The notes: generated from the sequence alone by a model not told the origin. 64,000 nucleotides of DNA from Sphingomonas sp. (GCF_026460985.1 NZ_JAPKNM010000096.1:243-64242), one strand, 5' to 3'; positions 1 through 64,000 are shown, numbered from the stretch's first letter. Program-made: numbers and translations.

Positions 1-197
1 TGCGCCGCCGGCGTGACAGCCTCGAGCTGACGCTGGATGGCGGCACCTATGGCCAGGCGGACCCCTGTGCAATGATGGGCGGTATCTATTTCCCGGTCCG
101 TCCCCCGCAGGCAATGGGTCCATGATGATCGCCGCCATCGGGCGTCAAGAGGCTGGCAGTTGGCCTCGCATTGCAGCGATGCCTGGGATGTACCGCT

Positions 198-803
198 TCA
201 TGGTTTGTAGCGGATGTCCGACACCAATTCCCAGCAACCACCTGCAGGGCGGAACAAGAGTTGTCCGTCACTCGGACCGGCAGAGTCGTAGGGTTTGCCG
301 TCGAGGGTGACGGCGTTGCCAAGATCATCGCCGCCATCCGACCTTCCGTCATAGTGGACTCGGGTCCATTCCACGGCCAGCTGATTTTGCGGGCCCTTAT
401 AGATCGAAATTTCGACATATTCGTCGTCATCGCCCGGCCGGAGGGGGCGTACCGGTTTGCGGTAATAGTCGACCATCATGATCGGGAAATCGCGGTAGCG
501 TGAGCCAGGGATTTCAGACTGACGAAGCGGCCTGCTATCCTGTGTTTCCAGCGAGAAGGTGATTTTGGGTGCGGAATATTTTCGCCGCACCGCTGCGGAC
601 TGGATGAAGACATCGAAAAACGCATTGGCATCGGCGTCCGTGCAGGCTGCTGCGGCTTGGCGAAGCGACATGCGATCGGACTCGGTAAGCTGCTGGGCGA
701 GAGGCTTCGGCCCCGCCGCCGCATGGCCCGTACCGCAGGCGGCAAACAGTAGCAGCGTGGCAATCACGGGCCAGGCCGAAATGCGCAGATTGTTGAACAT
801 CAT
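198..803 (-). CDS. hypothetical secreted protein / putative lipoprotein
   Basis: ORF 198..881 (-). The internal Met at 803 is followed by a signal peptide, MMFNNLRISAWPVIATLLLFAACG, with a lipobox-like FAAC. Composition is non-repetitive. No family recognised. Confidence 0.5.
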   Translation of the reverse strand: MMFNNLRISAWPVIATLLLFAACGTGHAAAGPKPLAQQLTESDRMSLRQAAAACTDADANAFFDVFIQSAAVRRKYSAPKITFSLETQDSRPLRQSEIPGSRYRDFPIMMVDYYRKPVRPLRPGDDDEYVEISIYKGPQNQLAVEWTRVHYDGRSDGGDDLGNAVTLDGKPYDSAGPSDGQLLFRPAGGCWELVSDIRYKP

Positions 804-911
804 GTCTCCAAAAAAGCGACGCAGGAACCGGCCTTCGCAAGATCCCGAAAAGGGCATGAGCCTGGTTTCGTACCGGTTCATCCGGTGGCGCGCTTTGCTC
901 CCGTGACTGCG

Positions 912-1367
912 CTAACGTCCATTCCAATGCAGGGGATCATCCGGTGCCTCAACGGGTGCATCCGCCAATAGTCGAACGTGTCGGCGGGACGGGAATTGCA
1001 GAATTTGCAGGAGCTTCGAAACGTGGTTTCGCACCGTGAAATGAGAGATGCCGAGCTTGCGGCCGATTTCCTTGTTCGACAGCCCGCAAATCAAATGGTT
1101 CAAAATGTCATGCTGGCGATCGGTCAGCGCGAAAGCGCCAAGGTGCGGCTTCGCACTCTGCGTCTCCTGAGGAGGTGCTTGCCCGCCCGGTCCGAGAGCG
1201 AGCAATTGGGTATGGGGGAGGAATTCGTACAGTCGCCGGAAGCTGTCCTCGTCCTGACTGTCGATCACGGCCAGGATCGCAAGCTTCCTGGCGCCGCCCG
1301 TGCCACCGCGCGACAGGAGCCTGGCAAGGTCTTCGGAACGCGAAACAGATGGACAGGAGGGCTCCAT
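912..1367 (-). CDS. LuxR/GerE-family HTH transcriptional regulator
   Basis: C-terminal HTH LTDRQHDILNHLICGLSNKEIGRKLGISHFTVRNHVSKLLQIL. The 376-aa ORF 912..2042 is trimmed to the Met at 1367 (alternative 1403) because its Arg-rich upstream part is antisense to the kinase gene. Confidence 0.7.
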   Translation of the reverse strand: MEPSCPSVSRSEDLARLLSRGGTGGARKLAILAVIDSQDEDSFRRLYEFLPHTQLLALGPGGQAPPQETQSAKPHLGAFALTDRQHDILNHLICGLSNKEIGRKLGISHFTVRNHVSKLLQILQFPSRRHVRLLADAPVEAPDDPLHWNGR

Positions 1368-1430
1368 GACGTTCCTGTCATGCGCAGGGCGGCGCGTGTC
1401 CATCTGCGGCGATGCGGCGCGCTTTGACCG

Positions 1431-2591
1431 GTGGACGAATGGCGGGAAAATTCTACGAATGGCTTGGAACGCATGACGATCGTTGCCCCAACAGCCGCCG
1501 GTTCTGTCTCCACGATCCATGACGTGGCTGCGTCGAGCCCGGGTTTTTGGAACGAACTGGGCGGTGCCACCCTCAAGCTCGCCGCGCTGTTCTGGCTGTC
1601 GGTTCTGATCACCGACAGCATCCTCTGGGGCGTGGCCGGTACGGATCCCGTCGAATCGGCGATCGGCAAGCTCGTCCTCAACAGCTTCGGGGCATTGCTG
1701 ACGATCGTCGTCACGGCGCTGCTGTTCCGGTTCCGCCGGGCGAACCTCTTGACCAAGGCTGTGCTGGCCTTCGCATTCTCGCTCATCGCCGCGCCCGTCT
1801 ACGGCCTGTTCGACTATGCGGTGCATCAATGGTGGGTGTGGCCGGTCATGCTCGAATTCAGCATGACCAATTTCGGCTATACGCTGGTCTCCAGCGCGGC
1901 GATGTTCTTCGGCTGGTCGTGCCTCTATGTCTCGCTGATCTACAGCTTCGAGGTTCGGGATCGCGAACGGAGCCTGGCCGCGGCGCGGGAGGAGGCACTG
2001 GCGGCGCAGATGCGGGCGCTGCGGTATCAGGTGAACCCGCATTTCCTGTTCAACACGCTGAACTCGATCGCGGGGTTGATGGAGGAAGGGGCGACCGCCC
2101 GCGCCGAACGCATGGTCCTTTCATTGTCGACCTTCCTGCGCACCACCCTGGCGCTCGATCCCATGCACGATGTGACGCTGGCCGATGAACTAACCTTGCA
2201 GGAGGACTATCTCGATATCGAAACCGAGCGCTTTTCCGATCGGATGAGCTACGCCATCGATGCGCCGGACGACGTCCGCCGGGCCTTGGTCCCAACCCTC
2301 ATTCTGCAGCCGCTGATCGAAAACGCGGTCAAGCACGGCGTCGGGCGTTCGAGCGAGCCGATCGGCATCCGCATAGTCGCCCGGCGTGATGCCGGGCGAC
2401 TTTCGATTCTGGTCGAGAACGATGTTCAGCGCGGTGACGGAGTCCTCGCGCCGGAGGGTTTCGGGATCGGGTTGCGCAATGTCGCCGATCGCATTCGAAC
2501 CCGCTTCGGCAGCGAGGGGAGCCTCATGACCACCATGTCCGATGGCGACGCCTTCCTCGCCCGGGTCGAATTGCCGTGGCGAACGGCATGA
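1431..2591 (+). CDS. LytS/YehU-type sensor histidine kinase
   Basis: Multi-TM N-terminus. His_kinase motif YQVNPHFLFNTLNSI. HATPase N-box LILQPLIENAVKHG and G-box GFGIGLRNV. GTG start at 1431 is uncertain (alternative ATG 1473). Confidence 0.8.
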   Translation: MDEWRENSTNGLERMTIVAPTAAGSVSTIHDVAASSPGFWNELGGATLKLAALFWLSVLITDSILWGVAGTDPVESAIGKLVLNSFGALLTIVVTALLFRFRRANLLTKAVLAFAFSLIAAPVYGLFDYAVHQWWVWPVMLEFSMTNFGYTLVSSAAMFFGWSCLYVSLIYSFEVRDRERSLAAAREEALAAQMRALRYQVNPHFLFNTLNSIAGLMEEGATARAERMVLSLSTFLRTTLALDPMHDVTLADELTLQEDYLDIETERFSDRMSYAIDAPDDVRRALVPTLILQPLIENAVKHGVGRSSEPIGIRIVARRDAGRLSILVENDVQRGDGVLAPEGFGIGLRNVADRIRTRFGSEGSLMTTMSDGDAFLARVELPWRTA

Positions 2592-3367
2592 ACGGGCTGG
2601 CCGTGCTCGTCGTGGACGACGAACCACTGGCACGGCGGCGCGTCGTGCGCTTGCTGCGCCAGCTATCCTGGGTAGGCGCGGTGGAAGAGGCGGGAAACGT
2701 GCGGCAGGCGAAGGAGAAGCTGGCCGATTTTGACCCACGGATCCTCCTGCTCGACATCCAGATGCCCGGCGGCAGCGGCTTCGATCTCGTGCGACACCTG
2801 CCGCAACCCGCGCCGGCGCTGATCTTCATCACCGCCTTCGACGATCAGGCCCTGCGCGCCTTCGATGCGAATGCGGTCGATTATGTCACCAAGCCGATCG
2901 AGCCGGGACGCTTCCACGCGGCGCTGGAACGGGCGCGGACATCCGCCGAGCGGCAGAGCAGCGCGGACAGGATCATCGAGCTCGAGGAAGTGGTCGCCAC
3001 CCTGCGCCGCCGGCCCGAGGCGCAGCCTCCACGAACGGCGGAGTTCTGGGTCAAGGCGAAGGGCGACTACATCCGGATCGCTTCGGCGGCGATAACGCGC
3101 ATCCAGGCGGAACGCGACTATGTGCGCATCCATGCCGATGGGCAGGACTATCTCTACAGCGAGAATCTGGCGACGATCGAGCGCAGCCTCGCGCCCGACG
3201 AGTTCGTCCGTATCCACCGCAGCACGATCGTTCGCGTCGATGCGATCGAACGGATGAAGCCGGGCACCTTCTCCTCCCTGATCGCGGTGCTTTCCGACGG
3301 ATCGGAAGTGCGGGTCGGGCGAACCTATACCGCCGGCATCCGGGGACGACTCATGCGGCAGGACTGA
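2588..3367 (+). CDS. LytTR-family response regulator
   Basis: REC domain (LVVDDEPLARRR, LLLDIQMPGGSGFDL, DYVTKP) plus LytTR domain (ERDYVRIHADG, FVRIHRSTIV). ATG 2588 overlaps the kinase stop (ATGA). Confidence 0.85.
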   Translation: MNGLAVLVVDDEPLARRRVVRLLRQLSWVGAVEEAGNVRQAKEKLADFDPRILLLDIQMPGGSGFDLVRHLPQPAPALIFITAFDDQALRAFDANAVDYVTKPIEPGRFHAALERARTSAERQSSADRIIELEEVVATLRRRPEAQPPRTAEFWVKAKGDYIRIASAAITRIQAERDYVRIHADGQDYLYSENLATIERSLAPDEFVRIHRSTIVRVDAIERMKPGTFSSLIAVLSDGSEVRVGRTYTAGIRGRLMRQD

Positions 3368-3411
3368 GCCCATCGTTCAACCCACTTGCGGGCGAAGCCG
3401 GCCGGGGATCC

Positions 3412-3945
3412 CTATTCGGCGTCTTCGAATGTGCTGAGCGTATGGCCCCTCGAGCTCTTGGTGACCAACTCGCGGCCACGACATTCGAGGCTCTGCTCCT
3501 CCCAGCTGTGGCTATATTCGATCTGCCCGAGATCGGGCCGCGGGCGGCCGTGCCGATACCACAGGCGCGCCGCGTAGCGCGCTCGCCTCTGACCGACACG
3601 CTCCACTCCCTTGGTCTTGGCCTCGACCTTGACTTCGCGGCTCGTCCCATCGGCATATGCGGTTAGCGCCAGCGCTGCCGCGCGGCCTGCCGCCTCGGCT
3701 GCATGAAGCCTGGCCAGGCAGGCCCGAGGGTTGGGGAGCATCTCGTGCATCGCCGGCAATTCGACCTCGTCGCTGGCAAGCGCCGGCGCGAACGGTAGCG
3801 CCAGATAAAGCAGAATGCCCAGTCGCAGCCGGGTGCCTTGATCGGCGAAACTACGGGTCCGTGAAATTGGATCGGCCTCCTCGGTGGCCCAGTCTGATAG
3901 ACGATCAGGAGCGTAGGATGACCAGACGGGAATGTACTGGTTCAT
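3412..3945 (-). CDS. hypothetical protein
   Basis: ORF 3412..4239 (-) trimmed to Met MNQYIPVW at 3945. Protein-like composition. No family recognised. Confidence 0.4.
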   Translation of the reverse strand: MNQYIPVWSSYAPDRLSDWATEEADPISRTRSFADQGTRLRLGILLYLALPFAPALASDEVELPAMHEMLPNPRACLARLHAAEAAGRAAALALTAYADGTSREVKVEAKTKGVERVGQRRARYAARLWYRHGRPRPDLGQIEYSHSWEEQSLECRGRELVTKSSRGHTLSTFEDAE

Positions 3946-4140
3946 TTCTGCGGCCGACGCCGACCATGATCTTGCGTTAAGTCGCGGCAGTGAGAACCGC
4001 TCATTATTTGGTGCTGGAGACAGCGGCCCCGCCATCCGCATGTCGCGAACCCTCCGATCACTCGGAGCGGGGTCGTTGATGGCCCTGAACCCGGCGGGAA
4101 AGCCGGTTGCCCATACGCTGTCATCCGAAGGAGTGAGGGA

Positions 4141-5121
4141 ATGAGTCGCCTGCTGGCTGCCGTGCTGATGACTGCGATTGCCTTCGGCCTGGCCATATTG
4201 ACGCCCTTCGGCAGCGAAGGGAGGGCCGGGCAAGAACAAGGCTGCCCGCCGGGGCTTGCTCCCATCGGGCAGGCGCCGGGTCCCATCTGTGTTCCGATGC
4301 CCGGCTACGGCCTGGGTCCATCATCACAGCCACCGCGTCAGCCGGAGCCGCCGCCGATGCCCCTCCCGAACTATTACGGCGCTTTTGCAGCCGACCCGGA
4401 GCATGCAAAGCTGTCCTGGGCGGCACACTATCCGACGCGCCAGGCCGCCGCACAGGCAGCCATCGAGTCGTGCTCCCGGGGTTCGAAAACGCGGTGCCAG
4501 TCGCTGGGCGAATTCCGCAACCAATGCGCGGCTGTCGCCATCAACCAGAGCCGCAAGGTTTTCGTCGAGTTCGCCGAGATCCATCGAACGGCCGCGCGCA
4601 AGGCGCTGAAAACGTGCAATGCCGCCAGTCCGGACGAGGCATGCGGCCTATGGAAGATGCCGATCTGCGCGAGTGGAATCTACGGCGCGCAAGACAATGC
4701 GCGCGCGGATCAGGCTACGATAGCCGAGATGGATGCCTTCGCGGACGAAGTCGACAAGCGCGAATATTGGGGTGCGGTCGTCAGCGGCAATGGCCAGACC
4801 ATGTCACGCATGAACCGGCCGAGCAGGGCGGTTGCCGAACGCGAAGCCTTGGCCAAGGAGACGTGCAGCGATTGCACGCTAAAGGTGAGCTTCAAGAACA
4901 GTTGCGTCGGCATCGCCTGGCCCGCCGATGACCGGCACTTCCTCGAAACCGTCGTCAATCGGGATCCGCAGGCCGCCGAAGCCGGCGCGCGCCGGCAATG
5001 TTCGGCGAAATATGGCCAGTGTGTCGGCACCGCCCGGTGTAGCGGGCGGATGGTGCTGGGCGATTTCCCGCATGGCGCCCCGCATTTCGACAGAGCTTCC
5101 AGTACTTGGCGAGACAAATAG
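4141..5121 (+). CDS. secreted Cys-rich protein with two DUF4189-like modules (tentative)
   Basis: Signal peptide MSRLLAAVLMTAIAFGLAIL, then a Pro-rich linker. Two modules of the pattern YGA(F/V)..., conserved Cys pairs and N.C(A/V)..A (YYGAFAAD...CAAVA; YWGAVVSG...CVGIAW). Confidence 0.6.
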   Translation: MSRLLAAVLMTAIAFGLAILTPFGSEGRAGQEQGCPPGLAPIGQAPGPICVPMPGYGLGPSSQPPRQPEPPPMPLPNYYGAFAADPEHAKLSWAAHYPTRQAAAQAAIESCSRGSKTRCQSLGEFRNQCAAVAINQSRKVFVEFAEIHRTAARKALKTCNAASPDEACGLWKMPICASGIYGAQDNARADQATIAEMDAFADEVDKREYWGAVVSGNGQTMSRMNRPSRAVAEREALAKETCSDCTLKVSFKNSCVGIAWPADDRHFLETVVNRDPQAAEAGARRQCSAKYGQCVGTARCSGRMVLGDFPHGAPHFDRASSTWRDK

Positions 5122-5220
5122 ATCAGGGCGGCAGGATGCGCGCTGCGGTGCCCGACTTTAGCTTCGTCGGCTCACATCTCCAAGGTGGGCGGTATGCCGA
5201 GACCCATATTGACGGAGAAT

Positions 5221-5922
5221 ATGATGCGTTTCCCAGTGACCCGGATTTCCCCGCGGCGTTTCATGTCGTTTGCAGCCCTGGCACCGCTCGGGTTGCTCCT
5301 GCTGCTCGTGCCGTCGCGGCCGGCGGCGGCGCAGGACTATGTCTGCCCGAACGGCGCGGGGCCGGGCGAAACGGTGGTCGCCATGCAATCGCAGGCTCCG
5401 GGCGCTCCGCCGGTGCCGATCTGCAGACGCGCGCCACAGGCACCGCAAAGCGCCCCTTCGGGGCCTGCGATGCCGCAAACCCCGATGATGTCCTATGTCA
5501 GGCCGAGACTCTATGGCGTGCATGTCACCGACGTCGACCGCACCGCACTCTACTCGTCGAACTGGAACCAGGATCCGCAGAATACTCTCGACATGGCGAT
5601 CGAGTATTGCGAGCGGCAGACGGGCAAGAAATGCGTTTCGCTGGGGGGCTTTGTCGACGAATGCCAGGCCATCGTCATCGATGCCAGGCGCGCCACCTAT
5701 CGCGGCCTCGACATCGACCCGCGCTTTGCCGCGCGGACTGCCATGGAAGCATGCGGCAACAAGGGCCCGATCGGACAATGCCGGCTCTGGCGGCTGCCGC
5801 TCTGCTCGGGACTGGGCTATGGCGAGGGCAATTATGTCGGCAACGACAACGGCCGCACGCCCGAGCAGATCCAGAACGAAATCGAGACGATGACCCGGGA
5901 ACTGGCAGCCGAACTGAAATAG
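5221..5922 (+). CDS. secreted Cys-rich protein, paralogue of 4141..5121 (one DUF4189-like module)
   Basis: Signal peptide FMSFAALAPLGLLLLLVPSRPAAAQD. Same N-terminal C-P-x-G...P-I-C motif, Pro-rich linker and Cys pattern (YCERQTGKKCVSLGGFVDECQAIVI). Start ambiguous (5185/5221/5224/5263). Confidence 0.6.
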   Translation: MMRFPVTRISPRRFMSFAALAPLGLLLLLVPSRPAAAQDYVCPNGAGPGETVVAMQSQAPGAPPVPICRRAPQAPQSAPSGPAMPQTPMMSYVRPRLYGVHVTDVDRTALYSSNWNQDPQNTLDMAIEYCERQTGKKCVSLGGFVDECQAIVIDARRATYRGLDIDPRFAARTAMEACGNKGPIGQCRLWRLPLCSGLGYGEGNYVGNDNGRTPEQIQNEIETMTRELAAELK

Positions 5923-6091
5923 AAGCGAGCGCCGGGATGACCGGACGCCCGGATCGAGCGCGCGCGCCATGCCGTGATGTACTGGTACGTGCCGACGGCT
6001 CGCCTGCGCTGCTCAGCGCGTTATCGTTGCGGCCAAATCCCGCTGCGCAACGTGAAGAGGCGGCAAAGCGGCGTGGCGCGAGGAGTGACGG

Positions 6092-6886
6092 GTGGTGATC
6101 CGGGCTGTGCTCTGCGACGATGAGCCGATCGCCCGCCGCTGGCTGATCAGACGACTCGGCCAGATCACCGATGTCGAGGTGGTAGGCGCGGCGGAGCATG
6201 GTCGGGCGGCGCTCGACCTCATCATGTCACTACGGCCCGATCTGGTGCTGCTGGATATCGAGATGCCGGATCTCGATGGTCTTGCGGTAGCAGCGGAGCT
6301 TACATGCTGCTGCGATCATGCGCCGTTGGTTGTGTTCACCACCGCCTATCCCGAATTCGCGCGCTCGGCGTTTGACACCGGCGTGATCGACTTCTTGACC
6401 AAGCCGGTGCTCATGCAGCGGCTCGAGGTCGCCATTGCCAGGGTGCGCAGCGCGCTCGCCAATCGCGCCGCCGCGGCGCAACTCGCCGAACTGGCGAGGC
6501 AGCTTGATGCGCTGCGTGGGAACGGACGCACGCTCGATGCCGATCCGCATATCTGGATACATCGGCGGGGTGAAGCCTTGCGCCTCTCGCTGGAGCGCAT
6601 CGACGCCGTCCATGCTGAAGCCGAATATGTCCGCATCGTCACGCGCGAGGCGACGTATCTGCACCGCGAGAGCCTCTCCGATTTCATCACGCGTCTGGAT
6701 CCGGCGCATTATGTCCGCATCCACCGCTCGTTCGTGGTCAATCGCGCCAACATTCTCGCCGTGCGGCGCAGGTCGACCGGCAGCTACCGGTTGACCTTGC
6801 GCGACGGAACCGAGCTTCCCGTCGGCAAGAGCTATCGCAGCACGATCCGCGACATTGCGGCATTCGAGGCCGCCGACCAGCGCTGA
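6092..6886 (+). CDS. LytTR-family response regulator (no adjacent kinase)
   Basis: REC domain (VLCDDEPIARR, VLLDIEMPDLDG, DFLTKP) plus LytTR domain (AEYVRIVTRE, YVRIHRSFVVN). GTG start. Confidence 0.8.
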   Translation: MVIRAVLCDDEPIARRWLIRRLGQITDVEVVGAAEHGRAALDLIMSLRPDLVLLDIEMPDLDGLAVAAELTCCCDHAPLVVFTTAYPEFARSAFDTGVIDFLTKPVLMQRLEVAIARVRSALANRAAAAQLAELARQLDALRGNGRTLDADPHIWIHRRGEALRLSLERIDAVHAEAEYVRIVTREATYLHRESLSDFITRLDPAHYVRIHRSFVVNRANILAVRRRSTGSYRLTLRDGTELPVGKSYRSTIRDIAAFEAADQR

Positions 6887-7268
6887 CCGCGCCTGGGCGA
6901 CAGACCGACCCGATCATCCGCCAATTGCAATCAGCTCCCGAATCAGAACCGCCGGCCGTTTTTCCATCGCCTGATCGATCCTTCATGGCCGGGCACGCGA
7001 GGGTGCTCGTTCAGGCAAACGGGCGCGCGGCGCAGGCGAACGCGGGACGTTGGTGGGTATGGGCGGGACGATCAGCGCCGACCGGTCCGCTCATGGCTTT
7101 GAGCGCGACGGTCGTGGCTTCGCTGATCAGCCGCGGCGAGGCGATCTGTACTCCTTCGTCGAGGAGACTGCCGTGCAAATCGAAGGCCATAGCCAGCCCC
7201 TGCCGGGATCGCCGGGCCAATTCCACCACAGCCATGCCCGTCGCCACCTCGAACAGACGAGCGGGACC

Positions 7269-7631
7269 GTGATCAAACGCGGCGCGTTCGTCGTGTGGAC
7301 CGATCCACTGGAAGTCTTGTGCAACGGTACCACGATCCCTTTGTCGCCGACCGAAGCCTGTCTGTTTCGCATTGTCGCGCTACGTGGGCGCGCGTCTTAC
7401 GCGGCGATCGACGATGCTCTGATCGCCTTCGGATCGAAGCCGGCCACGCGCCCGGTCGTGATGCTCCACATCCGGCGCAAGTTCGCCGCGCTCGGTTACC
7501 CCGACCCGTTTGAGCGCCTCGGCAACCAGGGTGTGCGACTGCGCGTGACCGCTGATGAGACGGGATCGACCGCGACCATGATCGGCCTGGAAAGCAATGG
7601 GGCACGGTTGCCTGTGCCGTTCGGTCATTGA
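7269..7631 (+). CDS. stand-alone OmpR/PhoB-type winged-helix DNA-binding protein
   Basis: Trans_reg_C-like pattern IPLSPTEACLFRIVALRGRASY...VVMLHIRRKFAALGYPDPFERLGNQGVRL. The ORF is open from 7050. The in-frame GTG at 7269 is chosen, and the start is uncertain. Confidence 0.45.
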   Translation: MIKRGAFVVWTDPLEVLCNGTTIPLSPTEACLFRIVALRGRASYAAIDDALIAFGSKPATRPVVMLHIRRKFAALGYPDPFERLGNQGVRLRVTADETGSTATMIGLESNGARLPVPFGH

Positions 7632-7692
7632 GCGCAACAGCATCAGGGGCATCGAGAAGTTATATAAAAGCACATTAAAACAGGGAGATAAT

Positions 7693-10600
7693 ATGATTCA
7701 GGGACGTTTGCTCGCCAGCACGATGCTGGCCCCGGTGGTGTTCGTGCTGGCCGCGCCCGCGGCATTTGCGCAGGATGAAGCGGCGCTGGAAGCGGCCAGC
7801 ACCCAGGACGCAGCCACATCTCCCGGCGCAAAGCCTCAGGAGGTCGCGGGCTCGCAGGAGTCCGGGAGCGAGGCCGACTCCGGGGCGGACAATGACATCG
7901 TGGTTACCGGCTCGCTGTTTCGTCGCACCAATGCCGAGACGCCGTCGCCGGTGACCGTGCTGAGCTCCGAGACGCTCGCGCAACGCGGCATCAACACCGT
8001 CGCCGAGGCGCTGCAGCGCGTGTCGGCCAATGGCGCGGGGGCGGTGACCCAAGGCTGGAACAACGGCAACAATTTCGCGACCGGCGCCAATGCCGCGTCG
8101 CTGCGCGGGCTGACCGTCCAGTCGACACTCACCATCTTCGACGGCCTGCGTATGGCACCCTATCCACTGGCCGACGATGGTCACCGCAATTTCGTCGATC
8201 TGAACACCATCCCCAGTTCGATCATCGACCGAATCGAGGTCCTGCGCGACGGTGCGTCCTCGACCTACGGCGCCGACGCCGTCGCCGGCGTGATCAACGT
8301 CATCACCAAGAAGCAGGTGACCGGTCTCCACCTCAACGGCTCGGCGGGCATCTCGCAGCGCGGTGACGCAGGCGAGCGGCGCATCGACGCGACGTGGGGC
8401 TATGGCGATCTCGAGCGCCAGGGATTCAATTTCTACATCAACGCCGAATATCAGCGGCAGGACGTCCTGTGGGCGCGCGACCGCGACTATCCGTTCAATA
8501 CTACCAATTTCAGCAGCGATTGCGCGCCGTCCGTCGGGCGCGCGCCGGGCACCCAGGGTGCTGGCGATCTCGGGGTTCCCGCGGGCACCATCGTGTGCCG
8601 CGCCAACGGCATCCAGAACTCGATCCGCCGGTCCAACACCCCGGCCGCGACACTCGTCGGAGGACTGGTGTTCAACGGCCTGTTCGCGACCCCGGTTCCG
8701 ATCGTGCGCGGGGTGGGGCAGCCCGATCCGGTAACCGGCGCGGTTCCCAATTTGACCCGGTATAATTTGCTCAACACGGCAGACGGCTGCCGCGGATTCA
8801 CGCCGGTCAACGTGCCCCAGAACCTTTCGGCGACCGCTGGCCCGCTGCAATGCTCGCGCGACAACCGTGCGCTCTACGCCTCGATCCTGCCCGCCCAGGA
8901 GCGCTTCGGCGGCACATTCCGCATCACCGCCAATCTGGGGGATCGCGCGCAATTCCATGCGATGGCCAACTATTATCAGGTGAGCACCGACACCCAGGCG
9001 AATCCGGTCGGTTTCACCGGAACCACGCCGCCGCCGACCCAGTTCGCGTTCGCCTCGCTATATCTTCCGGTTTACGTTTGTTCGAGCGGCGTGGGCTCGA
9101 CGACGATGCTCAACACCGGCTGCACCGCCGCCAATGGCCGGCTCAATCCCAACAATCCGTTCGCTGCGGCAGGCAATCGCGCCCAAATCCTAGCGACCTA
9201 CGACCGACCACGTGAACTGAGCACCAAGGCACGCAGCTTGCGCGGGGCGATGGGCATCTCGGGCTCATTCGGGGACGACTGGGCTTACCAGGTCGAGGGC
9301 ACCGTCTCCAACGTGCGCCTCGACGTGATCAACCGCAATGTGTTGATCCCGCAGCGCGTGCTCGATGTCGTGGCGCAGGGCAGCTACAATTTCGTCAACC
9401 CGTCGTTCAATACCGAGGCGATCCGCGACTATATCGCCCCGCTGAGCGTCAATCGCTCGAACTCGGACCTGTGGCAGGCCTCGGCGACCTTGTCGAAGGC
9501 GCTGTTCGAGCTTCCCGGCGGCCCATTGCAAGCCGCGATCGGGGCGGCCTACCGGCATGAGTCGATCGACAATCCCAGTGCCAATCCCGCGAATGCCGCG
9601 AACCCGGCGTCGCGCTATTACGTGATCAACGCGGTCGGCGCGATCGGCAGCCGCAACGTCAAATCGGCCTATTTCGAGATCAATGCACCGATCGTCGAGC
9701 AGCTCGAGATCAATGCGTCGGGCCGCTACGACGATTATTCGTCGGGCCAGTCCAACTTCTCGCCCAAGATCGGCGCGAAGTTCACGCCGATCCCGCAGCT
9801 CGCGGTTCGCGGCACGTATTCCAAGGGTTTCCGCATCCCGAGCTTCAATGAGGCTTACGGCTTGCCCACTACCGGCTTTGTGACGCGCCAGCTCAATGCT
9901 TCGACGCCCGGCTATGCCCAGTTCGTCGCCGCACATGGCGGCAACCAATATGCGACCACGCAGTTCGCCGTCGGTCAGACCAATGTAGGCAATGCCGCGC
10001 TCGCGCCGGAGAAATCGACCAGCTGGACGGTTGGCGCGATTTTCGAGCCGGTGCGCAACGTCAGCTTCACGATCGACTATTACAATATCGAGGTGCGCGA
10101 CCTGATCGCCAACGCGACCTACAATATCGATGACGTGTTTGCGCAATATTACAGCAATAACGGAGTCGTGAATATTCCGGGCATCCGCGTCACGCCGGGC
10201 GTTCCGGACGTCAGCTTCCCCAATGCGCTGCCGCATATCGGCTTTATCGAGGCGTCGTTCGAGAATACCGACTCGCAGCGCGTCTCGGGTATCGATCTCG
10301 GTGCAAGCGTGCGGCTGCCGATCACCGACCATATCGCGCTGACCAGCATCTTTGACGCTTCCTACACGATCAGCTTCAAGCGCGTGTATGCCGACCGCGT
10401 CGAAGAATATGCCGGAACCTTGTCGCCGTGCGACGTCACGTCCTGTTCGGGGGCGCCGCGTTGGCGTGGAAGCTGGCAGAACACGCTGCAGGCTGGCGGC
10501 ACTTCGGTTTCGCTGACCGCCTATTATACGAGCGGCTATGATCTTGCCTCGATCGACTATGGCGGCGTGAAGGGCGATTGCTTCGGCAATATCGGCGCGT

Positions 10601-10851
10601 CGGTGGTGACCTATGAGGACGGCGTGACGCCGGTACAGTGCACGGGTGGCGCGACCTGGAATGTCGACATGGCGCTCAGCCAGAAGGTCGGCGACCGCTT
10701 CACGCTCTACGCCAACGTCCTGAACATCCTCGACCTCAAGCCGCCGGTCGATCCCAGCGCCGCCTACAGCATCTTTCAATATAATCCCGCCTGGGCCGGG
10801 GCGAATGTGCTGGGGCGCTATTTCAGGGTCGGTGCGAGAATGAGCTTCTGA
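7693..10851 (+). CDS. TonB-dependent receptor
   Basis: RBS GGGAGA is followed by ATG 7693. Signal peptide [28 protein letters not shown]. Plug motifs ([35 protein letters not shown]). C-terminal beta-barrel ends in ...[11 protein letters not shown]. Confidence 0.9.
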   Translation: [1052 protein letters not shown]

Positions 10852-10864
10852 GACATCGGTGGGG

Positions 10865-10884
10865 CAGGGCGCGCGACCGCCCTG
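10865..10884 (+). terminator. weak hairpin after the TonB-dependent receptor gene
   Basis: CAGGGCG-cgcgac-CGCCCTG 7-bp stem, 14 nt after the stop, followed by TTCC. No real U-tract. Confidence 0.3.
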
Positions 10885-11221
10885 TTCCGCCGCGCATGTG
10901 CAAACCAAATTGGCCGCCGTGCGATCGATCCGATGCCGGTCGGCGAGATGATCGGTCGGTGGCCTGACGACGATGGAGTTTAGCTAGGGTTGATCAGGAT
11001 ATCGGCGCAGCGCGGAAGCGTGAAGCGCCCGGCGAGGAGCGTGCATGGGAACGGCTACTATCGCGCGCTCGTCTCGCGAAAGCAGACGGGCAGCTTGCGG
11101 CCTGAATCATGCCGCTCTAACCCCTCGGCTCAGAGACGGGAGCGCTGCAGAACACGCTTGTCCAGGCCCCCGGCGCTCTCCTTCAAAGCATGTGCTGCCT
11201 CCTGCAGCCACAAGGAGATTG

Positions 11222-11467
11222 ATGGATAGAATTCTGGACAGGAGAAGAACAAGGCGCTCGATTTTCCACGATGGCATTTGTTCACGTCGAAAATCGCAAA
11301 GGTTCTCAGATGCCCTAATGAAAGAGACTAAAGAGGTCTGGGAGCCATACTATGGAAGAAACTTAACCGACGAAGAGGCCGGCGACATAATAAGGAACGT
11401 TTGCGGATTCTTCAGGACATTTCACATGGATGACGCACAGGGAAAGCGCAAGAAGCGTACGGAATAA
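11222..11467 (+). CDS. small hypothetical protein in the AT-rich islet
   Basis: Visibly AT-richer than the surroundings. MDRILDRRR...MKETKEVWEPYYGRNLTDEEAGDIIRNVCGFFRTFHMDDAQGKRKKRTE. Alternative start at 11318. Codon usage is unlike the host genes. Confidence 0.3.
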   Translation: MDRILDRRRTRRSIFHDGICSRRKSQRFSDALMKETKEVWEPYYGRNLTDEEAGDIIRNVCGFFRTFHMDDAQGKRKKRTE

Positions 11468-11572
11468 ACAAAAACCCAAGGTGCTCTCGGTGGCCGATTT
11501 TCACCAGCGACCGAAATAAGGCGCTTGGATTGGGATGCCCGCCGCCATGACGGCGATTGGCCGATGACCTTT

Positions 11573-11585
11573 TCGGATTCGAACC
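11573..11585. repeat. 13-nt direct copy of the tRNA-Trp T-arm (possible att remnant)
   Basis: TCGGATTCGAACC at 11573..11585 is identical to 11729..11741 inside the tRNA gene. It lies on the 3' side of the tRNA. Confidence 0.5.
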
Positions 11586-11716
11586 AGAACCAATATATAT
11601 TTCTTGTTTATCAGTGGTTTGGCTGCCTAGCGGAGACGCCTACCCTCCGTGTATGAAATTCGAACTTTCATCGTAAACAATTACGATAAAAGAGGAAAAT
11701 AAGCATATTCGGGAGA

Positions 11717-11793
11717 TGGCAGGGGCGCTCGGATTCGAACCGAGGGCCTTCGGTTTTGGAGACCGACGCTCTAACCAGCTGAGCTACGCCCCT
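11717..11793 (-). tRNA. tRNA-Trp (anticodon CCA)
   Basis: The reverse complement folds as AGGGGCG-TA-GCTC-AGCTGGTTA-GAGC-G-TCGGT-CTCCAAA-ACCGA-AGGCC-CTCGG-TTCGAAT-CCGAG-CGCCCCT-G-CCA. It is 77 nt with an A1-U72 pair and an encoded CCA. Confidence 0.95.
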
Positions 11794-11840
11794 GTGCGGC
11801 CGAAGCCCTTAGCGGGCCCTTGCGGCGCTAGCAAGGCTTC

Positions 11841-14198
11841 TCACGCGGCGACGCTGCCGCTGATCTGCCGCATCGCCAGTGCGCGCGCCTCGAGCACCGG
11901 CAGCGGACGGCCGAAATAATAGCCCTGGACCTTGGTGCAGCCCAGTCGCTGGATCATCTGGTGCTCCTCCTCGGTCTCGACGCCCTCGGCGGTCGTCGCC
12001 ATGCCGAGGCTGTCGGCGAGCGCGACCACGGCGCGGATGATCGCGATCGCCTCCTTGGTGCCCTTGGAAGCGCCCTGGACGAAGCTGCGGTCGATCTTGA
12101 TCGAACTGAAGCGGGTATGCGCGAGATAGCCGAGCGACGAATAGCCCGTCCCGAAATCGTCGAGGCTGAGGCGCACGCCGAGATCGAGGATTTTCTCGAG
12201 CACTTCCACCGCCACGGTGCCCTCGCGCATGAAGACGCTTTCGGTGACCTCGAGCTCGAGGCGCTCGGGGGGTAGGCCGGACTGGGCCAGCGCCTGCGCG
12301 ACGATGCCGACAAAGGCGGGGTTATGCAGCTGCTCGGGGCTGACATTGACCGCGATGCGCACGGGAAGGTCCCAGCGCGCCGCCTCGTGGCACGCGGTGC
12401 GCAGCACCCATTCGCCGATCGGCGCGATCAGCCGGGCCTCTTCGGCGAGCGGCACGAACTTGGCGGGCGAGACGTTGCCGAATTCGGGATGCGTCCAGCG
12501 CAGCAGTGCCTCGAAGCCGGTGAGCTGGCTCGTCTCGGCATTGACCACCGGCTGATAGTTGAGGTGCATCTCGCCCTGCTCGACCGCGCTGCGCAAGGCG
12601 ATCTCGAGCACGCGGCGCTCCTCGGCGGCCATGTGGAGCTGGGGCTCATAGGCGTGGAAGACGCCGCCGCCGGCGTCCTTCGAGCGATAGAGCGCGAGGT
12701 CGGCCGAGCGGATCAGCATCTCGGCGGTGCGCCCGTCGCGCGGGCCGACCGCGACGCCGACCGACGCGCCGATATAAAGCGTGTGCTGGTCCACCTCATA
12801 AGGATGCGACAGCGAATCGATGATCGTCTGGGCGAGCTGCTCGGTGCGATGGGTGTCGGTCGCATCGCGGACGACCACGGCGAATTCGTCGCCGCCGAGC
12901 CGGCCGATCATCTCGTTTTCGGTCATCAGCAGCTTGAGCCGCTCCGAGACCCGCCCGAGCAGGCGGTCGCCCACGGGGTGGCCCAGCGTGTCGTTGACCG
13001 CCTTGAACCGGTCGAGGTCGATCATCATGAACGCGCAGCGCGAGCCCCATTTGTCGGCGTCGGCCATGGCGCGGGCGAGCGTTTCGTTGATCAGCAGGCG
13101 ATTGGGCAGCCCGGTGAGCGTGTCGAAGCGTGCCATGTGGCTGATCTTGTCGGCGGACTTGCGTGCCTCGGTGACGTCCGAGCCGACGCCGCGGAAGCCG
13201 ATGAACGCACCGCGCTCGTCATAGCGCGGGCTCGCCGACATCTCCCACCAGCGCTCGTCCTCGGCGACATAGACCGGGAGCAGCAGGTCGCGGAACGGCT
13301 CGCGCGCCTTGAGCTTGTCGGCGAGCGCGCGCAGGCCGGGCGCGAAATTGCCGTCTTCCCAGGTCGGCCCGGCGAGCAGCTGGAGGAAGGGAGTGCCGTT
13401 GATCGTCTTCGGATCGGCGCCGAGCGAGACGGCGAAGCGCGGATTGGCGCGTGCGACGCGGCGCTGCGCGTCGATCTCCCAGAGCCAGTCGGAGCCCGAA
13501 TCCTCGAATTCGCGGAGCAGCAGGCTGACGGTCTCGTCGCGCTCGGCGAGCGCCATCTCGCCGGCGCGGATGACGACGAGCGCGCGTCCGCGGCCGAAGG
13601 TGGCGATCGCGAGCAGCAGGGTGAAGAGCGCGGTCGCCGCGGCGAGCACCGGCGACGCGACCAGCGCCAGCATCGTCGTGATCGAGGCGCCGACGATCGA
13701 TACGAAGGCGATGGTGGCGAGCGGCAGCGCGGCCATCGCGACCGCCGAAGCGGTCATCAGCAGCGAAATGATGACCCATAGGCCGAGCGCGGCGCCCGCA
13801 TCGGCGGCATGGCCGAACGCCAGCGGCGGAATCGACCAGACCGCACCGAGCGCAATCCCGTCCAGCACGGTATCGCGAACGTCCCTGAGCGATGCGGTGA
13901 CGGCGGCGCGGTGGCGGCGGGAAAGGCGGCGGAACGCGACCGCGCAGCCGACCGCCGCGACCAGCGCGCCCCAGCTCGCGAGCTGCCAGAGCGGCATCCG
14001 CGGCGCGAGGAGCATCGTGACGAGCGATGCGCCGACCAGATTGGCCGCGAGCATGAACAGCGCCAGCTGGCTGCCGGCATGCAATTGCGCGGCGCGAATC
14101 GGGCCCCAATCGATGGCGTCCGCCGGATCGTAAAGACCCAGGAGCGCGCGCGCGTCGATGCGCGGCCGGGCAAATTGGGAAATGGTCTGGCTGGTCAC
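11841..14198 (-). CDS. membrane-anchored PAS-GGDEF-EAL protein (c-di-GMP turnover)
   Basis: Multi-TM N-terminus. RLGGDEFAVVV (GGDEF) and GFEALLRW (EAL) motifs. The EAL C-terminus has DDFGTGYSSL. Confidence 0.9.
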   Translation of the reverse strand: MTSQTISQFARPRIDARALLGLYDPADAIDWGPIRAAQLHAGSQLALFMLAANLVGASLVTMLLAPRMPLWQLASWGALVAAVGCAVAFRRLSRRHRAAVTASLRDVRDTVLDGIALGAVWSIPPLAFGHAADAGAALGLWVIISLLMTASAVAMAALPLATIAFVSIVGASITTMLALVASPVLAAATALFTLLLAIATFGRGRALVVIRAGEMALAERDETVSLLLREFEDSGSDWLWEIDAQRRVARANPRFAVSLGADPKTINGTPFLQLLAGPTWEDGNFAPGLRALADKLKAREPFRDLLLPVYVAEDERWWEMSASPRYDERGAFIGFRGVGSDVTEARKSADKISHMARFDTLTGLPNRLLINETLARAMADADKWGSRCAFMMIDLDRFKAVNDTLGHPVGDRLLGRVSERLKLLMTENEMIGRLGGDEFAVVVRDATDTHRTEQLAQTIIDSLSHPYEVDQHTLYIGASVGVAVGPRDGRTAEMLIRSADLALYRSKDAGGGVFHAYEPQLHMAAEERRVLEIALRSAVEQGEMHLNYQPVVNAETSQLTGFEALLRWTHPEFGNVSPAKFVPLAEEARLIAPIGEWVLRTACHEAARWDLPVRIAVNVSPEQLHNPAFVGIVAQALAQSGLPPERLELEVTESVFMREGTVAVEVLEKILDLGVRLSLDDFGTGYSSLGYLAHTRFSSIKIDRSFVQGASKGTKEAIAIIRAVVALADSLGMATTAEGVETEEEHQMIQRLGCTKVQGYYFGRPLPVLEARALAMRQISGSVAA

Positions 14199-14336
14199 CC
14201 GGCGGGGTTAACCGAGGGGTGGTTAGCGAGAGGTTAGATTTGGCGGCGAAACGGATGAAATTTACATCGCTTCCGGATCATCGTCCTACGCGCGCAAAGC
14301 CTGAGGCGAGCCGGCAGCGCCGGCCCGCCCGGCGGT

Positions 14337-16073
14337 TCAGGCCGCGAGATCGTAGGGCTTGATCTCGCCGTTCAGATAGAGATTGCGCGCCTTGGCGCGG
14401 CTGAGCTTGCCCGAGCTGGTGCGCGGCAGCGTGCGCGGCGGCACCAGCTCGATCACGCAGTTCATGCCGGTGACCGAGCGGACGCGCTCGCGGATCTCGT
14501 CGCGCAGGCGGATGCGTTCCTTCTCGTCCGAGGTACGGCACTGGACGAGCACTGCGGGCGTTTCCTCGCCGCCGGGCGTGGTGATCGCGAAGGCCGCGAC
14601 GTCGCCCTGCTTGAAGGCCGGCAGCTGCTCCACCGCCCATTCGATGTCCTGCGGCCAGTGGTTGCGGCCGTTGACGATGATCATGTCCTTCGCCCGGCCG
14701 ACGATGTAGACGTAACCCTCGGAAATATAGCCCATGTCGCCGGTGTCGAGCCAGCCGTCCTTCATGCAGGCGTCGGTCGACTCCTGGTCGCGGAAATAGC
14801 CGACCATCACCGAGGGACCGCGGCACCACACCTTGCCGATCGCCTTTTCGGGCAGCGGCGTGCCGTCTTCCTCGCGGATCTGGACCTCCATGTCCTTCAC
14901 CGGCTTGCCGCAATTGACGATCGCGCGGAAACGCTGCGGGCGGTCCTCACGCGCCACGTCGCCGCCGGAGAGCTGGGTCTCCTCGACGAGTTCGACGACG
15001 ATGCCCTCGCCCGGCGGCATGATCGACACCGCAAGCGTCGCCTCGGCAAGGCCGTAGCTGGGCAGGAAGGTGGTCGCCTTGAACCCGGCATCGGCGAAGG
15101 CGTCGACGAACGACTGCATCACGTCCGGGCGGATCATGTCGGCGCCGTTGCCCGCGACGCGCCAGCGCGACAGGTCGAAGCGGTCGCTCGCCTTGGTCTG
15201 GCTCGACATGCGGCGCGCGCATATGTCGTAGCCGAAGGTCGGCGAGTAGGAGAGGGTGGTGCCCTGATTGCGGCTGATCAGGTCGAGCCAGGCGAGCGGG
15301 CGCCGGGCGAAATCCTCGGTCTTGAGATAGTCGGTCGAGACCTGGTTGGCGACGACCGACAGGAAGCAGCCGACCAGTCCCATGTCATGGTACCAGGGCA
15401 GCCAGGAGATGCAGCGATCGCTCTCTTGGAGCTGCATGCCGTGGCTGTGCGCCGACAGGTTGTTGAGCAGCGCGTGGTGGGTGATCGCAACCCCGTGCGG
15501 GAAGCGCGTCGAGCCGCTCGAATATTGGAGATAGGCGATGTCGCTGGTGCTCGCCTCGGGCAGCGCCACCTCGGGCGCGTCGCGCTCGGCGAATTCGGAC
15601 CAGTCGATCCCCTGCACGCCGGTGATCCGCGCCGCCTCGGCGCACATCGCGCCGATCTCGGGCGGGAAGATCAGCATCGAGGGATCGCAGCTGTCGAGCT
15701 GGACGCGGAGCTGGTCGATATAGGATTGGGCGCCGCCGAAGCTGGTCGGCAGCGGCAGCGGCACCGGCCAGGCGCCAGCATAGACGACGCCGAAGAACAG
15801 CGAGGCGAACTCGACGCCGGTCTCCGCGATCAGCGCGATACGGTCCTCGGGCTTCACGCCGGCGGCGATCAGGCGGCGCGCCTGCGTCAGCGCGTCCCGG
15901 CGCAGCTCGGAGAAGGGATACGGCCGCGTCAGATTGCCGCGCGCGTCGTGGAAGTTGAGTCCGCGAACCCCCTGCGCCGCATAGTCGAGGGCCTCGCCGA
16001 GGGTGGCGAAGTCCGCGAGGCGGCGGGGGTGACTGTCCTCGGTCGGGGTAGGAACGGGTTTTCCCGTCTCCAT
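14337..16073 (-). CDS. fatty-acyl-AMP ligase / AMP-dependent synthetase
   Basis: AMP-binding motif LQYSSGSTRFPHGVAITHHALL plus DTGDMGY and RTSSGKLSR. Trimmed to Met METGKPV at 16073. Confidence 0.8.
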   Translation of the reverse strand: METGKPVPTPTEDSHPRRLADFATLGEALDYAAQGVRGLNFHDARGNLTRPYPFSELRRDALTQARRLIAAGVKPEDRIALIAETGVEFASLFFGVVYAGAWPVPLPLPTSFGGAQSYIDQLRVQLDSCDPSMLIFPPEIGAMCAEAARITGVQGIDWSEFAERDAPEVALPEASTSDIAYLQYSSGSTRFPHGVAITHHALLNNLSAHSHGMQLQESDRCISWLPWYHDMGLVGCFLSVVANQVSTDYLKTEDFARRPLAWLDLISRNQGTTLSYSPTFGYDICARRMSSQTKASDRFDLSRWRVAGNGADMIRPDVMQSFVDAFADAGFKATTFLPSYGLAEATLAVSIMPPGEGIVVELVEETQLSGGDVAREDRPQRFRAIVNCGKPVKDMEVQIREEDGTPLPEKAIGKVWCRGPSVMVGYFRDQESTDACMKDGWLDTGDMGYISEGYVYIVGRAKDMIIVNGRNHWPQDIEWAVEQLPAFKQGDVAAFAITTPGGEETPAVLVQCRTSDEKERIRLRDEIRERVRSVTGMNCVIELVPPRTLPRTSSGKLSRAKARNLYLNGEIKPYDLAA

Positions 16074-16233
16074 GACACCCTGATGCGATCCCGTTTCGTC
16101 CAATACCATTCTTTGTCTCGTGCCCCTGTGAGCTGGCAGACCCGTTGTGCCCCCACAACGCATACTAAATGCGGACGGCTCTGCTACGCACTGGCGTTCA
16201 AAATCGGTTGGCACTGTGGCACAATCATGGCGC

Positions 16234-16776
16234 ATGACCCGCCCGAGGCGCCCGCTAACCCCCTTGAACGCTACCGATCTGGAGCGATTCGCACTCCGTT
16301 ACGTCGAGCGCTACGCCACCACAAGGGGCAGGCTCTCGGACTATCTGAAGCGCAAGATTCGCGAGCGTGGCTGGAGCGGCGAGGGGACTCCCGACACGAT
16401 CGGACTGGCGCAGCGCATGTCGGATCTCGGCTATGTCGACGACCGGCTCTTCGCGGAGAGCAAGGCGAGCGCAATGGGGCGAAGAGGGCTTGGCGCGCGG
16501 CGGATCGATGAGGCGCTGCGTCAGGCCGGGATCGATGAGGGGGACGCCAGCGCGGTGGCGCCAGCGGTGCGTGCGAATGCCGCCGCGAGCGCGATCGCCT
16601 TCGCCCGCCGCAAGCGGATCGGACCCTATGCCCGCGAGGCCGTCGAACGCGCCGGGCAGGAGAAGCATCTGGCCGCGATGCTCCGCGCGGGCCATGCGCT
16701 CGATCTTTCGCGCAGGATCGTCCGGATGGCCCCGGGCGAGGATGTCGAAGCGCTGATCGTCCCTGAGTGGGACTGA
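16234..16776 (+). CDS. recX: RecX-family regulatory protein
   Basis: LERFALRYVERYATTRGRLSDYLKRKIRERG...RRIDEALRQAGID repeats typical of RecX. ATG at 16234. Confidence 0.75.
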   Translation: MTRPRRPLTPLNATDLERFALRYVERYATTRGRLSDYLKRKIRERGWSGEGTPDTIGLAQRMSDLGYVDDRLFAESKASAMGRRGLGARRIDEALRQAGIDEGDASAVAPAVRANAAASAIAFARRKRIGPYAREAVERAGQEKHLAAMLRAGHALDLSRRIVRMAPGEDVEALIVPEWD

Positions 16777-16862
16777 CATGGTTAAACCTTAAGGGAGACT
16801 CAACAAAGCAATTCCATATTTGGAAGGTGCTGTGTTAAATACAGTCCCTTGGGGGACTAGAA

Positions 16863-17447
16863 ATGCGTGCTGAGCAACAGCTTGCGCCTCGCGACGAAAC
16901 GGTCGCGCCGCCGGGGGAAGAGGGTTTCGTGGCGGAAACGGCGTCGGAAGGCCAGGTTTTTAGCGGTGTCGTCAAATGGTTCGATGTTACCCGGGGGTTT
17001 GGGTTCCTCGTTGCCGATGACGCCGCGGCTGGCGACATATTGATTCACTTCTCCGTGCTGCAGGAGCACGGCAGGCGGAGCCTACCCGAAGGCGCGCGGG
17101 TCGAATGCCTCGCGGTGCATCGACAACGCGGGCTTCAGGCCAAGGAAATCCGCTCGATCGACCTGAGCGAGGCGGTCGAGGCGCCGAAGCGGCAGCCCGA
17201 GCGTGCCGACCGGATCAAGCTGATCGACGAGGCCGGCCCGTTCGAGCCCGTCACGGTCAAATGGTTCAATCGCCTCAAGGGCTACGGATTTCTGGTGCGC
17301 GGCACGGACTCGGCGGATATATTCGTCCATATGGAGACGTTGCGCCGCGCCGAGATCGAGGAAGTCGAACCCGGCCAGTCCCTCAGCGCACGCATCGTCG
17401 CAGGCGACAAGGGACCGCTGGCAGTGGCGGTCGAGAGGACCGGCTGA
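16863..17447 (+). CDS. cold-shock-domain protein with two CSDs
   Basis: [19 protein letters not shown] and [18 protein letters not shown] (RNP1-like motifs appear twice). Confidence 0.85.
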
Positions 17448-17451
17448 GGCG

Positions 17452-17955
17452 ATGATTCGCAGATCTGGATTACGGGCGGCGTTCGCCGCAGCGACGTTGC
17501 TCGTGTCCACTGCGTGCCAGGGAGATACCGGCGCCAACGCCGCGACCGAGCAGAGTGGCGCGGCCAAGGTCGTCGTCACGGTAGAGACCAGGAACGGGCC
17601 GAAGGCGTTCAACGTCGAGGTCGCGCGCACCGCCGCCGAGCAGGAGCGGGGCCTGATGTTCCGCACCAATATTCCGGCGGACGGCGGCATGCTCTTCGCA
17701 CCCTATCCCGCGGGCGGCGCCGCGCCGCGCGAAGCCAGCTTCTGGATGAAGAACACGCCGACCCCGCTCGACATCATCTTCATCCGCCCCGACGGCACCA
17801 TCGCGTCGATCGCCGAGAACACCATTCCCTATTCGGAGGAGCCTTCGCGATCGGGCGAGCCGGTGCGCGCGGTGCTGGAGATACTGGGCGGCAAGTCGGC
17901 CGAGCTGGGGATTGCGCCGGGCGACAAGGTGCGCTGGGCCGGCCAGGGCAAGTGA
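17452..17955 (+). CDS. DUF192-domain protein (lipoprotein signal)
   Basis: Signal with lipobox LLVSTAC. ERGLMFR...GMLF...FWMKNTPTPLDIIF...AVLEI pattern of DUF192. Confidence 0.75.
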   Translation: MIRRSGLRAAFAAATLLVSTACQGDTGANAATEQSGAAKVVVTVETRNGPKAFNVEVARTAAEQERGLMFRTNIPADGGMLFAPYPAGGAAPREASFWMKNTPTPLDIIFIRPDGTIASIAENTIPYSEEPSRSGEPVRAVLEILGGKSAELGIAPGDKVRWAGQGK

Positions 17956-18020
17956 CCGGACCCGCATCCGCGATGGCGGATTCGATTGCCTCCGTCCGCC
18001 CCTGGGGCTAATCGGCGCGC

Positions 18021-18413
18021 ATGAGCCTGAATCGCAATCCCTTCACCTGGTGGAACGGCGCCACCTTCGGCACCTGGGTCGGCCTTCGCGGCAAGACCAA
18101 GGTGGGCGAGGATGCGCTGGGCAACGTCTATTGGCAGGGCGGCAAGGATCCCAACGGGCTCACCCGCCGCTGGGTGATCTACAGCGGTTCGAACGATGCG
18201 AGCCGCGTGCCGCCGGAATGGTTCAGCTGGCTCCACCACCAGATCGACGCCGCGCCCGATCAGGCGCTGCCGGCGCCGCGGGCATGGGAGAAGACGGCCG
18301 AGCCCAACCAGACGGGCACACGGCTGGCCTATCGGCCGTCCGGCGCGCTCGAGGCGGGCGGCCAGCGCGCGCGCTCGACCGGCGACTACGAGGCCTGGAC
18401 CCCCGACGCATGA
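18021..18413 (+). CDS. NADH:ubiquinone oxidoreductase subunit NDUFA12-like protein
   Basis: FTWWNGATFGTW...VGEDALGNVYW...RRWVIYSG...ASRVPPEWFSWLHH. Confidence 0.8.
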   Translation: MSLNRNPFTWWNGATFGTWVGLRGKTKVGEDALGNVYWQGGKDPNGLTRRWVIYSGSNDASRVPPEWFSWLHHQIDAAPDQALPAPRAWEKTAEPNQTGTRLAYRPSGALEAGGQRARSTGDYEAWTPDA

Positions 18414-19060
18414 GGCGTGGCGCCGCAGTCGCGGCGGCCGCCGGGCTGCTGCTCGGTCTCGGCGCGTGCAAGGGTGGCGAGGAGGCCGGCAACAATGCCG
18501 CCGACGACCTGGTCATCACCACCGGCCCGGGCAATGCCGCGGGCGGTGCGGAGGTGGTGGCGGTCGGGCCCGACACCAGCGTGCTGGGCGCCGCGGCCAC
18601 GCCGATGAACGAGCGCGAGGCGGTGCTCGGCCTGCTCAACAAGCGCAACGGCCAGGCGCGCGAGTTCAAGCTCCGGCCCGGCCAGGCTGCGCGGATCGGC
18701 GACGTCATCGTCCGGCTGCGCGCCTGCGACAAGACCGCACCCTGGGAGGCCGACCAGCTCACCGGCGCCTTCGTCCAGGTCGATGTCGAGCAGCTCGACA
18801 AGAGCTGGCGCCGGGTCTTCTCGGGCTGGCTCTACAAGGAACGGCCGGCGCTCAACGTCGTCCAGCACCCGATCTACGACGTCTGGCCCAAGAGCTGCGC
18901 GATGACCTTCCGCGACAGCGGCCCCGATACCGTGCCCGCACCCACCGCCGGCGGCTCGGGCAACGCGTCGAGCGCGAAGAAGTCGCCGTCGACCGAGGGC
19001 GCGCCCGAAGAGAGCCCCGCCGCCGAATCGCCGAGCGCGGCCCCCAGCAACGCGACATAA
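18410..19060 (+). CDS. DUF2155-domain protein with low-complexity tail
   Basis: ATG 18410 overlaps the upstream stop (ATGA). Lipoprotein-like signal LLLGLGAC. Core region AVLGLLNKRNGQAREFKLRPGQ...VRLRACDKTAPWE...GWLYKE. Confidence 0.7.
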   Translation: MRRGAAVAAAAGLLLGLGACKGGEEAGNNAADDLVITTGPGNAAGGAEVVAVGPDTSVLGAAATPMNEREAVLGLLNKRNGQAREFKLRPGQAARIGDVIVRLRACDKTAPWEADQLTGAFVQVDVEQLDKSWRRVFSGWLYKERPALNVVQHPIYDVWPKSCAMTFRDSGPDTVPAPTAGGSGNASSAKKSPSTEGAPEESPAAESPSAAPSNAT

Positions 19061-19623
19061 TCGTCGCGCGGCACCTCGACCGCGCCGAGCGTGGCGAGAT
19101 GCTCGGTCTGGAACTGGCAGTCGAGCAAGGTGAATCCGCCCGCCCTCAGCCGCGCGACCAGATGCGCGAAGGCGACCTTCGAGGCGTCGCGGACGCGCGT
19201 GACCATCGATTCGCCGAAAAAGGCCCGGCCGAGCGCGAGTCCGTAGAGCCCCCCGGCGAGGCGGTCGCCGTCCCAGCATTCGATCGAATGCGCGAAGCCG
19301 CGGCGATGGAGCTCGGTGAAGACGCGCTCGATCGGACCGTTGATCCAGGTATCCGGACGGTCCGTCGCCGATTCGGCGCAGAGCCGGATGACGCGATCGA
19401 ACGCCGTGTCGACGGTGACGCGGAAACGATCGGCGAGGATCGTCTTCCGGAGCGAGCGCGAGAGGTGGAAGCGGTCGAGCGGCAGGATGCCGCGCAACTT
19501 GGGCTCGACCCAATAGACGCTGGAGGCGAGGCGGTGATCGGCCATCGGGAAGACGCCCATCGCATAGGCGCGAAGTACCAGATCCGGCTCGAGGTCCAAT
19601 TGGGGCGGCAGGCGATGGGTCAT
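18874..19623 (-). CDS. aat: leucyl/phenylalanyl-tRNA--protein transferase
   Basis: LVLRAYAMGVFPMAD...YWVEPKLRGILPLDRFHLSRSL...GGLYGLALGRAFFGESM...LLDCQ. Confidence 0.85.
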   Translation of the reverse strand: MTHRLPPQLDLEPDLVLRAYAMGVFPMADHRLASSVYWVEPKLRGILPLDRFHLSRSLRKTILADRFRVTVDTAFDRVIRLCAESATDRPDTWINGPIERVFTELHRRGFAHSIECWDGDRLAGGLYGLALGRAFFGESMVTRVRDASKVAFAHLVARLRAGGFTLLDCQFQTEHLATLGAVEVPRDDYVALLGAALGDSAAGLSSGAPSVDGDFFALDALPEPPAVGAGTVSGPLSRKVIAQLLGQTS

Positions 19624-19630
19624 CCCCGTC

Positions 19631-20395
19631 TCAACGCTTCGAGGCCAGCCGGCGTTCGATCGCCTGCCATAATTCCGCGAATGCCTGCGCGCCGGGGCTC
19701 CGCGGCGCGAAGGCGGCGAGCGGCGCGCGTCGCACCGTCATCGTCTCGATGATGCTCGCCATCGGGATCACCGGCCAGTCGGGCTGCGCGGCCAGCGCCT
19801 CGGCATGGAGCTTTCGGCGCCGGTCGACCATCGAATGGACGGGCATCAGCGCCACCTTGCCCCCGCGCTCGGCGAGGTGGCTCTCGACCTCGGCGAAGGC
19901 ACGCGTGGCGAGCGGCGAGGGGATCACCGGCACCACGATCAGATCGGCGGCGCGCATCACCTGCTCGCTCGTCTCGGACAGGCCGGGCGCGCAATCGAGC
20001 AGCACGCGGTCATAGGAATCCGCCAGCGCGCCGAGCAGCTTGGCGAGGCGCTTCTTCTTGTCGAGCTCGTGGAAGGTCCGGTCGAGCGCGCGGAGCGACG
20101 TGTCGGCCGCGATCAGGTCGAGCCGGTCGATCGCGGTGTGCCGCGTCAGCTTCGCCGGCGCGACGTCGCGGGTGAAGATCGCCTGCGCCTGGCCCCGTCC
20201 ACCCGTCTCGCCGGCGAGGAGGAAGGTGGAAGCGGCCTGGGGATCGAGGTCCCACAGCAAGGTGCGCCGCGAGGAGAGCGTCGCCGCCGCCCAGGCGAGG
20301 TTGACCGCCAGCGTCGTCTTACCGACGCCGCCCTTCAGGCTGTAGACCGCGATCGTCGCCAAGCGAGTCCCTCCCTTGCGCCGTGAGGCTGGCAT
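19631..20395 (-). CDS. ParA/Soj-like ATPase (no ParB nearby)
   Basis: Deviant Walker A SLKGGVGKTT, DLDPQ, and Walker B VLLDCAPG. Trimmed to the Met at 20395. Confidence 0.75.
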   Translation of the reverse strand: MPASRRKGGTRLATIAVYSLKGGVGKTTLAVNLAWAAATLSSRRTLLWDLDPQAASTFLLAGETGGRGQAQAIFTRDVAPAKLTRHTAIDRLDLIAADTSLRALDRTFHELDKKKRLAKLLGALADSYDRVLLDCAPGLSETSEQVMRAADLIVVPVIPSPLATRAFAEVESHLAERGGKVALMPVHSMVDRRRKLHAEALAAQPDWPVIPMASIIETMTVRRAPLAAFAPRSPGAQAFAELWQAIERRLASKR

Positions 20396-20455
20396 GAAAA
20401 AGGGCCGGCGGGGAAGCCCCGCCGGCCCTTGGAAAACCACAATTCGACTTGTGCC

Positions 20456-20842
20456 TCAGGCGTGGCAGGTCTTGGCCGGCTTGCCGGGCAGGGTGACGCT
20501 GACGTTCTTCGGCGTGCCGGTGAGCTTGAAACCGCCCGCGGCCTCGAAGGGCTGGCCGGCTTCGGCCGCCTTGAGCATCGTGGCGGGGCCGCCCTTCTCG
20601 GTCTTGAGCTGGACCTGCTTGTTGCCCTGGAAGAAGTCGACATAGACGAGGCTGTTGTCGCCGCAGCGCAGCGTAACGCTCTCGGAGATCGCGGGCGGAA
20701 GCTCGACAGGCGCGGCGTTGGCGAGCTGCGACGCCATGGGATCGGGCGCGGTGCTGCTCACTTCTTCCGGAGCGTTGTTGTTGCATGCGGCTAGCGACAG
20801 GAGCGCAACGGCAGCGGCGGCAATAAGGGAGGGGTTCTTCAT
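20456..20842 (-). CDS. small lipoprotein, hypothetical
   Basis: MKNPSLIAAAAVALLSLAAC lipobox. AT-rich promoter-like spacer upstream. Confidence 0.6.
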   Translation of the reverse strand: MKNPSLIAAAAVALLSLAACNNNAPEEVSSTAPDPMASQLANAAPVELPPAISESVTLRCGDNSLVYVDFFQGNKQVQLKTEKGGPATMLKAAEAGQPFEAAGGFKLTGTPKNVSVTLPGKPAKTCHA

Positions 20843-20956
20843 AGCGGGGTTCGCTTTCGATCAAGCAGCAAGAATCGTCAAGCGATTCGTGATACATGAT
20901 TACATTATCGTTGTGCGCCGCAACATAACAGACACTTTGTTTCAGCCGTGTGACTT

Positions 20957-22246
20957 TCATTCGTGGAACTCGTCCAGATCCGGGATTCTCCCGAAGGCGA
21001 TCTTGGTGCCCACTGCGTCGATACGGCCGCCGTTCAGCGGGCCGACGCTCACCGCGTGGCGGCCGAACTTCTCGTTGATCCGGTCCATCGCGCGGCTGAG
21101 CGATAATGTCCGCGTCTCGCGCGCCAGCGGATCGTCGGGATCCAGCGCGGCGAAGAGCGAGCCCTGCTCGCCCTCGACCCCCTCGATCTCGCAGAGCGTC
21201 ACCCCCACCATGCGCAGGCGAAAGCCGCCGAGGCGTTCGCGCCCCGCGGCCGCCAGGCGGGGAAAGAGCGAATCGAGCGCCGAGAGGATGACGAAGCTGT
21301 CCTGCGTGTTCGGCAATTTGATCGCGGCGCGCCAATTGGACTTGTCGTCCTCGAACTTGCCGTGGAGCACGAGCAGCCGGCTGCGATAGCCCTTCCGCCG
21401 CAGCCGGCTCGCCGCCTTGAGCGCGAGGCGGCGCGCGGTGAGGCGGGTCGGTTCGAGCCCGCGCTTGCTGGGCGACAGGACGTGGCTGTGGCCGATCGTG
21501 CGGCTCTGGGTCGGCTTCTCCGGCAGTTCGACGCCGTGGAGCAGATACCAGAGCCGATCGCCATTGGTGCCGCCCCAGGCGGTCCCCGCGTCGCGCGGGC
21601 GGCGCTCGCAGAGTTGGCGGATGTCGAGGATGCCGTCGCGCGCGAGCCGCCGCTCCATCTTGGCGCCGATCCCCGCGATCTCGCGCAGCCGGAGGTCGTA
21701 CAGCCGGTGCGGAAGCTGGTCCGCGGTGAGCACTACCAGCCCGTCGGGCTTCTGCATGTCGGAGGCGAGCTTGGCGAGCAGGCGGTTGGGGGCGATGCCG
21801 ACCGAGCTGGTCAGGCATCCGCCGACATGCGCGCGGATGCCCGCCTTGATCCGCTTCGCCAGCGCGACCGCCGCTTCGGGCGAATTCTCGTTGTCGAGCA
21901 GCCGGCAGGCAACCTCGTCGATCGAGCAGACGTGCGTGACGGGGATGTGCTTCCAGATCTCGGCTAGGATCGCCTCGTGGAACTCGACATATTTCTCGTG
22001 CCGTGCGGGCGCGATCAATAGGTCGCGGCACTTGCGCTTCGCCTCCCAGACCGGCGTGCCGGTGGAGATGCCGTAGCTTTTGGCCTCGACCGAGGCGGCG
22101 ATCGCGACGGTGGTGTCGGCATCCACGGGCGCGACGATCACCGGCTTGCCGCGCAGCGCCGGGTCCAGCTGCTGCTCGACGCTGGCGAAATAGCTGTTGA
22201 GATCGAGGAACAGCCAGCGCAGCGGCCGGGGCGGGAAGGCCAGCAT
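20957..22246 (-). CDS. Y-family DNA polymerase (DinB/Pol IV-like)
   Basis: LFLDLNSYFASVEQ...KPVIV...SIDEV...GIAPNRLLAKLASDMQKPDG. Trimmed to Met MLAFPP at 22246. Confidence 0.8.
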   Translation of the reverse strand: MLAFPPRPLRWLFLDLNSYFASVEQQLDPALRGKPVIVAPVDADTTVAIAASVEAKSYGISTGTPVWEAKRKCRDLLIAPARHEKYVEFHEAILAEIWKHIPVTHVCSIDEVACRLLDNENSPEAAVALAKRIKAGIRAHVGGCLTSSVGIAPNRLLAKLASDMQKPDGLVVLTADQLPHRLYDLRLREIAGIGAKMERRLARDGILDIRQLCERRPRDAGTAWGGTNGDRLWYLLHGVELPEKPTQSRTIGHSHVLSPSKRGLEPTRLTARRLALKAASRLRRKGYRSRLLVLHGKFEDDKSNWRAAIKLPNTQDSFVILSALDSLFPRLAAAGRERLGGFRLRMVGVTLCEIEGVEGEQGSLFAALDPDDPLARETRTLSLSRAMDRINEKFGRHAVSVGPLNGGRIDAVGTKIAFGRIPDLDEFHE

Positions 22247-22377
22247 GTTGGAAATGCCGGCCGTAACTTCGCATTTTTCCCGCGAATCGTGAACAAAAGT
22301 TTCAACCGCGCGATCGATCCTTGCGTGGCGCGAAGCGGCGCTCGGGATCGGAGCGGAAGCGGCGAGACTCACGCCTG

Positions 22378-22392
22378 GAACAATAGCAGAAC
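22378..22392. promoter_or_regulatory. alphaproteobacterial LexA (SOS) box GAAC-N7-GAAC
   Basis: GAACAATAGCAGAAC lies in the 202-nt divergent spacer, 132 nt upstream of the polymerase ATG and 57 nt upstream of the + strand lipoprotein ORF. Confidence 0.6.
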
Positions 22393-22448
22393 ATTTCCAA
22401 CTAGGAAACGGGCTTGACCCGCGCGGGCCGGGTTCGCAGGACGGGGCG

Positions 22449-22937
22449 ATGGAGGGCAGGATGCGGCGACTGGTGATTGCGGGACTGGCGCTGGCGCTCG
22501 CCGGGTGCGGCGGCGACGAAGAGCTGGCGAACAACAGCGCCGCGCCGACGCCGACGCCCACGCCGGGACCGATGCTCGGCGGCCTGGACCTCGACAAGCC
22601 GCTGCGCGCTTCGGGGACCGGGCCCTATTGGGCGATCCACATCGCGCCGGGGACGATCACCTTCACCGACAAGGCCGATGCGGCGCCGGTGGACCTCTAT
22701 CCCGTCTCGCCCAAGCTCGCGGGCGAGACCGCAAGCTTCGAGACGCAGACGCCGCATGCCGAGCCGGTGACGATCACGCTGACGGCCAAGGCCTGCACGG
22801 CAGGCAAGGCGCAATTGCCGCTGACCGCCGAGGCGCGGATCGGCGGGCGCGTCCTGAAGGGCTGTGCGGGACCGGGCGCGTATGACTGGGCGGAGCGGGT
22901 GAAGAAAGCCTCGCCGACGCCTTCGACGGGGAAGTAG
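22449..22937 (+). CDS. lipoprotein, hypothetical
   Basis: MRRLVIAGLALALAGC lipobox. Alternative start at 22461. Confidence 0.6.
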   Translation: MEGRMRRLVIAGLALALAGCGGDEELANNSAAPTPTPTPGPMLGGLDLDKPLRASGTGPYWAIHIAPGTITFTDKADAAPVDLYPVSPKLAGETASFETQTPHAEPVTITLTAKACTAGKAQLPLTAEARIGGRVLKGCAGPGAYDWAERVKKASPTPSTGK

Positions 22938-22963
22938 GGCATGTTGGAGGTGAGCTTGGGCAC

Positions 22964-23052
22964 CCGTTCGTGCTGAGCTTGTCGAAGCACCGTCCTTCTT
23001 TCTCTACCGAGGCAAGAGAAGAACGGCCCTTCGACAAGCTCAGGGCGAACGG
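22964..23052. repeat. palindromic REP/MITE-like element, family D
   Basis: Arms CCGTTCGTGCTGAGCTTGTCGAAG (22964..22987) and CTTCGACAAGCTCAGGGCGAACGG (23029..23052) match at 22/24 nt as an inverted repeat. The element sits between convergent genes. Its translation gives the FDKLRANG-type pseudo-peptide. Confidence 0.75.
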
Positions 23053-23098
23053 AGTTGGTGGAGCCACCCTACTCCCAACCTGGAACGGGGAGGCGTGT

Positions 23099-23503
23099 TC
23101 ACCCCTCGACGGCGCGCCCGGGAGAGTCGGCCCCTCGCGCCGCCTCCAGTCGCGCCACCGATTCCTCGAGCCGCGCGAGCGACTCCAGGATCCGCACCTG
23201 CTCCTCGTGGGTGAAGGCGTCGCGGTCCTGGTTGATGCGTTCGATCAGCCGCACGACGATCAGCGGCGCGATGCCGAAGATCGAGAGGTGCATCAGCGCC
23301 AGCGCCAGCATCTCGCCGGCAGTGGTCTTGGGGCTGATGTCGCCATAGCCGGTCGAAGTGGCGGTGGTGCCTGCCCAATAGAGGCTGTTGGCGAAGCTGT
23401 GGCCTTCGATCGCCATGAACAGCAAGGTGAAGGTCAACAGCAAGATCGCATAAGCGAGCGCCAGTTCCTTGAGCGTGTCGGTCGCTGCCTGAAGCTTGTT
23501 CAT
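23099..23503 (-). CDS. minimal 2-TM potassium channel
   Basis: Selectivity filter TATSTGYGD lies between two TM helices. Coiled C-terminal tail. The ATG is 2 nt after the upstream stop. Confidence 0.8.
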   Translation of the reverse strand: MNKLQAATDTLKELALAYAILLLTFTLLFMAIEGHSFANSLYWAGTTATSTGYGDISPKTTAGEMLALALMHLSIFGIAPLIVVRLIERINQDRDAFTHEEQVRILESLARLEESVARLEAARGADSPGRAVEG

Positions 23504-23505
23504 CG

Positions 23506-24651
23506 TCACCCCCTGATAACGTGCGGAACGAAACGGGCGCGGTTGCCGGTGATCAGCCCGTCCTCGCGAATGCCCATCCCCGCGGCCTCGCCGTCTACCA
23601 CCCAGCAGCCGAGCACCGGATAGCCGTTGCCGAAATCGCGCAGGGGATAGAGCGCCTGGTACATGGTCAGCCCCTGGCGATACTCGCCCGCCGAGCGCGC
23701 CAGGCTCCGGCCGTCGGCCACGACCTCGATGTTGGCGCCCTCGCGCGCGAGAAAGGGCTTGGCGACGTAGCTGGCGCCGATCTTCTCCTGGATCACCGAC
23801 GCGGCGAGCAGGTTCGGATGATCGGGGAACATCGCCCAGAGTACCTGGAGCACCGCCTTGTTGCTCCACAGCATCTTCCAGATCGGCTCGATCCACGCGG
23901 TCTCGGGCAGATGGCGGACGATGTCCTGCCCGTAGCGCTCGCTGACGATCCACTCCCAGGGATAGAGCTTGAAGATCGCGGTGATGAGCTGATCGTCGGA
24001 GTCGACGATGCGGCCGCGGCCGTCGAGGCCGATATCGTCGATCAACACCGCCAGCGTCTCGAGCCCCGCCTGCTCGGCGAGGTCGCGCATATAGGTGGCG
24101 GTGATGGTGTCCTCGTGCGACGGATCGGCGGCGTGGGTGAACCAGATGCGCTGGTCGGGCAGGCGCGCGCGGATCTCGGCCCAGCGGCCGAGCAGTTTCT
24201 CGTGTAGGCTGTTGAACTGGTCGAGCTCGGGGAAGAGCGCTTCCTTCCAGTCCCACTGGACCACCGCCGCCTCGAGCATCGAAGTGGGGGTGTCGCAGTT
24301 GAACTCGAACAGCTTGGGCTCGCCCTCGCCGGTATAGCCGAAGTCGAAGCGGCCATAGTTGAGCGAGGGCGGCTCGTTCCGCCACGCCGCCTTGAGCGGA
24401 CGATGGCAATATTCGGGGATGCCGAACAGGTCGAGGATCTCGGGATCCTCGACGATCCGCTCGCCCGCCTCGAGGAACAGGCCGTAGACGCTCTCGGCGG
24501 CCGCCTCGATCTTCTCGATCTCGGCGAGGCTGAACGCATAATAAGCGCGCTCGTCCCAATAAGGCTCGCCGTCCTGGCTGTGCCAGATCAGCCCCTGCGC
24601 CTCGACCTTGCCCTGCCAGTCGTCGCGCGGCGCGATCGCATGCCGCTCCAC
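23506..24651 (-). CDS. glutathionylspermidine-synthase-like ATP-grasp protein (YjfC/YgiC family)
   Basis: YGRFDFGYTGEGEPKLFEFNCDTPTSMLEAAVVQW...LYPWEW...VAKPFLAREGANI. Confidence 0.8.
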   Translation of the reverse strand: MERHAIAPRDDWQGKVEAQGLIWHSQDGEPYWDERAYYAFSLAEIEKIEAAAESVYGLFLEAGERIVEDPEILDLFGIPEYCHRPLKAAWRNEPPSLNYGRFDFGYTGEGEPKLFEFNCDTPTSMLEAAVVQWDWKEALFPELDQFNSLHEKLLGRWAEIRARLPDQRIWFTHAADPSHEDTITATYMRDLAEQAGLETLAVLIDDIGLDGRGRIVDSDDQLITAIFKLYPWEWIVSERYGQDIVRHLPETAWIEPIWKMLWSNKAVLQVLWAMFPDHPNLLAASVIQEKIGASYVAKPFLAREGANIEVVADGRSLARSAGEYRQGLTMYQALYPLRDFGNGYPVLGCWVVDGEAAGMGIREDGLITGNRARFVPHVIRG

Positions 24652-24655
24652 AGGC

Positions 24656-25078
24656 TCAGGACCTGCCGCCGCCGAAGCTGCGCCCGCTCGAGCCCAGCCC
24701 GCCGCGCGACACCGCCGCCGAGCGCGTCATCCGCGACGATGCCGGCGCGGCGGCATAGCTGACGCCAGCGGCCGGCGCGAACGAGCCGCGGCCGGCATAG
24801 CGGGGGTTGCGGATCGACTCGCCGTAATAGGGGACGGCCGAGTTGCGCCCGAGATAATACCAGAGGAACGCGGTCCCCACGCCGCTCCCGCCGCCGCTGT
24901 GGACGACGGTGCGCTGGCCGCACTGGCTGTCGTCGACGCGGTTGCCGTCCTTGTCGACGCAGATCGCGGTGTCGCGATCGGCGACGACGTCTTCGTTCCA
25001 GTCGTCGTTGGACGAGCATCCGGGCAGCGATAGCAGGGCCGCGGCCATCGCCGTCGTCATGGACAATTGCTTCTTCAT
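24656..25078 (-). CDS. DUF1190-like lipoprotein (YgiB/YjfM family, tentative)
   Basis: Lipobox LLSLPGC and a Gly/Ser-rich tail. Its position between the DUF350 and GspS-like genes matches the E. coli ygiBC / yjfLMC arrangement. Confidence 0.55.
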   Translation of the reverse strand: MKKQLSMTTAMAAALLSLPGCSSNDDWNEDVVADRDTAICVDKDGNRVDDSQCGQRTVVHSGGGSGVGTAFLWYYLGRNSAVPYYGESIRNPRYAGRGSFAPAAGVSYAAAPASSRMTRSAAVSRGGLGSSGRSFGGGRS

Positions 25079-25103
25079 CGCGTGTCTCCTGTCGACCGGC
25101 TGC

Positions 25104-25511
25104 TCAAGGGACCATGCAGGCCGCCTGGAGGATGCCGATCCCCAGCCCGGTGCCGCCGACGAAGATGCCCGAGGCGACGCAGCCGTCGGCGATCCGCTTG
25201 GAGATCGCCGTGAACAGCAGCCGCGCGATGGCGAAGAAGACGATGAGCTGGACCAGGGCCGCGACCGCGCCCCAGAGCAGCATGTCGGGGATGCTCACCG
25301 AATGGCCGATCACGATCGCCACGGGCACCGCGAAGCCGAGGAAGGTGCCGGTGAGCTGGGTCGCCGCCGCGGTGTTGCCCTCGCGGATCAGGGCGAATTC
25401 CTTGTGCGGTGTGATCAGCACGTAGATCGCCAGGAACGCCACCGCGAGCCCGAGCGCGGCGCCGAAATAGGCGAGGAAATGCGGCAAAGTATCGGTGAAA
25501 TATTCGAACAT
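25104..25511 (-). CDS. DUF350 (YjfL-like) membrane protein
   Basis: Four predicted TM helices. MFEYFTDTLPHFLAYFGAALGLAVAFLAIYVLITPHKEFALIREGNTAAA. Confidence 0.7.
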   Translation of the reverse strand: MFEYFTDTLPHFLAYFGAALGLAVAFLAIYVLITPHKEFALIREGNTAAATQLTGTFLGFAVPVAIVIGHSVSIPDMLLWGAVAALVQLIVFFAIARLLFTAISKRIADGCVASGIFVGGTGLGIGILQAACMVP

Positions 25512-25552
25512 GGCGTGCCCTCCCGTTTTCGCGCCCGTTTCCTCCATGCCTA

Positions 25553-26065
25553 TCAGCGGTTCGGAGCTTCGGGAAGCCATGCCGCGAGCGTCTGCCACGC
25601 GGGCAGCTTCGCCGCGAATCCGATCGTGTGGAGCGGGCTGCTCGAGGGGAGGGCGACGACCTCGTAGCGGGTAGCCGCGGCGCCGAGCTGCTTGCGGCCG
25701 TGGCGCAGCGCGGTGCCGCCGTTGAACGCGATCGCGCGGAGATGGGGGAGGGTGGCGGCGAGCGCCGCGATGTCGTGCCCCTCGATGTCGCGTATCGCCG
25801 CGTCGGTGCTGCCCGGGCGCGTGGCGCTCGCGACGACGTCCCACAGGCCGATATGCGCGGCGAGCAAAGCGGCGAGGCGCTCGTCATAGGAGAGGGGAGA
25901 CAGGTCGCGGCCGGCAGCGGGCGAGATCAGCCGCCAGAACTGGTTCTGCGGATGCGCGTAATAGCGCCGCTCCGCCAGGGAGCGCTCGCCGGGCAGCGAG
26001 CCCAGGACGAGCAGCCGCACGCGCGCGTCGACGACCGGCGGAAAGCTGTGCTTGCGCGCGCTCAC
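25553..26065 (-). CDS. DNA-deoxyinosine/uracil-DNA glycosylase superfamily protein
   Basis: HSFPPVVDARVRLLVLGSLPGERSLAERRYYAHPQNQFW. GTG start 26065..26063 overlaps the vapC stop (GTGA). Confidence 0.7.
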   Translation of the reverse strand: MSARKHSFPPVVDARVRLLVLGSLPGERSLAERRYYAHPQNQFWRLISPAAGRDLSPLSYDERLAALLAAHIGLWDVVASATRPGSTDAAIRDIEGHDIAALAATLPHLRAIAFNGGTALRHGRKQLGAAATRYEVVALPSSSPLHTIGFAAKLPAWQTLAAWLPEAPNR

Positions 26066-26454
26066 AGTGCGGCGGTGATGTCGGTATGGACGAAGTCGTC
26101 GCCCTTGAAGAGCAAGGGCTCGCCGGTCGCCTTGGCGAGGGCGTAGGCGAAGCAATCGCCGAAGTTGAGGCGGGCGGGGTGGCGGGAGGCCTGGCCAAAG
26201 GTACGGTAGCCAGTCTCGCCGATGACTGCTTGTTCTGCGGTGACGGGCGCAATCTCCAACGGAAACAATTCGAGCAGTTCGCTCAGCTTTTTGCGGAGTA
26301 TGGGGTCCGCGCGGCGAGTCAGGACGACCGTAAGCTCGATCCAACTGCCGGCTGAGATTCGCCGTATCGCGGCAGTGCGCAAGGCGCGGGTGATAGCGGC
26401 CTGCTCAGGCTCGTCGAGCAGCATCGCCATTACCGCGGAGGTGTCGACGATCAC
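26062..26454 (-). CDS. vapC: PIN-domain toxin VapC
   Basis: VIVDTSAVMAMLLDEPE...NFGDCFAYALA...LLFKGDDF. GTG start overlaps the vapB stop (GTGA). Confidence 0.8.
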   Translation of the reverse strand: MIVDTSAVMAMLLDEPEQAAITRALRTAAIRRISAGSWIELTVVLTRRADPILRKKLSELLELFPLEIAPVTAEQAVIGETGYRTFGQASRHPARLNFGDCFAYALAKATGEPLLFKGDDFVHTDITAAL

Positions 26455-26717
26455 TTGGGCAGGCCGTCCTCGTCGTAGATTTCGTCCATGATCTCTTTCG
26501 AGGTCTTGCCATGCCAATCGGCGGGCATATGCGCACGAAACTCGCGGCTTATCTCCTGCACCCGCGCAATCGTTTCCTGAATTTCTTCCTCGCGCCGTTG
26601 CAATTCGCGCTCAAGCGCTTGGCGGATCGCCTTGGTCACCGGTTGGCCGGTGGCGTCGGCGAGCTCGCGCGCCAGCCGGACAGTTTCAGCATCCTTGATG
26701 TTGAGCTGCGCACCCAT
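26451..26717 (-). CDS. vapB: type II antitoxin VapB (Rv0623/PSK-like)
   Basis: MGAQLNIKDAETVRLARELADATGQPVTKAIRQALERE. 88 aa, immediately upstream of the PIN gene. Confidence 0.75.
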   Translation of the reverse strand: MGAQLNIKDAETVRLARELADATGQPVTKAIRQALERELQRREEEIQETIARVQEISREFRAHMPADWHGKTSKEIMDEIYDEDGLPK

Positions 26718-26789
26718 TTTTCTACCTCCAGGCGCACTCTTTCTACCATGGCTTGAAAGCAGGGGGAAGTCGGGTGTAGCTTCCCGACC

Positions 26790-27119
26790 ATGGCGCGCAC
26801 GATCACCCGTTACGCCGATTTCTGGCCCTACTATCTGCGCGAGCACGCGAAGCCCGAGACGCGGCGGCTGCATTATGTCGGGACCGCGCTGACCTTCCTG
26901 TTCCTCGCGCTTGCGCTGGCATGGGGCGGCTGGTGGTGGCTGCTGATTCCGCTGGCGGGCTACGGCTTCGCCTGGGCGGCGCATTTCGGGGTGGAGAAGA
27001 ACCGGCCGGCGACCTTCACCTATCCGCTCTGGTCGCTCTTCTCGGACTATCGGATGTTCTTCCTGTGGCTCGGCCGAAGGCTGGGGCCGCATCTGAAGCG
27101 CGCGGGCGTCGCGACATAG
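26790..27119 (+). CDS. DUF962 (Mpo1-like) membrane protein
   Basis: [25 protein letters not shown]...[30 protein letters not shown]. Confidence 0.75.
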
Positions 27120-27165
27120 TTTCACTTGCTTGCGGTTGCGGGCAGGACGCCCCTATCTAGCCGCC

Positions 27166-28158
27166 ATGCATGTGACATCCGACACGCTGGGCCTGATCGG
27201 CAATACTCCGCTGGTGCGCCTCAAGGGCCCGAGCGAGGCGACCGGTTGCGACATCTTCGGCAAGTGCGAATTCGCCAATCCGGGCGCGTCGGTGAAGGAC
27301 CGGGCGGCGCTGTTCATCGTCCAGGACGCCGAGGAGCGCGGGCTGATCCAGCCCGGCGGGACGATCGTCGAGGGAACCGCGGGCAATACCGGCATCGGCC
27401 TGGCGCTGGTCGCCAACGCCAAGGGCTACCGCACGATCATCGTGATGCCCGAGACGCAGAGCCGCGAGAAGATGGACACGCTGCGCGCATTGGGCGCTGA
27501 GCTGGTGCTGGTGCCGGCGGCGCCCTATTCGAACCCCGGGCATTTCGTCCACACCTCGCGCCGCATCGCCGAGGAGACGCCCAACGCGATCTGGGCCAAC
27601 CAGTTCGACAATATCGCCAATCGCCGCGCGCACATCGTCGGCACCGCCGAGGAGATCTGGGCGCAGATGGAGGAGCGGGTCGACGGCTTCACCTGCTCGG
27701 TCGGAACCGGGGGCACGCTGGCGGGCGTGGGGCTGGGGCTCAAGGCCAAGGACGAGAAGGTCTGCATCGCGCTCAGCGATCCGCACGGCGCGGCGCTCTA
27801 CGATTATTATGCCTGTGGCGAGCTCCGGTCCGAGGGCAGCTCGGTCGCCGAAGGGATCGGGCAGGGGCGGATCACCGGAAACCTCGAGGGCGCGCCGGTC
27901 GACGCCCAGTTCCGCATCTCCGACGAGGAGGGGCTCGAATGGGTGCGCCGGCTGCTCGCCGAGGAGGGGCTGTGCCTGGGGCTCTCCTCGGGCATCAACG
28001 TCGCGGGCGCGGTGCGGCTGGCGAAGCAATTGGGGCCGGGCAAGCGCATCGCCACGATCCTGTGCGACACCGGGTTCCGCTACCTCTCGACGCTGTACAA
28101 TGGCGAGTGGCTGCGCACCAAGGGACTGCCCGTGCCGGAGTGGCTCGGCGGCGCCTGA
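27166..28158 (+). CDS. cysK: cysteine synthase (PLP-dependent, CysK/CysM family)
   Basis: IGNTPLVRL...EFANPGASVKDRAAL...EGTAGNTGIGLA...SVGTGGTLAG. Confidence 0.85.
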   Translation: MHVTSDTLGLIGNTPLVRLKGPSEATGCDIFGKCEFANPGASVKDRAALFIVQDAEERGLIQPGGTIVEGTAGNTGIGLALVANAKGYRTIIVMPETQSREKMDTLRALGAELVLVPAAPYSNPGHFVHTSRRIAEETPNAIWANQFDNIANRRAHIVGTAEEIWAQMEERVDGFTCSVGTGGTLAGVGLGLKAKDEKVCIALSDPHGAALYDYYACGELRSEGSSVAEGIGQGRITGNLEGAPVDAQFRISDEEGLEWVRRLLAEEGLCLGLSSGINVAGAVRLAKQLGPGKRIATILCDTGFRYLSTLYNGEWLRTKGLPVPEWLGGA

Positions 28159-28210
28159 CCTTCGCGCCTCGACAAGGCTGTGACGAGACGTTACCTTTAT
28201 CCCACAGCTT

Positions 28211-28516
28211 ATGAAGTCGGGATCGCAAGACTCAGCTCAGGCGATGCAGCGTGTCCGGGTCGGCATGACCGGACTGGCGATGGTGCTTGTCCTCATCGGA
28301 CTGGCCACCGCGATCTTTTCCTCGGCCAATCGCGACGAGCCGGTGACGGCGGTGGGCGCCCCCAATGCGTCGGTGGTCGCCAACATCATCATCGAGCCAG
28401 TCAACCTGGCGACCGAGAAGGAAAAGGACGAGCCGCTAGCCGAACTCGGCGTGGCGCCGAGCGCCTCTTCCACCGAGAGCCCGGCCGATGGCGCGGGCGG
28501 AACCGCGCAGCCCTGA
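28211..28516 (+). CDS. small membrane-anchored hypothetical protein
   Basis: Single TM helix, GMTGLAMVLVLIGLATAIF, followed by an acidic tail. Confidence 0.45.
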   Translation: MKSGSQDSAQAMQRVRVGMTGLAMVLVLIGLATAIFSSANRDEPVTAVGAPNASVVANIIIEPVNLATEKEKDEPLAELGVAPSASSTESPADGAGGTAQP

Positions 28517-28766
28517 CCTACCGATATTGACGGGATGACGCGGGCGGCGCGGGGACGCGACCGCACGAGTCGCGCGCGTTCTGCACCTTCGCGCGTCGGT
28601 GAATAGCGGGTTCGCGGGCCGTACTTCCAGACCAACGATCTGAAATATCTCAAGAAAATTTGTCTCTGCCGGGTTCAGGCCTCTGTCCGAGCGCAATCCG
28701 GCCGTCTGGAGAAACGTAAATAGAACATACTATGATCTTGAGTAGAACACGGCGATTTTTAGGAGC

Positions 28767-28800
28767 AAAGTGGGGCAAATTCCCCCTAAATCCCCACTTT
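28767..28800. promoter_or_regulatory. candidate MraZ operator (phased GGGG/CCCC blocks, inverted AAAGTGGGG)
   Basis: AAAGTGGGGC AAATTCCCCC TAAATCCCCA CTTT has 10-nt periodicity. AAGTGGGG and CCCCACTT form a perfect 8-nt inverted repeat. The site is about 125 nt upstream of mraZ in an AT-rich spacer. Confidence 0.5.
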
Positions 28801-28923
28801 ACCCGTTGTGTCCCGGCGTACTTTGTGATCAAAGGAGATGCTTAAGGGGGCACGAACCCTTTTCACCGTGAGATCACAGCGCCGGAGGCGGCAGGAAATC
28901 GCGATTCCGGAAACGGGGAAGGC

Positions 28924-29430
28924 GTGCCCAAAAGGGGTTTGGGCGTGGCGGATAGGGAGCTCTTCGAAGGATTTGCGCTCCAGGCGGTGGACCAGAAGGG
29001 TCGTGTCGCCATTCCCGCAGACCTGCGCGCCGCCGCCGAACGCAATTCCGACATTCGTCAGATCGTCGTGGGCCTCCACCCGGAGGATCCGTGCCTCTCC
29101 GCGCACGATCTGAGCTGGTCGAAAGAGAAGTATGACCGGCTCGATCGCAAGGAGGCGCTTGCCGAGGAGCGCGGCTCCGAGGTCGACACCCGCGCCAAGC
29201 GCCGCGCCTTCGGCCAGGTCGAAAAGGCGCCCTTCGACGACTCGGGCCGCTTCGTGATCCCGCCCTTCTTCCGCATGAAGGCGAAGATCGGGAAGTGGGC
29301 CTTCTTCAACGGATCGGGCGAGACGTTCGACGTCTGGGCCCCCGAAGTGCTGCTCGCCGACGACAATGCCGATCCGGGCCTGCGCGAGATCTGCGAATAT
29401 CTCTGCCAATCCAAGGGCGTGAAGCTGTGA
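28924..29430 (+). CDS. mraZ: transcriptional regulator MraZ
   Basis: Two SpoVT/AbrB-like halves ([14 protein letters not shown]; [14 protein letters not shown]). GTG start (alternative GTG at 28945). Confidence 0.85.
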
Positions 29431-30371
29431 GCGCGCCCCACATCCCCGTGCTGCTCGACGAAGTGGTCGACGGCCTCGCCATCGTGCCCGGCGAGCGCCA
29501 TGTCGACGCGACGTTCGGCGCGGGCGGCTACACCAACGCCATCCTCGAGCGGGGTGCCGAGGTGGCCGCCTTCGATCGCGACCCCCAGGCGATCGAGGGC
29601 GGCCAAACCTTGGTGGCGAAGGCAGGCGGGCGGCTGATCCTGATCGAGGCGCCGTTCAGCCAGATGGAAGGCGAGTTGGCGCGGCGCGGGATGACGCCGG
29701 TGGACGGCGTGACGATGGATATCGGCGTCTCGTCGATGCAGCTCGACCAGGCCGATCGCGGATTCTCGTTCCAGGCCGACGGTCCGCTCGACATGCGGAT
29801 GAGCCAGTCCGGGATGACCGCCGAGGAGTGGCTCAACACCGCCGACGAAGAAGAGATCGCTAACGTTTTATTTAACTTTGGCGAGGAGCCGAAGTCCCGC
29901 CGAGTCGCCCGCGCGATCGTCTCCGCACGACCCCTTAAGCGGACTTCCGAACTGGCGAACGTGGTTAGAAAATCATTAAACCATAAACACTACGACAAGA
30001 AGGACCCGGCCACCCGGACCTTTCAGGCGATCCGCATCCACCTCAACCGCGAGCTCGACGAGCTCGCGGAAGGTCTCGCTGCGGCCGAGCGCGTGCTCAA
30101 GCCCGGAGGCCGGCTGGCGGTGGTCACCTTCCACTCGCTCGAGGACCGCATGGTGAAGCGGTTCCTGCGCGAGCGCAGTGGCAGCGAGCCCGCGGGTTCG
30201 CGGCATCGTCCGATGGCAGGCCCCCGGGCCGCGCCGAGTTTCGAGGCTCCCGCCAAGGCCGTCCGGCCCGGCGAGGAGGAAGTGGCGCGTAACCCGCGCG
30301 CCCGGTCTGCGACGCTGCGCGTGGCGCGTCGGACGGCCGCGGCGCCTTGGGACAGTGAGGGAGTGAGCTGA
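29427..30371 (+). CDS. rsmH: 16S rRNA (cytosine1402-N4)-methyltransferase
   Basis: [10 protein letters not shown]...[10 protein letters not shown]...[15 protein letters not shown]...[16 protein letters not shown] overlaps the mraZ stop. Confidence 0.9.
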
Positions 30372-30943
30372 TGGGAGTGCGAGGCTTCAAGGGACTGGGA
30401 TGGTTCCTGTGCGGCGCTGTCGTGGCGCCCGCATGCTATCTCGTCAATTCGCACGGCGCCGCCGAACAGGCGAAGCTGAACGCGACGCGGCTGGCGATCG
30501 TCCAGGCGCAGCGCGACATCCGCAGCCTCGAGACCGAGTTCAACACGCGCGCCAACCTCGCCCAGCTCGAGCGCTGGAACGGCGAGGTGCTGGCACTCGC
30601 CGCGCCGGCGCCGCAGCAATATCTGGCGGGCGAGACCGCGCTGGCCAGCCTCGGCCAGCAGCCCGCCGACATTCAGGTCGCCGCATTGGTGATGCCGGCC
30701 GGCGCACCCGCGCCGCAGACTGCCGCCGCGACGATGGCGCCCGCCGCCAATCCGGTGCAGGGCGCGCCGCAAGTAGCCGCTGTCGCCACGAAGAGCGTGG
30801 CGCAGCAGGATGGGGAGCTTCGCAAGCTGATGAAGAAGGCAGACCGCCAGGCGATCGCCTCGGTGGATCGCGGCGTATTGAGCGCGTCGACGATGGAAGA
30901 TCTGCAGAAGCTGGCGAAGCGCGAGAAATTGGCGCTGCGTTGA
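30371..30943 (+). CDS. ftsL: cell-division protein FtsL-like
   Basis: Sits between rsmH and ftsI. Single TM helix (GLGWFLCGAVVAPACYLV) followed by a coiled coil. Confidence 0.65.
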   Translation: MGVRGFKGLGWFLCGAVVAPACYLVNSHGAAEQAKLNATRLAIVQAQRDIRSLETEFNTRANLAQLERWNGEVLALAAPAPQQYLAGETALASLGQQPADIQVAALVMPAGAPAPQTAAATMAPAANPVQGAPQVAAVATKSVAQQDGELRKLMKKADRQAIASVDRGVLSASTMEDLQKLAKREKLALR

Positions 30944-32643
30944 TCGTCGTCGTCGCCCCGCCGGCCCGGCAGGGTCGTACGGGCGGTGCCCGTCAGGCGC
31001 TCGTCGCCATCGCCCAGCTGCGGCTTATGGTGCTGTCGCTGCTGTTCGGCTTCGGCATGCTGGTCGTGGTCGGCAAGCTCGCCTTGCTCGCGCTCTGGGC
31101 CGAGCCCGCCACCGCGCGCGACATCGCCGCATCCCTGATCCCGCCGCGCGGCGACATCGTCGACCGCAACGGCGCGCCGCTCGCGCGCAGCATCGAGGCC
31201 TGGTCGATCGCGGTGCACCCCAACCAGGTGATCGGCGACAAGACCGCGCTCGCCGAGCGGCTGGCCGAGCTGATCCCCGACAAGAGCGCCGGCGATTATT
31301 ACGCCCTGCTGAGTTCGGGCAGCAGCTTCGCCTATCTCAAGCGCCGGGCGATGCCCGAGCTGGTGACCGCGGTGAACGCGCTCGGCGAGCCGGGCATGGA
31401 GTTCCAGCGCGAGCCTGACCGGCTCTATCCGCAATCCAACATGGCCGCGCACGTCCTCGGCTTTCTCGACGCCCAGGGGCGCGGGGTCTCCGGGATGGAG
31501 AAGGTGCTCGAGAAGCATCTGAGCGATCCGGCCAAGCGCGGCGCTCCGGTGGCGCTGTCGATCGACGCGCGCGTCCAGGCTGCGCTCGAGAACGAGCTGG
31601 GTCGCGCGATGGCCGACCTGCAGGCGCGCGGCGCGGCGGGAGTGATCCTCGACGTGCGCACCGGCGAAGTGCTCGCGATGACTTCGCTGCCCAGCTTCAA
31701 TCCCAATGCGCTGCCGGGCGCGGCGCCGCCCAACAACGTCACCCAGAGCGTCTACGAGCTCGGCTCCACCTTCAAGCCGCTCGCGGTCGCCGCGGCGATC
31801 GATTCGGGCGCGATCACGTCGATGACGCGACGCTTCGACGCGACCAAGCCGCTGCACATCGGGCGCTTCTCGATCAACGACGATCCGGGCGACGAGCAGT
31901 TCCGCTGGCTCAACATCCCCGAGACGCTCGTCTTTTCGTCCAACATCGCCACCGCGCGGATCGCCGACGAACTGGGCGCGGCGCGGATGCAGGACCTGTT
32001 CCGCAGGCTGGGCTTCGACCGGCGGCCCGATATCGAGCTGGGCGGCGCGCGTCCGCTCTGGCCGAACTTCTGGGGCCGGCTGACGGTGATGACCACGGCT
32101 TATGGCCACGGCATCGCGGTGACGCCGCTGCATCTCGCCAATGCCTATGCGGTGATGGTCAATGGCGGCATCTTGCGGCCGACCACCTTGCTCAAGGTCG
32201 ATCCGAACAACGTTCCTGCCGGGCAGCGCGCGCTGAAGGAATCGACCAGCGCGCGGATGCGCCAGCTGCTCCGGCTGATCGTGACCAAGGGCACCGGCCG
32301 CAAGGCCGACGCGCCGGGCTTCCGCGTCGCCGGCAAGACGGGCACTGCCGAGGCGGCGTCGGTGGGTGGATACGACAAGCATCGCAACGTCTCGACCTTC
32401 GCGGCGGCTTTCCCAATCGACGCGCCACGCTATGTGGTGGTCGCCATGCTCGACTCGCCCAAGGCCAATGCCAACACGCCGCGCACGACCGCGGGCTGGA
32501 CTGCCGCGCCCGTCGTAGGACGCGTGGTTACCCGCACCGGCGCATTGCTGGGGGTGACCCCCGACAACAACCGCGACATCGACGAGAGCGACCTGCTCCC
32601 GCTGATCTGGGAAGGGCCGGAAGCGCAGAAGGCGGCCCGGTGA
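30940..32643 (+). CDS. ftsI: peptidoglycan D,D-transpeptidase FtsI (PBP3)
   Basis: N-terminal TM helix. STFK (ELGSTFKP), SSN (FSSN) and KTGT (AGKTGTA) motifs. Putative TTG start overlaps the ftsL stop, and the start is uncertain. Confidence 0.85.
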   Translation: MIVVVAPPARQGRTGGARQALVAIAQLRLMVLSLLFGFGMLVVVGKLALLALWAEPATARDIAASLIPPRGDIVDRNGAPLARSIEAWSIAVHPNQVIGDKTALAERLAELIPDKSAGDYYALLSSGSSFAYLKRRAMPELVTAVNALGEPGMEFQREPDRLYPQSNMAAHVLGFLDAQGRGVSGMEKVLEKHLSDPAKRGAPVALSIDARVQAALENELGRAMADLQARGAAGVILDVRTGEVLAMTSLPSFNPNALPGAAPPNNVTQSVYELGSTFKPLAVAAAIDSGAITSMTRRFDATKPLHIGRFSINDDPGDEQFRWLNIPETLVFSSNIATARIADELGAARMQDLFRRLGFDRRPDIELGGARPLWPNFWGRLTVMTTAYGHGIAVTPLHLANAYAVMVNGGILRPTTLLKVDPNNVPAGQRALKESTSARMRQLLRLIVTKGTGRKADAPGFRVAGKTGTAEAASVGGYDKHRNVSTFAAAFPIDAPRYVVVAMLDSPKANANTPRTTAGWTAAPVVGRVVTRTGALLGVTPDNNRDIDESDLLPLIWEGPEAQKAAR

Positions 32644-34055
32644 GGCTGGGCGTACTGACCGGCGGCGACGAGACCGCTGCGATCACCGGATTCGCGATCG
32701 ATCACCGCAAGGTTGCGCCGGGAACGGTGTTCGGCGCCTTCGAGGGCGCGCGGGTCAATGGCGAGGACTTCATCCCGGCGGCGGTGAAGGCCGGCGCGGT
32801 GGCGATCGTCGCGCGGCCCGAGGCGGTGGTCGAGGGGGCGGTGCACATCGCGGACATCAACCCGCGCGAGCGCTTCGCCCGGCTGGCGGCGCAGTTCTTC
32901 GCGCCCTTCCCCGAGACCGCGGTCGCGGTGACGGGCACCAACGGCAAGACCTCCACCGTCGAGATGACGCGCCAATTGTGGCGGATGGCGGGGCAGCATG
33001 CGGCGTCGATCGGGACGCTGGGGGTGACCACGTCCGACGATACCGTCTCGACCGGGCTGACCACGCCCGATGTGGTGACCTTCCTCGCCAATGTCGCGGG
33101 GCTCGCGCGCGAGGGCGTCAGCCATGTGGCGTTCGAGGCCTCGAGCCACGGCCTGTCGCAATATCGCACCGAGGGGCTGCCGGTGCGCGCGGCGGCGTTC
33201 ACCAATCTGAGCCGCGACCATCTCGACTATCACGGCGACATGGCGGCCTATTTCCACGCCAAGCTCCGCCTCTTCGCCGACGTGCTCGACATGGACGGCG
33301 CCGCGGTGGTCTGGGCCGACGATCCGCATGCGATGCGGGTGGAGGAACTCGCGCGGATGCGCGGCAACAAGCTGATCACGGTGGGCGAGCATGGCGAGAC
33401 GCTGAGGCTCGTCGGGCGCGACCCGACCTTGCTGGGGCAGGGGCTGACGATCGAGGCCGAGGGCAGGACGCACAAGGTGATGCTGCCGCTGATCGGCGCG
33501 TACCAGGCGGCCAATGCGCTGACCGCGGCGGGGCTGGTGATCGCGACGGGCGGCGATGTGGGGACCACGCTTGCCAATCTGGCGCGGCTGCAGCCGGTGC
33601 GCGGGCGGCTCGAGCGCGCGGTGATCACGCGCAGCGGCGCGCCGGTCTATGTCGATTATGCGCATACCCCCGACGCGCTCGAGGCGGCGATCGCGGCATT
33701 GAAGCCGCATACCAGCGGGCGGCTGATCCTCGTCTTCGGCGCGGGCGGGGATCGCGATACCGGCAAGCGCGAGCCGATGGGGCAGGCCGCGGCGGCGGGC
33801 GCCGACGTGGTGATCGTCACCGACGACAACCCGCGTACCGAGGATCCGGCGGCGATCCGCGCTGAGGTGCTGAAAGGCGCTCCGCAAGCGACCGAGATCG
33901 GCGGGCGGCGCGAGGCGATCGCGGCGGCGGTCGCCATGGCCGGAGCCGAGGATATCGTGCTGATAGCAGGCAAGGGGCACGAGCAGGGCCAGATCGTCGG
34001 CGATAGCGTGCTTCCTTTCGACGATGTGAGCGTTGCCCGGGAATGCGCGGCGTGA
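32640..34055 (+). CDS. murE: UDP-MurNAc-L-Ala-D-Glu--2,6-diaminopimelate ligase
   Basis: VTGTNGKTST P-loop. Mur ligase middle and C-terminal domains. DNPR motif (VTDDNPRTEDP). Confidence 0.9.
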   Translation: MRLGVLTGGDETAAITGFAIDHRKVAPGTVFGAFEGARVNGEDFIPAAVKAGAVAIVARPEAVVEGAVHIADINPRERFARLAAQFFAPFPETAVAVTGTNGKTSTVEMTRQLWRMAGQHAASIGTLGVTTSDDTVSTGLTTPDVVTFLANVAGLAREGVSHVAFEASSHGLSQYRTEGLPVRAAAFTNLSRDHLDYHGDMAAYFHAKLRLFADVLDMDGAAVVWADDPHAMRVEELARMRGNKLITVGEHGETLRLVGRDPTLLGQGLTIEAEGRTHKVMLPLIGAYQAANALTAAGLVIATGGDVGTTLANLARLQPVRGRLERAVITRSGAPVYVDYAHTPDALEAAIAALKPHTSGRLILVFGAGGDRDTGKREPMGQAAAAGADVVIVTDDNPRTEDPAAIRAEVLKGAPQATEIGGRREAIAAAVAMAGAEDIVLIAGKGHEQGQIVGDSVLPFDDVSVARECAA

Positions 34056-34072
34056 GGGATCTTCTTACTTCA

Positions 34073-34244
34073 AGCCCCTCCCCTTCAGGGGAGGATCAAT
34101 CGGGTCGAAATGCCCCCCGGGCATTTCTGAAGCAGGCCGGGGGCCTGCTTCACCCGATTGATGGGGTGGGGCCTGTCCGTCTCACCGAGACCTTTCGCCT
34201 GCCGCACTGCCCCACCCCAACCCCTCCCCTGAAGGGGAGGGGCT
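34073..34244. repeat. family-A palindromic element carrying a nested 68-nt family-C palindrome (34095..34162)
   Basis: Ends AGCCCCTCCCCTTCAGGGGAGG... and ...CCCCTCCCCTGAAGGGGAGGGGCT. The nested unit is ATCAATCGGGT...ACCCGATTGAT with two perfect hairpins. The first 102 nt are identical to the copy at 42000. Confidence 0.85.
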
Positions 34245-34245
34245 T

Positions 34246-35624
<1,379 letters not shown>

Positions 35625-35625
<1 letters not shown>

Positions 35626-36695
35626 TGCTCTACTGGATCGCGGAACAGCTGGGCTTCCCCGGCGTCCTCAATCTCTTCCGCTATCTCTCGTTCCGCACCG
35701 GCGCGGCGGTCGCCACCGCCTTGCTGCTCGGGCTTATCATCGGGCCCAGGTTCATCGGCTGGCTGCGCCTCCGCCAGGGCAAGGGGCAGCCGATCCGCAG
35801 CGACGGGCCGCAGAGCCACCTCGCCAAGCGCGGCACGCCGACGATGGGCGGGCTGATGATCCTCACCAGCCTCATGATCTCGCTGTTCCTGTGGATGAAC
35901 CTCGCCAACCCGCTGGTCTGGGCGTGCATGTTCGTCACCTTCGGCTTCGGCGCGATCGGCTTCCTCGACGACTATGACAAGGTGCGCAAGGCGAGCACGG
36001 CGGGCGTATCGGGCAGGGTGCGGCTGCTCGGCGAGTTCGTGATCGCGGGCATCGCCAGCTGGGTGATCATCGGGCAGACGGGCACGCAGCTCTACGTGCC
36101 CTTCTTCGCCTGGATCCACCCCGATCTCGGCTGGTTCTACATCCCCTTCGCGGCCTTCACGATCGTCGCGTTCGGCAATGCGGTGAACCTCACCGACGGG
36201 CTCGACGGGCTCGCGACGATGCCGGTGGTGATCGCCAGCATGGCGTTCATGCTGATCGCCTACATCGCGGGCAACAAGGTGTTCGCGACCTATCTGGGCA
36301 TCCCGCACGTGCCGGGCGCGGGCGACCTGGCGATCTTCTGCGGCGCGATCGTCGGCGCGGGGCTCGCCTTCCTGTGGTTCAACGCGCCCCCGGCGGCGGT
36401 GTTCATGGGCGATACCGGCAGCCTGGCGCTCGGCGGCGCGCTCGGCGCGATCGCGGTGTCGTCGCAGCACGAGCTGGTGCTCGGCATCATCGGCGGGCTG
36501 TTCGTCGTCGAGGCGCTGAGCGTGATCATCCAGGTGTTCTTCTTCAAGCGCACCGGCAAGCGCGTCTTCAAGATGGCGCCGATCCACCATCATTTCGAAC
36601 AGCTCGGCTGGTCGGAGCCGACGGTGGTGATCCGCTTCTGGATCATCGCATTCGTGCTGGCGCTGGCGGGGCTCTCGACGCTGAAGCTGCGGTGA
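35625..36695 (+). CDS. mraY: phospho-MurNAc-pentapeptide translocase
   Basis: Ten-TM profile. [24 protein letters not shown] motifs. Confidence 0.9.
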
Positions 36696-38077
36696 TCACG
36701 TGTCCCGCCTGGCGCGGCAAACGCTATGCGGTGCTCGGACTTGCGCGGTCGGGGCTGACGACGGTCGATGCGCTGTTAGCGTCGGGCGCGGGCGTTGTGG
36801 CTTGGGATGCGAAGGAGGAAGCGCGGGACGCTCTTCTAGCCCCTCCCCTTCAGGGGAGGGGTTGGGGTGGGGCAGTGCCGCAGGCCGACCGCCCGTTGAC
36901 AGGCCCCACCCCCAACCCCTCCCCTGAAGGGGAGGGGCTTAAGATTGCCGATCCGCTGGAGATCGATCTCGCCGGTTTCGCGGGCGTGGTCGTCTCCCCC
37001 GGGGTTCCCCTCAACAAGCACCCGATCGCCGCCAAGGCGCGCGACGCGGGCGTGCCGGTCATCGGCGATATCGAGCTGTTCGCCCAGGCCCGGGCCGAAC
37101 TTCCGCCGCACAAGGTCGTCGGGATTACCGGGACCAACGGCAAGTCGACCACCACCGCGCTGATCGATCATATCGCCCGCACCGCTGGGCTGCCGAGCCT
37201 CGCGGGCGGCAATATCGGGCTGCCGATCCTCGGGCGCGATCCGCTCCCCGAGGGCGGCGTCTATGTGCTCGAGCTGTCGAGCTACCAGATCGACCTGAGC
37301 TTCAGCCTCGACTGCGACGTAGCGGTGCTGCTCAACATCACGCCTGACCATCTCGACCGCTATGACGGGTTCGAAGGCTATGCCGCGTCCAAGGCGCGGC
37401 TGTTCGCGATGCAGTCCAAGGGGCATGCCGCGGTGATCGGCATTGGCGATGCGCCCTCGGCGAACATCGCGCGGCAGGTGGCGCTGTCGGGCCGCAGCGA
37501 GGACCTGACCAAGATCGCGCCGGGCGTGTGCATGGACCAGTCGCGCTGGCCGACGCTGCAGGGGCCGCACAACGCGCAGAACGCACTCGCCGCGATCGCG
37601 GCCTGCGAGGCGTTGGGCATCGACAAGGAAGCGATCGACCGCGGGCTAGAAACCTTCCCCGGCCTGCCGCACCGGATGGAGCGCGTCGCGACGCGGAACG
37701 GGGTGCTGTTCGTCAACGACAGCAAGGCGACCAATGCCGATTCCACCACGCCGGCGCTCTCGGCCTATCCGAAGGTCCACTGGATCCTCGGCGGGCTCGC
37801 CAAGACCGACAGCCTCGAGGCGTGCCGGCCGGGCTTCGGCCATGTCGTCAAGGCGTACACGATCGGCGATGCGGGCGAGCTGTTCGCGTCGCTCCTCGAA
37901 GGCGAGATGCCGGTCGAGCGTTCGGGTACCCTCGAGGCTGCGGTGCGGAGCGCCGCGGCGCAGGCGCAGCCGGGCGAGACCGTCCTGCTCTCGCCGGCTT
38001 GCGCCTCGTTCGACCAGTTCAAGGATTATGAGGCACGCGGCCAGGCGTTCCGCGACGCAGTGAGCGCGCTCGGATGA
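36692..38077 (+). CDS. murD: UDP-MurNAc-L-Ala--D-Glu ligase, carrying a 34-aa repeat-derived insertion
   Basis: GTG overlaps the mraY stop. [10 protein letters not shown] Rossmann motif, [11 protein letters not shown]-loop, NDSKATN. The 102-nt element lies in frame at 36838..36939. Confidence 0.85.
36838..36939. repeat. family-A palindromic element (short form) inside murD
   Basis: Perfect 24-nt terminal inverted repeats, AGCCCCTCCCCTTCAGGGGAGGGG and CCCCTCCCCTGAAGGGGAGGGGCT. 102 nt in total. Confidence 0.85.
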
Positions 38078-39303
38078 GTGAGGCGGCCGAAACCGGCAAG
38101 CCCAACGGCGACGTCCGGCGGCGGGTGAGCAAGCAGCTCGGTCGCGCCAATACGACGCGCGCGGGCATGTGGTTCTGGGAAGTCGACCGCGTGCTGCTGC
38201 TGCTCGCGATGCTGCTGATCGCGATCGGCCTCGTCGCCGTCGCCGCCGCTTCTCCCGCCACCGCGCGGCGCTATTCGGACGCGACGCACATCATGCAGCC
38301 GATGTATTATTTCTGGCGGCAATTGGTGTGGGTGTGCCTCTCCGTGCCCGTGCTGATCGGCGTGTCGATGCTGCCGATCACCGCGGCGCGGCGCTTCGCT
38401 TTGTTCGGCGCGGCGTTCTTCCTGCTGCTGCTCGCGCTGGTGCCGTTCATCGGATCGGAGGCGAACGGGGCGCGGCGCTGGATCGATTTCGGCGTGGCCG
38501 ACCTCCAGCCCTCGGAGTTCCTCAAGCCCTTCTTCATCGTCGCCACCGCGTGGATGCTGTCGTTCCGCGCCAAGGATCCCGAGCTGCCGGTGCTGTTCAT
38601 CACCGGCGGGCTGACCGCGGTGATCGCGGTGCTGCTGATGCTCCAGCCCGATTTCGGCCAGACCATGGTGTTCGGGATCGTCTGGCTGATCCTGCTGACC
38701 CTCTCGGGCATCTCGACCGTGGCGATCGGCGGGCTGCTCGGCACCGCGGTGGCGGGCGTGGTCGCGGCCTATCTGTTCTACGATACCGCGCGGACGCGCA
38801 TCAACAACTTCCTCTTCCCGACGAAGGAGGCCGCGCTGGCCGACCGCTATCAGGTCGACATGGCGCACCAGACCTTGAGCGCGGGCGGGCTCACCGGCGC
38901 GGGGCCAGGCAGCGGCCAGGTCAAGTTCAAGCTGCCCGAAGCGCATACCGACTATATCTTCTCGGTGATCGGCGAGGAGTTCGGGCTGGTCTCGTGCGCG
39001 GTGATCGTCGTGCTCTATGCCGCGATCGTGATCCGGGTGTTCATGAAGATGCTCGACGAGGAGGATGCCTTCCGCCTGCTCGCGGCCTCGGGGCTCGCCG
39101 CGCAATTCGGCGTGCAGGCGTTGATCAACATGGCGGTGAACACCGGCATCGCGCCGTCCAAGGGCATGACGCTGCCGTTCATCAGCTATGGCGGATCGTC
39201 GATGATCGCGCTTTCGATCGGCTATGGGTTGCTGCTCGCCTTCACGCGCCGAAACCCGTATCTGAAGCGCTCGCCATATACGGGTCGGTGGAGCAAGGGA
39301 TGA
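38074..39303 (+). CDS. ftsW: peptidoglycan glycosyltransferase FtsW (SEDS)
   Basis: Multi-TM SEDS profile. LQPSEFLKP and PEAHTDYIFSVIGEEFG. ATG overlaps the murD stop. Confidence 0.9.
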   Translation: MSEAAETGKPNGDVRRRVSKQLGRANTTRAGMWFWEVDRVLLLLAMLLIAIGLVAVAAASPATARRYSDATHIMQPMYYFWRQLVWVCLSVPVLIGVSMLPITAARRFALFGAAFFLLLLALVPFIGSEANGARRWIDFGVADLQPSEFLKPFFIVATAWMLSFRAKDPELPVLFITGGLTAVIAVLLMLQPDFGQTMVFGIVWLILLTLSGISTVAIGGLLGTAVAGVVAAYLFYDTARTRINNFLFPTKEAALADRYQVDMAHQTLSAGGLTGAGPGSGQVKFKLPEAHTDYIFSVIGEEFGLVSCAVIVVLYAAIVIRVFMKMLDEEDAFRLLAASGLAAQFGVQALINMAVNTGIAPSKGMTLPFISYGGSSMIALSIGYGLLLAFTRRNPYLKRSPYTGRWSKG

Positions 39304-40451
39304 CGAATTCGCGCAGCTATGTCCTGGCAGCGGGCGGGACCGGAGGGCATATGGTGCCCGCCGCCGCCCTCGCGGCCGAGCTGGCGAAGAGGGGGCACAA
39401 GGTCGCGCTGGTGAGCGACGATCGCGGCGTGCGCTTCCCGGGCCTGTTCGACGGAATCGAGACGCATGTGCTGCCCGCAGGCCGGCTGGGCGGCGGGCCG
39501 CTCGGCTATCTGCGCGCGGCGAGCCGTATCATGGCGGGACGATCGATGGCGCTGCGGCTCTACAAGGAACTGCGTCCCTCGGCGGTGATCGGCTTCGGCG
39601 GCTATCCGGCGCTGCCCTCGATCCTCGCGGCGTTCCGTGCCGGCGTGCCGACGGTGATCCACGAGCAGAATGCGGTGCTGGGCCGGGTCAACCGCTTCGT
39701 CGCGGGCCGGGTCAGCGCGATCGCGACCTCCTATGACGCGGTCGAGCGGATGAAGCCGCGCTGGGCGCGCAAGACGCACCTGATCGGCAATCCGGTGCGC
39801 GAGGCGGTGCTCGCGCTGCGCGAACGACCTTACCCCATCCTCGACGAGGACGGGATCTTCCGCGTGCTCGTCACCGGCGGCAGCCAGGGTGCGACGGTGC
39901 TGAGCAAAGTGGTGCCCGACGGGTTGGCGTTGCTCCCCGTCCATTTCCGCCGCCGGCTGCAGGTGACGCACCAGGCGCGGATCGAGGATATCGACGCGGT
40001 GCGCGCGAAGTATCAGGCGCACGGCATCCCGGCCGACGTCTCGACCTATATCACCGACATGCCCGAGGCGCTGGCCTGGGCGCATATCGTCATCGCGCGC
40101 GCGGGCGCCTCGACCATCGCCGAGCTGACCGCGGCGGGGCGCCCGGCGATCCTCGTGCCGCTGCCGAGCGCTACCGACGACCACCAGACCGCCAATGCGC
40201 GCGAGATCACCAATGCCGGCGGCGCGCGGACCATCGCGCAGCGCGCGTTCACCGCGACCGAGCTCGCCAAGCAGATCCAGAAGCTCGGGCTCGACACGCA
40301 GGGGCTCGAAAATGCGGCGGCCCGTGCCAGGAGCGTCGGGCGTCCGCATGCGGCGAGCGACCTCGCCGATCTCGTCGAATCGATTCACGCCCCGACGGCG
40401 CCGATCAAGGTGCGCCGCGCGGCCATCCAGGGAAGGCTCGCTCACGCATGA
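39300..40451 (+). CDS. murG: UDP-GlcNAc--lipid I GlcNAc transferase
   Basis: [27 protein letters not shown] motifs. ATG overlaps the ftsW stop. Confidence 0.9.
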
Positions 40452-41866
40452 AGGGTGTCGCAACCGATATCGGCACGATCCATTTCGTCGGGATCGGCGG
40501 TATCGGCATGTCGGGTATCGCCGAGGTGATGCACAATCTCGGCTACAAGGTGCAGGGCTCGGACGTCGCGGAGGGCTATGTCGTGCAGGGCCTGCGCGAC
40601 CGCGGCATCCCGATCGAGATCGGCCACAAGGCCGGGAATATCGGCGACGCGGCGGTGGTCGTGGTCTCGACCGCGATCGTGCGCACCAATCCCGAGGTCG
40701 AGGCGGCATACCAGCGCCGCGTGCCGGTGGTGCGCCGCGCCGAGATGCTCGCCGAGCTGATGCGGCTGAAGTCCACCGTTGCGGTGGCGGGGACGCACGG
40801 CAAGACCACGACGACCTCGATGATCGCGGCCTTGCTCGACGCGGGCGGGGTGGATCCGACGGTGATCAACGGCGGGATCATCAACCAGTACGGCTCGAAC
40901 GCCCGATTGGGCGACAGCGACTGGATGGTGGTCGAGGCCGACGAGAGCGACGGCAGTTTCCTGCGCCTCGACGGCACGATCGCGGTAGTGACCAACATCG
41001 ATCCCGAGCATCTCGACCATTACGGCTCGTTCGACCGCGCCAAGGACGCCTATGTCGAGTTCGTCGAGAACGTGCCCTTCTATGGCGCAGCTTTGCTTTG
41101 CCTCGACCATCCCGAAGTGCAGGCAATCATCCCGCGCGTCCGCGATCGCCGGATCATCACCTATGGTTTCGCCGCCAGCGCCGATGTGCGTGGGGTGAAC
41201 GTCACGCCGCATTCGGGGGGGAACCGTTTCGAGGCGATCATCCGCAATCGCGACGGCACGGTCCGCTCGATCGAGAATATCGAACTGCCGATGCCCGGCC
41301 GGCACAATGTCCAGAACGCGCTCGCCGCGATCGGCGTGGCGCTCGAGCTCGGCATCCCCGACGTGACGATCCAGAAGGGCTTTGCGCGCTTCGGCGGGGT
41401 CAAAAGGCGCTTCACCAAGGTGGGCGAGACGCAGGGCGTGACGGTGATCGACGATTACGGACACCACCCGGTTGAGATCCGCGCGGTGCTCGCCGCAGCG
41501 CGCGAGAGCGCCGAGGGCAGGGTGATCGCGGTGGTCCAGCCGCACCGCTATTCGCGCCTCGGCAATCTGATGGACGACTTCGCCCAGGCCTTCAACGACG
41601 CCGACATGGTGCTGGTGACGCCGGTCTATGCCGCCGGTGAGGAGCCGCGCGAGGGCGTCGACTCCGAGGCTCTGGTCGACGGGATCCGCCGGCGCGGGCA
41701 CCGCTCGGCCGCCGCAGTCGCCGATGCCGATGCGCTGGCGCGCAGCCTCGCCGAAGTGGTGGTGCCGGGCGACATGGTCGTCTGCCTCGGCGCGGGCGAC
41801 ATCACGAAGTGGGCCGCGGGCCTCGCGCCGGCGATCGAGCAGGTCCGGCAGGGAGCGGCGGCATGA
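40448..41866 (+). CDS. murC: UDP-MurNAc--L-alanine ligase
   Basis: [39 protein letters not shown]. Confidence 0.9.
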
Positions 41867-41982
41867 GCGACTGGTTCTCCACCGCGGTCGAGATGCAGCG
41901 CGAGATCCTCCGCGCGCAGAAGGCGGCCGAGGCGAACCTCGCGGCGTGGAAGCAATGGACGAAGCTGTGGGGATGGAAGTGA
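41863..41982 (+). CDS. 39-aa Trp-rich small ORF translationally coupled to murC
   Basis: ATG overlaps the murC stop (ATGA). GGGAG lies 7 nt upstream. [39 protein letters not shown]. 37 of 39 codons end in G/C, like the host genes. Too short to appear in the supplied ORF track. Confidence 0.5.
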
Positions 41983-41999
41983 GCGTCTGCGTCTCTCTT

Positions 42000-42171
42000 A
42001 GCCCCTCCCCTTCAGGGGAGGATCAATCGGGTCGAAATGCCCCCCGGGCATTTCTGAAGCAGGCCGGGGGCCTGCTTCACCCGATTGATGGGGTGGGGCC
42101 TCGCCGTCTCACCGAGACCGATGGTCCGTGGACAGGCCCCACCCCAACCCCTCCCCTGAAGGGGAGGGGCT
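42000..42171. repeat. family-A palindromic element with nested family-C palindrome (42022..42089)
   Basis: Second 172-nt copy. Identical to 34073..34174 over its first 102 nt, and the last 35 nt are also the same. Confidence 0.85.
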
Positions 42172-42175
42172 TTCG

Positions 42176-43078
42176 ATGAGCCAGGTCTGCTACGCGCTTC
42201 CTCCTGTCCGCGGAAAACTGACTCACGGCGCGCCGCTCGCGCCTTTGGTGTGGTTCAAGAGCGGCGGCGCGGCGGAATGGCTGTTCGAGCCGGCGGATGT
42301 CGAGGATCTCAGCGCTTTCCTCTTCGCGCTCGATCCCGCCGTACCGGTGATGGGATTGGGGCTGGGCTCGAACATGATCGTCCGCGACGGCGGCGTGCCG
42401 GGCGTCGTGGTGCGGCTGGGCAAGCCTTTCGCGACGGTCGAGCAACTCGATGCGACCACGCTCAAATGCGGCGGCGGCGCGTCGGGCATCCTCGTTTCGT
42501 CCAAGGCGCGCGACGCGGGGATCGGCGGCGTCGAGTTCCTGCGTTCGATCCCGGGTACCGTCGGCGGGTTCGTGCGGATGAACGGCGGCGCCTATGGCCG
42601 CGAGACCAGCGACGTGCTGGTCGAGTGCGAGGTCGTGCTGCGCTCCGGCGAGCGGAAGACCCTCTCGCTGGCGGAGCTCGGCTACACCTATCGGCACAGC
42701 GAGCTTCCCGGCGGCGCGATCGTGGTGAGCGCGACTTTCCGTGGGCATGCCGGCGATCCGGCCGCCATCCAGACCGAGATGGACCGCATAGCCGCCGCGC
42801 GCGAGGAATCGCAGCCGCTGCGCTCCAAGACCGGGGGATCGACCTTCAAGAATCCGGAAGGGCACAAGGCCTGGGCGCTGATCGATGCGGCGGGTTGCCG
42901 CGGATTGCGGCGGGGCGATGCGCAGGTCAGCGAAAAACACTGCAATTTCCTGCTCAATCTGGGCAATGCTTCCTCGGCCGACATCGAGGCGCTGGGCGAG
43001 GACGTCCGCGCGAAGGTGAAGGCGCAGTCTGGCGTCGAGCTGGAGTGGGAAATCCAGCGTATCGGGGTGAACAAGTGA
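42176..43078 (+). CDS. murB: UDP-N-acetylenolpyruvoylglucosamine reductase
   Basis: LPPVRGKL...WFKSGGAAEWLFEP...GLGSNMIVRDGG...GSTFKNP. The ORF-track start 42128 lies inside the repeat, so the gene is trimmed to ATG 42176. Confidence 0.9.
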   Translation: MSQVCYALPPVRGKLTHGAPLAPLVWFKSGGAAEWLFEPADVEDLSAFLFALDPAVPVMGLGLGSNMIVRDGGVPGVVVRLGKPFATVEQLDATTLKCGGGASGILVSSKARDAGIGGVEFLRSIPGTVGGFVRMNGGAYGRETSDVLVECEVVLRSGERKTLSLAELGYTYRHSELPGGAIVVSATFRGHAGDPAAIQTEMDRIAAAREESQPLRSKTGGSTFKNPEGHKAWALIDAAGCRGLRRGDAQVSEKHCNFLLNLGNASSADIEALGEDVRAKVKAQSGVELEWEIQRIGVNK

Positions 43079-43090
43079 GTGTTGAGCTGA

Positions 43091-43215
43091 AATCCTCCCC
43101 CGCCAGGGGGAGGTGGCACGCGCAGCGTGACGGAGGGGGAGGACTCCCAACGATCGTTTGTGCTTCCGCCCCCTCCGTCGCCTTCGGCGCCACCTCCCCC
43201 TTGCGGGGGAGGATT
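43091..43215. repeat. family-B palindromic element
   Basis: 27-nt terminal inverted repeats, AATCCTCCCCCGCCAGGGGGAGGTGGC and GCCACCTCCCCCTTGCGGGGGAGGATT (26/27 match). Internal 11-bp pair GACGGAGGGGG/CCCCCTCCGTC. Confidence 0.85.
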
Positions 43216-43217
43216 GC

Positions 43218-44141
43218 ATGAGCGGCAAGTTGCACATCGCCGTCCTCATGGGCGGGTGGTCCGCCGAGCGCGAGGTTTCGCTGATGTCGGGGAACGGCGT
43301 CGCGGATGCTCTCGAGAGCCTGGGCCACCGCGTCAGTCGCGTCGACATGACGCGCGACGTCGCGATCAAGCTCGCCGAGCTCAAGCCCGATCTCGTGTTC
43401 AACGCGCTCCACGGCACCCCCGGCGAGGACGGGACGGTGCAGGGCACGCTCGACCTGATGGGGCTGAAATACACGCATTCGGGCCTCGTCACGTCGGTGA
43501 TCGCGATCGACAAGCAGCTCACCAAGCAGGCGCTGGTGCCGCACGGCATTCCGATGCCCGGCGGGCGGATGGTGCGCAGCGAGGAACTGTACGAGCGCGA
43601 CCCGCTGCCGCGGCCCTATGTGCTCAAGCCGGTCAACGAAGGCTCGTCGGTGGGCGTGGCGATCGTCACCGCGGAGGGGAATTACGGCGATCCGATCGCG
43701 TGCGATGCCAAGGGGCCGTGGCAGGAGTTCGACGACCTGCTCGCCGAGCCCTTCATCCGCGGGCGCGAGCTGACCACCGCGGTGCTCGGCGACCAGGCCC
43801 TGGGCGTGACCGAATTGAAGCCCAAGAGCGGCTTCTACGACTATGACGCCAAGTACACCGACGGGCTGACCGAGCATGTTTTCCCGGCCGACATTCCCGA
43901 GGAAGTCGCCGATGCGTGCAAGCGCATCGCGCTCGACGCGCATCGGCTGCTCGGCTGCAAGGGTTGCTCGCGCTCGGACTTCCGCTGGGACGACAGCCAG
44001 GGCGCCGACGGGCTGTTCCTGCTCGAGGTCAACACCCAGCCGGGGATGACGCCGCTCAGCCTCGTGCCCGAGCAAGCGCGCCATCTCGGCATCTCCTATG
44101 CTGAGCTGGTCCAGCGCATCGTCGACGAGGCGCTCGCTTGA
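43218..44141 (+). CDS. ddl: D-alanine--D-alanine ligase
   Basis: MSGKLHIAVLMGGWSAEREVSL...FNALHGTPGEDGTVQG...EVNTQPGMT. Confidence 0.9.
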   Translation: MSGKLHIAVLMGGWSAEREVSLMSGNGVADALESLGHRVSRVDMTRDVAIKLAELKPDLVFNALHGTPGEDGTVQGTLDLMGLKYTHSGLVTSVIAIDKQLTKQALVPHGIPMPGGRMVRSEELYERDPLPRPYVLKPVNEGSSVGVAIVTAEGNYGDPIACDAKGPWQEFDDLLAEPFIRGRELTTAVLGDQALGVTELKPKSGFYDYDAKYTDGLTEHVFPADIPEEVADACKRIALDAHRLLGCKGCSRSDFRWDDSQGADGLFLLEVNTQPGMTPLSLVPEQARHLGISYAELVQRIVDEALA

Positions 44142-45040
44142 GCCGCAGGCCCGCCCAGCGCACCGCCACGCGGCGGGGTGCGGCGCCCAACAAGCGCAAG
44201 GCGAATGCGCGCCGGCCCAAGCGGCCCGGCCTGCTCGACCAGGCGGTCGCCGCGCTGCCGTTCAGCCAGGCGACGCTGACCCGGATCGCGACGTGGAGCA
44301 TCGTGACCGCCGTGGGCGCGGCCGCGCTGGGCGTGGCGACCTGGTTCGGCGTGCCGGCGATGGCGGGTGTCGCGATCGCCAATGTCGTGGGCGAGGCGGG
44401 GCTCAAGGTCGACGAGATCCAGATCGACGGCATCAAGCGCATGGACAAGATGACGGTCTATGCGCAGGCGCTCGACCAGGATTCCCGCGCGATGCCGCTG
44501 GTCGATCTCGCCCTGGTCCGCGAGCGGCTGCTCAAATATCCCTGGGTCAAGGATGCGCGCGTTTCGCGCCGGCTGCCCAACACGCTGCGCATCTTCATCA
44601 TCGAGCGCGAGCCCGCGGCGATCTGGCAGAGCCACGGCCAATTGATGCTCGTCGACACCACCGGCGTGCCGCTCGAGCCCGTATCGACCGACGCGATGCC
44701 CGACCTGCCATTGCTGGTCGGCGAGGGCGCCAATGCGCAGGAGCCCGCGCGGCGCAGGCTGCTCGACGGGGCGCCGGCGCTCAGGCCCCTGGTCAAGGCG
44801 GCGACCTGGATCGGCAATCGCCGCTGGGACCTGACCTTCAGCAGCGGCGAGAAGCTCCAGCTGCCCGAAGGGGAGGAAGAGGCGGCTAAGTCCTTACGCA
44901 AATTCGCAGAGTTGGATGCGGCGCAGGGTCTGCTACGTAAGGGAACAATACGCTTCGACATGCGCGTCCCCGGGAATATGGTGATGCAGCGGCCGTTGGG
45001 GCAGACGGCGACGACGACGAGCGTTGGGACAGGGGACTAG
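44138..45040 (+). CDS. ftsQ: cell-division protein FtsQ
   Basis: Basic N-terminus, one TM helix, then POTRA/FtsQ fold (VDEIQIDGIKRM...VKDARVSRRLPNTLRIFIIER). TTG start overlaps the ddl stop. Confidence 0.8.
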   Translation: MSRRPAQRTATRRGAAPNKRKANARRPKRPGLLDQAVAALPFSQATLTRIATWSIVTAVGAAALGVATWFGVPAMAGVAIANVVGEAGLKVDEIQIDGIKRMDKMTVYAQALDQDSRAMPLVDLALVRERLLKYPWVKDARVSRRLPNTLRIFIIEREPAAIWQSHGQLMLVDTTGVPLEPVSTDAMPDLPLLVGEGANAQEPARRRLLDGAPALRPLVKAATWIGNRRWDLTFSSGEKLQLPEGEEEAAKSLRKFAELDAAQGLLRKGTIRFDMRVPGNMVMQRPLGQTATTTSVGTGD

Positions 45041-45043
45041 ACG

Positions 45044-46306
45044 ATGGCCAAGACAGTAGCCGAAGGGTTGATCACGGCGCTCGACGTCGGGTCGTCCAAG
45101 GTCTCGGCGCTGATCGCGCAGCGGATGGACGACGGCCATCTCGTCGTGCTCGGCACCGGCCAGCGCGAGAGCCGCGGCGTCAAGCGCGGCTATGTCGCCG
45201 ACATGCACGCCACCGAGCTCGCGATCCGCGAGGCGGTGGAGCAGGCCGAGCGCATCGCCGGCACCAATATCGAGGACGTCTGGGTCAGCTTCTCGGCGGG
45301 CGGGCTGCTCTCCGACGTGGTCAAGCTCGAGGCCGATCTGGGCGGCCACCGCGTCGAGCAGGCGGATATCGACGAACTGCTCAAGGCGGGGCGCGACGCG
45401 ATCGATCCGCAGGGCAAGATGGTGCTCCACGCCCAGCCGACCTGCTACACGATCGACGGTCTCGCCGGCGTCAAACGTCCCCTGGGTCTCCACGCCGACC
45501 GGCTCGGCATCGACATCCATGTCGTCTCGACCGAAGGCTCGCCGGTGCGCAACCTCGATCTGTGCGTCCGCTCGGCGCATCTCGAGGTCCGCTCGATCAT
45601 TGCCGCACCCGTGGCCACCGGGCTTGCCTGCCTCACCGACGAGGAGCGCGAGCTGGGTGTCGCTTTGGTCGAGATCGGTGCGGGGGTGACCAACGTCTCG
45701 GTGTTCGCGGGCGGCGTGCTCGCCGGGCTCGCCTCGATCCCGATGGGCTCGGCCGACATCACCGACGACATCGCCTCGGCCTTCGGCACCGCGCGCAACT
45801 GGGCCGAGCGGACGAAGTGCTTCCACGGCTCGGCGAACCTCAGCCCACGCGACAATCACGAGATGATCGACGTCCAGCCGGCGATCCCCGACGACGGCGC
45901 AGAGGGGCCGCGCATCACGAAGGCGCAGCTCAACGCGACGATCCGCCAGCGATTGGAGCGGCTGATGGCCGAGATCCAGAAGGAGCTGCGGAAGCTCGGC
46001 TTCCAGGATCCGATCGGGCGTCAGATCGTGCTCACCGGCGGCGGCGCCGAATTGAAGGGCATCGCGGACTATGCCCAGCAGGCGCTCGGCAACGCGGTCC
46101 GCGTCGGCCGGCCCAAGGGGCTGATCGCGCTTCCGGAAGCGCATGCCGGACCCGCCTTCGCCACGCTCGCGGGGCTTGCCCGCTTCGCCGCTGCCGATCC
46201 GATCGACCTGCGCGCGCTCGAGCCCGCCGGTCATCAGATGGTCACCAAGGCCAGCCCGGGCGCGGTTCTTCAGCGCCTCATGGCTGCGTTTCGGTCCAAT
46301 TATTAA
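45044..46306 (+). CDS. ftsA: cell-division protein FtsA
   Basis: Actin-like ATPase. ALDVGSSKV, VEIGAGVTNVSVF, LTGGGAELKGI. Confidence 0.9.
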   Translation: MAKTVAEGLITALDVGSSKVSALIAQRMDDGHLVVLGTGQRESRGVKRGYVADMHATELAIREAVEQAERIAGTNIEDVWVSFSAGGLLSDVVKLEADLGGHRVEQADIDELLKAGRDAIDPQGKMVLHAQPTCYTIDGLAGVKRPLGLHADRLGIDIHVVSTEGSPVRNLDLCVRSAHLEVRSIIAAPVATGLACLTDEERELGVALVEIGAGVTNVSVFAGGVLAGLASIPMGSADITDDIASAFGTARNWAERTKCFHGSANLSPRDNHEMIDVQPAIPDDGAEGPRITKAQLNATIRQRLERLMAEIQKELRKLGFQDPIGRQIVLTGGGAELKGIADYAQQALGNAVRVGRPKGLIALPEAHAGPAFATLAGLARFAAADPIDLRALEPAGHQMVTKASPGAVLQRLMAAFRSNY

Positions 46307-46417
46307 AGAAATACGACCGGCAGGTCTGTTTCCACTAGAGTCGTTCGGGCCCTTGGTGCATCACAGGGTCAATGGGTGCCGCTCCAGCGCGATGTCGGCG
46401 CCAGGGGAGATTATGGA

Positions 46418-47902
46418 ATGAGCATCGAATTTCTTCCGGCTGACGTCGACGAGCTGACGCCAAAGATCACGGTGATCGGCGTCGGCGGTGCCGGCGGCAA
46501 TGCGATCGCGAACATGATCCGCGCCGATGTGCTGGGGGTCGAGTTCCTCGTCGCCAACACCGACGCGCAGGCGCTCAAGCAGTCGTCGGCCGGGCATCGC
46601 ATCCAGCTGGGCGCGAAGATCACGCAAGGGCTGGGCGCAGGCTCGCGGCCCGAGATCGGCCGCGCCGCCGCCGAGGAGACGATCGACCAGGTCCAAAAGG
46701 CGCTCGAGGGCGCGCATATGTGCTTCATCGCCGCCGGCATGGGCGGGGGCACCGGCACCGGCGCCGCGCCGGTGATTGCCAAGGCCGCGCGCGACATGGG
46801 CATCCTGACCGTCGGCGTCGTCACCAAGCCCTTCGCCTTTGAAGGCCGCCGCCGCGCGCAATCGGCGGAAGCGGGCATCGAAGAGCTTCAGAAGTATGTC
46901 GACACGCTCATCGTCATCCCCAACCAGAATCTGTTCCTGATCGCCAACGCCAACACGACGTTCAAGCAGGCGTTCGAGATGGCCGACGAGGTGCTCCAGC
47001 AGGGCGTGCGCGGGATCACCGACCTGATGGTGATGCCGGGCCTCATCAACCTCGACTTCGCCGACGTCCGTTCGGTGATGCAGGAGATGGGCAAGGCGAT
47101 GATGGGCACCGGCGAGGCGGACGGCGACGACCGCGCGCTGATCGCGGCGCAGAAGGCGATCGCCAACCCGCTGCTCGACGGCGTCTCGATGAACGGCGCC
47201 AAGGGCGTGATCGTCTCGATCACCGGCGGCGAGGACATGCGCCTGCTGGAGGTCGACGAGGCGGCGAACCATATCCGCGAGCTGGTCGATCCCGACGCGA
47301 ACATCATCTGGGGCTCGGCGTTCAATCCGGACCTCGAGGGCAAGATCCGCGTGTCGGTCGTCGCGACCGGCATCGACGCCGATGCGCAGGCGCGCGTCGC
47401 CCCGGCGGCCGAGCAGCCGCGCGTCTTCTCCTTCTCGACCCCACGCCGTAGCGCCGCGGCAGCTGCCGCCGAGCCCGTCGCGGCCGAGCCGGCGCCGGAG
47501 CCGGGCTTCTCCGAACCCGCTTATGCGGCGGAGCCGCCGCAGGAGCCGGAGGCCGACGAGCTCGTCCTCGAGGCGCCCGAGGGGTTCGAGCCCGAGGCCC
47601 AGCCCGAGCCGGTGAGCTATGACGATGCCGACGATTCCGACGAGCTGCTGCTCGGCGAGCCGCTCGAGGAGCCGGTGGCGGAGGAAGAGCCCGCACCCGC
47701 ACCCGAGCTGACCAGCCGTCGCCGTTGGCTGACCGGCGCCAGCGACGAGGAGCCCGCGCCCGAGGCCAAGCCGGCCGGGCGGCGCGCCGGCGGCACGCTG
47801 TTCGAGCGCATGGCCTCGCGCGGTGCCTCCAAGGCCGCGGACGAGGACGACAAGGATCCGCTCGACATTCCGCGGTTCCTGCGCAGCCAGAACAACCAGT
47901 AA
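46418..47902 (+). CDS. ftsZ: cell-division GTPase FtsZ
   Basis: [22 protein letters not shown] and [11 protein letters not shown]. Long acidic/Pro-rich linker. C-terminal peptide DIPRFLRSQ. Confidence 0.95.
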
Positions 47903-47908
47903 GGCGTT

Positions 47909-47948
47909 CGTCGCCGGCGGATCTCGCTTCGGCGAGCCGCCGGCGACG
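47909..47948 (+). terminator. strong hairpin after ftsZ
   Basis: CGTCGCCGGCGG-at-CTCGC-ttcg-GCGAG-CCGCCGGCGACG. 17 bp with a 2-nt bulge and a TTCG loop, 6 nt after the stop. No U-tract. Confidence 0.55.
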
Positions 47949-47992
47949 CGTCATTGGCGGTTCAGCCAATGCCGTGTCTGGCTGATCGCTCG

Positions 47993-49882
47993 ATGAAGCA
48001 AATTCGGTTCCTGCATCCAATTGCCCTGGCGCTCCTGCTCGCCATGGGCGCCTTGCCGGTGCGCGCCCAGACCGGGATGATCCAGCAGATCAATCCCGAT
48101 GCCGACCGCCTCGCGCAGGAGATGCGCGTGCTCGCGGCAGACCCGCGCAACGTGCGGGCGCTGCTCGAGGCGGGGGCGCTGAGCGCCCGGCTCGGCGATA
48201 CCGCCGCGTCGCTCGCCTTCTTCGCGCGCGCCGAGGCGATCGATCCGACCAACCCGCGCATCTTCGCCGGGCGCGGCGCGGCGCTGGTCCGGATGGAGCG
48301 GCCGGGCGAGGCGCTGCGGCTGTTCCAGACAGCGGAGGCGCGCGGACTGCTGGTGCGCGAATATGCCGCCGATCGCGGCCTTGCCTACGACCTGCTCGGC
48401 CAGCCGCTGCTCGCCCAGGCGGACTATAAGCTCGCGCTGCAGGCCGGGTACGAGGACGAGACGGTGCGCCGCTATGCGCTGTCGCTCGGCATCACCGGCA
48501 ATGTCGAGGAGGCGATGCGCCTGCTCGATCCCCTGCTCCGCAAGACCGATCGTGCGGCGTGGCGCGCGCGCGCCTTCGTCCTTGCGATGAATGGAGACGT
48601 CGCCGGCGCAGAGCGGATCGCGGGGAGCATGATGCCGGGCAACATGGGATCGTCGCTCGCGCCCTTCTTCCGGCGCCTCGCCAATCTCGGCCCCGCCGAC
48701 CGCGCCTTCGCGGTGCATTTCGGCCAGATCTCGCCCACTGCCGCGCGGCTGGCCGATGCGCGCCTGGCGCCGCCGCTCCCGCGCTATGTGCCGCCGGGCC
48801 GCCCGGTGCAGCTGGCGCAGGCGCAACCGCAGCCACAGCCAGCCCGCGCGCCGATCGTCGGGAACGCATCGAGGGAAGCGAGCCGGCAGCCACGCCGTGG
48901 CCAGGAGCGCGGCCTTCTTCCTGCTGCTCGAGTCACCGCGCCGGTGCAGACCGCCACGGCCGCGCCGTTGCCCGGGCCGCCGGTGGTGCCGCGGCAGGAG
49001 GCGCCGATAGTCCAGCCGCTGCCCGTGCCGCGCGCCGAGGAGATCGACGCGCCGGTGCGAGACGTCGCCGCCGTCCAGCCGGCGCAGCCCGAGACGCCGG
49101 CCGTTGGCCAAACCGAGCGGGCGACCGTCTCCGCGAACGATTCCGTTCCGAACAGCGCGCCGCAACCTGCGGCTTCGACCCCTGCGCCGGCCCCGGCGCC
49201 GACCGGTCTCGCCGCCACGCCGGAACGTCCTCCCGTCGAGGCGCTGCCCGCCAGCGCGCGTCCGGCGGCGGGTGGCCCGGAGGCGCCGGTAGCGGCGGCA
49301 CGATCCGAGCCGGCACCGCCGGGCCCAGCGCGCGTCGGCCAGGAGGATTCGGTGCTCGCGGCCATCGTCAGGGGGATCACTATCCCCGCCGAGGAGCTTC
49401 AGGTCGTGACCGCGGTGCCGATCGATCCGGTGCCCGAGCCGGTGCGCATCGCAGCCGCCGCGCCCGAGACTGCGCGCCCGGTGCCGAAGCCCGAGGCTGC
49501 CAAGCCGCCGCCTCCCAAGCCGGTGGCGAAGGCAAAGCCCGAGACTGCCAAGCCCGATCCCAAGGCGAAGAAGCCCGACCCCAAGGCCAAGGATCCCGCC
49601 AGGGCCGAGCCGGCGCGCGTCTGGGTGCAGGTCGCAGGCGGCGCGAACGTGGCGAGCCTGCCCAAGGCGTGGAAGGCGGTCGTCGCCAAGGCGCCCGCGG
49701 CGTTCCGCGGCAAATCGGGCTGGTGGACGCCGCTCCGCGCCACCAATCGCGTGCTGGCGGGGCCGTTCAAGACCGCGGCCGAGGCGCAGGCCTTCGTCAA
49801 CGCCCTCCGCAAGTCGGACGTGTCGGGATTCGTGTTCACCAGCGAGGCCGGCCAGAAGGTGACGAAACTGGCCGCCGACTGA
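47993..49882 (+). CDS. TPR-repeat / SPOR-domain protein
   Basis: Signal MKQIRFLHPIALALLLAMGALPVRAQ. N-terminal TPR-like repeats. About 300-aa Pro/Ala-rich linker. C-terminal SPOR domain (RVWVQVAGGAN...RVLAGPFKTAAEAQAFVNAL). Confidence 0.75.
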   Translation: MKQIRFLHPIALALLLAMGALPVRAQTGMIQQINPDADRLAQEMRVLAADPRNVRALLEAGALSARLGDTAASLAFFARAEAIDPTNPRIFAGRGAALVRMERPGEALRLFQTAEARGLLVREYAADRGLAYDLLGQPLLAQADYKLALQAGYEDETVRRYALSLGITGNVEEAMRLLDPLLRKTDRAAWRARAFVLAMNGDVAGAERIAGSMMPGNMGSSLAPFFRRLANLGPADRAFAVHFGQISPTAARLADARLAPPLPRYVPPGRPVQLAQAQPQPQPARAPIVGNASREASRQPRRGQERGLLPAARVTAPVQTATAAPLPGPPVVPRQEAPIVQPLPVPRAEEIDAPVRDVAAVQPAQPETPAVGQTERATVSANDSVPNSAPQPAASTPAPAPAPTGLAATPERPPVEALPASARPAAGGPEAPVAAARSEPAPPGPARVGQEDSVLAAIVRGITIPAEELQVVTAVPIDPVPEPVRIAAAAPETARPVPKPEAAKPPPPKPVAKAKPETAKPDPKAKKPDPKAKDPARAEPARVWVQVAGGANVASLPKAWKAVVAKAPAAFRGKSGWWTPLRATNRVLAGPFKTAAEAQAFVNALRKSDVSGFVFTSEAGQKVTKLAAD

Positions 49883-49894
49883 TCGCCCGACCCG

Positions 49895-51103
49895 TCAGCT
49901 TCCCGGCGTGCCCAGCGCCTTGCACAGGCCATCGGTCGCGAGTGCGATGCGTGACTCGGCGGTGGTGCGGTTCGAGCGATTGTTCTCCACTCCGCGGGTC
50001 TCTGTGTTGAAGGCGAGCAGGCTGCCCATGCGCTGATCGGGGCAGAGGCTCAGATAGGCGCGAAAGCCGTTCTGATCGCCGTTATGGCCGATGATGCGGA
50101 TTCCCTCATTCTGGTCGATGAAGAAGGATAGTCCGCTCCGGGTCGTCGCCGCCATCCGGCCCTGGGTGAAGTCCTCGCCCGCGGCGATCTGCGGCTGCCA
50201 CATCTCTTCGAGCGACGATCGCTTGAGGACAAGGTCATATTCGGCCCGGCGCTGCGGATCGCCGAGCAAGAAGGCCGCATATTTCGCCATGTCCGGCAGC
50301 GGCGCGTTGAGCCCGCCGTTCGACACCGTCACCCCGGTGTCGACGTCGAACGGAGCCGCGGTCCGCTTGCCATCGCGAATGTAATAACTGTGCGAACGAT
50401 GCGGGAGCAGATGCGGCGGCGTGCGGTCGAAATAGCTTGCGTGCATGCCGAGCGGCTTCAGGATGTTCTTGTCGACATAGACTTCGAAATCCTCACCGGA
50501 GAGCCGCTCGATCACCTGGCCGAGATAGACGATGCCGGGATTGGAGTAGCTGAACCGGGTTCCGGGCCGGAACTGGACCTCGGTATAGGGGAGCATCGCC
50601 GCCAGCTGCGACCAGCTCTTGGGCTCGAACGGCTGCCAGTCGCGGTCCCGCCAGCGCCAGGTCGCTCCGCCGAAGCCGGCGCTGTGGCTCATCAGCTGGC
50701 GCAGCGTGATCGCGCTCGTGTCGCCGAAGGGATTATGCACCGCGGCCAGCTCGGGCACGTAGCGGAGGATCGGATCGTCGAGCTTCAGCAAGCCGCGATC
50801 GCGCAGCTGCATGATGGCGATCCCCGTCATCGTCTTGGTGATCGACGCCCAATGGTAGATCGTCCGCGCGTCCACGGGCACGTTCGTACCCGCATCCTGC
50901 TGCCCGATATGGTCCGCCACAAGGGTGCGGCCGTCGCGCACGACGTAGAAGCTGCTCCCGACAATGCCCGCTCGCCGGATCTCGGCACGATGGAGTTCGC
51001 GAAAGCCGGCCAGCGCCTGCTCGAAGGCGCGCTCGTCCGCCCATGCCGGGCTGGCGACCTGCGACGATGCGAGCAGGAGCCAGGCAGCGAGGCGACGGGG
51101 CAT
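49895..51103 (-). CDS. serine hydrolase (beta-lactamase / PBP4*-like family)
   Basis: Signal MPRRLAAWLLLASSQVASPAWA. S-x-x-K motif in YHWASITKTMTG. Trimmed from the 520-aa ORF. Confidence 0.8.
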   Translation of the reverse strand: MPRRLAAWLLLASSQVASPAWADERAFEQALAGFRELHRAEIRRAGIVGSSFYVVRDGRTLVADHIGQQDAGTNVPVDARTIYHWASITKTMTGIAIMQLRDRGLLKLDDPILRYVPELAAVHNPFGDTSAITLRQLMSHSAGFGGATWRWRDRDWQPFEPKSWSQLAAMLPYTEVQFRPGTRFSYSNPGIVYLGQVIERLSGEDFEVYVDKNILKPLGMHASYFDRTPPHLLPHRSHSYYIRDGKRTAAPFDVDTGVTVSNGGLNAPLPDMAKYAAFLLGDPQRRAEYDLVLKRSSLEEMWQPQIAAGEDFTQGRMAATTRSGLSFFIDQNEGIRIIGHNGDQNGFRAYLSLCPDQRMGSLLAFNTETRGVENNRSNRTTAESRIALATDGLCKALGTPGS

Positions 51104-51194
51104 GGGGATCTTCCTTGTCTTGGGAAACGGTCGCCGATCTTGCGTGGCGTGGAAGCCTTCGACAAGCGCCGCCTGACTCGCTAGTGGGCTCCGC

Positions 51195-52361
51195 GTGAGA
51201 GCGATTTCCGCCTGGGCCTGCACACCGGAACAGAGCCGCGGCCGCCTCCACGAAGAACAAAGCGGGACTGTCCGCGGGCCGCGCGACGCCTTCCAGCGTG
51301 ATCGCGACCGGATCATCCATTCGATCAGCTTCCGGCGGCTGCGGCACAAGACCCAGGTCTTCATGGCGCCCGACGGCGACCATTTCCGCGTGCGGCTCAC
51401 CCATAGCCTCGAAGTCGCGCAGATCGGCCGGACGATCGCGCGCACGCTCGGGCTCAACGAGGACCTGACCGAGGCGCTCTGCCTGGCGCACGATATCGGC
51501 CATCCGCCCTTCGGCCATGCCGGCGAGGACGCGCTGGAGGCGGCGCTGGGCGGGAAGGGCGGGTTCGATCACAACGGCCACACCCTGCGCACGCTGACCG
51601 AGCTCGAGCGGCCCTATCCGGCGTGGTACGGGCTCAACCTGACCTGGGAGACGCTGGAGGGACTCGCCAAGCATAACGGTCCGATCGCCGGGCCCGAATG
51701 GGCGCTCGCCGCCGCGGATGCGCAATTCCCGCTCGAGTTGGAGCGCTGGCCCTCGCTCGAGGCGCAGGTCGCCGCGCTTGCCGACGACATTGCCTATGAC
51801 AATCACGACATCGACGACGGCCTGCGCGCCGGGCTGCTGAGCCTCGACCAACTGATGCAGGTGCCGATGATCGCCGAGGGGTGGCACGGGGTCGAGGCGA
51901 AGTTCCCCGGCGTGCCGGCGCGGCGGCTGGTGGGCGAGCTGATCCGTGCGCAGATCGGCGAGATGGTCAACGACCTGATCGCCACGACGCGCAGGCAGTT
52001 GGGCGAGACCGGGATCGAGACTGCGGAGGAGGTGCGGGCGGCGGGCCGCTGCCTCGTCACCTTCTCGGAGGAGATGCGCGAGGCGGAGCGCGGGCTCAAG
52101 CGCTTCATGTACGCCAATCTCTACCACCATCCGAACCAGCTCGCCGCGGCGGAGGCGGCGCATGGCGTGGTGGCGGGGCTGTTCGCGGCCTATGCCGCGG
52201 ATCCGGCGTTGATGCCGGCGGAGTGGCGGGAGGCCTTGCCGGCCGAGGAACCGTGGCGGAGCCGGCACATCGCCGACTTCATCGCGGGGATGACCGATCG
52301 CTATGCGATTGCGCGCTATCGCGAGGTCGTCGGCAGGATCGAGTTGCCCGACGGCTTCTGA
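51195..52361 (+). CDS. dGTP triphosphohydrolase-like HD-domain protein
   Basis: SRGR...[24 protein letters not shown]...[13 protein letters not shown]...[14 protein letters not shown]. Confidence 0.85.
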
Positions 52362-52366
52362 GAGGA

Positions 52367-52394
52367 AAGGGCCTCCGCTTTCGCGAAGGCCCTT
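52367..52394. terminator. hairpin between convergent genes
   Basis: AAGGGCC-tccgctttcgcgaa-GGCCCTT 7-bp stem with inner partial pairing. Lies between the dGTPase-like stop (52361) and the minus-strand stop (52412). Confidence 0.45.
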
Positions 52395-52411
52395 CCAGAA
52401 TGCAGTTCGGT

Positions 52412-52684
52412 TCAGCGCTGCGCGAGCAGGATCGCCGCTTCGCGCTTCGGGGCGCGGAACGAGACGCGGGTGCCGCCGGCATAGCCGTTGACCCAGTCGC
52501 CCTTGACGACGAAGCGGAACTTGCCGCCCTTCGAAGCCGTGCCCTCGAGGACGACCGCATCGCCCTGGGTCTTGGAGGTATAGGCATAGGTGACGCCTTC
52601 GTGCGTGAAGACGCGCTCCTTGGCGGTGGCGGGAGCGGCAAAGGCGATTGCAGCGGCGGCGGTAGCGATAAGAAGCTTGGTCAC
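52412..52684 (-). CDS. small secreted hypothetical protein
   Basis: Signal MTKLLIATAAAAIAFAAPATA followed by a beta-rich mature part. Confidence 0.55.
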   Translation of the reverse strand: MTKLLIATAAAAIAFAAPATAKERVFTHEGVTYAYTSKTQGDAVVLEGTASKGGKFRFVVKGDWVNGYAGGTRVSFRAPKREAAILLAQR

Positions 52685-52904
52685 GATCTTTCTCCTTCAG
52701 ATTACTCGAAAGAGCCAGACCGGCATCCCTGTTACGTCTTGTTCTGTTCTCGAAACCAAAATGCTGCATCGCAACAAGGTCGGCAATCGCAAAGCACGTC
52801 CAGGGCGGTTGCAGTCCGTGCAAGAATCGCGGCGAACCGTGCGAGCGACAAACTTCTGCGACAAGCCGGGTGTATTTGTCGGACAGGCAGTCAGGGGTGA
52901 TCGC

Positions 52905-54386
52905 ATGGCCAGGGCAAGCATCGCGCTCAATCGGTTCGGCCTGGGTGGGCGCCCGGGGGACACGCCGGGCGCGGATCCGGCGCGCTGGGTGCTTGGGCAG
53001 CTCGATCGCTATGAGGCCAGGCCGGCGGCGATCGCCGCGCTGGCGCCGAGCAGCCGGATCGCCGGCGAGCTCACCGAATATCTGCGCGAGGTCCGCATGC
53101 TCCAGCGCGAGAAGCGCAGGAACGCCGCCCCGCAACCCGAGATGGAGACCGAGCCCGCGATGCGCGGCTCGGCGATGCAGTCCGAAGCCCAGGACAAGGC
53201 CGACGATCCCGTCGCGCAGGCGCGCCGCTTCGCGCGGCTGCAGGGACGCGACCATTATGCCGGCGCGGTCTCGGCGCGGGCGCTCGTCGCGCTCAACTCC
53301 CCGGCGCCGTTCGTCGAGCGGCTGGTGCATTTCTGGGCCAACCATTTCGCGGTGTCGGCGGACAAATTGACGATGGTCGGACTCGCCGGCAGCCTCGAGT
53401 TCGAGGCGGTGCGGCCGCACGTGCTCGGCAAGTTCGGCGACATGCTCCACGCGGTCGAGCGCCATCCAGCGATGCTGATCTATCTCGACCAGGCGCAGTC
53501 GGTGGGGCCGAACAGCCCCTTCGGCCAGGCAGGCGGGCGCCGCGGGCAGAAAGCGGGGCTCAACGAGAATCTCGCGCGCGAAATCTTCGAGCTGCACACG
53601 CTGGGCGTGCGCACCGGCTACAGCCAGGCCGACGTCACCGAATTCGCGCGGGCGATGACCGGGTGGACCGTCGCCGGGCTGGGGCGCGGACGCGGGCCTG
53701 CTTATGCCGGCGACGAGGGGCAGGTGGGGAGCTTCGTGTTCGCGCCGCGGCTGCACGAGCCCGGTACGCGGACGATCCTCGGCAGGAACTGGGCGCAGCA
53801 GGGCGAAGCGCAGGCCGCGTCGGTGCTCGACATGCTCGCGGCGCATCCCGCCACCGCGAAGCACATCGCCACCAAGCTCGCGCGGCATTTCGCGGGCGAC
53901 GAGCCGCCGTCGGCCTTGGTGGGCAGGCTCGAGATGGCGTTCCTGAAGTCGGGCGGCGACCTGCCGACGGTCTATCGCGCCCTGGTCGAGGCGCCCGAAT
54001 GCTGGGTGGCGCAGCCGGTCAAGTTCAAGTCCCCCTGGGAGTGGACGATCTCCGCACTGCGGGGCCTGGGCGCGCAGCAGCTGCCGCCGATGGCGATGAA
54101 CGGGCTGATGACCCAGCTCGGCCAGCCGGTGTGGAAACCGGGTTCGCCCGCCGGATGGGACGATGTCGCGGCGAGTTGGGCAGGACCTGACGCGGTGATG
54201 CGCCGGGTCGAGGCGGCCGAGCGGCTGGCGCAGCGCACCCGCGACACCGTCGACGCCCGCCAGCGCGCCGCCGAGCTGTTTCCCGATGCGCTGAGCGAGA
54301 GCACGACGCAGTCGATCGCGCGGGCCGAGAGCCCGGGGCAGGGCGTCGCGCTGATGCTCGTTGCCCCCGAATTCATGCGGAGATAG
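52905..54386 (+). CDS. DUF1800-family protein
   Basis: ALNRFGLGGRPGD...HFWANHFAVS...LNENLAREIFELHTLGV. Trimmed to ATG 52905. Confidence 0.75.
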   Translation: MARASIALNRFGLGGRPGDTPGADPARWVLGQLDRYEARPAAIAALAPSSRIAGELTEYLREVRMLQREKRRNAAPQPEMETEPAMRGSAMQSEAQDKADDPVAQARRFARLQGRDHYAGAVSARALVALNSPAPFVERLVHFWANHFAVSADKLTMVGLAGSLEFEAVRPHVLGKFGDMLHAVERHPAMLIYLDQAQSVGPNSPFGQAGGRRGQKAGLNENLAREIFELHTLGVRTGYSQADVTEFARAMTGWTVAGLGRGRGPAYAGDEGQVGSFVFAPRLHEPGTRTILGRNWAQQGEAQAASVLDMLAAHPATAKHIATKLARHFAGDEPPSALVGRLEMAFLKSGGDLPTVYRALVEAPECWVAQPVKFKSPWEWTISALRGLGAQQLPPMAMNGLMTQLGQPVWKPGSPAGWDDVAASWAGPDAVMRRVEAAERLAQRTRDTVDARQRAAELFPDALSESTTQSIARAESPGQGVALMLVAPEFMRR

Positions 54387-54389
54387 CAG

Positions 54390-55541
54390 ATGATCACGCG
54401 TCGCAACTTCGTCGCGCTCGGCGCCTCCGCGGTCCTGACCTCCGCCTTCGGGGCGCGGATGGCGCTTGCGAGGGCGGCCACCGAGCGCCGTTTCGTGTTC
54501 ATCATCCAGCGCGGCGCCGCCGACGGGCTGGGGACGCTCGCGCCGATCGGCGACCCCGCCTTTGCGGGGCAGCGCGGGGCGCTGGCGCAGGACTTCGCGA
54601 CTGCGCCCAAGCTCGATTCCATGTTCGCGCTGCACCCGGCGATGACCAACACGCTCGGGCTCTGGCAGGCCAAGCAGGCCCTGTTCGTCCATGCCGTCGC
54701 CTCGCCCTATCGCGAGCGCTCGCATTTCGACGGGCAGAACGTGCTCGAGACCGGCGGCAGCGCGGCCTATGCGCTCAAGGACGGCTGGCTCAACCGGCTG
54801 CTCTCGCTGCTTCCCGCCGACGACAAGGCGATCGCGCTCGCCGCTACGATCCCGATGGCGCTGCGCGGCGCGGTCGAGGTGGCGAGCTATGCGCCGTCGG
54901 CGCTGCCCGACGCGTCGGACGATCTGATCGCGCGCGTCTCGGCGATGTACCGCGACGATCCCCAGCTCCACGCGATCTGGGAGCAGGCGACGGCGACGCG
55001 GATGCTGACCAGCGATCTCGCCGCCGACAATGGCCGCAACGCTGCCGCTACCGGCGCGCTCGCGGCCAAGCTGCTCACGGCCGAGGGCGGCGCGCGGATC
55101 GCGATGATCGAGACCGGCGGCTGGGACACCCATGCCCAGCAGCGCGGCCGGCTGACCGGGCAGCTCAAGGGACTCGACGCGATGATCGGCGCGATCCGGC
55201 AGGGGCTGGGTCCGCTCTGGGCGGACACGATGGTGGTGGTGGCCACCGAATTCGGCCGCACGGTGAAGGTCAACGGCACGCAGGGGACCGATCACGGTAC
55301 TGGCTCGCTGGCGATGCTGATGGGCGGCGCGGTCAATGGCGGGCGCGTGGTCGCCGACTGGCCGGGACTGGGCGATGCGGCGCTGTACGAGGGACGGGAC
55401 CTGAAGCCGACCATGGGGCTCGACACGCTGATCAACAGCGCGGTCGCCTCGCATTTCGACCTGGTGCCGACGCGGTCGGCGGCGAAGCTCTTCCCCGACA
55501 TGAAGAGTGCGGGCGTGCTGAAGGATCTGGTGCGCGCCTGA
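54390..55541 (+). CDS. DUF1501-family protein with Tat signal
   Basis: MITRRNFVALGASAVL twin-arginine signal. GGWDTHAQQ and TEFGRT...GTDHG motifs. Confidence 0.8.
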   Translation: MITRRNFVALGASAVLTSAFGARMALARAATERRFVFIIQRGAADGLGTLAPIGDPAFAGQRGALAQDFATAPKLDSMFALHPAMTNTLGLWQAKQALFVHAVASPYRERSHFDGQNVLETGGSAAYALKDGWLNRLLSLLPADDKAIALAATIPMALRGAVEVASYAPSALPDASDDLIARVSAMYRDDPQLHAIWEQATATRMLTSDLAADNGRNAAATGALAAKLLTAEGGARIAMIETGGWDTHAQQRGRLTGQLKGLDAMIGAIRQGLGPLWADTMVVVATEFGRTVKVNGTQGTDHGTGSLAMLMGGAVNGGRVVADWPGLGDAALYEGRDLKPTMGLDTLINSAVASHFDLVPTRSAAKLFPDMKSAGVLKDLVRA

Positions 55542-55648
55542 GTCGTGTCGGCGAGGCGCGCTGCCTGATTGACTCCGCTTGACCCCAAAACGTGTTTTTG
55601 CGCGGAAGCGGCGAGTTCGCGCCCGGCAAGCGCCGTCGACGCGGCGGA

Positions 55649-55780
55649 GACGCGACACTTGCGCGTCGAAGGCGCACCATCGACGCCACACGGACGCTCC
55701 ACGTGCGCGGCGCCGACGCGACACCTGCGCGGCATCCACGCCGCAGCGACGCGGCACCTAAGCGCCAAGGGGGCGACACC
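55649..55780. repeat. four tandem 33-bp phased direct repeats (iteron-like)
   Basis: Units start at 55649, 55682, 55715 and 55748, each beginning GACGC[G/C][A/G]CAC. Units 1 and 3 share 16 of their first 17 nt. Partial extra cores at 55638 and 55774. Confidence 0.7.
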
Positions 55781-55851
55781 GGCGCGCCTGTGCCGGGGTC
55801 GGCTTGCGATCTGATGCGATCGGCGGGGGATTCGTCCTTTGGGCACGGTTC

Positions 55852-55866
55852 GAACGAAAGCAGAAC
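55852..55866. promoter_or_regulatory. second GAAC-N7-GAAC LexA-box-like site
   Basis: GAACGAAAGCAGAAC differs from the box at 22378 (GAACAATAGCAGAAC) at only 2 spacer positions. Intergenic, 256 nt upstream of the ATPase ATG. Confidence 0.45.
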
Positions 55867-56121
55867 AAATCCTACTTTTCCAGAGAATCCGCGATGTCGG
55901 CTTCCGCCCCAAGGTTGGACGCTCACGCGATCCTAGGAGAGGGCCGCCTGGAGGCTTGCTCGGACCGCGGCTCCGCTATAGCTTCCGGAACAGGCTTGGC
56001 CCGCGCCTCCCCCCTCCATTGGGGAAGTATCGCACATACGGGGTGACTAGGTTCATCGGACCATCTGTTCGAGCGTTCGCATAAGGAGGGGTTGCGTTTC
56101 CGGCTCGGAATGGAGGTTACG

Positions 56122-56829
56122 ATGCGCCTATCCGCACCGATCCATCAACTAAAGCGTCGGGCCAGATTGTTGGCGCGCAGCGAAAAAATTCCCCTGCATG
56201 AAGCGCAGGATCGGATCGCACGCGAGGAAGGCTTTGGCGCGTGGAGCGCGTTGTCGGCCCGTATGGCGGCGAGCTCGCCGGCATCCGCATTGCTGCCGAG
56301 GCTTGCCGAAGGCGATACGCTTCTGATCGGTGCTCGTCCGGGGCAAGGCAAAACCCTGATGGGCTTGCAGCTTTTGCTTGATGCTGCCCGTGACGGAAGA
56401 CGAGCGGTCTTCTTCACGCTGGAGTATACCGATCAGGAGGTGACGCAGCGCATCCAATCGCTCGGCAATCGGCCAGTCAAATACGCGCCCGAGATCGTGA
56501 CGTCGGGCGACATAAGCGCCGATTTCATGGTGCGATATCTCTCCGGCGCACCCCGAGGCACCGTGGCCGTCGTCGACTATCTGCAAATCCTGGATCAGCG
56601 GAGAAGCAAGCCGTCGCTTTCGGAGCAGATGCGGACGTTGCACAGCTTTGCTCGAGAGACTGGGATCATCCTTGGCTTCATTTCGCAGATCGACCGCGAT
56701 TTCGACTCCGAGCGCCGTCCTTTGCCTGGTCTCGATGACGTTCGGCTTCCCAATCCGATACCGGCAGGCGTGTTCTCGAAGACCTTTTTCCTGCATGCCG
56801 GCAAAACGCGGTTTCAGCATGTGGGCTAG
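56122..56829 (+). CDS. orphan DnaB-C-terminal-like (RecA-fold) ATPase with helical N-terminal extension
   Basis: GGAGG lies 5 nt before ATG 56122. Walker A GARPGQGKT, Walker B-like VAVVDYLQIL, then ...ILGFISQIDRDF. No DnaB N-terminal domain. Visibly lower GC than its neighbours. Confidence 0.7.
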   Translation: MRLSAPIHQLKRRARLLARSEKIPLHEAQDRIAREEGFGAWSALSARMAASSPASALLPRLAEGDTLLIGARPGQGKTLMGLQLLLDAARDGRRAVFFTLEYTDQEVTQRIQSLGNRPVKYAPEIVTSGDISADFMVRYLSGAPRGTVAVVDYLQILDQRRSKPSLSEQMRTLHSFARETGIILGFISQIDRDFDSERRPLPGLDDVRLPNPIPAGVFSKTFFLHAGKTRFQHVG

Positions 56830-57007
56830 CCGCTCCGGCGCGGCGGCTTGAATACGTAGCGGTCGCCCGAGCCGATGCATCGAAGCGCCGCTTTTCACCA
56901 ATAGCCGCCGCCCGCGACCCACGACCCCAATCCCCCGCCCGCGCGCCGATTGTCCCCGCGCGGCCCATCCGCTAAGGCGCCGGCTTCCGTTCACTGTTGG
57001 AACCGCG

Positions 57008-58732
57008 ATGACTCTCTACGTCCGTTTTGCCGCGCACCTTGATGCTGCCCTCGACGCGCTTGTCGCCGCCGGCGACCTGCCTGCCGGGCTGGAGCGACGC
57101 GCGGTGACGGTCGAACCGCCGCGCGATACGAGCCATGGCGATCTCGCGACCAATGCGGCGATGGTGCTCGCCAAGCCGGCGGGGACCAATCCGCGTGCGC
57201 TGGCCGAGAAGATCGCGGCGGAGCTGGAGAAGCTCGACGCGGTCGCCGCGGTGTCGGTCGCGGGGCCGGGCTTCATCAACCTGACGCTCACCGACGACAC
57301 CTGGCGCGGCGAGCTCGACGAGATCCTGAAGAGCGAAGGCGATTACGGCCGCTCGACGATCGGCGCGGGGACGACGGTCAATGTCGAGTACGTCTCGGCC
57401 AACCCCACGGGCCCGATGCATATGGGGCATTGCCGCGGCGCGGTGGTGGGCGACGCGCTGGCGAGCCTGCTCGAATATGTCGGGCACAAGGTGGTCCGCG
57501 AATATTATGTCAACGATGCGGGCGGGCAGGTCGATGTGCTCGCGCGCTCGGCGCACCTGCGCTACCGCGAGGCGCTGGGCGAGACGATCGAGATTCCCGA
57601 GGGCCTCTATCCGGGCGAATATCTGAAGCCGGTGGGCGAGAAGCTCGCCGCCGAGCACAAGGACGCGTTCGTCGGCAAGCCCGAGGCGGAATGGCTCGCG
57701 CTGTTCCGCAAGGAAGCGGTCGCCTCGATGCTGGTGATGATCAAGGCCGATCTCGCCCTGCTCGGCATCCATCATGACCTGTTCTCGTCCGAGGCCGAAC
57801 TGCAGGCGGCGGGCAAGCCCGAGGCCGCCGAGGCGTGGCTGCGCGAGCGCGACCTCGTTTATGACGGCGTGCTCGAGGCGCCCAAGGGCGAGACCCCCGA
57901 GGATTGGGAGCCGGTCGAGCTGCCCTTGTTCCGCTCGACGCAGTTCGGCGACGATCAGGACCGGCCGATCAAGAAGTCGAACGGCAGCTGGACCTATTTC
58001 GGCGCCGACCTCGCTTATCATTTCCAGAAGGCGCAGGCGGCCGACCAGCTCATCGACATCTGGGGCGCCGACCATGCCGGCACGGTCAAGCGGATCGTCG
58101 CGGCGGTGCAGGCGCTGACCGGGGGCAAGACGCGGTTCGACGTCAAACTGGTGCAGATGGTGCGGCTGCTGCGCGCGGGCGAGCCGGTGAAGATGTCCAA
58201 GCGTTCCGGCAACTTCGTGACGCTTGCTGACGTTGTGAATGAAGTCGGCAAGGACGTGGTCCGCTTCACCATGCTGACCCGCAAGGCCGATGCGCAGATG
58301 GACTTCGACTTCGCCAAGGTGGTCGAGGCATCGAAGGACAATCCGGTCTTCTATGTGAACTATGCCCATGCCCGGATCGCCTCGCTCCACCGCCGCGCGG
58401 CCGAGGCGGGAATCGAGTGCCCGAGCGCCGATCTGTCCCTGCTTGATACGGATGAGCTGGCGCTGGTGAAGCTCGCCGCGCAGTTCCCGCGCGTCGTCGA
58501 GGGCGCGGCGCTGGCGCGGGAGCCGCACAGAATTGCGTTCTATCTCTATGACTTGTCGGCGGCTCTCCATGCACTGTGGAATGTCGGCAACGACCGCCCC
58601 GAGCGCCGCTTCCTGCAGCCCGATCAGCCCGGGCTGACCTGCGCGCGGCTTTTCTTGGCGCGCGGCGTGGGACAGATTATCCGTAACGGATTGGGCCTCA
58701 TGGGTGTCGAGGCGGTCCAGGAGATGCATTGA
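57008..58732 (+). CDS. argS: arginine--tRNA ligase
   Basis: SANPTGPMHMGH (HIGH-type) and KMSKRSG (KMSKS) motifs. DALR anticodon-binding C-terminus. Confidence 0.95.
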   Translation: MTLYVRFAAHLDAALDALVAAGDLPAGLERRAVTVEPPRDTSHGDLATNAAMVLAKPAGTNPRALAEKIAAELEKLDAVAAVSVAGPGFINLTLTDDTWRGELDEILKSEGDYGRSTIGAGTTVNVEYVSANPTGPMHMGHCRGAVVGDALASLLEYVGHKVVREYYVNDAGGQVDVLARSAHLRYREALGETIEIPEGLYPGEYLKPVGEKLAAEHKDAFVGKPEAEWLALFRKEAVASMLVMIKADLALLGIHHDLFSSEAELQAAGKPEAAEAWLRERDLVYDGVLEAPKGETPEDWEPVELPLFRSTQFGDDQDRPIKKSNGSWTYFGADLAYHFQKAQAADQLIDIWGADHAGTVKRIVAAVQALTGGKTRFDVKLVQMVRLLRAGEPVKMSKRSGNFVTLADVVNEVGKDVVRFTMLTRKADAQMDFDFAKVVEASKDNPVFYVNYAHARIASLHRRAAEAGIECPSADLSLLDTDELALVKLAAQFPRVVEGAALAREPHRIAFYLYDLSAALHALWNVGNDRPERRFLQPDQPGLTCARLFLARGVGQIIRNGLGLMGVEAVQEMH

Positions 58733-59457
58733 TGAGCCTGCGCACGGGCCAGGACTATGACGAGCAGGATCGCCTGCCCTGGCTGGAGACGGCCGAGGAG
58801 GACTATCCGCGGGACCATTCGGTCGCGCGCTTCATGCTCCTCGCGGTGCTGGCGCTCGCGGTCGTGGGTTTCGTGGCGGTCGGCTATCTCTGGTACCAGC
58901 GCTCGCAGACGGTGAGCGGCGGCAATGGCGAGCTGATCAAGGCCCCGGCGGGCGATTACAAGGTCAAGCCCGACGAGCCCGGCGGGATGAAGGCGGAAGG
59001 CGAGGGCGACACCGTCTTCGCGACCAGCCAGGGTGCGGCGAGCAATTCGAGCATCAATGTCGGCGCGCTGCCCGAGGCCCCGGTGGAAGGCACGCGCGCG
59101 GCGGTTCCGGGCAGCAACGTGCCGGGGACCAAGAACGTCAAGCTCGCGATTCCCGGGCCCACGATCGTGGGGCCGAACGCGTCGGCAGCGGGAACGCGGC
59201 CCGCGGCGGCGCGACCGGGCTCGGGTTCGCTGATCCAGCTCGGAGCCTTCCCGAACGAAGCGGGCGCCAATGTCGCCTGGGCGCGGCTGTCGAAGCGGTT
59301 CGCCTATCTCGCGCCGCTCGGCAAATCGGTCGAGCGCGGCGAGGCAAACGGCAACGCGGTCTGGCGGCTGCGGGTCAACGCGGGCAGCAATCCGCAGGCG
59401 CGCGAGCTTTGCGGGCGGCTGAAGGTCGCAGGCGAGAACTGCTTCATCGCGAACTAA
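58732..59457 (+). CDS. SPOR-domain protein
   Basis: One TM helix (FMLLAVLALAVVGFVAVGYLW). C-terminal SPOR domain (LIQLGAFPNEAGANVAW...WRLRV...CGRLKVAGENCFI). ATG 58732 (TTG 58729 also in frame). Confidence 0.8.
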   Translation: MSLRTGQDYDEQDRLPWLETAEEDYPRDHSVARFMLLAVLALAVVGFVAVGYLWYQRSQTVSGGNGELIKAPAGDYKVKPDEPGGMKAEGEGDTVFATSQGAASNSSINVGALPEAPVEGTRAAVPGSNVPGTKNVKLAIPGPTIVGPNASAAGTRPAAARPGSGSLIQLGAFPNEAGANVAWARLSKRFAYLAPLGKSVERGEANGNAVWRLRVNAGSNPQARELCGRLKVAGENCFIAN

Positions 59458-59587
59458 ATCCTCTCCCGGAGGGAGAGGGGGACCAGCGAAGCTGGTGGAG
59501 AGGTAGTCTCCTCGAGCGAGATGCGTTGATGCGTGGCGAATACCCCTCCACCGCTTCGCGGTCCCCCTCCCCCTCCGGGGGAGGATT
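59457..59587. repeat. family-B-related palindromic element (divergent copy)
   Basis: Ends AATCCTCTCCCGGAGGGAGAGGGGGACCAGCGAAGCTGGTGGAG and CTCCACCGCTTCGCGGTCCCCCTCCCCCTCCGGGGGAGGATT. Starts at the last base of the SPOR gene stop. Confidence 0.75.
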
Positions 59588-59602
59588 GCGTAAAGGGCAA
59601 GC

Positions 59603-60610
59603 ATGAAACCCGTCATCTTCGGCGTCTCCGGCCATGCACTGACCGCGGACGAGCGTGCTTTTTTCCGGGATGCCGACCCGCTCGGCTATATCCTGTTCAA
59701 GCGCAATTGCGGCGACGTCGCGCAGATGAAGGCGCTGACCGACAGCCTGCGCGACCTCTCCGGGCGCGAGGACCTGCCGATTTTGATCGATCAGGAGGGC
59801 GGCCGGGTGTCGCGGATGGTGCCGCCCGAATGGCCGGCTTTCCCCGCCGGTGCGGCGTTCGACGCGCTCTACGAACTCGCGCCGATCTCGGCGATCGAGG
59901 CGGCGCGGGCCAATGCGCAGGCGCTGGCGATGATGCTGGTCGAGGTCGGCGTGAATGTGAACTGCGCGCCCTTGCTCGACGTGCGCCAGGCCGACGTGAC
60001 GCCGGCGATCGGCGACCGCGCGTTCGGCGGCGATCCGATGCGGGTGGCGGCCTTGGGGCAGGCGATGCTCGAAGGCATGCGGCGCGGCGGGGTGGTGGGC
60101 GTGGTCAAGCACATGCCCGGGCATGGCCGCGCTTTGGTCGACAGCCATTACGACCTGCCGCACGTCAAGGCGGACGCGGCAGCGCTGGAACTGGATCTGG
60201 AGCCCTTCACGCGCCTCGCCGACGCGCCGATGGGGATGACGTGCCACGTCGTGTTCGAGGCATGGGATGCGGAGCGGCCGGCGACGCTCTCGCCCAGGGT
60301 GATCGATGAGATCATCCGCGGGCGTATCGGGTTCGACGGGCTGCTGATGACCGACGATATCGACATGAAGGCGCTGTCGGGCACCGCGGGCGAGAAGGCG
60401 GCGCAGGCGCTCGCCGCGGGGTGCGACGTGGTGCTCGATTGCTGGGCACGGATGGACGAGATGGTCGAGATTGCCGGGCGGATCGGGGAGGCGACGCCGG
60501 AGTGCGTCGCGCGGCTGGCGCGCGCGATGGCGACGGTTGCGGATGAGGTGGAGGCGGCGGACTTCGGGGCGCTGATCGCCAAGCGGGACGAACTGCTGGC
60601 GTTGGTTTGA
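59603..60610 (+). CDS. nagZ: beta-N-acetylhexosaminidase
   Basis: ILIDQEGGRVSR...KHMPGHGRA..DSH...LLMTDDIDM. Confidence 0.9.
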   Translation: MKPVIFGVSGHALTADERAFFRDADPLGYILFKRNCGDVAQMKALTDSLRDLSGREDLPILIDQEGGRVSRMVPPEWPAFPAGAAFDALYELAPISAIEAARANAQALAMMLVEVGVNVNCAPLLDVRQADVTPAIGDRAFGGDPMRVAALGQAMLEGMRRGGVVGVVKHMPGHGRALVDSHYDLPHVKADAAALELDLEPFTRLADAPMGMTCHVVFEAWDAERPATLSPRVIDEIIRGRIGFDGLLMTDDIDMKALSGTAGEKAAQALAAGCDVVLDCWARMDEMVEIAGRIGEATPECVARLARAMATVADEVEAADFGALIAKRDELLALV

Positions 60611-60739
60611 AATCCTCCCCCGCCAGGGGGAGGTGGCGCGCTTTGCGCGACGGAGGGGGAGGAAGCACGCCGGCAAGTGAGTCGCCATCCTCCCCCTCCG
60701 TCAGCCTTCGGCTGCCACCTCCCCCTTGCGGGGGAGGAT
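60611..60739. repeat. family-B palindromic element
   Basis: Same termini and internal GACGGAGGGGG/CCCCCTCCGTC pair as 43091..43215. Starts directly after the nagZ stop. Confidence 0.85.
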
Positions 60740-60762
60740 AATAGGCTGCTTAACTCGCCGCA

Positions 60763-61500
60763 ATGAGCGACGCCGATCCCTCCGACACACTCAAGATCGA
60801 CATCGAGGGCTGGGAGGGCCCGCTCGACCTGCTGCTCGCGCTTGCGCGCAACCAGAAGGTCGATCTGCGGCAGATCTCGATCCTCCAGCTGGTCGAGCAA
60901 TATCTGGCGTTCGTGAACCAGGCGCGCGAGCTACGGCTCGAGTTGGCCGCCGATTATCTCGTGATGGCGGCGTGGCTCGCCTATCTCAAGTCGGCGCTGC
61001 TGCTGCCGCGCAATCCCGAGGAGTCGCCCAGCCCCGAGGAGCTGGCGCTGCGGCTCCAGCTGCGGCTCGAGCGGCTGAACGCGATGCGCGAGGCGGGCGC
61101 GCGGCTGGTGGCGCGCGATCGGCTGGGGCGCGACGTCTTCCTGCGCGGGTGCCCGGAGGGACTGCGCGTCGTCCGCAAGGGACGCTACGAGGCCGAGATC
61201 TACGACCTGATCGCCGCCTATGGCCGGATCAGTGCGCGGACGCGGCCGGTGATGCACGTCGTGGCGCAGCGCGACGTGATGACGCTCGAGGAAGCGATCG
61301 ACCGCGTGTCGGCCCTGATCGGCGCGCGGATCGAGTGGAGCACGATCGAGAGCTTCCTGCCCGAAGGCGCGAGCGGCACCTATCGCAAGTCGGCGCTGGC
61401 CTCGTCCTTCGTCGCCGCGCTCGAGCTGGCGCGGCAGGGGCGGCTCGAGCTGCGGCAGAAATCGGCGTTCGCGCCGCTCTATCTGAAGGCAAGCGCATGA
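60763..61500 (+). CDS. scpA: segregation and condensation protein A
   Basis: GWEGPLDLLLALARNQKVDLRQISILQLVEQYL. Confidence 0.85.
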   Translation: MSDADPSDTLKIDIEGWEGPLDLLLALARNQKVDLRQISILQLVEQYLAFVNQARELRLELAADYLVMAAWLAYLKSALLLPRNPEESPSPEELALRLQLRLERLNAMREAGARLVARDRLGRDVFLRGCPEGLRVVRKGRYEAEIYDLIAAYGRISARTRPVMHVVAQRDVMTLEEAIDRVSALIGARIEWSTIESFLPEGASGTYRKSALASSFVAALELARQGRLELRQKSAFAPLYLKASA

Positions 61501-62075
61501 TCCGCCAAGACGATCTCGGCCGCGCCGTGGAGGCGGTGCTGTTCGCGTCGGAGCATCCGATGACAGTCGACGAGATCAAGGCGCATGTCGGCGCCGAGGC
61601 CGATGTGCGCGGGGCGCTGGCGGGGCTCGAGGCGCTCTATGCCGGGCGCGGGATCGAACTGGTCCGGCGCGGCGAGCGCTGGCATTTCCAGACCGCCGCC
61701 GATCTCGCGCATCTGCTGCGGCGCGACCGTGAGGAAAGCAGGAAGCTCAGCCGCGCGGGGATCGAGACGCTGGCGATCATCGCCTATCACGAGCCGGTGA
61801 CGCGCGCCGAGATCGAGGCGATCCGCGGCGTGCAGATCTCCAAGGGGACGATCGACGTGCTGATGGAGGCGGGCTGGGTGCGCCCCGCCGGGCGCCGCGA
61901 AGTGCCCGGGCGGCCGCTCACTTATGCGACCACTGCCGGGTTCCTCAGCCAGTTCGGACTCGCCAGCCGGCGCGACCTGCCGGGGATCGACGATCTCAAG
62001 GCGGCGGGGCTGCTCGACCCGGTCGACCTCGCTTTCGAGGCCGAGACGAGCGAAACTGTCATTGAAGACGAATAG
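61497..62075 (+). CDS. scpB: segregation and condensation protein B
   Basis: AVLFASEHPMTVDEI...ETLAIIAYHEPVTRAEIEAIRGV...GRPLTYATT. ATG overlaps the scpA stop. Confidence 0.85.
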   Translation: MIRQDDLGRAVEAVLFASEHPMTVDEIKAHVGAEADVRGALAGLEALYAGRGIELVRRGERWHFQTAADLAHLLRRDREESRKLSRAGIETLAIIAYHEPVTRAEIEAIRGVQISKGTIDVLMEAGWVRPAGRREVPGRPLTYATTAGFLSQFGLASRRDLPGIDDLKAAGLLDPVDLAFEAETSETVIEDE

Positions 62076-62167
62076 GGCTCGCCAACCGATTCTTCGGCGG
62101 CTTTCCCAGAGCCGTTGCCCCGGGCGCGCACCGCGCCTAGATAGACCCCGATACGAGGAGATTTCCC

Positions 62168-62413
62168 ATGGGTAGCATGAGCCTGATGCACTGGCTGATC
62201 GTCGGTGTGCTGGTGATTCTTTTGTTCGGCGGCAGCCGTTTCTCCAACATGATGGGCGACGTCGCGAAGGGCATCAAGCAGTTCAAGAAGGGCATGGCCG
62301 AAGACGAGGAGGCGGAGACGCCTGCCAAGCCGACACGGATCGAAGGCAAGCCTTCGCCCACGCCCGAGGCGAGCTTCCAGGCCGAAGCCGAGCGCACCCG
62401 CGAAGAGCGCTGA
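62168..62413 (+). CDS. tatA: twin-arginine translocase subunit TatA/E
   Basis: HWLIVGVLVILLFGGSRFSNMMGDVAKGIKQFKKG. GAGGAG lies 7 nt upstream. Confidence 0.9.
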   Translation: MGSMSLMHWLIVGVLVILLFGGSRFSNMMGDVAKGIKQFKKGMAEDEEAETPAKPTRIEGKPSPTPEASFQAEAERTREER

Positions 62414-62475
62414 GCTCCGATCCCTTCCACCGTTGATCCGCGCGGCCTTTTGACGCGCGCCCGAGGCAGTGCCGA

Positions 62476-62892
62476 ATGTTAGACGTAGCGCCGACCGAGT
62501 TGCTGCTTGTGGCCGTGGTGGCGCTGCTGGTGATCGGACCCAAGGACCTGCCCAAGGCGATGCGTTTCGTCGGCAAATGGGTGGGCAAGGCGCGCGGCGT
62601 CGCGCGCCAGTTCCGCTCGGGCTTCGACACGATGATCCGCGAGTCCGAGCTTGCCGAGATGGAGAAGCAATGGGCGGCGGAGAATGAGCGCATCATGCGC
62701 GAGCATCCGCCCACGCCGTCGCTTCCCGCGCCCCAGCCCGAACATTTCGCCGAGCCGGCTGTGGATTCCGATCCGGTCATGGTCGAGCAGCCCATGCTGC
62801 TGCCGGAGGACGGAGGCGAGGCTGCGCCCAAGCCCAAGCCGAAGCGCGTCCGCAAGCCCAGGGCCGCTACTCCCGACGAGCCCCAATCGTGA
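62476..62892 (+). CDS. tatB: twin-arginine translocase subunit TatB
   Basis: MLDVAPTELLLVAVVALLVIGPKDLPKAMRFVGKWVGKAR. Confidence 0.85.
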   Translation: MLDVAPTELLLVAVVALLVIGPKDLPKAMRFVGKWVGKARGVARQFRSGFDTMIRESELAEMEKQWAAENERIMREHPPTPSLPAPQPEHFAEPAVDSDPVMVEQPMLLPEDGGEAAPKPKPKRVRKPRAATPDEPQS

Positions 62893-63656
62893 ACGAGATC
62901 GACGACACCCAGGCGCCGCTGCTCGACCATCTGATCGAGCTCAGGCGCCGCCTCCTCTGGTCGCTGGCGGCGCTGGTGGTGGCCTTCGCCGGCTGCCTCT
63001 ATTTCGCGCGCCCGATCCTGGGGTTCCTCGTCGCGCCGCTCAAGGCGGCAGGGCAGGTGACGATCATCAACACCGCAGTGACCGGCGGGTTCATCGTCGA
63101 GCTCAAGGTCGCGTTCTTCGCGGCGCTGATGATCGCGTTCCCGGTGATCGCGAACCAATTGTGGCAGTTCGTCGCGCCCGGACTCTACCGCAAGGAAAAG
63201 CGGGCGTTGCTGCCGTTCCTGCTCGCCACTCCGGTGTTGTTCATCGCCGGGGCGTGCATGGCGTATTTCATCGCCATCCCGGTGGCGCTCAAGTTCCTGC
63301 TCGGCTTCCAGGGCGAGCTGGCCGGCGGCGTGCAGCAACAGGCGCTGCCGGAAGTGAACGAGTATCTGAAGTTCGTGATGCAGTTCATCTTCGGCTTCGG
63401 GCTGTCGTTCCTGCTGCCGGTGCTGCTGATGCTGCTCGAGCATGCGGGGATCGTCACCTACGAGCAATTGAAGGGCGCATGGCGCTATGCGGTGGTCGGG
63501 GCGTTCGCCTTGTCGGCCGTGCTGACCCCGCCCGACGTGGGATCGCAGTTGCTGCTCGCGGTGCCGCTGGTCGGGCTCTATTTCCTCGCGCTGATCGCGA
63601 TCTGGTTCACGCGGCGGCGGCGCGAGCGCGCAGTCGAGAGCGAGCCGGCTTCCTGA
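62889..63656 (+). CDS. tatC: twin-arginine translocase subunit TatC
   Basis: PLLDHLIELRRRL...six-TM profile...SAVLTPPDVGSQ. GTG overlaps the tatB stop. Confidence 0.9.
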   Translation: MNEIDDTQAPLLDHLIELRRRLLWSLAALVVAFAGCLYFARPILGFLVAPLKAAGQVTIINTAVTGGFIVELKVAFFAALMIAFPVIANQLWQFVAPGLYRKEKRALLPFLLATPVLFIAGACMAYFIAIPVALKFLLGFQGELAGGVQQQALPEVNEYLKFVMQFIFGFGLSFLLPVLLMLLEHAGIVTYEQLKGAWRYAVVGAFALSAVLTPPDVGSQLLLAVPLVGLYFLALIAIWFTRRRRERAVESEPAS

Positions 63657-63660
63657 TACG

Positions 63661-63688
63661 AAAAACCCCTCCCGAGCGGGAGGGGTTT
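63661..63688. terminator. bidirectional intrinsic terminator
   Basis: AAAAA-CCCCTCCC-gagc-GGGAGGGG-TTT lies between the tatC stop (63656) and the minus-strand small gene stop (63710). Confidence 0.75.
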
Positions 63689-63709
63689 CCTGAAAACCGG
63701 CGGGACGAC

Positions 63710-63844
63710 TTATTTGTTGTCGTCGGCGGCGTCGGCGACCGTGTCGCCGGCGGATGCCACGTCGCGGCCGACACCTTCGATGGTGTTGCAGGCCGAGACC
63801 AGGATCGCGCCGGCAAGCGCGGCACAGGTGAAAATCTTACGCAT
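63710..63844 (-). CDS. entericidin A/B-family small lipoprotein
   Basis: MRKIFTCAALAGAILVSACNTIEGVGRDVASAGDTVADAADDNK (44 aa). Lipobox VSAC followed by the NT.EG.G.D motif. GGAGAG RBS. Absent from the ORF track because it is under 60 aa. Confidence 0.75.
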   Translation of the reverse strand: MRKIFTCAALAGAILVSACNTIEGVGRDVASAGDTVADAADDNK

Positions 63845-64000
63845 CGAAACTCTCCAACTTGCGCATTGGGTGCAGGGAAGAAATGCCCGAGCATCGGAAA
63901 TCGTTCCGCTTCAGGCACGAAGTGACGGCCGAGCGGTGCGCAAATTCCGATGTTCCCAGAAAATGTTAGGCCCGGAAGCGTCACCGGGGGGGGGGAGGGT

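Follow-up and report, generated by a model that had tools for sequence, protein, structure and literature searches.

A palindromic repeat between murE and murF of Sphingomonas may be crossed by a translated relay ORF

Organization of the murE-murF Junction

The window analyzed here, that is, the whole stretch of 64,000 nucleotides from a Sphingomonas sp., carries the dcw (cell-division/cell-wall) cluster of this genus, the genes of which were called with NCBIfam (table 1). A spacer of 190 nt (34056-34245) separates murE from murF. We place the start of murF at ATG 34246 because the alignment with the family profile runs from residue 2 of MurF, which corresponds to profile position 3; the N-terminus MSSPLWTS is also as in homologues. 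This supports the start codon presumed in an earlier note, written from the sequence alone. The sequence likewise confirms that the sole Shine-Dalgarno (SD)-like motif of murF is the GGAGG at 34236-34240, which lies 5 nt upstream of the ATG in the 3' arm of a terminal hairpin.

In agreement with the same note, almost all of the spacer consists of a palindromic repeat, hereafter called family A, which accounts for about 172 of the 190 nt. As its boundary can be placed only to within 1-2 nt, the previous statement that the element ends exactly 1 nt before the murF ATG holds as regards adjacency to the start codon but has to be widened to a distance of 0-2 nt. Both ends of the element form hairpins, the left one having its 3' arm truncated by a separate palindromic unit, hereafter called C, as seen both in the sequence and in the alignment of copies. 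For the RNA of the spacer, folding predicts a single long hairpin with branches (-151.7 kcal/mol, z = -9.2 vs shuffles). The pyrimidine-rich flank that leads from the murE stop to the palindrome is missing in relatives with an empty junction (see below), and similar flanks are found beside other copies of family A. Scanning positions 33800-34500 for sigma-70 promoters and intrinsic terminators returned neither, which gives no ground for assigning the spacer a role as internal promoter or terminator.

Table 1. Coordinates of genes, repeats and bridge ORFs in the window and, where an L number is given, in the stretches used for comparison
Feature	Position	Strand	Details
murE	32640-34055	+	stop TGA 34053-34055; NCBIfam NF001124, E = 2e-179
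murF	34246-35625	+	start ATG 34246; NCBIfam NF010693 / TIGR01143, alignment from residue 2
mraY	35625-36695		NCBIfam
murD	36692-38077		NCBIfam
murC	40448-41866		NCBIfam
murB	42176-43078		NCBIfam
ddl	43218-44141		NCBIfam
Bridge (relay) ORF, murE-murF	34043-34249	+	68 codons; ORF listing, only stop-free frame of the spacer
Pyrimidine-rich left flank, murE stop to palindrome	34056-34072	+	alignment with L120, L121
Family-A palindromic repeat, long form with C	34073-34245	.	motif counts, alignments; left end 34073/4, right end 34244/5
Left terminal hairpin CCCCTCCCC-TTCA-GGGGAGG	34075-34094	+	arms CCCCTCCCC 34075-34083, GGGGAGG 34088-34094
C unit	34095-34162	.	68 nt, ATCAATCGGGT...ACCCGATTGAT; closing inverted repeat 34095-34105 / 34152-34162
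C hairpin 1, GAAATGCCC-ccc-GGGCATTTC	34107-34127		perfect, CCC loop
C hairpin 2, GAAGCAGGCC-ggg-GGCCTGCTTC	34129-34151		perfect, GGG loop
Inner stem with variable central loop	34163-34218	.	GGGGTGGGGC 34163-34172 with GCCCCACCCC 34209-34218; loop 34173-34208
Right terminal hairpin CCCCTCCCC-TGAA-GGGGAGGGG	34221-34242	+	9-bp stem, local fold -23.4 kcal/mol
Short family-A copy without C	36838-36939	+	34 codons, in frame inside murD
Second bridge ORF	41979-42179	+	through long A+C copy 42000-42172
Third bridge ORF	43075-43221	+	through family-B palindrome 43088-43218
Family-B palindrome copies, window	43088-43218; 59554-59601; 60611-60740		outer hairpins CCTCCCCC-nnnn-GGGGGAGG, inner arms GACGGAGGGGGAGGA
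Third palindrome family (CCGTTCG..GCTGAGCTTGTCGAAG... / ...CTTCGACAAGCTCAG..CGAACGG)	window 22964-23052; L126 17770-17905; L134, L162 murE-murF spacers		
Further C-like modules	L011 1139-1185; L014 1317-1362; L060 2098-2143; L064 91-133; L072 184-225, 6733-6778; L084 726-771, 878-921		
Long DUF559-enclosing family-A copies	L038 1959-2378; L074 5957-6366; L075 6222-6648; L106 6701-7133; L024 223-657; L062 6465-6938		

Distribution of Family A in Sphingomonadales

The terminus motif of family A occurs six times in the window, against an expectation of 0, and in at least 119 stretches from species-representative genomes, nearly all of Sphingomonadales (including Sphingomonas, Sphingobium, Sphingopyxis, Novosphingobium, Allosphingosinicella and other genera). 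Paired copies mostly measure 91-111 nt and have perfect terminal inverted repeats of at least 22 nt; in some other copies, additional hairpin modules separate the outer hairpin from the inner G-tract. In 6 of 73 paired copies the length reaches 410-474 nt, and the central loop holds an ORF of about 100 or more codons that matches Pfam DUF559 (E = 5e-29), with a further weak match to REase_MTES_1575. These ORFs look like Vsr-like PD-(D/E)XK proteins with an EVDGxxHD motif, and the one in L062 terminates at the ATGA where the next gene begins. To our knowledge, DUF559 is not a known transposase; no IS with family-A ends was seen. Just outside the palindrome, the flanks of 57 paired copies are biased toward T-(T/A)-A, beyond which purines predominate (e.g., TTAAGAAGA); neither exact element ends nor a consistent target-site duplication could be fixed from these copies, and the bias may reflect a target preference, a duplication or a part of the element itself. 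Rfam has no family corresponding to family A, and the miRNA-hairpin look-alikes that it returned on the palindromes, none of them over the murE-murF copy, were below threshold and were treated as spurious.

The short copy of family A within murD adds 34 codons ending in PSPEGEGL, in a variable loop that follows the N-terminal part of MurD. At the same site of MurD, L124 has an element-derived insert of other length and L120 has none.

The Nested C Unit

The 68 nt of the C unit, with its two perfect hairpins in the left arm of the element, are as the earlier note had described them, and the start motif of C appears twice in the window against 0.01 expected. C replaces four nucleotides (GGTT) of the short form of family A, giving a net gain of 64 nt and no clean insertion, and it is free of stops in only one frame. 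The second long copy of family A (42000-42172), which is 92% identical overall to that at murE-murF, has an identical C at the same position; in these two copies the left arm plus C, about 100 nt, are the same and the central loop differs. Either two site-specific insertions or gene conversion may account for this identity.

Scans with the exact pattern of C gave 0 matches among the species representatives of GTDB and likewise 0 among JGI metagenomes. A search by structure, combining a closing inverted repeat with a CCC-loop hairpin and a GGG-loop hairpin, was conducted in about 1.5 Mb of Sphingomonadales DNA and found eight further C-like modules, the stems of which differ in sequence and keep their pairing, that is, they covary. 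Each of the eight adjoins the GGAG/CTCC of the outer hairpin of its host palindrome. All ten modules, counting those of the window, are nested in palindromes of two families, namely family A and family-B-like hosts (the latter in L072 and L084), and none stands free in the DNA searched. This T-shaped architecture recalls the ITRs of parvoviruses and the 'rabbit ears' of Streptomyces telomeres.

Orthologous copies of family A without C are present at the murE-murF junction of L122, the MurF of which is 95% identical to that of the window, and of L126, as well as upstream of murB in L120. From these we deduce that C is separable and was acquired in the lineage of the window. The element-within-element structure proposed in the earlier note is thus retained insofar as C can be separated from its host, but not in the sense of an independent repeat, since C is never free-standing; occurrence outside family A, on which the proposal had been made to depend, was found for C-like modules in family-B-like hosts but not for the exact C sequence. 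On this comparative evidence C is a host-dependent nested module, later acquired in the lineage of the window, and not an independent repeat.

Empty Junctions in Relatives

The earlier note had suggested comparing the murE-murF junction among relatives, and this comparison proved informative. In L120, L121 and L123, with MurF 92-95% identical to that of the window as in the other relatives compared for filled and empty sites, and also in L127, the stop codon of murE and the start codon of murF overlap. The junction of these empty sites reads ...GCGGCGTGA(NN)CTCTGG or GCGGCATGA..., and the upstream sequence, with ATGCGCGGCGTGA in it, matches that of the window, the agreement being almost complete over the 76 nt that lead up to and include the murE stop; L122 and L126 have instead the short copy of family A. 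The starts of ancestral murF that overlap the murE stop, ATG 34043 and GTG 34052, are intact in the window, where the four codons ATGCGCGGCGTG (ATG-CGC-GGC-GTG) are identical with the murF start region of the relatives with empty sites. Overlapping junctions also make up 46 of the 79 murE-murF junctions that we obtained from metagenomes. Judging from these alignments, the murE-murF spacer of the window is a derived repeat insertion, formed by a family-A element of about 100 nt that was later joined by C. We had entertained the idea that the insertion created the present murF ATG together with three extra codons (MSSP) and dropped it as unproven, since the empty site of L127, ATGA CGATGCCC CTGTGG, encodes MTMPLW, an N-terminus of the same length class without any insert.

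Bridge ORFs across Filled Junctions

The only stop-free frame of the murE-murF spacer belongs to an ORF, hereafter the bridge ORF, which starts at the ancestral ATG 34043 or at GTG 34052, the latter overlapping the murE stop (GTGA 34052-34055), and which traverses the entire family-A element, C included, before stopping at TGA 34247-34249 in overlap with the murF ATG (ATGA 34246-34249). The frame in which C is open is precisely the one that the bridge ORF uses. The same arrangement recurs twice downstream. A second bridge ORF begins with GTG 41979 on the stop of a small ORF (41863-41982) and ends with TGA 42177-42179 on the murB ATG 42176, whereas the third, across a family-B palindrome, begins with GTG 43075 on the murB stop and ends with TGA 43219-43221 on the ddl ATG 43218. 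Positions 41863-44141 form an unbroken chain of 4-nt overlaps, from murC via ATGA to the small ORF, via GTGA to the bridge ORF through A+C, via ATGA to murB, via GTGA to the bridge ORF through family B and via ATGA to ddl. The small ORF after murC encodes 39 residues in the window and 64 in relatives. The overlap of stop and start codons (ATGA / TGATG, or a distance of few nucleotides) that typifies translationally coupled pairs is present at all three junctions of the window. Outside the dcw cluster, the family-B copy at 60611-60740 lies between co-directional genes in a spacer of 152 nt that has no bridge ORF, with TAATAG right after the element.

Translation of the corresponding junctions in relatives revealed further bridge ORFs in L122, Sphingomonas prati L046, L125 and L126, the last with two junctions. 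The insert of L125 belongs to a different repeat family with CCTCCCGCTTGCGGGAG hairpins, and one junction of L126 is filled by a third family. In all, eight filled dcw junctions (three in the window and five in relatives), with inserts of four repeat families, have the same geometry of double overlaps. Their spacers measure 91, 115, 124, 124, 139, 139, 190 and 193 nt, all of which are 1 mod 3, and six of the eight have no stop-free frame other than that of the bridge. The phase is maintained even where orthologues differ by indels: the murE-murF spacers of the window and L122 differ in length by 66 nt (22 codons) although the net gain from C is 64 nt, and those of L122 and L126 are both 124 nt despite different indels.

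The third palindrome family was also seen filling dcw junctions in other relatives, again with bridge ORFs. A different way to accommodate an insert is observed at the murB-ddl junction of L126 (TAGATATG), where a GGGGAGAGGG-type repeat at 18820-18880 has apparently become part of both genes, extending over the 3' end of murB and the beginning of ddl.

The encoded peptides behave differently from the frame. The left arm of family A is read in different frames by orthologous bridge ORFs, which yields SPSPSGE in one and KPLPFRGG in the other, so that the bridge peptide is not conserved. By the sequence comparison, what is conserved in bridge ORFs is openness and phase, and not the peptide. Separately, the murE-murF bridges of L141, L144 and L164 (43-50 codons) have a common peptide motif, (R/K)P(K/R)L(S/G)L.YG, and may represent a genuine small gene in some lineages of Sphingomonadales and not a translated repeat. 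These three metagenomic bridges are an argument for viewing bridge ORFs in general as genes of a functional micro-protein, an explanation that we find highly improbable given that repeat-derived bridges exhibit no peptide conservation, that orthologous copies pass through the left arm in different frames and that the inserts come from unrelated repeat families.

Statistical Evaluation

GC-rich DNA is poor in stop codons, so that the nulls are appreciable (0.15-0.47 per junction). The frequency of bridge ORFs was evaluated in two ways. Across the genomes with family A, the distances between the end of the element and the next gene start are bimodal, with values of 0-5 and 13-21 nt. Of 12 element ends that are no more than 6 nt away from an ATG or GTG gene start, 10 have an ORF running through the element and terminating on the start codon. 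The corresponding figure is 6 of 23 for ends at a distance of at least 9 nt, with genes that possess an SD of their own outside the hairpin (Fisher P = 0.003).

The second evaluation was prospective, as it used 80 further metagenomic murF loci (58-78% identity) gathered after the hypothesis had been formulated, with junctions delimited by tblastn anchors. Among the 79 junctions, 33 have a distance of at least 30 nt from the murE stop to the conserved LW codon; these comprise 21 bridges, 10 in-frame N-terminal extensions and 2 that the script left unassigned, with 0 scored as a prematurely closed frame. Clear inserts, defined as 75 nt or more, are present at 21 murE-murF junctions, 18 of which show a bridge with exact stop/start overlap (null 0.148 from shuffling plus phase randomization, P about 1e-12). 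With the looser criterion of either a bridge or an in-frame insert the figure becomes 20 of 21 (null 0.34, P about 7e-9). The inserts in this set are of many unrelated kinds and range from 79 to 307 nt.

These figures bear on the notion that bridge ORFs have no function at all and are a by-product of target duplication of ATGA combined with the stop-poor nature of G+C-rich palindromes, murF being translated by other means. The three inserts of the window are indeed flanked by GTGAG on the left and ATGAG on the right, and family A is stop-free in two of three frames; duplication of an ATGA target would yield both overlaps for free, leaving only phase and openness to be selected for. Yet phase and openness are kept across unrelated inserts of the whole size range above, indels compensate each other between orthologues, C is open in just the frame that is used and the combined P is about 1e-9 to 1e-12. 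We therefore give very little credence to the by-product explanation.

Initiation of murF and a Proposed Translational Relay

The GGAGG of murF is fully paired in the 9-bp stem of the right terminal hairpin, with a local fold of about -21 to -23 kcal/mol, and in the global fold of the spacer it pairs with the left terminus instead. Every fold hence pairs the SD, either in the 9-bp G+C stem or in an alternative long-range stem. The orthologous copy at the murF junction of L124 (positions 1-30) has lost the 5' arm of the hairpin (CCCCACCCCAGAAGGGAAGGGGCGTATG); its SD-like purine tract is largely unpaired, and its fold (-15 kcal/mol) is no better than that of shuffled sequences. Stems as stable as that of the window reportedly cut de novo initiation by orders of magnitude, according to de Smit and van Duin. 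Considering this knowledge together with the predicted stability of the hairpin, de novo initiation at the murF GGAGG should be very poor, nearly abolished.

This prediction weighs against the view that the end of the repeat works as an independent ribosome-binding site, with de novo 30S initiation at GGAGG/ATG, the hairpin tuning murF and the bridge ORF being irrelevant. The ideal 5-nt spacing of GGAGG, the location of element ends 0-5 nt ahead of gene starts in numerous genomes and the freed SD of L124 are all in its favor. Nevertheless, we judge it unlikely, because the SD is paired in all folds and would initiate poorly although murF is essential, and because the 1 mod 3 spacers, the single open frame and the exact double overlaps across four repeat families would have no explanation. 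The earlier note had seen here an exapted ribosome-binding site tuned by sequestration of its SD; the location of the SD in the hairpin at the repeat end stands, but a free-standing site seems insufficient in view of the stable hairpin and of the upstream start and ORF that had been overlooked. The GGAGG of murF is probably better read as an aid to reinitiation within a translational relay.

Coupling generally requires overlaps or very short distances between genes and operates by RNA unfolding and/or reinitiation, with help from the SD (PMC6728339, PMC10666635, PMC12548453). A gap of 190 nt that is untranslated and strongly folded should thus break it. In the relay that we propose, the repeat would have been inserted where the stop of murE and the start of murF ancestrally overlapped, in such a way that the ancestral murF initiation site was kept upstream. 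Ribosomes coupled to the termination of murE could then start the bridge ORF of 68 codons and translate the element in its only open frame, unwinding the hairpins on their way, including the 9-bp stem that sequesters GGAGG. Termination at the UGA overlapping the murF AUG (AUGA) would be followed by reinitiation on murF, helped by the GGAGG 5 nt upstream. The family-A element would be tolerated at this position because translational coupling from murE to murF is relayed across it.

It could be argued that the spacer is translated mainly to protect the transcript, namely from Rho-dependent polarity or from RNase acting on a C-rich gap. The open frame across inserts holds generally, polarity arising from untranslated RNA is well established (PMC12548453) and the spacer has no terminator-like site. 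However, such protection would not need the exact overlaps of 4 or 1 nt at both ends that are found in 18 of 21 cases, and the heavily structured RNA of the spacer would be a poor loading site for Rho. Protection of the transcript, which would be complementary to the relay, has in our opinion a small chance of being the main reason for translation. From the anatomy of the junction, its derived state, the conservation of frame and phase and the statistical excess of bridges, we infer translation of the bridge ORF and dependence of murF on this translation; we regard it as reasonably likely that translation of the spacer melts the hairpin and that the bridge ORF relays coupling from murE to murF.

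Relationship with Known Systems

Among coupled gene pairs with ATGA or TGATG overlaps, the junction described here is comparable in that the bridge ORF overlaps its neighbors by 4 nt on either side and in that an SD-like motif precedes the restart codon. Genes VII/IX of phage f1 and MS2 provide examples of an inhibitory hairpin over a downstream ribosome-binding site that the upstream ribosome is able to open (PMC12548453, PMC6728339). The partner in our case is different, consisting of a repeat insertion that would serve as a passive relay ORF between essential genes that formerly overlapped. We found no relay ORF of this kind, made by insertion of a repeat, in the review on coupling or in that on MITEs.

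Rickettsia palindromic elements (RPEs) are translatable palindromes tolerated within ORFs, which is exactly the situation of the murD copy (36838-36939). The insert at the murF junction is similar to RPEs in lying in the former 5' end of murF, but is out of frame with stop and restart; the likeness is one of arrangement.

Further resemblance is found with REP sequences, REPIN-RAYT systems and BIMEs, which are short, G+C-rich palindromes of high copy number whose doublets form long hairpins. Other mobile DNA, of the IS1397 type, nests specifically in REP palindromes, as C does in family A. A minority of family-A copies, as in REPIN-RAYT systems, enclose a small gene of a nuclease family between inverted arms. 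The enclosed gene is DUF559 and not a Y1 RAYT, no Y1 transposase family being matched by the ORFs enclosed in family-A copies, and while REPs are typically located downstream of genes, family A at murE-murF sits between a stop and a start. The REP head is defined by the tetranucleotide GTAG or CGTC (PMC3733652), which is absent from family A, the termini of which read AGCCCCTCCCC....

Bacterial MITEs such as Correia/NEMIS, ERIC and BOX share with family A a size of about 100-170 bp, terminal inverted repeats, co-transcription within operons and RNA forming long hairpins. As expected for a MITE, family A is small, non-coding and bounded by terminal inverted repeats, its copies are dispersed (at least 119 stretches), and its presence is polymorphic, as the murE-murF sites of relatives are either filled or empty. 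Bacterial MITEs alter the expression of neighboring genes or create ORFs (PMC10969869, PMC3049150); their known effects concern promoters, RNase III sites, mRNA stability and adventitious ORFs, but not a relay ORF conserved in phase. On these characters we classify family A as a member of the palindromic-repeat/MITE kind that resembles REPINs in behavior and lacks the defining features of REP and RAYT. Considering its full-length copies with DUF559 and its T-shaped nested modules, family A may constitute a system of the REPIN/RAYT type in which a Vsr-like endonuclease is the driving enzyme.

In the literature we found no description of family A, of the association of DUF559 with repeats or of relay ORFs derived from repeats. 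As far as we have found, a phase-conserved relay ORF across repeats at junctions of formerly overlapping essential genes would be an undescribed variant of translational coupling.

Implications for the dcw Operon of Sphingomonadales

Beyond the murE-murF junction, we put forward a general proposal to which we would assign an even chance of being right, namely that inserts at the overlap junctions of the dcw cluster in Sphingomonadales survive only as translated relay ORFs with double overlaps, for which the palindromes would be pre-adapted by their scarcity of stops and by a GGAGG near the restart codon. If this is true, palindromic repeats would be able to colonize gene junctions from which mobile DNA is normally barred, and the filled junctions would constitute a natural replicated experiment indicating that unbroken coupling, or continuous translation, is obligatory in the dcw operon. 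Discussions of repeats within operons usually treat them as promoters, terminators or stabilizers of mRNA, while the sequence evidence reported here points to a rule by which DNA inserted at an overlapping junction is retained only if ribosomes can translate through it in phase, the hand-over of ribosomes from one essential gene to the next being thereby preserved.

If confirmed, the relay would explain how mobile palindromes can reside between the stop and start codons of essential genes. Its comparative signature, which combines a spacer of 1 mod 3, a single open frame and double overlaps, could then reveal obligatory coupling in any genome, and simple reporter tests could separate the models of coupling based on unfolding, reinitiation and anti-polarity. 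It would also carry a warning for annotation, because such "intergenic" repeats would be translated and the adjacent start codons would be restart codons.
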